Of a stretch of 64,000 nt of DNA, positions 1 through 64,000 are shown in pieces; positions within the stretch are counted from its first letter, which is position 1; every line of letters starts with the position of its first letter. Source of the DNA: Octopus vulgaris (lineage: Eukaryota); assembly GCA_951406725.2 (NCBI GenBank), contig OX597832.1, positions 9,486,001 through 9,550,000 of the forward strand, written 5' to 3'. The notes below the pieces were generated by a model, which had not been told where the DNA came from, did no database searches, and was given only the letters and a program-made list of their open reading frames with translations. Position numbers and translations under genes: made by a program.

Positions 1-20
1 CACGTATGCATATATATGCA

Positions 21-79
<59 letters not shown>

Positions 80-604
80 GTATATATGTACCTATGTATA
101 TGCATACACACACACATATGTTTACGTAAGTATAGTAATAGTAATAATAATCCATGTATGGAATTCATAAATGCTTTAATTCGTCGCTCAGATTCTTTCC
201 TCATATCTCCTGTTTCTTGTGATCATAATCCCTATTCCTGAAATAATTACAGAACAATACGTACTTTCCATGGACATCGGATGGATTGTAGTGTATGCGT
301 TCATTTCATCAGGCGATATAGCATTAAACTACAATAATCGAATATGTAAGTGAAGATGTTTAGCAATGTTCATTGCGGTATGGGGGTAGTTTGTATATAT
401 TTGTTTGGGAAGAATAGATATTGATGGAAAGAGAGAACCGTATGGTAATAATAAATCGGAGAGAGGAGTGTGTGATGATGCTAGCCTAATTTTGATATTT
501 GTGATGTACAGATTGACAGTATAGTTCATTTCTTTGATCTTAGTCACAGCAGACACTCCTGCAGTATAAACGTGTATACATACACACATACGTACGTACA
601 TACA

Positions 605-640
<36 letters not shown>

Positions 641-667
641 CACGCACACACCCTCACATATATATAT

Positions 668-870
668 AGGGGGGAGAATTCCCAAAAAAACAAAAGACGA
701 ATACATGTGGTGTAGACAACAAACAGATGTATTAGTTTAACGCTCGGGAAGTGGAAAAGTCTTTAATGTTTCGAGCTTACGCTCTTCCACAGAAAATAAT
801 ACAGAAGGAAACAGAGAGAGAAAATAAAGAATGAGTAGTGGCTAGTGATTTATTATGGCGAATTCCAGAC
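668..870 (-). mobile_element. Penelope-like terminal-repeat fragment with degenerate minimal hammerhead (761-796)
   Basis: Minus strand TTTT-CTGTGGA-A-GAGC-GTAA-GCTC-GAAA-CA-TT-AAAG; homologous to copies at ~27030, ~44290, ~50911 and ~51590. Confidence 0.55.
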
Positions 871-3180
871 AGAAGAGTCACACAGGAGCGCTAGGAAGAA
901 GAGGAGATAATGAAGTAATGGTGATCACAAAACAAAGGTGCGCGTGGGTTTGCATAAGAGAGTATGTATGTGCGTGATGAAGAGGGCCTCCTCATTTTCG
1001 AGGGAAGCCAGTGTGTTAAAACATGCCATTGGATTCTGCATATTAAACCTATTTTTGTATCACTCTTACTTATCACAATGAAGGGGCAGTTTTATGATAT
1101 CCAAGCAGTAAGTCACAGCAGATCAGTATATTGGTGAGAGTTAACTGGTTCCTCGCACACTTTTTAATTTCGCAGTTTTTCAGTAATTTCAAACGTGTTT
1201 GTGTGTGCTGAGTGACATCATTCTCTGTCATATGAACGGGTTTTTCTGCAGTAGCTAATTTCCGGTTTATGGCATAAATGTGCTGTTTTCAAGGGTTCTA
1301 ATTTAAATATTGTCGCTTTAGCGTTTTTATCGAGGCCCAACTAGATATATCGCAATGTCGTCAGAAATCTTTTTCTTATTATAGCTCAATGGCATTCCAT
1401 TTTTGCCAAATTTCATGGAAAATTAAAATCATATGTGTAAAAGACGTAATTGATTGATTCGTTGCATATTCTGTAGATCATTCGTGTCACTTAACAGCTT
1501 ATTTCAGTGAACGGCTATGAAGCAATATAAAGCTTTTGATAGGGAATCGCTTCGTAAAATGCCTCATTTTCTTTCACTGGCATCAGCGTTTGCAGTATTT
1601 GCCTCTGAATTCAATGTTAGAGTTTTAATTTCAGAGCTTTACAATATTTAATAGAAAACCACTAATAACCGTAGCGATATTGTGGATCTCCCAATATTTC
1701 TCAATGTATTTATAGTGTAAGATCTTCATGGCTTTTTATTCAAATCATGCAATGGAAATTTTATTGTATCATTCACGACAGTTCTCTACCATCATTTTAT
1801 TGATAAAAAGCCGATTTTTACACCCTTACAAGATTCTTTTACAAACTTTTTTAGCAATATAATCTCAACCATCGTAAAAATATCAATGTATTCAGTAATA
1901 ATGGTTATAAAGTTTTATTAGACTCATAACATTTGGGCAGTAAGTTATTATTGGCCAAGGAGGGATTTTATCCTAGGGTCAGGTATGCAGGTTTCTGACA
2001 AATAGTTTAATCACACATCAGAACTTGGGTAAGCATTAAGTCAGAAATGATGGCTCTTTCAGTTGATTTCCATTTGCTCTATTTTTTCATTGCAGTTCTA
2101 AATTATATATATCTGAGATATTTTTGTCATATTTTCGCTTTGATATAGAATCTTTGCCTTGAAGAGGAATCCGGGCTAAGTCATGACTGTGTTCTGGATT
2201 CCACCAGATTGATTTCCGAAATTTTTCTACTTTCTCCTCGTTGGATGCGTCTTCAAAATTTATTAAATTTTTTTTTGTAGGAGATTTTAAGTATCTATAA
2301 ACGCATAGAGCTATTTTTGAAGTGATTCTCTGTTTTTTCTCTCTCTTAGGTTATATACCATTTTCTGCTCTGGCTTAGATCATTTCTTCCACTTTCTTTC
2401 GATTATTTTGGTTTCAGTACCGCATGTTCTCTTTTTCAGTTTCTTAGATTTTAGGACTATATTATTTTCTTTGCCCTTGATAAGCTTGAGTTTTTTAACA
2501 TCAGTTTTCTGTCATTCCTAATTTTTACTTGTCATGCTGGATTCATTCTCTACATGTTCAACTTTTGCTTTCATTTGCTTTTTTCTTTCATTGAATACTT
2601 CTCCGTATAGTGATTATTGACACTGCGCTAGAAACTGGAAAATTCAGTGAGGTAAAATCTACTTCAATTTCACACAAGATTGGTAACATGTCTGAAGTGG
2701 AGAGATATTTTGCAGCATTGTTTACTCAAGCATTTTGACGAACGTCTTCTTGTACACGCTGTGGGGTTACCATATTAATTTACAAAATTTCGTTACGATA
2801 GTACTGTGAACATCAGCCAAATAATTGTCATCAGGATTTAGTCTATTGATAGATTTCTTCCTCCAGTTAAAGTATATCCGTTCTTTATAAGAACTGCGCC
2901 ATGGAAAGCACACTATGGTATTATACGCTTTTAGAACATTCTTGTTTTATGCAAGACCATTTTCCTGCAGCATCTGATAAAGATGATGTGCATGAAGGAA
3001 CATTGGAATTAACGTATTGATGGGAGCCTTCATTCCTGCGTTTTGGAAAGTGACTCTTTTCGACCCCGAATTACCTAGAATTTGAGAGAATCACGTTCCT
3101 TGTATTTGAGGGCGACAAATAATCCACTATGCATTTTCATCACGGTGAAATTCCTGTACTTATGAGTATTGCTTAATTTT

Positions 3181-3194
3181 GACGATGGTGATAT

Positions 3195-3246
<52 letters not shown>

Positions 3247-3318
3247 GATGATGATGATGATGATGATGATGACGATGATGATGATGATGATGATGAGGCT
3301 GATGATGATGATGATGAC

Positions 3319-3407
<89 letters not shown>

Positions 3408-3429
3408 GGATGATGATGATGATGATGAC

Positions 3430-3465
<36 letters not shown>
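3181..3465. repeat. (GAT)n microsatellite
   Basis: Near-pure GAT run; source of the poly-D/M/S/I ORFs. Confidence 0.97.
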
Positions 3466-3595
3466 ATTAATAATAACAATAAAAATAAAATTGGATGAGA
3501 GGCAGCGATTTGGCAGAATTGTTAGCGCGCATAATAAAATGGTTATCTCCATTGCATTCATTTTACCGTGAATCAATTATGTGCCTGTAAGAGAA

Positions 3596-3832
<237 letters not shown>

Positions 3833-4862
3833 ACACTCATTATGATATTTTTGAGTTGAGTTGAATTTATTCATTAATAATAACAATACCTACAGCTAAG
3901 ATCAGTTTTATGTAAGTGAATGACTTGAGGTAAAGAAATTTACTGCCTCACGTTTGAATACATTTGGGTTTATTATATTTGTTTACAGGAACATGAACTA
4001 ATATAAAACTTCCGAATTTCATATGTCAAATATTTTAACAAACAATACACATATTTATTTTCTAAAGTAATAACTTTTTATAGGAAAAACTATGATTTAA
4101 TTATTAATCCTCGTGAAGTTTGAAGACAGCTAAGTTTTGATTGAGACATATTTAGAAAATCGCATTTATGTCAAGTTTAACAATTCCATCAAAAATTAAT
4201 ATTCACTCTTTGAATAGTATTTGTCAAAATTGTCATAAACCAAAGTTTTATTACATACAACTTACTTTCATAACGCATAAGTTAACATAGGCATCAAACT
4301 TAAACAAAATATCGTAAAAACAAAGTAAAATGAATAGTTGAAGATATTTCTTATAGTTTTAAAGTTTCGAATTCTATAGTAATTGTTAAGTCATTTCGAC
4401 TCATTTAACATACAATGTACGTGAAAAATGCAGACAGAGAGAGCATGAAAATAATTCAATTAATTATCTTTAATTTATTATCAATGTTATTTAATCGTAT
4501 TACAATTATACTTTTGAAAACACTGAAACAGAAAATATGATGTACAACTCCATTGTATTTGATATGAATTACGTTTCATCTGAATCATTAATCAAATATA
4601 TAGATGAGGTGACACCAGACAATAACACTACTTTATTCAAACTGATTTTAAATAACTATTCTTCAACTTGTAACAGTAAATACTTTCGTCATTATAATAC
4701 ACAAACTAGGACAACTGATTTTAAATACGCGGTTCAGTCGTATCATGAAATGAAATCCCTGCTGCATGCTTTGGGTAGTCTACAGAAATTCTTTCCGTTT
4801 GCAAACCCAAATATGCTTCTCACTTCATGCTTAACGGTATAGAGCCTCGTACAAATACAATA

Positions 4863-5398
4863 TTGGTTTGTCCGGAAAGATCATGTCGATTTTTAAACGA
4901 AAGAAAAAGGTCAATAAATACATGCGATGACATTTTTAATCAACCACATATGGACCATTTTGTTGCACAATGCGTCTCCATCTTTCCTTAAACTTGAAAA
5001 TACACTCTTCTCACAATTGAGGTGGTTTCATGGCAAATAATTCATCAAGGTATCTTTTTACGTCATCCAAAGAATTGAAAGTTTTACCATTAAGATTATA
5101 CTGCAGAGACCTGAATAAGTGGAAATATCTGGTGAATATGGAGGGTGGGGTAACACATCCCAGCCGAGCTGCAGCAATTTTTGTCTGGTTCCCAAAGCAT
5201 CAAGTGCCGAAAATGAACTTTCTTATCTTCCATTTTAAAGAGTTACAGAATTAACACAGTTTATACGAAGATAAATCTTCTTCCACAGTGTTCTAAATGG
5301 AGGTGTAGTAAAATCCTATTTTATGGACTTAAACATTTTCTAAAATAAGTAGAAATGTAAGCTACTATAAATCGGCACTAACTTCCCGGAAAACCCAA
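4863..5398 (-). mobile_element. Internally deleted mariner element
   Basis: Imperfect ~30-bp TIRs (TTGGTTTGTCCGGAAAG... / ...CTTCCCGGAAAACCCAA), each flanked by TA; minus strand encodes the transposase C-terminus LGWDVLPHPPYSPD..FHLFRSLQYNLNGKTF...ERWRRIVQQNGPY. Confidence 0.85.
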
Positions 5399-5596
5399 TA
5401 TTTGAAGATTCAATGAACAATTAATTGAAGAATCTATGTGTTCTATATTCTTATCCTGATATTCAGATATCAGTGTTAATCTAAATATAGATTTTAATAC
5501 ATATATCATAAAATCTGAGCGGACCTAAAAGCAAATGAAATTTGATCTATAAGAAAGACTGTTATTTGTAGCTTTTATATATATGTATATATATAT

Positions 5597-5771
5597 AGGA
5601 GTGACTGTGTGGTAAGTAGCTTACTTACTAACCACATGGTTTCGGGTTCAGTCCCACTATGTGGCATCTTGAGCAAATGTCTTCTACTATAGCGGGCCGA
5701 CCAAAGCCTTGTGAGTGGATTTGGTAGACGGAAACTGAAAGAAGCTCGTCGTATATATGTATACATACATA

Positions 5772-5857
<86 letters not shown>

Positions 5858-6086
5858 TGTGTATACGTTTGTGCGTCTGTGTTTGGTTCCCCCAAATATC
5901 GCTTGACAACCGATGCTGGTGTGTATACGTGCCCGTTACTTAGCGGTTCGGGAACAGAGACCGATAGAATAAGTACTAGGCTTACAAAGAATAAGTCCTG
6001 GGGTCGATTTGCTCGACTAAAAGGCGGTGCTCCAGCATGTCCACAGTCAAATGACTGAAACAAGTAAAAGAGTAAAGAGTAAAGAG
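5597..6086 (+). mobile_element. tRNA-derived SINE family A (CORE-like centre, internal microsatellite)
   Basis: A-box-like TGACTGTGTGG, B-box GGTTCAGTCCC, tail GAAACAAGTAAAAGAG; about 10 copies in the window. Confidence 0.85.
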
Positions 6087-6101
6087 ATATGTATATATAT
6101 A

Positions 6102-6500
6102 GGCGCAGGAGTGGCTGTGTGGTAAGTAGCTTGCTAACCAACCACATGGTTCCGGGTCCAGTCCCACTGTGTGGCATCTTGGGCAACTGTCTTCTGCTAT
6201 AGCCCCGGGCCGACCAATGCCTTGTGAGTGGATTTGGTAGACGGAAACTGAAAGAAGCCTGTCGTATATATGTATGTATATATGTATGTGTTTGTGTGTC
6301 TGTATTTGCCATCCTAGTATTGCTTGACAACCGATGCTAGTGTGTTTAGGTCCCCGTCACTTAGCGGTTCGGCAAAAGAGACCGATAGAATAAGTACTAG
6401 GCTTACAAAGAATAAGTCCGGGGGTCAATTTGCTCGACTAAAGGCGGTGCTCCAGCATGGCCACAGTCAAATTACAGAAACAAGTAAAAAAGTAAAGAGT
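6102..6500 (+). mobile_element. SINE family A copy (tandem with previous)
   Basis: Starts GGCGCAGGAGTGGCTGTGTGG; full-length match to the family. Confidence 0.85.
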
Positions 6501-6516
6501 AAATATATATATATAG

Positions 6517-6550
<34 letters not shown>

Positions 6551-6556
6551 ACTCTT

Positions 6557-6603
<47 letters not shown>

Positions 6604-8270
6604 CTCAGCCACATGTTTTAGTATCAGGGTGTTCAGACACAACTATCACACCGCTCATTACACTCTGCAATCTATAACTAGATCGTTCCATTCTAAAACC
6701 ATCTCCATCCGTTCCACGTTATCGTTGTTCTGTCTTTGGTTACTTATACGTGATCCAGATTTCATTTCACCCATTTCCAATTATGAGTGACTGCGTCACA
6801 ATAATGTACGGAAACGTTGTAGTTGTCATTGCCTGGTCATTATCGACATTTCGCATTACAGCCTAATGTTCCAGGAAGGACTCATTCATTGTATTTTAGC
6901 AGAGGGCCACGTTTTGACAGACCTATAACTTTTACATAAGATATCCGTTTGCCCACCAGCAACTGAGGGAAATAAATACTTTCCTAGAAATATATCATCA
7001 TAAATACATATTAATTTAATCTTCGACAATATCTAATCTCATCGTCAATAAACATTGCTGAGATTACATTTGTGCTGTTATATATAAATGTAATAACGAG
7101 TAAAACAGTACGATTATTATATAAGTATTTCTACTTGAAACCTAGCTACACATATCAGTATATACGCCCATATACATACATATATATATATACATTTATA
7201 TTTATATTCATTTTTATTTATATATACATACATACACGCACACACGTATATATATATATATGTGGATATCTGACACTAGATCTATAAATATATATATATA
7301 TATATATTGAGAACAGGTACCCAGTACTTAAACATATAAAGATTTATTTTGAGCCATATTGTTGAGAATTGTTGCTGTTGGCGGATAATATGGAGAGTTT
7401 AAAATTACAGCCACTTGACCAATAAACATCGCCACTTGAACACCAGTACAATTCAATCCATACTGCTACACACACATGTACTCACTAATTCTCAACACCC
7501 TTTCTGTACGCTATAGAAAACTTGCTTCTCATCAAAAATTTTACCGTTGTATCCTCTGTTTTGCCTATTCCTCATGAAACGGCACAACACATTATTATAC
7601 TTCATATTTTCTCTACACCTCTATATATCATATATCTGTATATACACAGGAATTGAACAGAGAACATGTGCATAAGACATGTTCATAAATACTACCTTTA
7701 CATACGCATAAAAATGGCACAGTCGCTTACTATAAAACTCTCTAGATATGCCCCAAATAATATTCAATAACACAATTTACACACTCGAACAGCACACTCG
7801 TAAACAATGCGAATATGTACACTTCTCTTATGAATTAAGTATTTAAAACTTCTATAATGCTTCCTTACATATCATGTGTGTGTGTACTTGTGTATGCAAA
7901 GGAATGCGTGTGAATGTATCAAGATATTCGAATGAGTATTATGTGTGTGTATATTAGTGACATTATGGGTGGTCCTCGAATGATATTCCTATTCTTTTTT
8001 CAATCAGTCTTGCGTAGAAACACAACAGTTTATACTGCTTTTCTACGCACCTAAGTGCAGCATATGTATTGAATTTAACAAACCTAGACCTGCATCTCCA
8101 TGTTTAAATCCTCCTTTTTGTGTTCGTTACTCTCCTCCTTTTTTTCCATCATTTTCATATATATATTTGGCTATTCATTCCTGTCATATAAACTTTTTTA
8201 TCATCATGGCCAGTCAAAATTCGGAGAGAACATATATATGAAACATTTATGCTTCCTTTCTTTTAACTCT

Positions 8271-8679
8271 CTCTTTTCTCTTTTACTCTTTTACTTGTTT
8301 CAGTCATTTGACTGCGGCCATGCTGGAGCACCGCCTTTAGTCGACCAAATCGACCCCGGGACTTATTCTTTGTAAGCCCAGTACTTATTCTATCGGTCTC
8401 TTTTGCCAAACCGCTAAGTGACGGGGACGTAAACACACCAGCATCGGTTGTCAAGCGATGCTAGGGGGAAAACACACACCCAAACACATACACATACACA
8501 CACACATATATATATACATATATCCGACAGGCTTCTTTCAGTTTCCGTCTACCAAATCCACTCACAAGGCATTGGTAGGCCCAGGGATATAGCAGAAGAC
8601 ACTTGCCCAAGATGCCACGCAGTGGGACTGAACCCGGAACCATGTGGTTGGTTAGCAAGCTACTTACAACACAGTCACT
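8271..8679 (-). mobile_element. SINE family A copy
   Basis: Reverse complement of the family sequence, near full length. Confidence 0.85.
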
Positions 8680-8922
8680 TTTCTTTTTTATTTCCTTGCA
8701 TTTCCTTCATTTTATAGTAACGTTTTTCTCAACTTGTATTTACCTACTGACAACGCTTCATTAATATTCTCCATATATGGTAATTGTAGTGACTGTCACA
8801 AGCGAGATCTGCTAAACATATTTATTGTCTGTGAATATAAAGAAACTAATTACTATTTATACTTTGGTGATTTAACCTGACATGATATGTTTTGAAGCGT
8901 TGTCTGTTCTATGTGTAACAGT

Positions 8923-8978
<56 letters not shown>

Positions 8979-9242
8979 ATTTCGTTTTTAGATTTGGCTT
9001 GCAAGATTCTTTATATGAGTTCGTGTGTTGAAGCATATTCTGTTGTGTCTGGGGAGAGTCATTTTCTTTCTGTCCCTTAGAATGTAACACACTCACCGGT
9101 AAAATTTCCAATTATTTCATTTTTTTTTTCTAAAATTTTTCTTTGCTTCTTGCAACCTTTTCAATGGTCTTCACTCTGGCTCTCTCTCTTTGTTTCTCTC
9201 TCTATACAAATGAATATATACATACATATATATACATAAATG

Positions 9243-9273
<31 letters not shown>

Positions 9274-9769
9274 CATCATACACATATATATGTATGTATA
9301 CATATGTGTATGTTTATATATATATGTGTGTGTGTGTATATATATGTATATATATATATATAATAGTTATCGTCAAGCTAGCGTGGAAGTCTACAGAAAT
9401 AGGACGAATGTTGCCTTCATTAGCTCCAAGAGGCCATCAGTTCTAGCTAGCTATGTGACACAAACTTGTGTCCATTATGACCTTCGAACAGCTTCCGTTT
9501 CCGGTCTGGCATCCACAGACTAGTTTCGAGATATTGCCTTTTATCAATGTGGAGTAGCAAATGTGGTGTTGTGTACATATATGTATATGCGTATATGTGT
9601 ATTTTGGCGTATATTTCTGTCTTACATATATATGTATGTATATGTATGTAACTACGTGCATGCATGTTTGTATTGTGTCGTATATGTGTATATTATAGTT
9701 GGTTTAGTATGGGTATATACTGTTGTAAAATATTTATGAAATGCAGCTTGGAAATTTTAATTTTAATGT

Positions 9770-10135
9770 TAATGTATTAATTGACTTATATTTCTTATAT
9801 AATTACTTACAATATGTATTTCTAATCTACACTTCGATTTAAGGTTTTCTTCGATATTGTAATAGGATGAATTTATATTGAATTCATTTACTTTGTTCAT
9901 TGCATGCTTAAGACCGTTAATTGATAGGACCAATGAAACAAATCCATTTTTAATGATGTATCCTTTAACTAGTTTTGATTTCTGTTCCATTCTAACAAAA
10001 CTGTCCGACGACCTGGAGGGAACGTGAAACTCTGAGTCTCTGCTGTTTTTAAATAAAGTATATTACTCGACCTCTGTTATTGAGTACTCTTTTTTTCCAT
10101 CTTGTTTCACATTTACGTGCTTACACCGGTTTATA
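9770..10135 (+). mobile_element. Probable Penelope-like 3' fragment with degenerate hammerhead
   Basis: CCGACGA...GAAA-CTC-T-GAG-TC at ~10005-10038, then AATAAA and a T-rich tail ending in (TA)n. Confidence 0.35.
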
Positions 10136-10151
10136 TTATACATGCATACAA

Positions 10152-10250
<99 letters not shown>

Positions 10251-10299
10251 AAGAAAGATAGTTGGATAGATAGATAGATATGTACATATATATTCTTGT

Positions 10300-10475
10300 A
10301 TTCTTTTCTTTTTCAGTCATTTGACTGCGGCCAAACAGAACTAAACCAGGACCAGTTCTTTCTAATCCTAGTACTAATTCTATCGGTCTCTTTTTCCGAA
10401 CCATTAGTTCACGGGACGTAATCGCAGCAACATCGGTTGTCAAGGGATGACAAGGTGACAAATGAGATACAGAAA
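10300..10475 (-). mobile_element. SINE family A 3' fragment (diverged)
   Basis: TTTCAGTCATTTGACTGCGGCC...TCTATCGGTCTC...CATCGGTTGTCAAG. Confidence 0.7.
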
Positions 10476-10477
10476 TC

Positions 10478-10515
<38 letters not shown>

Positions 10516-10523
10516 CATACATA

Positions 10524-10638
<115 letters not shown>

Positions 10639-13621
10639 TATATATATATGCATTTATATATATGTATGTGTATATATATGTATACATATATGTGTGTGTG
10701 TGTATACATAGATACAGAGAGAGAGTGTGTGATAGAGAGAGAGAGAGAACACCGTAGGAAACATTGATTCTGAAAATGATGAAGTGAAGTATATGTATAA
10801 GTCATGTGTATGCGTGCATGCGCGTTATTAAATGAACAAGCACAAATCACGTTGCGTGCCGCGTGTTTAATTACTATTCTAGGAAAGGTTATTTCTATTG
10901 ACCTAGTTGACAGAGAACTAAATATAAACAAAGCTAGAGATTTGAATACTTACTTCTGAGGAGAACGTTTGCAGCCTCTACATGATGATATTTTTCAGGT
11001 GTAACGTTGCCCGTTAACTGTTTTGACGTTTACCTCATGCAGAGCGTTTTGTGCCTTAGAGGCTACCAACTGTTGCTCTCCTTTATTTTAATTTTCAAAA
11101 TTCCATTGACATTGTAAATTCCAATAATGTTAATGAAACTCACGCAGATGATGTTACAAAGAATAAAGGAAAAGTGTGCGCAAAATAACTGAATTCAGGA
11201 AGCAGCTTTTTGTTGAATATTTGGGGTCAGCCTTATTAAAAAGAATGAACAGATATGTATGTGTTGTCGGTTAAACGACAATTCAAACATCTAGTTAAAA
11301 ATAACATTTCCTTATTTTATTGTGTGAAACTCTTAACGAAATGCAAATGAGAGAACTCTCAGATATGACAAATGTGACATATAGTAATAAGCTGTGAATT
11401 AAATGACCGAACGATATATAAATCATTAGATGTGTTTAATATATTTGGCAGGACATTCTAAAGCGTGCAATGCCAGCAACACAGAGTTTGGTGCCACTAA
11501 TAGTCAGAAGCGTAAATAAATAATTTTTGTATGGGCAATCCTACATGGCCTAAGGAAATGTGTCTCACTCATTGACTCCCACATTGGATATTTCATTTGC
11601 GCTTACCCTGTAGATATTATCAGATTGATGTTGGTGAGAATATTGGGCGTGATCAGAGCTCTACACTGCAGGTCAGTGCACAGACAATGGTGTGGCAGTC
11701 TCGAGAATATTACATTAATGTTATGTACAAAATATAGATCATAATAGCAGTCTTCCTACGTATCATTAGAAACTACTGCTCACCAACAATGTAAGAACAT
11801 TTTAACATTATATTTGATTTAAAGACACGCAGATGTGACCTGCATAGAAACCCCATAGGTACATCAGTATATATTTATATGCTGAAACACCTTTTATTCT
11901 AGGAAGATATTAAATGGCATTACTAGAAGATTTATTTATCGTTTCTCAGAAAACATTTTTCAACAGAGCCGCAACTAAATTCAAATGGAATAATATCAAA
12001 CATTGTGTTTTGTATGAAGTTCTTTCGAATGGAATATTCACAGCTACAATTAGTAAAACGGTAGATAAAATAATATAGTTCAATTATCTGTTTAGTGGAA
12101 CTATGGCATTTTATGACTAATTAGGTAACACATTGAAAATCAATATATAACACAGGCCATTATCCACATCTCATTTTCATGTAGTCTTACTCGTGTCTTA
12201 GCGACCATGCTTTTTAAACAAGAATGAGCATTAGAAATATAGACTCAATCTAGTCTAGCATCACACAAATAGCTGCCAAAATAAATTCACCTCCCTAATG
12301 TGAGGCTTGATGGTTTTCCAACATGCACTTCTCTGTCCTGAATATAAGGAATGGTTACTACATGCAGTATGTTCATATTAACCTCTTCATGTACAGCGAT
12401 GTTAATCTCTATACCAGAGTCCCATTTCGTTGGAAGAAACCACTATTAGTGATTTTTTTTCTTTTAGAACAATCTAGACTAATCAGACTCACACACTAAT
12501 TTACGTCATTATGTTCATTTCAGACAAATAAAATCAGACATATGCCTTTGGAAATTTGTCTGACTGAAACAAATGCATTTTTGAGTTAAGAGATTTGAAA
12601 ATGACAGCGTAAAAATATATTGCAACAAATTAATATGAGAATCACAAATATTAACTTTTAACCAACTTACAACAGGAAAGCACATCTGCTGTTTGAGAAA
12701 AAAACCTCGTGTTATTTAATCAATGAAGGTTGTAAAATCCTGAACAGCAAATCAAAACTAACGAAAATAAGTCTGTCATAACTTTTTCTGAAATACTGCC
12801 AATACAAACAACAAGAAAATCAAACGAAACAAGAAAGAAAATGACAGTAGCGACAAAAACAAAATAAGAGAGAGAATGGAAATAAAAGTCATAATAATTG
12901 TTTGAGCAAATATATCATACAAAATAAAAGAAATGCAGACAGCAATTATTATGATGATAATATTAATATCAATAACAATAACAATAATAATACATTCTGT
13001 ATATAATTACAATTCCATTAATGATGAGTATGATGATAGTAATGTTGATGTTGAAAATGATTATGATGTTAGCAAAAATACTCGCCATCCAAATAAAAAG
13101 AGTTATACAGAAAAAAATAGATGATAAAATGTATAAGCTTATTTTTGATTGATGTATTAAAAAGAGACAGCAACGATTAAGAGAAGAATAGTTTGAGACA
13201 TGACAGCTAAAATGGATAGTTTAATTTAGTGCCTTGGTGAAAATTGTACTTGTTAAAATATTCGAAAGAGCGTCAAAAGTGAAATAGAGCTGTTTTCACA
13301 TAGAATCACTTTAATTGTTGCCAAGATTTTGACTGTGTTTGACACACTAAGTAATAAAACCGATGAGATACCTACAATGAATAAATCTGTTTTGATATCA
13401 GGAGAGAGAAAAAAATAAAGATAAAACTCAACGCTGGTCTTACTGGAATTTATACAGTATGTTTTTACTATGTTAATGTTATTTGTTTTATTATCTACTT
13501 GCATTTATGCCTTGTTTTATGTTTTTGCCATTAATGTGGTAGAGCTTCGTATACCATTTTTCATTTTAAAATTACGGCTCGTTCTTTGACTCTCGGTGCA
13601 TAGACTTATCAATGATAATGT

Positions 13622-13669
<48 letters not shown>

Positions 13670-13810
13670 AGAGAGAGATATATATACTTAGACAGATATA
13701 TAGAGAGATAGATCGATAGATACATGCACATGAATACACATATAAATACGTTTATAAATTTATGCATATATATGTAACGGTGTGTATATGTATGTATGTA
13801 TAAAAAAGAA

Positions 13811-13869
<59 letters not shown>

Positions 13870-13989
13870 TGTGAGTGTGTGTGTGTTTGTGTGTGATATT
13901 ATTTTGCAATCTATGTCATTATATTTCTGCATTAAAGTTATTTTCAGAAATTTTATTTTTTATATTTACTCAGTCCAGCTGATTCCCTG

Positions 13990-14020
<31 letters not shown>

Positions 14021-14204
14021 CACTTATATCCGTCTGTTCGGACAATGTTATATAATAAGGTTATTTATGATCTATAAATCCTAATGAAAGATAGTCTTTG
14101 GCATAATTTGAAAGTAATACGGATCAAGAGGTCGCATTGTAGACCGAGGACGTTTACGTTAACCGAATTTGTTTTGGATACTAAAATCACACTCCCTCAC
14201 CCAA

Positions 14205-14792
14205 ACCCCAACCATCCACCGTCACATGTGATCGGAGATACTTAAAAACACTGATCTCCTATAACATCTCACCATTTATACTCACATACATTCTATCTCT
14301 CGAAAATCTCATCATCTTACTTTTAGCTACATTCATTTTCAGTTTCCTCCTCTCACGTACTCTTCCAAAATCTACCACCATTTTCCTCTGTTGCTCTTCC
14401 GAATCCGTCGCCAATGCTGTATCGTCAGCAAACAGTGACTGACTCACCTGCCATTCCTCTCCATTTTCTCCAACAATTTGGTGTCCCTTCCCAAACGTTC
14501 TAGCATTTACTTCTCTCAACACACCAAGCACGGAAACACAACACAACCCTATTTTAGGCTACCTTCACATCAAAATACTCACTCACTTCACCACTCATTC
14601 TAACGCATGCCCGACTTTATAAAAGCTCTGAACTCCTCTCAACAATATACCATCTACCCCATACAACCGCAACGCCTGTCACATTGCATCTCTATCCACA
14701 CGTCATATCCGAACGTCCATAAAGACCCTCTCTTTTGCCAAAATCTTCTCACTCATCTGCCTTAGTACAAATATTTGATGCATACACCCCCT
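14205..14792 (-). mobile_element. RTE-clade LINE reverse transcriptase fragment (pseudogenised)
   Basis: QIFVLRQMSEK...EWQVSQSLFADDTAL...RRKLKMNVAKSKMM...FKYL; FADD catalytic motif; stops and frameshifts. Confidence 0.85.
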
Positions 14793-15719
14793 GTACACCG
14801 GTCATGTAATAGTGCTTTTGACAAGTGTGCAATTGATTTTCTTCAAAGAAATACCAATTAAATCCCTTTTAAATGCACCAGATACGTCATGCAGCACAAC
14901 GGAGACTACTCTGCTCTTTGCCATTGATCAAATAACTAGTTAAACTTTGCAGCAAGTATTTTCGACCAGCATTCCGGACAGATTTTGTGCATCCATCTAT
15001 AACATATCTCAAGATAAATGTATTCACGATTAGAAACGTAAATCGGGTTGATAGACGAAAGAAGTTTAAACAAAAGCTATAGCGATTAAAAATATAAAGG
15101 CAACTGCACTATATACCCTTTTAGCTTTTGCTTTTGCTGTGACCTTGCTGGGGTTACGAACTGCAGAATTTTTAATCCAAAGATTAGAATCTTTGTTTTA
15201 AAAATTAGAAAATGAATAGGAACATAAGGTTCTGGGAATATTTTGAAGTTTTAGACGATGAGGTGAACATTTCTTTCTTTGTAATATTTACCCAAACTTT
15301 ACAATCTGATAACATTCTTTAACTTAATTGTTTTGAGGGCAAAATTTGTTATTAAAACTGAAAGATCTGTAAGTTTTTACTTAGGCTAAATTATTTGTAG
15401 CTTCAAATTAGTATATTTATAATGATATTTATAACATTAGAGCGGATTAAAAAAATTTAGTATTAAGCACCATAATATATTTGTCTTGAGTACAAACGAT
15501 ATAATTTTTTCGTAGTTAAATTTAAGATATAAGTTTTAATTAGGTATTCAGGTTTGTATAGAATGATTATGTATATATAAGTTAAATTTAATAAATAAGA
15601 ATTTTATATAAACAATTTTATAAAAGGCATTATCATGATTAAAAACATTTCTATTTTAAGTACATATTTCCGGATATTTTTTGTAAACAATTTTTAATCT
15701 TTTTTCTTATATTTTTTAT

Positions 15720-16405
15720 TTGCTGGAGCACCGCATTTTGTCGAAAGGATTGATCCCAGAAGTTGTTTGTTGTTAGCCTAGTACTCGCTCGAACGGTTTT
15801 ATTTGCCAAACCGCTACGTTACGGATGATTACTGCAACTGGCAGCAGAAAGGAGAATTCCCTGTCCAGCTAAAAGAGATGTGGTGGTATTGCTGAGAAAG
15901 GACCCAAATAAGAGGAATGGTTTTAACAACTTCAAGCCCTTAATTCTGCTAAATGCAGATTTAAAGATTTTTGCCAACATGTTAACTAATGTAGTAAAGA
16001 CTATGTTAACAATTCGGAGTAGTTATCTCCTCGTCGGTCACAGACACTAGGCAGACAGCACTGCGAAGTGAATTAAGAGATTAATTCTTTTATGATTTTC
16101 CAGTCATGGTTTAGGACAAATGTTGCTGTAATTTAGCCCCAGCTGGCTATACAAAATTGCGATCTTTGTCCTTAGATTATGATATTACATTCGTCCTAAA
16201 CCAGAAATGCCATGTTATGTTGGCAAACAAACTTTACTACAAAGTACTGTTGCTGAATATCTTTCAGTCTCCGTCTACGAAAGCCACTCACAAGGTTTTG
16301 GTCGGCACGAGGATTTAGCGGAAGATACCTTCTCGAGGTGCCAAGCAGTGGGACTGAACACGGAGACATGTACTTGGTAAGCAAGCTACTTACCACACAC
16401 TCACT
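15720..16405 (-). mobile_element. SINE family A pieces (3' part 15720-15825, 5' part ~16258-16405) separated by other insertions
   Basis: Both halves match the family on the minus strand. Confidence 0.6.
15830..15990 (+). mobile_element. Tx1/L1-clade LINE RT fragment
   Basis: YCNWQQKG...VVVLLRKDPNKRNGFNNFKPLILLNADLKIFANML; related to the sequence at ~41660. Confidence 0.7.
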
Positions 16406-16421
16406 ATCTTACAGTGGTTAT

Positions 16422-19400
16422 TTTATTTTCTTCTGTAAAACTAAGTAAGTTTCTGATAAGTTATTTACTTATTTACTATTACCATATTTATGTAAGAAAT
16501 AGTATAGGTTATAATAATCGTAACATTATACATTTGTTTAACCTCAGCGTATCTAGAAATTTTTGAATTAATGAAAAGTTTTTTTTAATGAATTTTGTGT
16601 GTGAATAAAATAGATCCTTATTTATTCTTTCAATAATAGTAAATAGAAATTTTTAAAAATATATTTCTTACTACACCATAAATATTTAACGTACTATAAA
16701 AACTTTATTATATTAAATTTTATGCAATAAAAATAGGCAGTGATTATTTGAGATTAAAATACTGTTATATTAATATCATAAAAGATGCATAAGAACATTT
16801 TATGACCGTTGTAATTGTTTTGTTTAATTTATTTTATCAATTAGAATTTTGGTTTTGTCTTTTATTATATTTAGTAAATTTTAAGATTATCAACACTCAG
16901 GGTTATAAACATAGAAATATGTTTAATCAGTCTATTGTACGATTTAGCAGTCCTTGCTTGACATTATTGTGTATTTTTGAGACATATATTAGCCTGACGA
17001 GATTCATATACATAAACGTGATTTTTTAATAAACGCACTAGTGGATATGAATCGAAGTAAATTGTAGGCTATATATATTTTTTAGTTATTTATTATATTA
17101 TATTATAGTATAATTATATTATATTGTAATGTTACTAATTTTATAATCTGTCAATTATTTTCCTCTATTTTCTTTAATATGTATATATTGAAATTATACC
17201 ATTTAATTTCTGATTTTTTCTCTACTATATTGTAGAAATTGACTGATGAACCAGTAGAAATTGGATGTTTTCTATCCCTTGAAAGCAAATTGATATTTCC
17301 TTGGATTGGATGATAATAACATATTTGCATATTACTTAAGTAATTCTATTTTATTCCGCTGGTATAAATGAAGAAAGAACCAATTGACTTATATTTTTTT
17401 TTAAATCCTATTCCACGTACGAAAGATTTCATGAAGGACCTAATTAATAGAACTCTTGAATTCATCCATAGGATGCATTGGAAGGTATTTTACCATGATA
17501 ATGATTTTGAACAAGAAATTAACCCTCTTAATGAGACATTGAACTTTTTAAAAATAATTGAATACTAAAAGATTTCCACCACCAAATCGCTACTTGGAGG
17601 CTTTTGAAGACAACTGATGAAACAGTCAAATATACTAATTTTTTTTAAATATCTTCTTAGGTTAAATTAACATTTAAAGAAGCTAAAGTCTTCAGTATGT
17701 GATCTTGCAAAAATGGACTTACTGTGAAATCTTACAAACGGAAAATTTATATGATATAGATTTATTAAAATATCATGAATTAATGCAGGAAGAGAATACT
17801 AGTAATTACAAGTAGTAAGTAAAAATGTTTTAAGGTCTATTAAAATAGAACCTAACACGATTATGAATGATTATAATCTTGATGATAGAACAAAGTCGTT
17901 TGTGTTTATGAGGCCTAGGATATCTTATAAAGATCATAAAGAAAATTCCTTTTCTAACCCTAAAGTTAGATTAGTTTGCCCAGGATTATCTGACCTAGAT
18001 AGATTAAGTAAGATTATTCTACATCTGTATATACCTACACTTCAGAAAAAAATAAAACTTGACCATTGGTCTGATACGCAAGAAGCTGTTTATTGGTTTC
18101 ATAGAAAAGAGAAAAGAGAAGAATAAGAAGTAAATTGATACAAACATGTATTAAAAGCTAGTCTTCTATTAATCCTGTTGCACTTAATAATGCTCATTCA
18201 TTTGCTAGAAAATTCTCTAACCTTAGTTTTAAAGAAATTAAGGTAATTTTGGAAGCTCGAAGATATATTATTTTATTTGATAATAATTACTGGTCTAAAA
18301 AATACTAATAATTTTTTTGACATCTATGGGATCAGCTGATTCTACCCAAGTTACCGATACCGTATATACATACACTATATTTCATGTTAGTGGTAAATTT
18401 CCAGATATTATAGGAGGAGTGTATCCGTAATTATTTAGATGTTAATCCCAATCTCGTCACTGACCAATATGTCTCATATCATAAGACAAGCAATAATTTG
18501 AAATACATTAAATTAAAAATTATTATCCTAAAACTATTACATGAAATTTAGTTGAAAATATTTCCAGGTGTGTTTCATATGTATTTTTCTAATGAGGAAT
18601 TTTTAACAATAATGCAGAATATTATAATGTGGCCCTTAAAAAAGTGGAATATATGTATAGGATTGTATTTTGTAATAAAATTGAGGGTTATAAAAAATAT
18701 TATTATGATAATGGTAAATCGGTAGACAACGGAATGTGTGGATTTAATACTAGTGCTGTGAGTAATAAAATTAAAATTCTTAAATCTCATAAAAATACAA
18801 ATAGCAATAATGTTGATGAGGTAATTAGTAAATTAACCATTACAGAATAGAAAGATAACCAAATTAAGAGGGGGACGAAACATAGTGTTAACGTATATTC
18901 TAAAATCAATACCAATAATATAGATACACAAAACCTGCATTACGATAGTAATATTGATGTTAATAATAATTAGAAGAATAGTAATAATAAGAGAAGTAGT
19001 ATAAATAAGAAGTGCAGTAATTATGATACTCTGTATGAAAATTGGCTTTAGTTTAAGACTAAAATTCCGGTTTTATGACAGTTAATACTATTAATTCTAC
19101 AAATGAACATAATATTTGGTTAATTCTTCCTTATGTAAGACAAATATAATCTAAGTTGATTAAGCTTTTTATAGATCTGTATCTAAACATTTTAGTAAAG
19201 AACCGAAATATAATAAAAATAATTCAAAATAAAATGTTAGAATTAGTTTTTCACTATCTAAAATTTGTTTAGAATTATCTCTTCAATTAATTCCGAAAAG
19301 TAGACAATTCTTCTAATAATAGAAATAAAAATAATAGTAATTTTACTACTGATAATTATCTCGCTATTACTTGTGATTACACATTTAAGGGTAAATGTTA

Positions 19401-20410
19401 TTTCAATAATTTTTGTACGCAAAATAACCTTGTATGTTGATGTAGAAATGAATCTGAAGGGAAAAATTGTTTTTACATTGGGTCAACTGAAGATTTTTAT
19501 TAAAAGACACGTTGCAAACGAACAGGGAGAGGTTGAACAGAACCAAGTTTATATGGAAGTTATATGGGAGTTATATGGAAACTATAAGGATAATATTTAT
19601 ATTAGTACGCATAAACGGATAAGAATAATTCTTAAAAATAATTATATATGATATTGAAATATTGAAATATTTCTTGTAGAACCTAGACTATTTAGTATAT
19701 ACCATGATATTATGTTCTTTCGAACTTATATGCACATAAAGATTATGAAAATATAAAACTATTGGCTTACTCTAATTTATTTTCTTCTGTAAAACTATGT
19801 AAAAGTTATTTATTTATATATTATTAAAATTTTTTTGTAAGAAATAGTATAGATTATAATGATCGTAACTTCATACATTTATTTAACCTAAGCGTATTTA
19901 GGAAAAACTTTTGAATTAATGAATTGTTGATTAAAAGTTTTTTAATGAATTTCGTGTGTGAATAAAATAGATCCTTATCTATTCTTTCATAATAGTACAT
20001 AGAAATTTTAAAATATATATATTTTTTACTACACCATAAATATTTAACATATTATATAAATTTTATTATATCAATTTTATATAATAAAAATGGGCAGTAG
20101 ATAAAATATCGTTAGATGAATATCATTAAAGATGCATAAAAACATTTTATGACCGTGGTAATTGTTTTATTTATTTAATTCTTTTTTATCTGTTTGAATT
20201 CTATTTTAGTTTTTATTATATTTGTTATATTTTAAAATTATCAACTCTCACGCTTGTAAACATAGGAACATTTTAGATCAGTCTATTTTATAATTTAACA
20301 GTCCTTGCATGACATTTTTCTGTATTTTTGAGATACATATTCATATGACGATATTCATATGCATAAATGTGAATTTTTCATAAGTACAAAAGTAGATATG
20401 AACCGATGTA
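16422..20410 (+). mobile_element. Decayed Penelope-like element (probably Naiad-type) with direct terminal repeats 16422-~17060 and 19776-20410
   Basis: Fragmented RT motifs FIHRMHWKVF, SYKDHKENSFSNPKVRLVCP, MGSADSTQVTD, NIWLILPY; GIY-YIG half-motif YIGSTED at ~19475; ~630-bp diverged direct repeats; many stops and frameshifts. Confidence 0.8.
16990..17071 (+). ncRNA. Decayed type I hammerhead ribozyme in the PLE terminal repeat
   Basis: TAGC-CTGACGA-GATTCATAT...ATATGAATC-GAAG-TAAATTG-TA-GGCTA; perfect 9-bp stem II; GAAA mutated to GAAG. Confidence 0.6.
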
Positions 20411-20414
20411 TACA

Positions 20415-20490
20415 TACATACATACATAAATACATAAATACATGCATGCGTACATACATGCATACATACATACATACATACATACATACA

Positions 20491-20520
<30 letters not shown>
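20415..20520. repeat. (TACA)n microsatellite
   Basis: Direct reading; abuts the PLE 3' end. Confidence 0.9.
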
Positions 20521-20526
<6 letters not shown>

Positions 20527-21003
20527 TTGGTACTCCGTCGTTTACAACAACGAGTGTTCCGGTTGATCCGGTTAATGGAAAAGGCTGGACCTGAAATTGA
20601 CGTGCAAGTGTTTGAGCAAACCACATACACGAGAACACTGAACGTGGTTCTCAGGGAGATTTAGCGGGATACAATATATATGAAATATCCTAAGGGTTAC
20701 CAAAAAAACTAGCGTTCGCACACGTTTATATAATCACATTCACAAGGACAGTTCTAATGAGACGCCTACAATTGAGATAATTGTGAGGAGGGAATGTGAG
20801 CATGCTTGTGAGATAATAATTCCGTGTCTAAACCCAACTATACATCGTATCAACGACATCTTAGTCAGGATCAGATTTTACAAATTTTTTCATTGAGTCA
20901 ACAGATAGAAGTGAACACAAAATAACTTCTGTATCAATGACACTCAGGTAAATATGATTATAATTAATAAGTAAATATGATTATAATTATAAAGTATTAA
21001 TAG

Positions 21004-21234
21004 GGCGGCGAGATGGCAGAATCGTAAGCACGCCGGGCGAAATGCATAGCTGTATTTCGTCTGCCGTTACGTTCAGTGTTCGAATTCCGCCGAGGTCGAC
21101 TTTGCCTTTCATCATTTCGGGGTCGATAAATAAAGTACCAGTTACGCACTGGGGTCGATGTAATCGACTTAACCCCTTTTTCTGTCCTTGTTTGTCCACT
21201 CTATGTTTAGCCCCTTGTGGACAATAAAGAAATA
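21004..21234 (+). mobile_element. tRNA-derived SINE family B (Nin/Deu-domain-like)
   Basis: TGGCAGAATCG A-box, GTTCGAATTCC B-box, central CTTTCATCATTTCGGGGTCGATAAATAAAGTACCAG, tail CCTTGTGGACAATAAAGAAA. Confidence 0.85.
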
Positions 21235-23299
21235 TATAATTAATAAGTATATCACCAATTAATTTAGTGGTTGTAATGTTGGTGAACGTAGAGTATTCGA
21301 CGTCGATAACAATAAAAATGCCGCTGTGATGACGATGACGACGACGATGGTGGTGATGTTAATGGTGTTGATGGAGAGGAGGAGGAAATATATTTGACGA
21401 TGTTTACAAAGATGAGGATTATTATGGTTATTATGATAATGGTAACGGCGATGAAAATCATTATGTAAATATTGAAGAACATATTCATAGATGTTCCCGT
21501 TTGCATGTCTCTTCCTAAAGATAACGATAATCTTTGTATCGACTTTGAGAAAAATAAGAATGTCAATGTTAACCAATATGATTACTGCGATGATTGTGAA
21601 GATGATTATTAGAAAAGTGTTGTGTGGATGCCCCCAGACAATGACGTAGGCTAGCCCAATATGTAGATATAAGGGAGAAGCCTAGACGTCAGAGTAGCAG
21701 TCGGAGTAGCTGTGTAGAGAGGACTAGAACAGAGTCGAGCAGAGTAGTAGAGGCATCCGAACGTGAAACATAACAAAAAGCATGAGTAGGAAAAGTAAAG
21801 TAATTAAAGTGTGTGATGGAGAGGCTGGATAGGAGAAAAAAGGAAGATGAGGAAAGAATGACGACCTTTATGAGGATAAAAAAAGACTGGTGATAATAAA
21901 AGCGATGTTCATGATGATGATGATGATGATGATGGTAAGTTGTAAAAGAATATAACACTTGACAATCATTATTATAATATACATTGCAGTCGATGTCGCT
22001 GCTACTTTTTAGTTAATTTTCCATTGTTGAAGTCGATGACGAAGATAATGATGATGATGATGATGATGTTGTTGACGGCTATTATGATAAGAATGGCGAC
22101 GACGACGATGATGATGAAAATGATATTGTGACAAAGATACGGTGAATTTTGATAGTGGTAATAATGAAATGATTAGAATAGCAGCGTTCATCGCTTGGTA
22201 ACTTAAGATTTGCCTCTTGGAATTATCAGATTGCGTCTTCTTATTGCATAATTCATAATTGTAGAAGAAAATAGCACAAGTTATCTATTTGAATACTGCC
22301 TACAATGAAGCCAGAAAAGCAAAAGAAATATTCAAAGACAAATAAAAAGATCATTAGATTATAAGATTGAACGATATATTTAAACTGTGAAAGCACAGGG
22401 AAACAAAGAACAGTAAGATGTTCTAGTTCAAAATATATGATACACATATTATATGTATGTGCTATGCACCACGAATATTCATATACAGGTGTGTATACCT
22501 CTTTATGATTGTTGGTGCTTTTTTAATGGCAATGAATAGGATATGCACAACTCGGTGGGAATCCTGGTTGTATATGATTTAGCTATAAAAAACATCCCGT
22601 AATTATTACTAACAATATTCAAATGGCTAAGCTAATATATACAAAGTGGATTCATTATTTCCTTTTTTCATATCTTAAAAAAGAGAAGCAGGTACTCTCT
22701 AGTTACAGTAGTGGATATATATGACATAACTATCTTATAAAAACAACGTCAGTTCTCAAATCTTGACTTTGCATCATATTGTTCGTTGTAAGTATTATAT
22801 TATTCGCAGTGATTAATAATCAAAGGTGGAAGCGAAGTGATTATTTATTCACTTTTTTTGTTTATTCACTATTCATCGGTAAGGGAATCGGAGTTTTATC
22901 TAGATATACTTCAAAATTATTTAATTTCCCTCCTTCACCCATGATAATATATATCCATTCAAATAATTGTTTTAGTATTCGCATAATTGATTGTCTTTCT
23001 TATCACTCTCATTCGGTTATGTAATTCGTCTTCTTTTGCCCAATTCTTCATATAAATCATATTCAGAGAACTACAATTAAATCTTTCTTCTCGTTTTAAA
23101 GATTTGTCCATCCTTAAAATTTAAGTCTGTACCTGCCAGTCAAACGCAAACAATTTGGACAACTGGATTTTATAACGAGTTGAAATTGTTTGAGAAATGC
23201 TGCTTCAAAAACTGTGTTTGAACGTAGGAGATTGAAGTATACTCTTACTGGCTCGGTCTTTACTGCACATCATTTTTGCAATGGCACACGACTTATATT

Positions 23300-24216
23300 A
23301 AAGATAATACCAAAAGTCTTGGAGACTTGGTAAAGCAAATAGTGAGCCTGTATTCATTACTAGAATTCCCCTTATTCCCTCGGATTTGCCTTTCCAGTAC
23401 AACGGCCTGTAAGTTCCGTTGAAACTGAGCTTTGCAATGTGTATTAACAAGACCCAGCAACAGACCTTGGATGTGGAATCTCTGCACCTTGCGGAACCTG
23501 TTTTCTCCAATGGTCAACTTTATGGGGCATGCACAAGACTCGGCAATCCTAATCATTCGTTTATTTATGCCCTACAAAGAAAGACCAAAAAGGTGTTTAT
23601 CAAGAAGCTCTGCAAACTTAATAAGATTCACCAAATCAACATTGTAATATTTCTAAGTGTTGTAGAAGAATTGATAATCTACATGTTATATTATTTTAAA
23701 ATCTATATGCAAATTTATTTGTATGCCTACTGTAAAACCAAATGTCAGTCCGTTTCTACATTCATTGTGAATCTATTACAACACTAGCGCCCTAAAAGTT
23801 ATATTCACTGGGAACGGACAAAATTCCTTTTCAGACTTGTTTACTTTCAATTGTTATTATCTCAAATCTGATTATTCTCGTATTACGTAAAATGCTACAC
23901 GATTTTGATACAATTCCCTTATTGGTATTTCTTCCTAAGTTCTATATACCCTGGGAACGTTTTAAATCCATTTTCAGGATTACTCAATTTCATGTTATTA
24001 CGTAACATACTTCACGATTTGGATATTTATAACGTATTGGGATTTCCTAATATCAAGATCCTGTGTAAGGCGGTTCGGTATTCTCTGTAAATGAACAAAA
24101 ACGGTTTTAAGTGCAGCATACTTTGTATTTTTGTTACTAGATTAGCAAAACGATTAAGAGAACGGAACCAATGGATAAACCTCGCTTTTTCGGCAATTAC
24201 CCGGTACGTCAGCTAG
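23300..24216 (+). mobile_element. Helitron 3' remnant: PIF1 helicase C-terminus and probable 3' end
   Basis: RIPLIPSDLPF..LSFAMCINKTQQQTL..VFSNGQLYGACTR; GC-rich CGGCAATTACCCGG followed by CTAG (24213-24216) then T. Confidence 0.7.
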
Positions 24217-24220
24217 TATG

Positions 24221-24254
<34 letters not shown>

Positions 24255-24328
24255 TGTATGTATGTATGTATGTATGTATGTATGTATGTATGTATGTATG
24301 TGTATATATATATATGTATATATATATG

Positions 24329-24419
<91 letters not shown>

Positions 24420-24436
24420 GTATGTATGTATATAAA

Positions 24437-24474
<38 letters not shown>

Positions 24475-24476
24475 CA

Positions 24477-24528
<52 letters not shown>
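24216..24528. repeat. (TATG)n/(TA)n microsatellite
   Basis: Direct reading. Confidence 0.95.
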
Positions 24529-24531
<3 letters not shown>

Positions 24532-25702
24532 GTTATAAATACAATGAAATATCTCGACACGTCTTGCGTAAAGTGTAGATACATGATAGTACTTTGTAGT
24601 TTCCAGAGAACTTCTGCAGCTATAGACTTTGCCCTTTTTCACTTGATTGTGTACTTAGTGGAAAAGGCTTTTTGCTTAAGTAAATATGTTTTACAATTCG
24701 CATAATCCTTTGATGCTTTTGATCATGTTTTGTAAGAGTCGGTAGTAATGTGTGAGGTGTTCTTGCTTGGATGAATGACTTGTTCGTTCATGTGAATTTC
24801 TGTTTAAGCTGAGAGGAAGTGAAGAGAACTTCTGCTTTGAACTGTGCTTTTAATGCAAATGTATGTTTCTGTCATTTAACTTTTATTCATAAACAAATAT
24901 CTTAAAATAAATGCTCCATCGTTAATTAAATATTATGTTTTATGGTTTAACCGTAGCTATAAATTTGCTGACCATCATAACTTCAAAGTTTATTAACATT
25001 TTCCTAATCTAAAATGAAACAGGTATGTAGAGACATCTTCAGTTGTTAATGATATATGTGTACACATATCACCAAAATATTACTAAAAATATACCTTGTG
25101 ATATGCCATCACCAATTTGGCATAGGCAGGGCATGTTTGTTGGTAGTGTTCGTTATTTTATCGGTCAAAATTAAATCAAAGAGCTTTCGTAGACGTGCGA
25201 GGTATTACTATGTAAATTTAAAATATCAACAGAAACAATATAGAATCTTTGCTCACGAGTATTTGCTTGCAAATAAGTACATCTAAATCTTTTCAGAGTC
25301 AAACGAGTGTATATTCCAAATAAGGGTATAATAAACTTTCCTCAAGATTACACTGTACATCCTGGGATTCTATGTTCAGTCTCAATTTCTAAATATACTG
25401 AAAACGATATTCGATGTCTATGCTTTTATAGCAATTGTAATTATGCGTAACATGTAGTGTTGTATTTTTTCGGTAGAAAATCCATATCGCTCGTATTCCA
25501 AGGGATGTTATTGAATCAATTTTTTTAGGGCTGAAACTTTTCCAACCGTATTCAATGAGAAAAGATTTTGATTTTACAATTTTATTGGTCATATATGTGT
25601 ATACTAACTGTTGGACCAGGGGATGCTCATGTTTTCCGTGTTGAAGTTAAGCCCAACTCTGAACTTGTATTGAAATCTTCTACGTTTCCTAATGAAATTA
25701 TT

Positions 25703-25855
25703 ACCACTCACAAGGCTTTGGTCACCCGAAGCTATAGTAGAAGACACTTGCCGAAGGTTCCACGCAGTGGGACTGAACCCGGACCCATGGGGTTGGTAAG
25801 CAAGCTACTTACAACACAGCCACTCCTACGCCTATGCACACAGCCACTCCTACCC
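25703..25855 (-). mobile_element. SINE family A 5' part with duplicated head
   Basis: GGGACTGAACCCGG..., with CACAGCCACTCCTAC present twice. Confidence 0.75.
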
Positions 25856-26959
25856 CTATTATATATATATGTGTGTGTATATGTATATATATATATGTAT
25901 GTATATGTGTATATATATATGCGTGTGTATACATACATACATATATACATAAATATACACGCACATATATATATATATATATATACATATATATTTACAC
26001 ACACATATATATATATATATATACATATATATTTACACACACATATATATATATAGAGAGAGAGAGGGGGAGGGGGAAATGATAGATATACAGATACAGT
26101 CCCGCACGGCCAAACACACATACACACACACAAACACATTGTAAGACAGTGATTTCACACTTTTGTTTCTAGGGCAAGTGTGCCCTTCACTAACATGGGA
26201 TCGGCCGATACATCATAAATGAAACTTGGTTAGCATTAACATTGAGAGAAATTTGTTTGATTGATAGTGAATGTAATGTGGATACGTATGATGTGACGCT
26301 AATTTTTCATGCAAATTCAATATGAATTTAATAGAAGTAATCGAAATACACAACGCCAGAGCAGATATAAATCATTCTGCACACACTCACACACACACTC
26401 ACACGCAAATACAAACGAAAATATGTATGTACATATACATTTACTTACGTACAGAATTATGTGTAAAATATAAGTATCTTTTAATAACTATTCGCCGATC
26501 ATTCTACCGTGATGAAGGAGGCCTATATTACTGAATGGTTATATGCATTCTCAACTGGTTGCACATCCTTGTATTTTTGCACCGTCAGCCTACATATAAT
26601 GAACAATACAGCTATTACTTTTGTCCGAGCACCCACAAACGGCTGTTGGACTTAAAATACCAGACCTCTTAGTTTTCAGAATTTTGGTTCTTTTGCACTC
26701 CATCTGAATTCATGTATTTTGTAAACATACAAAAATTGAAATACTTATACAGGAGAGTTCATCTCTTGAATATTTTTTCTGTTGTGTATGCACACCTTAA
26801 ATAATTGTAAATTTGTTATTCTTTGTAAGCCTAGTACTTATTCTATCGTTCTCTTTTGCCGAACCACTATGTGTATACATTTTTGGGGGACACCCTGTAT
26901 ATATTTGCATGAATGTATCTATATTTTGTACATCAAGCCCAAGCTTGTTTATGTCCACC

Positions 26960-27002
<43 letters not shown>

Positions 27003-27029
27003 CTTCTCTCATTATATATATATATAATT

Positions 27030-27235
27030 AATCCAAACATGAGAACACAAAGAGATAACACAACAACGCGAGGACGTGGAACAAATATAGTATTATTGGA
27101 CGCTCAGGGAGAAAGGTAAGAAGGAGGGTCTAACGTTTCGAGCGGAGCTCTTCGTCAGAAACATAGGAAATGGAAAGATCCAGAGAAGGGAAGACGGAGA
27201 AAAAAAATCGCCAACGCTACACACTCGGTAACATT
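27030..27235 (-). mobile_element. Penelope-like terminal-repeat fragment with minimal hammerhead (27128-27162)
   Basis: GTTT-CTGACGA-A-GAGC-TCC-GCTC-GAAA-CG-TT-AGAC; canonical core, palindromic ACGT stem III. Confidence 0.65.
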
Positions 27236-27253
27236 TATGTATGTATGCATATA

Positions 27254-28549
27254 CGAGGGACGTTCAATAAGTAATACCCCTGACCCACTTGCATCTCTTT
27301 GATTTAGCTGAAAAATTTGCATGTGCAATTATTTATATCTCTATAGATTAAGTGACAAATTACAGCTCTGAACTAATTGCGGTTTCTGATTTACAGGTGT
27401 TTGAACTGAGTCAAATGTGAAATGGAGCCTGTTCAGTGTCGAGCAGTGATCCGGTTTTTGTATTTGAAAGGGCCCACACCACAGGGGGACTTTTGATGAA
27501 ATGAAAGTAACTTATGGTGATGATGTCCCATCATATGACCTTGTAAAACGCTGGCATCGTGAATTCAAACATGGTCGGAACTCTGTGGAAACAGCTCCCA
27601 GATCTGGTCGCCCCCCTTCTGCTAATGATGAGGTATCTGTCCGTCAAGTTGAGGCTGCCATTTTGGACGATCGACGCATAACTATTCGCCAAATAGCCCA
27701 TGTGGTCAAGATTAATACCGGGCCTGTGGAAACTATCATTCATGACCATTTGCATATGCAAAAGGTGTCTGCCTGATGGATTCCCAGGTTGCTCACACCT
27801 TTCCAGAAGCAAGAACGCGTCTAGTGCTCGAGGATGAATTTGGAGATGTGCCAAGAAGATGAGTCAAAATTTTTCAAAAGACTGATTACACAGGATGAAA
27901 CCTGGGTCCCTCACTATGATCCAGAGACCAAATCCCAGTCAATGCAGTGGACGCACCGTGACTCACCTCCTCCAAAGAAGGCAAGGGTGCAACCCTCCAC
28001 TGGCAAGGTCATGTTCACAGTCTTCTGAGATCAGGACGGAGTAGTGATGACAGATTTCCTGGCAAATGGTACCACAATTACAGGAGCCTATTATGCTTCA
28101 CTTTTGAGGAAATTAAGAGAAGCTATCAAAATTAAGAGGCGGAGCAAGATCAGCAAAGGCATCCTCCTCCTGCAGGACAACGCTCCGGTCCACAACTCGC
28201 GTGTCCGCCAGATCAGAAGCACAGGCGTGCGGCTATGAACTCCTCCCCATCTCCCCTACTCTCCAGACCCTGCACCCTCTGATTTTCACCTCTTCCCAGC
28301 CATGAAGTTGTTTTTGAAAGGAAAGCGTTTCCCAGATGATGCAGCCTTGCTTTCTGAAGTCACTTCGTGGTTGGAGGACCAAGCTGGGTGTCTTCTACAA
28401 AAACGGTCTCCAGAGCTGCATCAAACAATGGGAGAAATGCGTAACTCTGGGTGGTTCCTATGTAGAAAAAGACTAATAACTGTGCCAAGTTTCGTTGCTC
28501 TACTTCTATGGGAAGTGGCTCAGGGGCATTACTTATTGAACGCCCCTCG
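27254..28549 (+). mobile_element. Full-length mariner (DD34D-type) element with inactivated transposase (~27422-28475)
   Basis: ~37-bp TIRs CGAGGGACGTTCAATAAGTAAT.../...ATTACTTATTGAACGCCCCTCG, TA on both sides; motifs PRSGRP, WIPRLL, QDETW, QDNA, PYSPDPAPSDFHLF; several stops and frameshifts. Confidence 0.93.
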
Positions 28550-28581
<32 letters not shown>

Positions 28582-28964
28582 TATATGAATATGTTTACAC
28601 AGACACGCACACATACACACACACAAACATATATACACATATGTATATATATATATACATGCGCACACATAGGTGCTTATCTTTTTGGCTACACATATAC
28701 GTGCATTTCCGAAGCACTTCCCTTTGCAGCGCTATGGTTTAACTATTCAAATATCAGTGGCCAACTGACACATAGGTATTTCTTCTCAATATTTGTCTAT
28801 ACGTTCTATTCATATAATAACACAAAACGTGTGTATAAGACTTTTAGATATTCGAGAATCACTGTATATTTTGCTGTTTGTTTCTGTTTTGTTTCTTTTT
28901 CCTTCCTCCATACAGTATTAACTTCACTTAATTTGCAACATACGTTTCACGTCTGATTATTCCG

Positions 28965-29012
28965 GCAAGATACCATAGGCAATGAAGTGAGGATCTGTCC
29001 ATGTGTTTAAGC

Positions 29013-29062
<50 letters not shown>

Positions 29063-29275
29063 TAGATAGATACATACATACACACACACCTACGCATATA
29101 TATGTGTATATATATATATATATGCTGTCGTATATACACACTCACCAGCAAGATACCATAGGCAATGAAGTGAAGATATGTCTATGTGTTTAAGCATTAT
29201 ATATATATATATATAGAGAGAGAGAGATAAATAGCTAGATACATACATACATACATACACACACACCCACGCATA

Positions 29276-29328
<53 letters not shown>

Positions 29329-29349
29329 TGCCGTATATACACACTCACC
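28965..29349. repeat. Local tandem duplication, period ~183 bp
   Basis: GCAAGATACCATAGGCAATGAAGTGA... at 28965 and 29148. Confidence 0.85.
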
Positions 29350-31059
29350 TGCATACGTATCGTTTGTAAGCGCACATGTATTCATAGATGAAATATCTAG
29401 ATATATATTAAGTGAATTCTAAAGAAGAAATTGACATATATATATCATAAACATGATCAGCTTGTCGGTAAATTCGTCATTTACATCTAATTAAGGACCA
29501 TCGTGTACATTATCATATATCACCCTGTGTCATATTAGGTTATTGAATAATATCATGTTACTGAAACACTGGAAGAAAATTTGCTATTAAGTAGGAAAGT
29601 AATAGCTCTTCATACGTTGAATATTCATGCCGTTGTCATAGTTAAATGAATTCTAGCTTTTTTTTATCGTCATTTGGGAATCATGGAAAAATTTGTATTT
29701 TGAGAAAATCAGGAACTATTGGAGAAAATTAAGTAAGCGAGTTCAGTACTTATTGAGCATCTTCTATTAAATTCATTTCAGTATATTTAACTCTTTAAAT
29801 TCGTCTAATAATTCATGGCAGCTATCAATGAGGTCGGAATAAGTTACACAGTTATTTGGCAATCATTTTAAAAAATCTATTGTCAGTGATATTTCGAAGG
29901 GGCACGATAATCACACCCAATTATTAATCTTTTTGCATTATATTTTCGAAGAAATGCATGTTTAAACGACCGCCTGATTTTACGGAATATTAAACATATC
30001 AGACGAAATCTCTGATAATTTGACAGAAAATTAGATATGATCTGATTATATAGAAGTGTATAGTTTTTCCATTTCATGGTCCACAATCTCTATGGCGTAT
30101 GAGCGGTTTAAAGTCGAAAAAATATAGTATTTTCATGTAATTTATATATTACTGTAGTATAACGTATTTATCCTCAGCTTGATTCCTTTGTTAACCATGC
30201 TTCCATTATATAAATTTTGAAATAATCATGGTACCTGTAATATTAAATAAACGTGATGTCATTTTTGATAAGTATTATTAACCAGTTGTTTACCGCAATC
30301 TATGTTCCGTCCCTTGAAATTATCCGACTATCCATTGTGAGTATACTATTTCAATCATTGTAACCTACGTTCCTATATTGTTTATGGAATAACCTCAGGT
30401 AGCCCAATGTTTATTGGTTCTAGGAGACTTTCGCCTAACCCAGGGGCATAGCCATATCTCATTAACACTGATATTCGATGCTTTGTATGCGATAAAGATT
30501 TATACGTCTATTTTTACTGACAGTTTTTTTAACGTCCCCGATTATTTTCAACAACGGTCTGCTAAAAGAAAATTACCTTTGATATGTGGATAATAAATAA
30601 AGTACGGCTTAAAATGAGAATAACTTACTTCTATAGAGCTAAGAAGAGTTCAACTTCTTTGTCCTAGATAAATGGGTAATCAGTTCACAGAAGTAACGAC
30701 TTCAATGAATTTAAGCAGAATAACACAGTGACCATAATATTTAGCGATAAATAACACGCAGCTCCCCGTAGAAGACTATTAATAAACGTAATTAGAAATC
30801 ACTGAAAGAAAAACAGTCACGGATTTGTGTTGCATGAATAAAATATATCCGGACGTGACTTTTAAGTCTCTAAGGAAATAAAACCGATGTTTCTTTATCT
30901 TACAAAATGTTTGACGAAAGAAAAATATCAAAGCAAGATCGGTATTAAAAGTATGTGTGTGTATGTATGTATGTATGTATGAATGTATGTATGTATGTAT
31001 GTATGTATGTATGTATGTACGTACGTACGTACGTATGCATGTATTTATATATATAAATA

Positions 31060-31116
<57 letters not shown>

Positions 31117-31625
31117 TTGTATGCACACATAAACACACGCACATACACACACACATATATATATATTGCTATATGTGCGTGCGTATATATTTTATATAAA
31201 TCTTTTTGCGCATGGTTTCGTCTATGGGTGTATGCTTCCATTTCCGTATATACTTATAGGATTATAAAGATTGTAATAGACACACAAATGTATATATGTA
31301 TGTGTGTATACGCATGCGCGTGTGTACTTAGTAAGAAAAGGAGAGGAACAGACCAACAAATTGCAGCAATTAACAGTAATCTCCATGTCATGAAATCTAG
31401 TGGCAATATACTAGGCAGTATTAATCCTGATTATTTTGAGAGAGCTAAGAGAAGGATTTTGAAATCTTAAAACTGTTTGCTTTTTAACAGGTATTAGCTT
31501 ACGCTACACTTTAACACTACTGCCGTCTCAAAAAGTGTTTTAGTACTGTTCATTTCATGTATGCATGCATATATCTATATTGATATATGAAGAGAAATGC
31601 ACCTACTAATAATTATGTACACATG

Positions 31626-32033
31626 GGCGCAGGAGTGGTGAGTAGCTTGCTAACCAACCACATGGTTCCGGGTTCAGTCCCACTGCGTGGCATCTTGGGC
31701 AAGTGTCTTCTGCTATAGCCCCGGGCCGACCAATGCCTTGTGAGTGGATTTGGTAGAAGGAAACTGAAAGAAGCCCGTCGTATATATGTATATATATGTA
31801 TATCTGTGTGTGTGTGTGTGTGTTTGTGTGTGTGTGTTTGCTCCCCTAGCATTGCTTGACAACCGATGCTGGTGTGTTTACGTCCCCGTTAATTAGCGGT
31901 TCGGCAAAAGAGACCGATAGAATAAGTACTGAGCTTACAAAAGAATAAGTCCCGGAGTCGATTTGGTCGACTAAATGCGGTGCTCCAGCATGGCCGCAGT
32001 CAAATGACTGAAACAAGTAAAAGAGTAAAGAGT
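31626..32033 (+). mobile_element. SINE family A copy
   Basis: Full-length match. Confidence 0.85.
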
Positions 32034-32784
32034 ATAGATCTGTGTATACTACTATACTTAGGTATATGTGCATGTATAGTTGGATTTATGTTGCCAAGCA
32101 TATTTGGAATAACATGTGTTTTGTTATATATCTAAAACAATAATTTTGCAGAAGACTTGTGTCTCTCACAGTAGTGTTTCTTTGGCTTAGTTTGCCGCAA
32201 CGATCAGGGTGTCTATTTTAAATACAGTATTGTTTCAGCGACGAACATCCGGGTGATCATCTGCTTCACAAAAGTGGCACTAAACTATTTCCTACATTCT
32301 CTCTTGGCAAGCACTTGCTTTCTGTATTAATTGGATGTTCACCAAGCTGAAGGGGATCCTCAGTTTTTGTCATACAGAAGATCAAAGAATCTGTGATATG
32401 GGCACATTGTGATAACGTACATTGAAGTAAGAACATCCTTCATTGAAGGTGATTAGAGTTGGGTATTTCTCTGAATTCGAGAAATGTCACTCCCGAAATG
32501 TTTCAAAAGATTTGCAATGCACGTTGAATGTATGCATGCATGTATGTATGTATGTCATTATGCAGTTTTATTTCGAGATTTCTTGCCTATAGAGAAAGGG
32601 AGAGCTGGTTTCTAACGGAGATACAATTTTCCTTCATTGGAATATCCACAATATCAAAAGGGTATTTTGTTTGTATGTAGGTATGTATGTATGTATGTAT
32701 GTATGTATGTATGTATGTATGTATGTATGTATGTATGTATGTATGTATGTATGTATATATGTATGTATGTATGCATGTATGTAA

Positions 32785-33243
32785 GAAATCTCGAGTTGCA
32801 CATGAGAAAGTAAGGAGGGATGTCAGGAAGGGCATCGCTGTTACACTTACAGATGGGAAGGGTCTTCCTTTGATGCTGACATAAACATGTCTGTGCAAGA
32901 CCCTGCCTCAGTAAAGCTGGACTCAAGAGTCATCTTCGTAGTCATAAAGCGGGACAGATGAGTGATAACCTGGCCATTGATGGTGGTGTAAAACACCATA
33001 CTAATCATATCTGTCGGGCATGTGGAAGAGAGTATAATTCGGCAGGACTTAAACGACATGCAAAGGTACATGAAGCCGAGTTACAACTACAGCCTGCTAT
33101 TACCGGTAAAGGTTTTAGTTGCCAATTCTGTACCAGACATTGTAGATCTTTAGCTGGGCTAAAAATTCACATTCGATCACAGCACCAGTAACAGTTAAGC
33201 TTCGTGCAATGGCCATACTCGATAACGAGGGGGCAGCCATAGT
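32785..33243 (+). mobile_element. RTE-like LINE 3' end with two C2H2 zinc fingers
   Basis: ORF 32958-33191 CRAC..LKRHAKVH and CQFC..LKIHIRSQH; terminal ATGGCC..GGCAGCCAT hairpin; flanked by (TATG)n. Confidence 0.55.
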
Positions 33244-33295
33244 AATGTATGTATGTATGTATGTATGTATGTATGTATGTATGTATGTATGTATA

Positions 33296-34540
33296 TGTGC
33301 AGAATTGTACGTTTTGTTTTCTGTATGTGGTCTCATGAATATAGTTGCGTGTCTGGATAGGATCCTATATATGTAAATGATAAACTTCTGGAATGTTTTA
33401 CAGAATTGTACAGCTCCAGGGACAGTTTGGATCTATAGTTTGTGAATAAACTCACTCCTTTCTGATTTCAGAAGGCTCATTTCTCGACATTGGTATTTTG
33501 CCAGTGTGTTACATACCCCAATAATTATAGGTATAAACCTGAACATATAATCTGGGTAAAGTAGTTGTAGATTTCTCAATAGTTCAGAGTAGGTATTTTA
33601 GTTTCCGCTGATCTTAAGCTTAACCGTAAAATCCGCTGGGCAGCTGATTTTCCACAACTGTACACAATTTCTCTTCTCCATCTCAAATTACTATGTCAGG
33701 TCTATTATGTTTACATTTTATTCAGATTTTCACTGGGACATTTCATCATTATTCCTTTTCATTATGAGTTACTATGGCTTCTACCATACTGTAGGTTCTT
33801 ATTTCTTTGGCGTCGAGGTTGTCCTTCCGACGGATCTCAGAGTGTTTTTGCAACATCATATCTCATTGATAGATAATACAGTAATGACATTTTCGGACAA
33901 CTGCTTATGATGTGGGGGATATATTCGAAGTTATTCCACAAAATCTGCATCGGTTGCTATATGTTGCTGCCTTTCCTACATCTCTGTCTCTTTTGTGCAT
34001 CAGGTATTTGGTTGATATTTCTTGTACGTGGATTGCAAGCGATTATCATTCAAAGTGGGAGTTAGTTATCCGGTTGTTGGTCCGTTATAGACTGCTTCGT
34101 TAATCAGTGTTATTATCATCGCGGTGCTTTCTACTAAACTATTTCATACGTGGTCTTCTGCTCATATATGCTCATTTGTTTCATCTAATGATACGTTGCG
34201 GTAGAATCGTGCGACTTCTTTGGGCATGTATTAAAACTTATCAGACAAAGAATGCTGTTCAAGAAACTGCTTTTTAAGTCTCATGATGTTATCACCTTCA
34301 TATATGCAACCTTGGTCTATGGATGCACCTCGACAATTCGTGGTTAAGAAATGTTGGTGAGAGTATGAGATACGCCATGCAAAGCCAGTCCGGACTGATA
34401 GCCCTCTGCCTCCTTGTTTTCGTGTTAGGTAGATGAGGTCTACATCAGTTTTGGTATGGGAATTTTATCTGATGGTTAGTATCTTTCGGGTTTTCATATC
34501 AATTGCGCAGATGTTCAATAAAGTGTTCAATGAAATAGGT
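33296..34540 (-). mobile_element. R4/Dong-like (RLE) LINE 3' remnant
   Basis: IDMKTRKILT..TDVDLIYLTRKQGGRGL; CCHC knuckle RCRFC..PHIISSCPKM. Confidence 0.7.
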
Positions 34541-34553
34541 CAAATGTTTGTAT

Positions 34554-34604
<51 letters not shown>

Positions 34605-34605
34605 A

Positions 34606-34644
<39 letters not shown>

Positions 34645-34645
<1 letters not shown>

Positions 34646-35000
34646 TAGCTGATATTGAAAAGTTCCATGACTACTTGTGTTTAAAAGAAAAATTATTTAC
34701 CTGAGTTTTAACATTATTTCCTTCGAAATAGTCTCCTTACGTAGCAATACAACGATTTCAACGCTCCTGTCATTCTTGAAATCCGGCCTGCATATAGTTC
34801 TCTGTAAGCGCGTCGAGGACCGTCTGCGATTCGATCTGGATCTTGACAACAGTGTTAAAACGGCGAACTTTGAGCTGGTTTTTCATCTTGGGATAGAAAG
34901 AGTAGCCTACTGGTGTTAAATCTGGCGAAGAGGGTGGCTGCAAAAGCGATAGCATGTTATTATTTATTATTGTTTTTTAGAAACTCACGGTGGTTAACTT
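34645..35000 (-). mobile_element. mariner transposase C-terminal remnant
   Basis: PPSSPDLTP..FYPKMKNQLKVRRF..GFQE..GDYFEG. Confidence 0.75.
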
Positions 35001-35289
35001 CCCTTGTCATGGCAACCGGGGGACATTGCCGGTTCAAGATAAAATCTACTGGTATGCAAGTTTTGTGAAGCAGACCTGCCTGAGATGCGCACAGAGTGAT
35101 GAAACCGTTCTGCCCGCACTCGTCCAGTTTCCATGCATTCATGACTTGTAGAGTTATGTCGAAAAGTTGCTGTCGCGTGTAGGGCGTATCTGGCTATCGG
35201 ACGAGCCCACAGAGAAATGATCATTATTATTGTAATTTTTACTTTTAATCTGCATGTTTGTTACAGTCACTTGCCGAGACACACTCAGT

Positions 35290-35503
35290 GTCTTGAGGTG
35301 AGTGAAGGATGAGAGACGTTACAATATAACTGAAAGCTTGGGGAGAGAAGGTAGTGAAATATATTCATGTAATACGACACAGACATTTAAACGGATAGGG
35401 TTTTTCCTAGGATATGGGCAGTAATTGTCGGTACAATCTTTTGAATTTCTCTGATAATATGGTTCTCCTGGAATCTTATGTAGATATTTCTGATATCCCT
35501 TTA
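35290..35503 (-). mobile_element. R4/Dong-like LINE 3' tail
   Basis: KYLHKIPGEP..EIQKIVPTITAHIL; same C-terminal motif as at 39.3 kb and 55.0 kb. Confidence 0.6.
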
Positions 35504-35592
35504 ATAAAAAAAAAAAAACAACAAAATACAAAATTTACCACTTTTATAAACGGAGATAAATTCTACCACATATGTTGTAGGAAATTATGTAA

Positions 35593-36790
35593 GAGCTTCT
35601 GGGTAAACAACATTCTTTGTTTCCTAGTTTGGAGCATAGACAAATAAGTATTGCAAACTACCTACTCTGGAGCAACCAACATGAATTTGACCATGAGAAA
35701 AGCAAGCCAGTAGATTTCAAAAACTGAACTTGAGCTTTATCACTAGACATTGCAAAGCAAAGTCGCACTGTGTTCATTTGAACTCAAATGGTATGTGTGT
35801 TGGTTTGATTGGAATTCTTGGAATCAAAACCTCTTCCCCAGAGGCACATCCACTGATGATGGTAGCATCTTTCGCATTAGGTGATAATGTATTCACAATC
35901 AATCTTGTCTCATTGCATAATTTAGGAAGATCTAAATTCCTAAGAAGCATTATTGGGACTCCTATCTTCAAAAACAATTTATGTGGAGGAATTCCCTATG
36001 GCTCAAGAGAATTAAAGAACACTGTTGGGTAATGGATAGCTTGTACTTCTTAATGACTATTGGAATCTTATTCATTAATTCATGGTTAATCCTTGCTACT
36101 CTCTAATGTGTTATAATTATCACTTGAGTCTGACAATACCTTTTCCTTCAATTCAGCTGGGAAATTCATCATGATAGCAATATGAGCCAAACTGATATAA
36201 CCATTCCCATCAAATGGTACTTTTCCCATTATTTAATTGGAGGAGCCAGGTTGAAAACTGTTTTGCCCATGGGTTCCGATGTAATGAAGCTCTCACGTTA
36301 GTATTGAAAGAGAATTTCAGTACTTTATTCCATAGGTGTGAAGACTTAATGCATGCTTTATTTCATAAATATCTTGTTCGTCTCAGACTGGCTGGTAAAG
36401 ACAGAAATCTCCTGATAAAACTAATGTAACTCCTTCCATAGACCTATTGTAGCATCTGTTGTCCTGAAAGGTCTTACCAAGATGTACGATTGCACCTCTA
36501 TATGACATGGTGCATTTATCCCAAATGATAAGGTAGCATTGGTACAACAATTGTGCTGAACCTGAATTGTTGCTAATGTTACAAATTTGATTGTCATTTG
36601 TGACCAGGTTTAGTGGTAATTTAAAAGCAGAATGAGTTGTTCGACCTCCTGGAAGAACGGTGGCAGGGAAGCAAGACAAGGATACAGCAACCACAAGTCC
36701 TTTATGTTGCCTTACTTTAGAGAGAAGCTATGTTACAAATGTTTTGCCTGTACCACGAGGAGTATTAAGAAAGAAAATTCTTCTGCTTTT
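35593..36790 (-). mobile_element. Helitron PIF1-family helicase pseudogene
   Basis: Walker A IFFLNTPRGTGKT, LPGGRTTHSAFKLP, IIWDKCTM, SGDF, GVPIMLLRNL..KLCNETRL, IPRIP, SHGQ..CSRVG. Confidence 0.9.
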
Positions 36791-37803
36791 TTTCTGGCGA
36801 TTGGATAACGCTGCACGCACACACACGCACACATACACAGATACATATATATACAGAATCAAACATCAGATGAAATGGACGTGTGTGTGTGTGTATGTCT
36901 GTGAGAGAGACGTGCGAGTGAATGGTGTGTTGTCATGTATATGTATATACATAGATAGACATAGATCTTTCTCGTATGTATATGAGCATGTGTATGTGAG
37001 AGAGTGAGCGGCAGAGAGAGAGAGAGAGAGAGTGCAAGAGAATGCCACTTAGGCATCACTCTCTCTCTATCTCTCTCCCACAAATACACATATACAGCAA
37101 AAATGATGTATGCATATGTATATAGGAATACATGACAACACACCTCTTCACTCAGTCATACACACATACACATACATAAATGTATAGAAACATTCATACA
37201 AAAATATACGTGTGGGAGTATGACTGTCTACAAATACATAGAGCTGAACACAGCGTGAAAAAGAAAATAAATTAAAAAATTTTATGGAAATTAACGAAAT
37301 GTGCGAGTTCAAGCAAAATAATGCCCATATATTTTGGACGCCCCATGTTGAATTGCAAAATTTTAACTTGACATTTGTGTAATAAAGAAATCAAACCTGA
37401 AGTGTATGTGCGTGTGTAAGTGTGTGAGATAGAGCAAGAGAGCGTGAGACAAAGATAGGAGGGAGAGAGAGAACATTGCAAACAATGAATGAGATGGAAT
37501 GAAAAGAAAATATAAATAAAAACACGTTAAAACTATCTTGTACTGAATATTAAAATTTGTGAACTTAGTAAATATTTCAATAATTTATCGTAGTTTTCTT
37601 ACAATAGCGGATTAAAACTTGAAATGAAAACATTAAAATTAGACAGTGAAAGACTTCGCCGTTTATACGTCAATACCAGAAGTTGACACTGAGAAACCCT
37701 TTTCGAGGAAGTGAATCATAAATATACAGCAATATTCTTATTTAAAAAAAAATCAAATGAAGAGTCTTTATTTCTCCGATGTGGAATTATTCCTGCATCA
37801 GAA

Positions 37804-37865
37804 GTATTCATTTTTCACGCGAAAACGGCTCCACCAATTGCCGTTTTCGCGTGAAAAATGAATAC
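37804..37865. repeat. Perfect 26-bp inverted repeat with 10-nt loop
   Basis: GTATTCATTTTTCACGCGAAAACGGC / GCCGTTTTCGCGTGAAAAATGAATAC. Confidence 0.95.
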
Positions 37866-37889
37866 ATACACATCTTTATTTCATATATT

Positions 37890-38521
37890 ATTAGATTAGA
37901 TAAGAAAGCAGTTTTTCTTGGTGATATCTGACAATAATATCCGGTCTATCAGTGTGTATTGGTATATCCCAGGGTATATTGTTTCTCCTTTTCCGTGACC
38001 TTTTCTGGCGTAGGCCTGTACCATTTTTTTCTGCTGTAATTCCATAGTGTTGGCACAGCTTCCAGTATACATAGATCACAACTCTGTCGTGTCTGTGAAT
38101 ATATTCCTTCTTAGCCAGGACTGGGCAGCCAGAGACAATATTATTTATTACATTTTTGGCACATCTATACAAATTCTGCAGTTAACTGCATTTATTTTCA
38201 TAAGTTCATTTGGTAATTTCTAGTGGAGAGATTTTGGCCCTCTGCTGCAATTAAAATTCCTTCGGTCTCTGCTTTGAGATGGAATGAAAAGAGAATAAAA
38301 ATAAAAACACGTTAAAACTAACTTGTACTGAATATTAAAATTTGTAAACTTAGTAAATATTTCAATAATCTATCGTAGTTTTTTACAATGAAAAGATTGA
38401 AGGGACTTTGCTTTGTCTATGTTTTTTTATGTTTAGTTTAAGTCAGTATTTGCTATGGAGTGACTTTTCTTGTCATTTTCATCATGATCCTTTGCTGTTC
38501 CAGTTTCATTGGTTGTTTCAA

Positions 38522-38522
<1 letters not shown>
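37890..38522 (-). mobile_element. R4/Dong-like LINE fragment interrupted by a 115-bp local duplication
   Basis: KAETEG, IVSGCPVLAKKEYIHRHDRV..YWKLCQHYG, PIHTDRPDII. Confidence 0.8.
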
Positions 38523-38590
<68 letters not shown>

Positions 38591-38592
<2 letters not shown>

Positions 38593-38898
38593 CCCGTGAC
38601 CGTGACCGTGACCGACCAAGCTATCAGATGTTGCTACACATCGCTGGTCACAATGCGCTTCGCATTGTCTTAGCCTTCAAATGTCGCCACCCCGCTGGCT
38701 AAGAGAGCAGGCCAACAGAAGAAAGAGAGAAAGTTGTGGCAAAAGAGTACAGCAGGGATCACCACCCCTGCCGGAGCCTCGTGGAGCTTTAGGTGTTTCC
38801 GCTCAATAAACACTCACAACGCCCGGTCTGGGGTTCGAAACCGCGATCCTACAACCGCGAGTCCGCTGCCCTAACCACTGGGCCATTGTGCCTCCACA
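38591..38898 (-). mobile_element. tRNA-derived SINE family C
   Basis: Minus strand TGGCCCAGTGG A-box, GTTTCGAACCC B-box, (GGTCAC)n tail; flanked by (TAA)n/(TGA)n. Confidence 0.75.
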
Positions 38899-38900
38899 TT

Positions 38901-39594
<694 letters not shown>

Positions 39595-39688
<94 letters not shown>

Positions 39689-39745
39689 TTGTTGTTGTTG
39701 CTGTTGTTGCTGTTGTTATTATTATTATTATTGTTGCTGTTGTTG

Positions 39746-39841
<96 letters not shown>

Positions 39842-39843
39842 TT
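39595..39843. repeat. (TAT)n/(TGT)n compound microsatellite
   Basis: Direct reading. Confidence 0.95.
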
Positions 39844-40069
39844 CGCTGTGGGATACGTTAGATGTTCCTTGAAAGATGCTTCGTAAGTTCTGCTTTAAAC
39901 TTTATTTTTCACCCTGTCTTTACAAGTATATGTTATTGATTTTTCCTATAAACTGACAAGATAACTAGAAACCAGCTGGTAGGTTTTCTTCCCTGAAAAG
40001 GGCGGTATTTATTCATTTACCTATTGCACTCAAACAACGCCCCATCTTGTGTAAACCAACACAAACACA

Positions 40070-40310
40070 CAAGATGGCGTCGACGTCATCATCATTAACA
40101 TCGGTATTTGCAACCACCACGGATGCTTTGAGGTGGGAAACCGTTCCTGCCACCAGCACTCTCCAGAAACAAGACTTCCCTCCTCATATCACTCTCTCCT
40201 AGCGACAACAACAACGGCAAAATGACCACCAGCGCCACCACCACCACCAACAACAACAATAATAACAACAACTACTATTACTCCTCCTCCTCCTCCTCCT
40301 CCTCCTCCTC

Positions 40311-40368
<58 letters not shown>

Positions 40369-41740
40369 AGTAGCAATCTAAGCAATGTCAAAACTTGCGA
40401 AGAGTATGGAAACCGTTACAACAGTAGCAGCAGCTGCGACGAGAGTGTCGATGGCAGAGGTGGCGGAAGCAATAGTGATGGTAGCGGTGAAGACAGCAAA
40501 GGCTGCGACGCTACGAAAGGTAATAGCATTGAAAACTTCAGCAATAAATCAGCAGTGGCAGTGACAGCAGCACGGGCGTCGGTGGTGGAGGAGAAACTGA
40601 AGGCAGCGGTGGTAGTGTTGGTGGTAACAGCAGAACAAGTGGCTTATGCCCCACCACTAAAACAAGAGTAGCAGTAGCAACATGAATAACAACAGCAAGA
40701 AAAACCAACACCAACAACAAGAACACTTTCGCAGCAGCCAAAATGGGACCCCATTGAAGTTTTTAAAAGGGTTCTCTAAAGAGCCCGCACCAATTATGCA
40801 ATTCGAACAACCCGACCTCCACAATACACCGGGAAGTAAGGAAACCTTTCCTCTCTCTTCTTACCTTGTCAGCAAGGCCGTCTTAGGAAGCTTAAATGTT
40901 CGAGGCTTGGTGTCGCCTTAGAAGCAGCAGCGTCTGCTCGGCGAACTCAGGTTCTTAGAATTGGGTGTAACACACGCACACTAGTCCCTATTTTCAACGA
41001 CTGTCAGAACTTTGCATCTGTTAGTCGGCCTACTGAAAGCTGAACATGTCGTTTCTGGCACGTAATGTTTACAGGGACCGGGTCAACAGTTTAATTCGGC
41101 AAAAGTTGACAGGAAGAGATGTCAACAACAGATGGTGGGCTCTCAGAAGGGAGATTAAAGCAATATCGGTGAGGTTTAACAAAGAAGTCACGCTAGAAAG
41201 TAGGCGGAAGAAGCGATGTTAGACGAGATTATTTGAAGTTGCATTGCAACCGATGAGACCATTTCTTCAATGTAAAACATGAATGGTGCATTGTCAGAAC
41301 TAAATCTCCTTCTCTAAGATAAGCGGGAACCAAAGCTGTTAGATGGGCTAGCGTGGCGGATGCGTAACGTGCTAACAAAACCACAATTCGGTCTTTGATG
41401 CCCGAAACGGACACAAAATTAGCGATTCTAGGCAGGATTGTGAGGGTTTTCACCAGCAATTTGCTCCGTTCTTCGTGGGGAGTGGCGGGTCAGAAATGAT
41501 ATCGGATTTCAGTCCCTACCTGAGAATGGCAGACCTCATGCAACCGAAATTCTGGATGCCCTTGTCGGCTGCATGAGGCGCAAGTCAACCGGTTTGTATG
41601 GTCTCCCCTATGAGTGTTTTACGTGAATATGCCACACTTGTTCTCCGATTTCCTCGAAATACTCTACTGCAACTGGCAGTAGAAGAGAGTATTCCCAGTT
41701 CTGTGAGCCTGAACGTTCTGGTAAGTACCAAGTTAACAGA
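40070..41740 (+). mobile_element. Highly decayed Tx1/L1-like LINE 5' part
   Basis: GC-rich 5' region starting CAAGATGGCG, APE endonuclease start LGSLNVRGL (~40882), YCNWQ RT segment (~41665). Confidence 0.5.
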
Positions 41741-42559
41741 CAGAGCTGCAACTTTCTCAGAAGACATGATAATTGAATCCTGTCCAAATGTTTGTGATTT
41801 TACGCCAGTAAAATTATGTAAAATGTTTGTTTTCCACCTTTACTGTAATACAAACCGATAAACATAGTCCGCCTCCAGCAACTATTTACCATGTGCAATT
41901 TCTGGAACTATTCCATCTGCTTTAGAAACAGACATGAAATTCCACACGTTTTTGAGACATAATGAAATATTATATAATTTATGTCTGTCTTCGTATTCTA
42001 CGGCTTCTACAAAGAACATATTGTATATTTCATGTAAATGTCATCGCATGGTCGCTGTAACTTATTTGAGCAGATTCCAAAGAGCAAAATACGGATGTTG
42101 ACAGCAACAACAACAGCAGCGATAATGCGTTTCTCCTTGAATTACTAAAAGTTTCAGTGCTATCTAACATCAACTAAAAGAAATCTAAATTGTCACTTGA
42201 TTGATTTCTACTAAAAAAAATTTGAATAGTAAATGTTGGTAATAGAACAACGGAAAGAATCGTTAGACTGCTACGTAAAATGCTTCACTGCATTTGCAAA
42301 GGTTCTCACAATGTACTGGGTTTAAATCCTATCAATGCCATATTGGCTTTTCAGAATATCGTTTCCGGTAGGATGAAAAGTATCTGGGCCGCAAGATATG
42401 CCGAAGTCAATGATGTTAAACCGGTAGCATTGTAATAATTTTTTCCTGAATCTCCTTTAAAAGACCGCTATGACCTAATTGAATAGCAGCATAAAATTCT
42501 TGTCCGGTTTAAAATTCCACTTGACATTGCACATAATCTGCTCCTGTGTAAACACTGTT

Positions 42560-42715
42560 GCTATATTCACTTGGTGAAGAATGGAGTTTGATATAGCTAC
42601 TGTCATTTGCACCTGTTGCCGTGAGGTAGGTTCAGCTGGGACTCTCGACAGGAAGATGTCCAGCTTCGATTTAAAAACCGCTACATCTACTTTGTGCAAG
42701 TTCCTCAGAAGATGA
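42560..42715 (-). mobile_element. CR1-group LINE C-terminal fragment
   Basis: LRNLHKVDVAVFKSKLDIFLSRVPAEP..SNSILHQ. Confidence 0.55.
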
Positions 42716-42892
42716 CAGGTCATGGCTATTGGATTCCATCCTGACTAAAATATAAAATAAAACCTTAAATAGATTATAATCTCAACGATTAAAGCCAGTC
42801 CAAGCTTAAATATCCGCACATTATTCAATAAATATTCAAAATTATAAATCATTAAGTAGAAATAGCACTGACTAATTATTTTTATATATAGT

Positions 42893-43085
42893 TTATTTCT
42901 TTACTACCCACAAGGGGCTAAACACAGAGGAGAAAAACAAGGACAGACAAAGGGATTAAGTCGATTACATCGACTCCAGTGGGTAACTGGTACTTAATTT
43001 ATCTACCCCGAAAGGATGAAAAACAAAGTCGACCTCGGCGGATTACGGCTACGCATTTCACCTGGCGTGCTAACTTTTCTGCCAT
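42893..43085 (-). mobile_element. SINE family B copy (internal deletion)
   Basis: Reverse complement of 21004-21234. Confidence 0.8.
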
Positions 43086-43669
43086 TTATATATAATTGAT
43101 TCTAACAGCAATCGGTTAGATTTTCCACAGGATACTAATCAAATATTTACCAAGTTATTTCCAAGATTGGTCTTAGTTGATCAAATTTTAGGAACTGGTT
43201 AATATGGCTATTCATTTCGTTTCGAAATGGTATTGTATAGACTACGCATAGAACAATATAAGCAATATTCCATGAGTAATTCCATAAGAAATGCATAACT
43301 TTTATGCATTCATAAGATTTTCGTTTCATTTCATTTAAAATCCTTGATACTTAACATGCAAAATATTTTGGATAACGTAATGTACTCATAAGTTTCCGCA
43401 AGAAACGCGTTTTAAATAGAAACATATTCATGCATGCACACACACACATATGTGAATATATGTATATATGTATATACAATTATATATATATATATAGATA
43501 TATATAAATAAACAGGTTGCTTGGCCTCATACCGAAAAAAATTAGAAATGGCAGCCATAGACTGTTTATTTCTATTTTCTACAAATAGGACTCCGCATAC
43601 GACATATCCCTGTAATTCACATATGCAAAAGAGAAGGAATAAATAACGAAAACAAAGTCTAATGGTCAT

Positions 43670-43723
43670 TTGCGAAAATGTTTCTAGATCAGAGATATAA
43701 TTACATATCTTTCATCAGCGCAA
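43670..43723 (-). ncRNA. Candidate type I hammerhead ribozyme (second structured repeat family)
   Basis: TTGCG-CTGATGA-A-AGAT...ATCT-A-GAAA-CATT-TT-CGCAA; stem I TTGCG/CGCAA. Confidence 0.5.
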
Positions 43724-43915
43724 CTCTCCATAAAAATAGATTTATCAAATGCTACGTACCCCATCCTTCTGACCAGGTGACATCAAAAGAGTGGAAGAAA
43801 ACGATTATAGGCTAAACCTAAATAGAGAGTTGAATTCGCAAATTTTCCCTCCAAAATTTTACCATGAGCATTACTAAAATATGGGTTGTCGTACGGGAGT
43901 GAAAATTCCAATTGG

Positions 43916-44215
43916 TAATATAATAATAAGAGTAAATAATTTCTTTAATGGTTTTAAAAAAAACAACAATTATTTACTGGTAGATTTCGGCATGTAAATA
44001 TAACCATAAACGGTAGGAACTTCTGTAAAGTTCAGTGTATATATATATTGTATATAAATAAAATTGATATACAATTTATATACAATATATATACACTGAA
44101 CTTTACAGAAGTTCCTAACGTTAATGGTTATATTTACATACCGAAATCTACCAGTAAATAATTGTTGTTTTTTTAAAAACCTTTAAAGAAATTATTTACT
44201 CTTATTATTATATTA
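43916..44215. repeat. ~300-bp palindrome of an interspersed repeat (arms 43916-44059 / 44074-44215)
   Basis: Arms nearly identical in inverted orientation; a single arm recurs at 47236-47375. Confidence 0.9.
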
Positions 44216-44227
44216 TACATACATATA

Positions 44228-44290
<63 letters not shown>

Positions 44291-44349
44291 AGAGAGAGAG
44301 AGTTGAAAAAACAAAAGATGAAGACAGGTGTATGAACAACAAGCAGTTG

Positions 44350-44393
<44 letters not shown>

Positions 44394-44394
44394 G

Positions 44395-44435
<41 letters not shown>

Positions 44436-44469
44436 TGTATGTATGTATGTATGTATGATGTGTGATGAA

Positions 44470-44848
44470 ATTATTATTCAATCCAAGGAAAAACAGAATC
44501 TTTCAAATGAATTGAAAACATCCAATCTTCACTGGTTCTTCAGTTAAACAACAATATAGTAGAGAAAATAATCATAAATCAAACTGGTATAATTTCAATA
44601 TATAAATATTAAAGGAAACACATAAATACAATTGACATATAAATTTATTAACATTATAATATAATATAATTAATTTATAAAAAGATATACTATAATATAA
44701 TTATACTATAAGAAATATATTATAACAACAAATCATTAAAACAAATATACATTGGTTTTAATCATTTATTATTTTATATTATATCTTTTTATAGTATAAT
44801 TTTATATTATGTTAATAAATTGTATGTGAATTGTATTTGTCTATTTCC

Positions 44849-44853
<5 letters not shown>
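44470..44853. mobile_element. Inverted pair of PLE terminal-repeat fragments related to 17095-17320
   Basis: Minus strand CTCTACTATATTGT..CTGAAGAACCAGT..ATTGGATGTTTTC..CCTTGGATTG matches ~17220-17310; 44770-44853 is inverted relative to ~44605-44700. Confidence 0.65.
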
Positions 44854-44933
<80 letters not shown>

Positions 44934-45157
44934 TCAATATAGGGTGGCAAAAAATTTCGTAGAATTTTTTTTTGCCACCAGCGGCCTAGTGGGAAAAAAT
45001 TAAATAGTCATAGACCATTTATAAGTTCAACATCACAATCAAGGAACGGCCATAATAAACCATTCACCCACTAGAAATAACAGCCAAAGCTTCAACCGCA
45101 AAAACAACATCAATTCCGCAAACCAGGAGAAAATTAAAAAAACATTTACCCTATAAT

Positions 45158-45260
45158 TTCTTATACGATGCACCGTTTCATCTATTGTTTAATGGTAAAC
45201 TAACCTGATTAAATTAAATCAAGCCAATCTTCCATAGGCCGATAGATTCGTCAGTAAGAA
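45158..45260 (-). ncRNA. Type I hammerhead ribozyme, copy 1
   Basis: TTCTTA-CTGACGA-ATCTAT...ATAGAT-GAAA-CGGTGCATCG-TA^TAAGAA. Confidence 0.88.
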
Positions 45261-45663
45261 CAGCCAGATCGGAACAGATATTTTCACGAGGCACTTCTAT
45301 CCCTGCCTCGGCAATATCTGACCTAAAATTTTCAAATCATCGCACTTGCGCCAAATTTATCGGCAGCAAATATAAGCCGCCGATTCCATTACGGAATTAA
45401 TCAGAAAATTCCTAATTAATCAATATAGGGTGGCAAAAAATTTCGTAGAATTTTTTTTTGCCACCAGCGGCCTAGTGGGAAAAAATTAAATAGTCATAGT
45501 CCATTTATAAGTTCAACATCACAATCAAGGAACGGCCATAATAGCGGCTTATATTTGCTGCCGATAAATTTGGCGCGAGTGCGATGATTTGAAAATTTTA
45601 GATCAGATATTGCCGAGGCAGGGATAGAAGTGCCTCGTGAAAATATCTGTTCCGATCTGGCTG

Positions 45664-45766
45664 TTCTTACTGACGAATCTATCGGCCTATGGAAGATTGG
45701 CTTCATTTAATTTAATCAGGTTAGTTTATCATTAAACAATACATGAAACGGTGCATCGTATAAGAA
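45664..45766 (+). ncRNA. Type I hammerhead ribozyme, copy 2 (one mismatch in basal stem II)
   Basis: Core CTGACGA 45670-45676, GAAA 45745-45748, GUA cleavage predicted after 45760. Confidence 0.85.
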
Positions 45767-46148
45767 ATTACAGGGTAAATGTTTTTTTAATTTTCTCCTG
45801 GTTTGCGGAATTGATGTTGTTTTTGCGGTTGAAGATTTGGCTGTTATTTCTAGTGGGTGAATGGCCTATTATGGCCGTTCCTTGATTGTGATGTTGAACT
45901 TATAAATGGTCTATGACTATTTAATTTTTTCCCACTAGGCCGCTGGTGGCAAAAAAAATTCTACGAAATTTTTTGCCACCCTATATTGATTAATTAGGAA
46001 TTTTCTGGTTAATTCCGTAATGGAATCGGCGGCTTATATTTGCTGCCGATAAATTTGGCACGAGTGCGATGATTTGAAAATTTTAGGTCAGATATTGCCG
46101 AGGCAGGGATAGAAGTGCCTCGTGAAAATATCTGTTCCGATCTGGCTG

Positions 46149-46251
46149 TTCTTACTGACGAATCTATCGGCCTATGGAAGATTGGCTTGATTTAATTTAA
46201 TCAGGTTAGTTTACCATTAAACAATAGATGAAACGGTGCATCGTATAAGAA
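46149..46251 (+). ncRNA. Type I hammerhead ribozyme, copy 3 (intact)
   Basis: Stem I TTCTTA/TAAGAA, CTGACGA 46155-46161, stem II ATCTAT/ATAGAT, GAAA 46230-46233, stem III CGG-TGCA-TCG, cleavage predicted after 46245. Confidence 0.9.
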
Positions 46252-46372
46252 ATTACAGGGTAAGTGTTTTTTTAATTTTCTCCTGGTTTGCGGAATTGAT
46301 GTTGTTTTTGCGGTTGAAGCTTTGGCTGTTATTTCTAGTGGGTGAATGGCCTATTGTGGCCGTTCCTTGATT

Positions 46373-46406
<34 letters not shown>

Positions 46407-46408
<2 letters not shown>

Positions 46409-46566
46409 GGATTGGCTCTGTGGTAAGCAACTTCCTTACATACCACACCGTTCCGGGTTCAGTCCCACTGCATGACACCTTGGGCAAGTGTCTTCTACTG
46501 CAGGCACGGGCTGACCAAATCCTTGTGAGTAGATTTCGTAGACGGAAACTGAAAGAAGCCTGTCGT
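46407..46566 (+). mobile_element. SINE family A 5' part
   Basis: GGTTCAGTCCC B-box, CCTTGGGCAAGT core, GACGGAAACTGAAAGAAGCC. Confidence 0.8.
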
Positions 46567-46625
46567 ATATATATATATATATATATACATATATTTATAT
46601 ATATATATATGTGCGTGTGTATGTA

Positions 46626-46672
<47 letters not shown>

Positions 46673-46733
46673 ATGGGTGTGTATATATATATATATATAC
46701 ATATATTTATATATATATATATATGTGTATGTA

Positions 46734-46782
<49 letters not shown>

Positions 46783-47235
46783 GGGTGTGTATATATGTGT
46801 GTGTGTGCATACATCTATATAGTAGGATGCAAGCAAGACTTAACTATTCTAATCACTCGGAATGCACATAATGCAGCAACAAGTCGTCAGCACTTGCATG
46901 TTATTACATTCTGTGCATAATAAAGACATAAAGGAGTTTGCATCAAATATGCCACTACGGTGTGGCTAAATGCATTAGTTAGTACCAACGTCCTCACACA
47001 TTACTCAAGTGAAGAAGTTGAATTGCTTGTCTATACTGTGTGTATTTGTTATTGTTATCTAGATTCGGTGGTATATGGATAAAACAAGACTCGTGGAAAT
47101 AACAGCCTAAAAATCGTTGAAAGTTAATAATTGTTTTAAATAGATTAACTAATTTGTGTCTTCTCTGCTGGGAGTATATAACATTTGCTAATCCTCTCTA
47201 CGTGTTACCAAATACATGCCATTCGCATCCAAATA

Positions 47236-47478
47236 GTAATATAATAATAAGAGTAAATAATTTCTATAAAGGCTTTTAAAAAAACCCCGATTATTTACTG
47301 GTAGAATTCGGTATGTAAATATAGCCGATTACCGGCAGGAACTTCTGTAAAGTTCAGTATATATATTGTATATAAGAAAAAGGGACAGGCAAAACAGGTT
47401 GCTTGACCGCATACCGAAAAAATAGAAATAGCAGTCAAGAATGCTTATTTCTGTTTTGCCTGTCCCTTGTTCTTATAT
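47236..47478. repeat. Copy of the second structured repeat family with a 28-bp hairpin (47370-47397 / 47451-47478)
   Basis: Matches 43916-44059 and 43510-43575. Confidence 0.75.
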
Positions 47479-47809
47479 GCCATCAGCATCTATAGATTAG
47501 TTAGTCACATACGAACAATTCTGCTTAGATTATCTAACTCTGTTTACAAGTCCAATGTATTTATCTATTTTAATACATAATCCCTGCTGCTACTGGTGAA
47601 AGATAATTCTCTGTGTATTACTATATAACACACGGATCACATTTTATAATATAAATTGCATCAGTTGTATCAAAAGTAAATATGGTTAACATATTACTAT
47701 TGAGGGCACGATAAACTTTGATTACAACACTGCTATTGGAAATAATGTTTCACAAACAATTTTAACGTCCATGGAGATGGAACCCATAATCCTGAGTATT
47801 TGAATATAT

Positions 47810-47865
<56 letters not shown>

Positions 47866-48525
47866 GAAACTGTTTTATATGTAATAATGATTTTTTTAAC
47901 TAGATGGAGGTGTTGTTACCAGTCTACGAGAAGAGGTATCGTTATGTGAATCATAAGCTGTGCTGTGAACAAACATTTCTTAACACAGAATATCACTACA
48001 AACGTTTCAGTGGTTCAATAGATTGAGATATAACATCAGGTTTTCCCACATCTTGTCCACAATGATTCTTGATCCCTACGTTCCAAGCTTCAGACACTTT
48101 TATCCAAAGCTCCTCGACGGCTGTATGCTGACAGACAATGGAAGCAAGAGAGGGGTTGGAATCACCACTGTGGCAGAATACACAGTTTGTATTCTGTCAA
48201 AATTATACTTTTGTTTTACCAAGTTATTCAATAGCAGACATCGTTACATTAATTAAATAAACCAGAAAGATGTTGTCATGTGGATTTAATTGATATTTTT
48301 GATGAAATCAAGGCATAGATTAAATTCCTGTGTGAACTTAAAACACCCAATCGTATGGTTGTGCATTAAATTTGTTGCAATGTTGACTCAAACATTTCAG
48401 ATATTTTTTCGATTGTATGGTATTTAATAGTCTGTACAGGTTTCTTTGTCAATATTACAATTATGCTAAACACGACGAACGAACTTTTTCCTCACCCTAG
48501 TTGATGTGACTGATAATAAGTATAT

Positions 48526-48874
48526 TTACTCTTTTACTCTTTTACTTGTTTCAGTCATTTGACTGCGGCCATGCTGGAGCACCGCCTTTAGTCGAGCAAA
48601 TCGACCCCGGGACTTATTCTTTGTAAGCCCAGTACTTATTCTATCGATCTCTTTTGCCGAACCACTATGTGACGGGGACGTAAACACACCAGCATCGGTT
48701 GTCAAGCAATGCTAGGGGGACAAACACAGACACATACACATATATATATATATATATATACATATATACGACAGGCTACTTTCAGTTTCCGTCTACCAAA
48801 TCCACGCAGTGGGACTGAACCCGGGACCATGTGGTTGGTTAGCAAGCTACTTACTACACAGCCACTCCTGCGCC
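48526..48874 (-). mobile_element. SINE family A copy (internal deletion)
   Basis: Reverse complement of the family. Confidence 0.85.
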
Positions 48875-50855
48875 TATTATATTATAGCTATTTATTTATT
48901 TTATTTCGTACAGAAGTTTGAAATGTTCTTGGAAACTGATGTGAATTTTTAAACAACGGGTGTTATGAAATCAAGCTAAATAGATAGATATTATGTTATG
49001 GATAAATTTATGTTGTGCTTTGCTTTTGATGAAGCGCTGCGAAGATAGATGGTATGAAATGTTTTCGGTGGAATCAAATTGATGGATTTCGTTGCTACTG
49101 AATAATTTCTCAGGATCCGCTTACGTGTACTTCCTGACATTCTGAATGAAAGTAGTGTAAGCCTATTTGTCAAAATGTAAACAAGTGTGTGCCAACTCAT
49201 ACAAGTCTTTTACGCAATGATAAAAGTTTGACTGCCAAACAATATATAGTAGAATATAAGTAAAACGTGTTTCATCTATAAATAATTATTTATCCATAAA
49301 CTTTGTAGTAGTGGTATTTAGTGAATTTCTGTTTAGGCAAACTACTTTGTTACCACTCCAATGCCTTTGTTATCTAATTGTTGCAAACAGCAAATGTTAG
49401 AATTGCCTGTAGTGTTCGGTTTCTTGGCATGTCTAGCTTGATAAAAACTAAAAGAATTCCGAAATGGATGGAAGTTGCTGTCAATAATAGATGCAAAATA
49501 GACTTCTTCATTTTCTGCGAGAATAAATCACTGTAGGCACCCCATAGAGTAGAAATAAATAGGGAAACTGTTATCTTCTTTACAGTAGCTAAATCGGAGA
49601 ACAAAGTTGATGAAGTGCACAATTAATCAATACATAAAAAGGACATAAATATAAAGGTGAACTGCGGACGTACATGTACGTTGAATACATCTGCAGAAAC
49701 ATGCTGAATGTATGGGAGGCGGTGATTAACCCTTATGCACCAAAATATTCTAAGGAAGTTATATAAATCTTCGATTAAAATTTAGTCTTATTTTTGCTTG
49801 CGGTATTTCGTATTACTGTTTTTTAATATCATTCTTTTCCATTCGTTTTCCATTCGTTTCATCCTGGTAATCGCTGAACAGTAAAAAAGGGTTAATTATA
49901 TTTATTTATTTATTTTATATTTCAAAGGAGATTATATGAAACATCGTTTAGCTTCAATTTGGTTCAATAGTTCCTCTCGGGTAAAATAAAAGTTGATTCA
50001 GTTCAGATGCCAAAAGTGGTCAGTGACATTTCAAGACAAGTTATATCTTCGAACGAACTTTCCTTTGCAGAGATATAATGAATTACGTTACTTTTAAATC
50101 ATCTCTTCTAACTTAAAATTGTTTGACAATGGATTGTCGCTAAATATGTTATTAACCAGTACACATTGTGTTCAGGCTTTCAAGCATTAGGAATTTTGTA
50201 AATGTAAACTAAATAAGCTATAGAATGTCACATGAATTTTGAAGGTCAGAAATGTCGCAGTTAAAGAAAAACTGAGTTAATAGAATATAGATTTAACCGC
50301 TTGTGATTTATTCTATTTTTTATCGTTTTATCAATACTGTTTTATTAGATTGGGAACAAAGAATATATGAAGCATCGGTCCATGATAACATTTTTGAAAT
50401 ATTAAATTCCATAACGTATAATGTTCCAGTGCTTATAGTATTAAAGATTGAACTGATAAATGAATTTAGAGAAAGATGCACATTTATTGTTACTCAAACT
50501 CGACAACATAACAGTATAGATTAAGAAAAAAAACATAATTATAAAAGAGAAACCATCAGAAACATCATCTCATGCGTACAGAAGAGTTACAGTGCTTTAA
50601 AGTCACAGTAACTGGTCGTGATGAACTAAATGATTCAATGTGCCCTGAACAATTCAAAGCAAAAAACGAAAACAGGATAAACTTGAAAATATCCATTGTT
50701 GAAAAAATACAAAGAACTGTTATAAACAACTCTAAATAACATATTCAACTAACACTCACACAATCACAGTTACAACTGAAAGCGCAAACATCAACGAGAG
50801 TTAGAACACACTTTAAACAACAGGATAATCAAAATCACCGTACCACGACTAAACA

Positions 50856-50910
<55 letters not shown>

Positions 50911-50912
<2 letters not shown>

Positions 50913-51780
50913 CGGGAAGCTTTATGAAAATAAACAAAAGACGAAGGCAGGTGGAAAACAAACGAACAATTGTATTAGTATGGCGCTCAGGAAATATAAA
51001 TAAAACAAGTCTTTAACGTTTCGAGCCTACGCTCTTCAACAGAAAGATACACAGAGAGAAAAACACAGAAAGAAGGAGAGAAAAAAATGCGTGCAGTAGC
51101 TAACGAATCAACATGGCGATCTGATTTCGGCCAGAGGTCAAAGATCAAACATGAGACGCGAGAGCGAAATAAGGGAGATAATAGGGTTGAGGGACCAGCT
51201 AAAAGTGCGTGGGAGGGGTCTGGATGTGTATGTATAGGGTTGGTGTATGTATTAGTATGTATAAGGGTGTGTGTGTGTGTGTGTATGAGAGAGTATCAGT
51301 GTGTGGGATTGGTCTGGACGTGCGTATGTATGGGGTTGGTGTATGTATTAGTATGTATTAGTATGTATTAGTACGTATTGGTATGTATAGGTGTGTGTGT
51401 GTGTGTGTGAGAGAGTATAAGTGCGTATGCAGGGTCTGGACGTGTGTATGTATAGGGTTGGTGTAAGTATTAGTATGTACTAGTATGTATTAGTACGTAT
51501 TAGTATGTATTAGTTGGTGAGTGTATTAGTATGGCACATCATATGTGATGTGATGTGTAAAGTCATGTGGTGTAGTGAGGAGAAGAGGGAGGGATAATTA
51601 ACAAAAAAAAACAAAAGACGGAGAGATGTGTTATAGACAACAAACAGATGTATTAGTCTAAAGCTCGGGAAGTGAAAAAGTATTTAACGTTTCGAGCCTA
51701 CGCTTTTCCACAGAAAGGAACACAGAAAGAAACAAGGAGAGAAAATAAAGAATGTGAAGTGGCAAGCGATCTACCATGGC
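50911..51780 (-). mobile_element. Two tandem Penelope-like terminal-repeat fragments with minimal hammerheads (51011-51046, 51682-51717)
   Basis: CTTT-CTGTTGA-A-GAGC-GTAG-GCTC-GAAA-CG-TT-AAAG and a diverged second copy, separated by GTATGTATTA-type repeats. Confidence 0.6.
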
Positions 51781-51791
51781 CCATATATATA

Positions 51792-52203
51792 CGGGGTGCG
51801 ATCAATAAATATCCGGACTGTTGCCATAGTAACGAGGCTCAAACACGAAGAGTAAAGCCATTTGCCACAAATTGACCTTGAACTCTGCTGAGCAAACGCA
51901 CTATGTTTTAACGTTCTAGATCACTTCTGCTGTATACAGTGGTGCTTTCGATGAAAGTGTGTAGCGTGTTGTCGAGGAATTGACAATGACAGAGGAAGTT
52001 TAGAAGAGAATTTGCATTAAATGTTACCAAACGCTTGGAGATAACCTCTCAGTGGCCTCGCAAAAATTTCAAATAGTTTTGATCTTTCTAGACACAATCA
52101 AGATCTTGCGCAACTGAAACTCGACTGTTCTTTTGGTCTGCTGAAAACGGTTTGGGCACAAACTTGGCAGACACGCGTCTCATACCCAAATCTTCGGTGA
52201 TAA
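51792..52203. mobile_element. Rearranged mariner remnant
   Basis: TIR-like start TACGGGGTGCGATCAATAAATATCCGGACT; plus-strand MTEEV*KRICIKC; minus-strand ITEDLGMRRVSAKFVPK. Confidence 0.65.
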
Positions 52204-52242
52204 CCCTGGGTAAAATACAGTTCTATATTAAAGAGTTGAGGA

Positions 52243-52448
52243 ATTATGTACATTATTTACATTATTTACAATTGATGACTATTTGTCCTGATCTTGTTTG
52301 TTATTAACAAAACTTTTCGGCTGATATACCCTCCAGCCTTCATCAGGTTTCTTGGGGAAATTTCGAACCTGGGTTCTCATTCGTAAGGTATTTTTCGATG
52401 TTGCTGTTGATGTTGTTGTTAATATTATCATTATTATTATTATTATTA

Positions 52449-52491
<43 letters not shown>

Positions 52492-52603
52492 GCAGGTCAT
52501 GTCTGGAATCGAACTCGGAATATTGGTGTTTGTAGCCCACGCTCTTAACCACTACGCCATATGCCCATGGGCGAAGTGGTTAAGAACACGGGATACTAAC
52601 CCC
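52243..52603 (-). mobile_element. tRNA-headed SINE-like element with internal (AAT)n, hammerhead-bearing tail, and a short inverted copy of its head
   Basis: A-box TGGCGTAGTGG, B-box GAGTTCGATTCC; CTGATGA-A-GGCTG..CAGCC-GAAA at 52315-52346; inverted head 52568-52603. Confidence 0.65.
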
Positions 52604-52604
52604 A

Positions 52605-52980
52605 TGGTATGTCGTTTTCTTCTGCTCAAATGCTGTGTTCGCATCCAGTCCTCTTCCCTCTCTTTTTTGTACATACAGACTGTGTCACATTTTGGGTGGA
52701 GTTTCCCATATCTAGTTAGCAGCTTCCTTGTCTTTGGGTATAATCTGTTTAGTACGTCTACTTTCCATAAGATTACTCCTGCTCCATATCTATAGATTGA
52801 AACCGCCCAGGTGTTGATATCGTCAATTTTATTCTGCCCGTTTAATTTCGACTTAAGTATCCATCTCAGTCTGCACCCTAATTTTTCTGTCATTTCATTT
52901 CCCGTCAATTTATCCATTTCCATTTTCCCCAAATACTTATTGGTAGTTTCTTCTATCTGCTCCATAACCCTCCGAGGTTT
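52605..52980 (-). mobile_element. R4/Dong-like LINE RT/thumb fragment
   Basis: KYLG..ILKSKLNGQNKIDDINTWAVSIYRYGAG..KTRKLLTRYGKLHPK. Confidence 0.8.
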
Positions 52981-53003
52981 TATCATGATTATCATGATTA
53001 TCA

Positions 53004-53050
<47 letters not shown>

Positions 53051-53499
53051 GATAGCTTAATTTGTGCTTCTGGATCGCTGCAAATTTTTGACTGACTCTA
53101 AAGTTCCTGCATTGTGTTTTGCTACTTAAATCGATTTTCAAGCCAGCTGCCCTTCTGCAGGGCTGACGTTTATTAACCAAAGCGCCATTTTCGAGGTGAT
53201 ACAAACCATTTTGATTTCAAATCTCTTTTAAAATTTGTTTCGAAGAAAATAAACATTGAGGATAGCGGTGAAAAGCAGGAAAGAGAAAGGAATGTGATAC
53301 AGTAATTAGCACGAAGAATGCAGAAAGAATGCAATAAAGAAAGAATGCGCGAGGAAGGAAGGATTAAATTCTTCTTCACTGCATTGAAATTGTTGTAGCA
53401 TGAAGAACAAAACTGAAAGCAACTGCTCTTGTGAAGAGTTAGCGGCGGGAAAGAGGGTTTTGTAAATATCACGGCAGCAAATGAATTGGTTAAGAACTC

Positions 53500-54746
53500 A
53501 TTAGAGAATAAATTAGAAAAGCTAAACTAGGCAGAAAAATATATGAAAATGGATGGAAGAATGGCCGAATTGACGCATCCAAGCGATGTGCTTGGAATAA
53601 CAGCCAAACGGAGAGTTGTCTACAGGTGCGTGAACACTAAGACAAGGTAACTCGAAAATGCTAAACACGACCGGGCGGAAATGTCTTGAAAAATATCCAC
53701 CACATTGGCAAAATATCTACCACATTGCGAGAGTGAGGGTTTACAGCGGAGTAGAGGTACTTTTTAAGACTGAGGGGCAGGCGATACAGAGCTCGGTGAC
53801 CACTCGTCACACCGAGGAAATCGGCCCCTTTCCCAACGTACATGGGAAGAAGAGTAATATGAATTACGGTACCTGGAATTCTATAGGGGATTGATGGAGG
53901 GCAAGAGCGGCGACTTACTCGGGGAGGTCCTTAGCGTCGAAGTTGATCAACTGGGTAGTCTCTTCCGGAAGACTTTCTAGTCTGGGACTACAGATAACTT
54001 CTAGAAAGTCTTGGCCTAGCAGTGTTTCCGAGGGGTGCTGCTGGCTGGAGATAAGCTCTACAGGCACTGGTGTGCAGTCAGTCGGGCTTGTACTAGAATC
54101 ACAGGGAGTGATGAAGCCGTTCTGCATACTCTCATACAATACCCGTGCGTTGCTTACTTGTGGAGTTTTGTCGAACAGTTATTGGAACGTGTAGGACGGA
54201 TGCGGCTATCTTCCGACTCCATTTGGAGTATCGCCGCACCTCCTTCCTTCGGCAGGGAAGAAAGAGCAATTTTTCTCTGCCTGGTGGCTATGGTAAGAGA
54301 AGTTGTGTGGTGGACGCAATTGAAAGCGTTGAAGACGGGTGCCTTCCTCTTTCGCCAAGGCTTTATTTTATTTCTGTTGCCACCTGAAAAGGAAAGTGAG
54401 ACTGGAGAAGGGGGCACTGTCACCCAATAAGTTCGCTGAAAGGTGGGTACATGTGGAAAGAATGACCCGCGTGAACGGGCCTACTCTAAGTGTACACCTG
54501 TAGGCCAGAAAGAGAGAAGAAAGGCTGCCTTCTTGAGGAGCCGTCAGTCCTAAGGGGCTGAAGGTACATGAGGTCTCTTTGGTTACTTTACATTGAAATT
54601 CCCCCTTATTGGGGAAACATGGCGTTGATATAATCTCTTTCTTTTTTCGTGTATTTGCTGACTGTTTACAGGTTTAACCTCACTATACCTCGTCTGTGTA
54701 TCATCCTCTACGTTTGTGTTCGACCCTGGTGGCCAATAAAGAAAGG
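53500..54746 (+). mobile_element. Tx1/L1-clade LINE 3' part
   Basis: zf-RVT-like DKLYRH..CTR..DEAVLHTLIQYPCV..LWSFVEQLL, REVVWWT; ends CCCTGGTGGCCAATAAAGAAAG. Confidence 0.7.
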
Positions 54747-54783
54747 ATTATTGTTATCATTATCATTATCATTATTATTATTC

Positions 54784-55108
54784 TATGTTTGACTTTTGCT
54801 TTATATTTGTACAAGTTGACTCCAAGTCTCACCCAGAGACCTTAAGAGACAACAGGTTGGAATTTCATGTTGTTGTTATGCCTAGTGTGGCATATATTTT
54901 TTTTTGGGGGGGGGGGAGATTTTGGTGTTGTACTAATGAATGTCTAAAAATAAAAAAGTTTTTTTTTTCTGTAAACCGAAAATTATGTTTGTTTTAAACC
55001 TTATGATTACATAGAAAGTATTTTGCGTAAGATATGAGCAGTTCCCATGAGCACTATCTTTTGAATTTCTGCCATTTTTGGGTTTCCTGGTATCTGAGTT
55101 AGGTAGCT
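54784..55108 (-). mobile_element. R4/Dong-like LINE 3' end embedded in (TAA)n
   Basis: YLTQIPGNPKMAEIQKIVLMGTAHILRKILSM*; 3' UTR homologous to 39047-39250. Confidence 0.8.
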
Positions 55109-55112
55109 ATTA

Positions 55113-55158
<46 letters not shown>

Positions 55159-55394
55159 GTTTTTTCCTTCTTTCTTCAAATTTTCTTCCGTTTCTCGCCG
55201 AGTGTTTTCCATACACCTAGGGCAGAGAAGCTCATTGTATGCATTCCCAGATTACACACGCAAATTCACAGATAAAATATGTATTTAAAAATTAATAAAT
55301 ATATAAATTCATGGATGGATGTTGTTTTCACAGCGATTATGCTCTTCTCAGTACATGAGCCGTTCCAGTTAATTCTCAGCACATGAACTGCTTT

Positions 55395-55480
<86 letters not shown>

Positions 55481-55828
55481 TTTTATCAGTGAGACTCATG
55501 GAAAATCTTTCCATTTAGCTATCTTTTTAACCACGTAATAAGTATTCCTTCCCCCACCCCATTGAACGTCGATAACACTTCTATCTTCCTTAATCTCTTG
55601 TATTTTTCTTTCATTCTTCGCCTCTACCTTCAGCTGACCATGTGACACATTTGGTTTTAAGTGCATTAATATTAATCACCTTTCTCTACTTCGTCTTTTC
55701 TTTCTTCACTCCTTCCTCGCTGTCTCCTCCCTCTCTCACTTTCACTTCACTTGTCACTCACTCCACCGCCACCTCTGAACTAACTAAAGTATTACGGGCG
55801 CACAAAGAAGGATATTATTATATAAATT

Positions 55829-56051
55829 AAGATAGTAAGCTCGCAGAATCGTTAGCACTCGGGCAAAACAGCGCTATTTCGTCCGTCTTTAAGTTCTGAG
55901 TTCAAATTACAGCGAGGTTGACTTTGCCTTTCAGGGTCGATAAAATAGGTAACAGTCAATAACTGAGGTCGATATAGGATCAACTTCCTCCTCCACCGAA
56001 ATTTCAGGCCTTTCACCTATAGTACAAAGATTGTCATTATCTTCATCATCA

Positions 56052-56103
<52 letters not shown>

Positions 56104-56262
56104 AGTGGCGAGCTAACAGAATCGTTGGCACGCTGGACGAAACGTGGTATTTCGTCAGTCCCTACGTTCTGAGTTCAAATAGCGCCAAGGTCGACTTTGT
56201 CTTTCATCATTTCGGGGTCGATAAATTAAGTACCACTCAAGCACTGGGGTCGATGTGATCGA
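55829..56262 (+). mobile_element. Two diverged SINE family B copies separated by (TAT)n
   Basis: GAGTTCAAAT B-box and GGGGTCGATAAA domain in both. Confidence 0.75.
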
Positions 56263-56330
56263 CTTAGTGTCTCTCTTGATTTTCCTGGTTTTGAGCCAAT
56301 ATTTGAAGTCATTTTCATCTTTATTATCAT

Positions 56331-56399
<69 letters not shown>
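56331..56399. repeat. (TAG)n microsatellite
   Basis: Direct reading. Confidence 0.95.
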
Positions 56400-57827
56400 C
56401 CGCAGACAATAATCTGTGCTATAAAAGAGATTGCTGTTTACTACTTAGAATTATGCAACAATTACTACAAGAAAGCAATTACTAAAATTTATTTTGTCTA
56501 GGAATTTTTTTAAAATTTCAAAAACGTAATATATTTCTTCCATATATGCTTTTGAAATTCATTTTCAACTGAGCAATTATTTTTAATTCGCTTTCAGTAA
56601 TGTTAAAATCTTAAACTGCGAAAGTGTAATCTTTATCTTGTCTCATCTCTCCCACTCACACTCTCTGTCTGTCTAACATCCCAATCTTTCTTTCATTCTC
56701 CCCTCCTCTCTCTCTCTCTCTCTCTGGCATCTCTTTTTTGTTTATATATTTCCGATAATTATAATTCCTTCGTTGAAATTTCCAATGCTTCTGTTATCAT
56801 AGTTCATATGATAAATGGAGATAAAATTCCCATCTATCTGCATGTTAGTATTTTAGAAATTTTTACTATCAGTGGCCTAGCGTGCAGAAAAATGAGTCAA
56901 TAGACTACATATTATTAATATAAATACACTGTACATTTAAACACATAAGTGGTATCCATCACAAGATACCTGGCACGCTAGAATAGCCCAAATCCAAATC
57001 ACTATTAAGGGACAAATTTCGAAGAAAATGAAAAATAAATAGTTGCTTGGATTTTGGCTATTCCTTCTAGCATGCTAGGTATCCTATAGTTGTTACCTCA
57101 TATGTGTTTAACTGTATTTTATGTATATAAACCTTATTTAAACTAAAATGTTCTCACAATCACACATATGTATGTAGGTGTATGCATGCATGCATTTATG
57201 TATTTAGGTATGTATATATATATATATATATATATATACTTATAAATGTATGTATGCGTTGGTTTGTATGTGTGTGCGTGAGTGAGTGTGTGTGATTGTG
57301 TGTATCGTCGGGAATATACATGTGTGAGAACAAACGGTAATTTTTTTTCAATATGATCGTTTCCAGCATGATCTCTTAATTCTCTGACGCGTTTAACAAT
57401 CACATTGAACATCTAGCAGTTTGAATCTGTAATGATTTTATTTGATCGAAATATGTGTTATGCGATAAATGTTTTCATACACTTGCATGTTTTCATACAC
57501 TTACATTTTAAATACAAAGATGTATAATTCTATAGAATCCAAAATATATTCATGCACAATTATTAAAACCAGGAAAGAAATCTATTTATGCGAGTTGAGT
57601 GTGAATTTTTCTTTTTAACCAACAGTGGTTGCTCATAACTCTTTCTCTACGATATACACATGCACATCTAATGTATACACAAGATATAAAAACACTTCAT
57701 TTGGCACAATTTCGATGGAAAATTTGGGAATGGTTCCGATGGTAAATATAAAATCGATTTCATATATAAGCGCAGGAGTAGTAAGAAGCAACAACACGAA
57801 TAAATGATATAGTAGAAAATTAATTAT

Positions 57828-57982
57828 AACTGTGAGGTAAGAAGTTTGCTTTCAATCCACATGATTTTGGGTTTAGTCCCACATCTTGGCACCTTGGGCA
57901 GGTGTCTTCTACTAGAGGTTTGTACCGACCAAAACCTTTTCTGTTGATATGGTAGACGGAAACTGAAAGAAGCCTTCGTACA
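57828..57982 (+). mobile_element. SINE family A 5' part (diverged)
   Basis: CCTTGGGCAGGTGTCTTCT..GGTAGACGGAAACTGAAAGAAGCC. Confidence 0.7.
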
Positions 57983-58069
57983 TATACATATATGTACATA
58001 CATACATATACACACATAATACATTACATACATATGCCAGCTCGCCACTTTTACAATAATAATAACCAT

Positions 58070-58275
58070 TCTACTGCAGGCACAAGGCTCAGATTCGGTA
58101 TGAAGGGACTAATGGATTACATCAACCCCAGTGTTCCACTGGTTCTTAATTTATCGACTCCGAAAAATGAAAAGCAAAGTCGACCTCTGCGGAATTTTAA
58201 TTCAGCACGTAGTGAGGGGCTAAATACCATTAAACATTTCATCCAGTGTGCTATCAATTCTATCAGCTCACCGCT
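58070..58275 (-). mobile_element. SINE family B copy (diverged)
   Basis: TTTATCGACTCCGAAA..AAAGTCGACCTC. Confidence 0.65.
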
Positions 58276-59253
58276 TTATTAATAATAACAATCATTTTTT
58301 CCAATATTATACTTCAGTTGTACAACTTCTAATTATTATCTCTTTGTAATATAGTTTATTACATTCTAATCTTTTTCATATCTTTCATTTTTATGCATTT
58401 CTTGTCATATGTAATACGTTAAACTTGAGTCGTATAAATACGGCTAAATGAAAGGAACTTCGGAATATTCAGATGCTTATAATACCTATTAACTACGGAT
58501 TCTAAAATTTCCATCACATTCGGTAAAACAATTGTGGTGATTACGTTTATATATAATAACGTCACATCTCTGATAACGTGGATTGCAATAATTCTTGTAC
58601 AACACTGAAAGCTTGGGAAATTCACAATGATTTAAACATCGAACAATGAGCGCATTTTCACACCTTAAACTTAGGTCAGCGATATATTTGCTTAGGTAAC
58701 TGAGATCATTCCGCTTCATTGATTTGGTTTTATGTCGTTCTATCAGGCCTCTATCTCATTCTGGTATAAATTCTCGTCCTATTGATAACTTTTTAACGAA
58801 CCATAAATCTATTGTTTAATAAAAGAAAAAAAAAGAACCCTTTTGTCTGATTTTATTGTCATTATACAGCTTTATGCTATGCTTCATGTGTTTCATATTG
58901 ATATTATTGTTGGATGATATCAGCAAGTTCAATAATTACGCAACTTATGCCTGCATGACACTATACTAAATGAGAAAACAGAAGATTCTCTTCGTAGGAG
59001 TGAAATGTGACAAAGCTATCACTAAAACATCTTTAATCATGATCTAAACATGCTTAAAGTTGTAATGTTTTTTGTGTTATAGGTATCATACTTTTCAAAA
59101 TATATGTGCTTAAAATAGATACATAAACGTCTCGTCTTGTTTATACGCCTAAATTCACAACAACCCACACTCACACTCATACACACATAATTCCTTCTCC
59201 TATACTGTTCATAATGTTTTTTCTTAATGTAAACATTTGTCATTAATAAAGAA

Positions 59254-59328
<75 letters not shown>

Positions 59329-59405
59329 ATTATCATTATTATCATTATTATTAGTATCATTATTATCATTATTATTATCATCTTCATTATTATTATTATC
59401 ATTAA

Positions 59406-59471
<66 letters not shown>

Positions 59472-59477
59472 TATTGA

Positions 59478-59541
<64 letters not shown>

Positions 59542-59555
59542 GTAATTATCATTAT
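59254..59555. repeat. (TAT)n microsatellite
   Basis: Direct reading. Confidence 0.95.
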
Positions 59556-59961
59556 TGAGTGAGAGTCTGATAAGTATATGCACCAAGTATATGCATCGCA
59601 GTCACATGTGCGCAACATAGTGATCTCATATCAAGATAGACAGCGCATGACCTTGCAGGAGGGCCCCAGTTATAATTTTCTTGAGGTCGAGTAGCCCATC
59701 CCGTTCAAAAAGTCCCTGAACAAGAGTTGTTTAAGGATGTTGAACAAAACACCCATGCTTCCAAATGTGAATTATGCAAACCCCAAATAATTCCATTTAA
59801 CACATGGCTATGCCTCTCCCCCAATACTTCTACTCATGATTAGAGATGCACATATCGTCAGCCACTATGGGACATACTCAGCTGGTCAAGCAAGTGACAA
59901 GCAAATCTGTGGTACTGAGCAGAATATTTGCTGTAGCCCATCGTTTATACCAAGACAATGT
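59556..59961. mobile_element. Unclassified (TAA)n-embedded interspersed repeat, deleted copy
   Basis: Homologous to 60433-60973. Confidence 0.8.
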
Positions 59962-59996
59962 AACCCAACTTTTATACTAATTATTATTATTATTAA

Positions 59997-60048
<52 letters not shown>

Positions 60049-60170
60049 GCATTGCGTTCATCCTTTCACGGTCGATAAAATAAGTACTAGATGAACATTG
60101 GGGTCAATGTAATCGACTTGCCCCTTTGCTCGAAATTGCTGATCTTGTGCCAAAATTTGAAAAAAAAAAG

Positions 60171-60382
60171 GGCGTTGAGCTGGCAGAATGATTAGCACAC
60201 CGGGAGAAATGTTTAGCATTATTTAGTCTGGGGCTACGTTCTGAGTTCAAATTCTACCGAGGTCAAATTTGCCTCTCATCCTTTCGGAACCGATTAAATA
60301 AATACCACTTACGCGTTCGAGTCGATGTAGTCGAGTTACTGCCTCCCCGCAAATTTCAGGCCTTGTGACTATAATAGAAAGG
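60171..60382 (+). mobile_element. SINE family B copy
   Basis: GAGCTGGCAGAAT head, GAGTTCAAATTC B-box. Confidence 0.75.
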
Positions 60383-60432
<50 letters not shown>

Positions 60433-60433
<1 letters not shown>

Positions 60434-60973
60434 GAGTGAGAGAGCAGTTCATGCCATCAAAGTGACACTGGGGTAAAATATACGAAGCCCAATATACCCA
60501 TCATGACTACCCGTCTGATAAAGGTACACCAGGCACATGCATCACAACCATATGTGCGCGACATGGTGATCTCATATCAAGATAAACAGCACATGACCTT
60601 GCAGGTGGGGCCCAGTTAGAATTTTTTCAGGTTGAGTAGCCCATCCCGCTCAAACGGTCCCTGAATAAGGGTTGTTTAAGGATGTTGAAAGAAACACCCA
60701 TGTTTCCAGAGGTGAATTATTCAAACCCCAAAGAATCCCTCTCAACACATGGCTATGATGCTCTCCCACTACTTCTGCTCGTGATCAGAGATGCACATAT
60801 CGTCAGCCACTAAGGGACATGCTCAACTGGTTAAGGTCAAACAACTGACAAGCAAATCTGTGGTATTGAGCAGAATATTTGCTGTAGCCCATCTTTTATA
60901 CCAAGACAAAACAATGTACATGATAACACTTCCAATCAGTTGAGATCAGAAGCCATGAGAGCCACTTCCTGGT
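60433..60973. mobile_element. Unclassified ~540-bp interspersed repeat flanked by (TAT)n on both sides
   Basis: Starts TGAGTGAGAG as does the 59556 copy; no ORF, no TIR. Confidence 0.75.
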
Positions 60974-60985
60974 ATTATTATTATA

Positions 60986-61081
<96 letters not shown>

Positions 61082-62187
61082 TCTGTATACAGGAAATCCG
61101 TACACTCTAATTCTAGTGTACGTGCTGATCTTCACTTGGTTATTATCTTGGATAAAGACAACATACTGCAATTCATTTATATACTCCTCTTATTTTTAGT
61201 CCTACGATATTTTCGAAACGATCTTATCGAATTTAATATTTCTTCTACCAGCATCTTTCAGAATGGCAATTCCTGAATTTATGTAGCCATTGAATGATGG
61301 GAGTATATACATTTTTATTTATTGATCTATTGGTAATCATTGTTTTATAGATTTTATAAATTGCGTATTTCATTTCCAGACTTTAAAATATTTTCTGGAT
61401 TGATATAATAAATTTCGCATTTCTTTTATACCATTCTGTATATATCGTTTGCCTTATTATCGTCGTGCACTTCAGAGTAACTTAAAATCAATATAATATA
61501 TATGGTTTAGCAGCACCATATAGTGATATGAATGTTATGTTACCTGTATGTAATATAGCGTGTGAGTTATTTCTATGATTTATTTATAATGCCATGGAGG
61601 CCAGTTGTATACGACATTTGAACAAAAGTACAAGGAAAATTATCAGTCTCAGACAAAATGCCATTTACAGCAACGCAATTCCCAATCTTCATTCGTGTCG
61701 GAAAACATAAAACTTGGTATTAACTCACATGAAACCTTAAAATCAAAATTGGTGTATATTAGTTTTTCTTTTAGCTTTCAGATACTTTTTTCTAATTTTC
61801 TATAGTCGAATGCTTCGCTTTCGTTACAAATATCAAGACTGTATCAACATTTGCGTTGCCATTTATCACACAATGTCCAAATATCGTTTATATACTTAAT
61901 TTATAATTTATTAAGGCTTCCAAAATGGCAGGCGAGCTCTATCATAGATGAAATAGATAAAATTACGGATATGAATAAATGGTATAATTTTCTTTAACAG
62001 GAAAATGTTAGGGATGATAAGTGGAAATCTTTTGGATAATTGTTATGTTGCTAATGAACCTATATACAGTTCTTCTCAGAAGTCTATCTTTAGAAAACGT
62101 CTTTGATTCTGATACCGCATATACATATTCTCTCACTTTCTCTCTCTCCCTCCCTCACACACACACACAAATACAAAACATACGCAT

Positions 62188-62239
<52 letters not shown>

Positions 62240-62260
62240 ATATATATATATATATATATA

Positions 62261-62483
62261 TTTACTGCCCACAAGTGGCTAAACGTAGAGGGGACAGAGA
62301 AGGATAGGCAAACGGATTAAGTCGATTACACCGACCCCAGTGCGTAACTGGTATTTAAAATATCGACTCCGAAAGGATGAAAGGGAAAGTCGACCTCGGC
62401 GGAATTTGCACTTAGAACGTAACGGCAGACGAATTATGGCTACGCATTTCGCCCGGCGTGCTGACGTTACTGCAGCTCGCCGG
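62261..62483 (-). mobile_element. SINE family B copy
   Basis: Reverse complement of 21004-21234. Confidence 0.85.
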
Positions 62484-63789
62484 CAGACGACTAGCATTAC
62501 GCTTGAAACTCAAATGCACCAACAAATTTAATCAAACTCTGTTGATCAGTACATGTAATTCCCTGTAAATTTATTGAGTGCCCTTCTTTCGTTTGCCCAC
62601 TCACTCGTATATATGTATATATATATATACATTCAGCATTGTCTAAATGTTGATACAATTTTGATGTGTGTATTTGTAACGAAAGCGAAGCATTGGAGTA
62701 TAGAAAATTAGAAAAGATAATTTATCAAGATGTATTTTTCTGAGATTTAATATAAAAATCAAGCAATATGAAAGATCTAAAGCAATATTAAAACAATATT
62801 AAAGATACTTTTTCGTACACAATGTTACGTAAGATAGACACATATACACATTTACATCCTTACGATCGCATTTCATATATGAGTGTATATATTGTATACG
62901 TACATATACACATACACACCGATACGCACATACGCATATATCCTTATATTTATAAATTTCTTTCATTAGTATCACCTGATTTACTCTTATAAATGATACA
63001 TTTTAAAGAATTGTATTAATATTTCATTTGCAAATAAATCTGTTATATAATTAATGTAATTATATAAATTTAATTTGGGAATAAAGCGGAAAAATACATC
63101 TATAATAGATTGCTAATTGTTTACAAAATATGAACAAGTTTCATATTAGATCATTCAAAAGATACGTGCAGAAAATAGATAATGAGAAAGTGGATAACCA
63201 TTTTCATATTAAGCAACTATCAAAAATGTATATGTTGCATAATTCCTAGACGGGAGGCATCTTTTGTCATTGGGGAAATGCAAATATTTCAGCATATTCA
63301 AAGAAATGTTTGTCTCTTGCTTACCAGTTTTCCTTCGTCACCCAAATGTAAGTGAATAATATGAAAATTGAAACATAGCATTCATATTAAGTTTGTATGT
63401 ACTGACAGGCATGCAATATTTGAAACAGTCAACATGTCCATGTCATTACATGTATATTGCTTTGAAAATTGTATATTTTGCAATTTACCATATCATCAAG
63501 TCTCTTGGGCTGGCATTCCAATACATGGAACGTATATTCATTATGTAAAAAAATATGTAGCGAAAGATTCAAAGAGTTTAAATCGGCTTCATTTGTTGCA
63601 AATTCAATGCCGATATTTTCCGCAGTAAAGTATGACTTTCTGAAGATGGAGACATAGCCCGCCAAATTTCACATGCGAACAAATATAGTATTGTTAATAG
63701 CGATAAATAAATTGAATCAATACTGATACCATGATAATTTGGTTTCTATTATAAGTTAGTTTCTATTATAACCTCAGGTCCATACGTCC

Positions 63790-63824
<35 letters not shown>

Positions 63825-64000
63825 TTTGAGATTATTTTGAGATTACTCTCCAGGTGTCTAGAAGCTGGGAAGCAGCAATATGTAGGTCAGGCCAATAAAG
63901 GCGAATTACCTTCAATCTTTAACTACAGTTTCAGAAAGGCCAAAAACCAACGCATTTAATACTTATCACAACATGATATACGAACTTATGACGTAGATAT

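Follow-up and report, generated by a model that had tools for sequence, protein, structure and literature searches.

The hammerhead-bearing repeat at 44,931–46,377 of the window (the whole 64,000-nucleotide stretch of Octopus vulgaris DNA analysed here) belongs to a dispersed family that was likely copied into (AT)n microsatellites by the reverse transcriptase (RT) and endonuclease of a Penelope-like element (PLE), acting on one RNA that was either a ribozyme-cut linear molecule or a circle. Judged by its sequence, the element is best classed as a new family of the known non-LTR retrozymes and not as an autonomous PLE. It consists of tandem non-coding units with one hammerhead ribozyme (HHR) each, combines a GC content of 37% with a stable fold, shows no LTR layout in 128 loci (the absence of a PBS and PPT was judged by eye), encodes neither the RT nor the GIY-YIG domain of an autonomous PLE, and shares its genome with autonomous PLEs (781- and 811-aa frames in many near-identical copies).

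A 25-mer from the HHR had 716 exact matches in the 2.8 Gb genome and a 20-mer near the 3' end had 4,117, with no matches for either reversed control. The first 100 matches of the 20-mer fell into 36 loci over 68.7 Mb, from which the family is extrapolated to ~4,100 copies at roughly 1,500 loci. The 128 loci examined comprised 36 in their order along C1 (set A), 52 chosen through a full unit or HHR (set B), and 40 new loci identified from their 3' junction (E1 end, see below); irregular arms and the two-insertion loci L079 and L087 were left out of some counts. Full units measured 483–494 nt, and arrays reached ~10 units (L121). Nested or neighbouring second insertions of the family were seen at L119:4076-4276, L079 and L242, including a short piece (unit 12–234) at a two-arm junction. 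Assembled contigs from four sequencing runs with three organism labels covered all 29 unit bins; as two of the runs were guessed to be RNA and two were of uncertain type, and the contigs carry no strand, end or circle information, they were not counted as expression evidence. A metagenome pattern scan gave 17 matches, all of which, when compared to the unit profile, were confined to ~70 nt about the pattern, and these were taken as chance.

Architecture of the window locus and its hammerhead motifs

The features of the locus are collected in Table 1, where unit coordinates (1–485) count from the first base after the predicted cleavage site (window position 45761). The sequence-only reading of this DNA had described three tandem copies; three HHR cores are indeed present (starting at 45670(+), 46155(+) and 45254(-)), but they are distributed over an inverted and a direct arm placed head-to-head. 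Its picture of a large, highly structured and non-coding unit was borne out (no ORF of at least 120 aa in the unit; monomer fold at z = -5.7 against 100 shuffles), as was the 485-nt spacing of the predicted plus-strand cleavage sites. The insertion had also been called young; as the copies here differ at 14 sites (2.3% pairwise, compared to 0.6–0.7% pooled within loci), the locus is instead one of the older insertions sampled.

Table 1. Features of the retrozyme insertion, in window positions.
Feature	Position	Strand	Remark
(AT)n target microsatellite, left half	44853..44930	.	Tandem Repeats Finder, 39 copies
Inverted arm, 613 nt, spanning one cleavage site from unit ~107 to unit ~234-236, where E2 (the second of two fixed 3' ends) lies at 44931	44931..45543	-	
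'Tail', ~104 nt (unit 133-236), at this end only	44931..45030	-	
Intact type I hammerhead motif, predicted to be cut between 45164 and 45163	45158..45260	-	cleavage from hammerhead consensus
Head-to-head junction of two 5'-truncated arms, unit ~107 vs ~269	45543..45544	.	
Direct arm of 834 nt or 1.7 units, with its 3' end at E1 (unit 132), the first of the two fixed 3' ends	45544..46377	+	
Hammerhead motif with stem II mismatch, probably crippled; nominal cleavage after 45760	45664..45766	+	
Monomer, cleavage to cleavage, 485 nt, 37% GC, no ORF of at least 120 aa	45761..46245	+	
Predicted RT-start module: hairpin + TTGATT + 5 nt = E1 (45892); again = E2 (45996)	45846..45996	+	putative function; helices maintained by compensatory changes in the sister family
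Intact type I hammerhead motif, long stem II extension, palindromic TGCA loop III; predicted cleavage after 46245	46149..46251	+	
(AT)n target microsatellite, right half	46378..46405	.	

The motif consists of stem I TTCTTA/TAAGAA, the core CTGACGA and then GAAA-CGG-TGCA-TCG-TA, and has the CUGANGA / GAAA / NUH core and stems I–III of a type I HHR, with stem I open. A full HHR had been attributed to each copy, which holds for those starting at 46155(+) and 45254(-) but not for the first plus-strand copy. There, stem II reads ATCTAT/ATACAT, the stem II extension carries two further substitutions, and the HHR-constrained fold reaches -11.1 kcal/mol, compared to -26.4 kcal/mol for the second plus-strand copy, in which the HHR fold lies 2.1 kcal/mol above the minimum. 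With its first plus-strand HHR damaged in this way, the window locus may not release a unit-length monomer. An Rfam search of window positions 40000–52000, the check suggested by the earlier reading, returned no hammerhead match up to E=1, which leaves motif, pairing and variation as the basis of the HHR call; the matches that were returned were microsatellite and hairpin miRNA noise only.

Among 200 complete copies at 75 loci, N7 (the free position of the core) holds all four bases (C, T, G, A), H17 (the cleavage base) is either A or C, the fifth pair of stem II has changed from A-U to G-C in 8 loci, and loop III has changed from TGCA to TATA, both palindromic, in some copies. Inherited variation lies at places where a functional HHR tolerates change. 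Stem pairing is kept in 99.3% of cells among 41 aligned copies, a count that includes one doubly changed pair only and is of a kind inflated by relatedness. At the 12 core positions, inherited changes (0/91) and single-unit changes (6/181) did not differ significantly (p=0.18). An HHR with a short stem III and a palindromic loop has been described as working through dimers (PMC4209133). In the predicted fold of the circle, stems I and III are mostly unformed, which we list against our preferred explanation; it would protect the circle from cutting. Neither Pol III A/B boxes nor AATAAA occur in the unit, which has a single TATAAA (unit 141), and no promoter was recognised.

Directly right of the insertion lies a repeat (46406–46565) that we take to be SINE-like, and the same repeat is found beside (AT)n at several other loci. 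Further occupants of the window are a MITE-like palindromic element of ~300 nt at 43916–44215 (139-nt arms, 94% complementary), with a partial second copy, a relative, at 47228–47422; PIF1 helicase fragments (PF05970, PF21530) at 35777–36727 (-), probably a Helitron remnant; a C2H2 zinc-finger frame at 32880–33188 (+); an HTH_32 transposase-like fragment at 27468–27773 (+); an RT fragment at 14262–14558 (-); and a ~122-nt tandem repeat with 10-nt sub-repeats at 51204–51514. Scanning 120 of the 282 candidate frames for host gene context gave no match within 8 kb of the locus, and tblastn with one resident PLE protein gave no match in the window.

Insertion ends, truncations and haplotypes across the family

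The 3' ends of the copies lie at two fixed sites 104 nt apart, unit ~132 (E1) and unit ~236 (E2), both of which read hairpin, TTGATT and 5 nt. Two-arm insertions with assignable ends had one E1 and one E2 in 55 of 55 cases and the same end twice in none (7 more had one irregular end). When the 40 new loci were selected through E1, the partner end was E2 in 30, irregular in 4 and E1 in 0, giving a combined count of one E1 and one E2 in 85/85 assignable insertions, with 11 more having one irregular end. Single-arm copies ended at E1 in 15 cases and at E2 in 11. (AT)3 occurs within 14 nt beyond 139 of 142 E1/E2 ends, all 31 new E2 ends lie at a (TA)n/AT-rich target, and the copies are variably truncated at the 5' side, as are PLE-mobilised insertions.

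PLE insertions have been described with partial tandems, an inverted copy that is truncated at its 5' side, a one-ended tail and a (TA)n bias (PMC8557442), and the insertions with one E1 and one E2 end in (AT)n carry this tandem/inverted/'tail' signature. Purified anole PLE protein, a predicted dimer, cleaves both DNA strands and extends them, and it initiates RT at two internal sites bounding the tail (PMC11167929). The mobilisation of a metazoan non-LTR retrozyme by Penelope-like RT, which the sequence-only reading had put forward, is supported by this signature. Such mobilisation has been proposed from co-occurrence and sequence kinship in three papers (PMC7229834, PMC7761336, 10.64898/2026.07.22.740005), the accessible text of which does not report insertion ends.

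That the inverted arm arose by cDNA fold-back or LINE-type twin priming, and not by two independent PLE primings, strikes us as scarcely credible. Arms stopping at the same unit position do form palindromic junctions, which would suit fold-back. However, among the 23 pairs in which neither arm reaches past the cleavage site, 11 (hand count) have sequence in each arm that is missing from the other, so neither arm is a copy of its partner. L1 twin priming, for its part, is unlike the retrozyme arms, which overlap in sequence, have fixed and different 3' ends, and lack poly(A). Two independent primings remain the preferred origin of the two arms.

To describe 5' truncation, arm stops were counted per base travelled, by turn. 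In set A, 13 of 23 first-pass 5' stops fell in unit 1–40 (rate ratio 5.7, p=5e-5, in a window picked after seeing set A), whereas the ratio on later turns was 1.35 and not significant. The prediction was then written down and tested on the new loci, where 16 of 36 first-pass stops fell in unit 1–40 (ratio 3.6, p=2.6e-4) and later turns gave a ratio of 1.03; the L242 array, cut off where the retrieved sequence ends, entered this replication as a later-pass stop. Position 1 is the stopping point of both arms at L240. A structural pause would act on every turn and a cut end on the first turn only, so that a cut 5' end is favoured. From the excess of stops just after the cleavage site, confined to the first pass, we infer that the germline does use linear RNA cut by the HHR as a template, in a fraction of events. 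The run-off seen here differs from the anole, for which PMC11167929 has no RNA-seq reads ending at the HHR site.

The arms of an insertion are further tied to each other by where they stop. Across 56 two-arm pairs (23 from set A and 33 new), same-turn stops within 10 nt in both arms were found in 15 pairs, compared to 1.9 expected, and both arms stopped in unit 1–40 on the first pass in 11 pairs, compared to 3.5 expected (0/20,000 permutations in each case). Unit divergence, analysed like haplotypes and unit variants with homopolymers and unit 340–391 masked, was 0.7% within loci and 4.3% between them (86 loci). Twenty-five alleles unique to one locus were fixed in every unit of the insertion, 19 of these across both arms and orientations, while unit-specific variants recurred across loci 24 times (several being alignment artefacts) against 28 by chance. 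Single-haplotype arrays of this kind fit rolling-circle copying of a monomer circle. At L090, L119 and L126, long arrays hold variants common to several units, which points to some growth after insertion or local duplication.

The same PLE-driven insertion could have used an uncut multimeric read-through transcript as the template of the long arms, with arrays regrown by unequal crossover and no circle needed. Uncleaved RNA was the dominant substrate of the anole PLE in vitro (PMC11167929), 8 of 9 Xenopus retrozyme dimers showed no cleavage in vitro (10.64898/2026.07.22.740005), and the arrays with variants common to several units also agree with such a template. It is harder to reconcile with locus-unique alleles fixed in both arms and in as many as 6 units, with the lack of ordered recurrence of unit-specific variants between loci (in a sample of 128 of ~1,500 loci, under a tenth, in which inheritance from multimers could be missed), and with long arrays in several haplotype lineages; repeated 5' truncation would, moreover, shrink multimers. 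We therefore regard a multimeric template as unlikely and a circular one as the preferred source of the long arms.

Candidate helper PLEs and a sister family

The genome contains thousands of PLE fragments, and two families are young and intact. The first (L051-L065, e.g. L054:1044-6290) is ~5.2 kb including the pseudo-LTR, with an upstream 479-aa ORF overlapping a 781-aa RT and GIY-YIG frame and copies that are mostly 97–99.7% identical. The second (L166-L185, L077) has a 4.0-kb unit with an upstream 495-aa frame, an 811-aa frame and a 41-nt tail, and has the top score over 200 aa in ~60 copies. Both end in (AT)n, have inverted arms and tails of ~40 nt, and encode a Cys-finger before GIY-YIG, a feature that marks Neptune and Nematis (PMC8557442). 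An HHR-like motif with a U3-A8 core was seen by eye in both. Several other PLE families, which differ in their 3' UTRs and mostly end in (AT)n, were noted at L066, L067, L069, L070, L138-L150 and L256, and one has two tandem ~290-nt repeats in its 3' UTR.

The unit might alternatively be the pseudo-LTR of a rare or lost coding PLE, with the arrays as deletion derivatives and the ribozyme as a passenger. Xenopus retrozymes do match PLE pseudo-LTRs (10.64898/2026.07.22.740005), unlike the retrozyme here, which had no match to those examined. Searches by blastn and profile of 88 mostly PLE loci, a small part of the PLE fragments, found no coding PLE that shares unit sequence, and the profile search gave only a separate 53-nt insertion and the sister family described below; of 6,136 GIY-YIG and 11,196 RT candidates, the top ones alone were scored, and tblastn used one resident protein, so that distant PLE clades could be missed. 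A terminal repeat always lying by the ORF of a Penelope element, the outcome that the sequence-only reading had named as fatal to its proposal, was not seen in 128 loci, where the unit runs into itself or into the flank. PLE ORFs do occur near the unit, but at the six such loci with a junction that was read (L006, L077, L078, L080, L131 and L256) they are set off by other sequence, e.g. their own 3' UTR and (AT)n. Together with a sister family that is also ORF-less at about 470–485 nt, this makes an origin as a pseudo-LTR very improbable, and a retrozyme moved in trans by a PLE is the reading followed here.

The sister family, which is older, came from the profile search (3,168 first-look candidates, with ~90% identity among the top matches). 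In the 26 loci examined, its units are 466–485 nt long, arranged in tandem and inverted, and devoid of ORFs (L163:1290-1740 and L186-L211, e.g. L187:1497-1981 + and L210:1500-1984 +). Its HHR motif reads GAAAC-CATG-GTC, the core is often TTGANGA (U at position 3), and the 3' ends lie near unit 150–162 and 250. The two families are roughly 60% alike, as judged by eye. Of the predicted pairs, 23/70 are changed on both sides between them, most densely in the helices around E1, a comparison that represents essentially one divergence event and in which the HHR part is misaligned. These doubly changed pairs nevertheless point to a lineage that is old and has conserved much of its fold, and away from a recent PLE deletion.

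A proposed cycle and its place among known systems

The cycle that we propose would begin with (1) read-through transcription of an array, followed by (2) hammerhead cleavage, probably as a double hammerhead, as suggested by sequence variation and the clustering of 5' truncations. Some monomers would then (3) be ligated to circles, as shown for other retrozymes. An enzyme, presumably of a PLE, would (4) cut (AT)n, and both DNA ends would prime RT at unit 132 and 236, in keeping with the observed end pattern. On a cut linear RNA, (5a) both cDNAs would run off near position 1, and on a circle (5b) they would go round, giving arrays of up to ~10 units and one haplotype; both patterns are observed, and the forms of template are those that would best account for them. 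Finally, (6) the two cDNAs would be joined head-to-head, or one would be lost.

A broader reading, on which our own judgement is evenly divided, is that the entire retrozyme/PLE cycle has left its fossil record in the genome. A PLE enzyme with two active sites would use one RNA with two structured sites and prime from both ends of the (AT)n break; cut linear RNA would give the short run-off and ligated circles the rolling-circle arrays. The RNA would be a parasite of PLE proteins that mimics structure without sharing sequence, and would form an old lineage of its own.

Metazoan non-LTR retrozymes (PMC7229834; 10.64898/2026.07.22.740005) likewise have a non-coding tandem unit of a few hundred nt with one type I hammerhead, low GC, a strong predicted fold, a short stem III with a palindromic loop, and PLEs in the same genome. 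Their units are about 170–400 nt (PMC7229834) or 51–972 nt long (10.64898/2026.07.22.740005), compared to 485–494 nt here, and the accessible text of these two sources does not describe dispersed (AT)n insertions, inverted arms and two fixed 3' ends such as those found here. Circles and cleavage have been shown for known metazoan retrozymes and are predicted for the present family. A Repbase match was reported for 24 of 57 retrozyme families (10.64898/2026.07.22.740005). In the literature covered, we found no octopus or cephalopod retrozyme and no such insertion signature for retrozymes; an entry in the supplement of PMC7229834, in Repbase or in Dfam is possible.

The EN+ PLEs (Neptune/Nematis/Naiad, PMC8557442; anole Poseidon, PMC11167929) share partial tandems, 5' truncation, an inverted arm, a tail at one end, a (TA)n/AT-rich target and a hammerhead upstream of the 3' ends. 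The retrozyme differs from them in lacking an ORF, in its tail of ~104 nt instead of 30–40 nt, and in having a canonical rather than a minimal hammerhead. Non-autonomous Chlamys elements such as MRC1 (PMC8557442) are similarly non-coding, multicopy head-to-tail and attributed to PLE machinery; they differ in that their 3' end resembles that of autonomous partners, and they belong to a clade without canonical hammerheads, in green algae. Plant LTR retrozymes and hammerhead viroids also have a structured RNA processed by ribozymes, and a block of the ribozyme in the circle is predicted here. The plant elements, however, have type III hammerheads, LTRs, PBS/PPT and 4-bp TSDs, none of which were seen here, and viroids replicate from RNA to RNA, whereas the retrozyme is present as thousands of genomic DNA copies.

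The integration of animal retrozymes and the role of the hammerhead in the PLE cycle are described as open (PMC7229834, PMC7761336, PMC11167929, 10.64898/2026.07.22.740005). What is new here, as the genomic patterns suggest, is replicated evidence on mechanism, namely priming from both ends on one RNA, run-off where the ribozyme is predicted to cut, and arrays of a single haplotype. The family yields predictions at the level of single bases (two RT start sites, one RNA per insertion, and cut as well as uncut or circular templates), and with a 485-nt template and intact resident PLE proteins these can be tested in vitro. The family also provides a way to explain why PLE insertions in general have a tandem/inverted/tail structure and, should the circle be confirmed, would represent natural rolling-circle reverse transcription into an animal genome.
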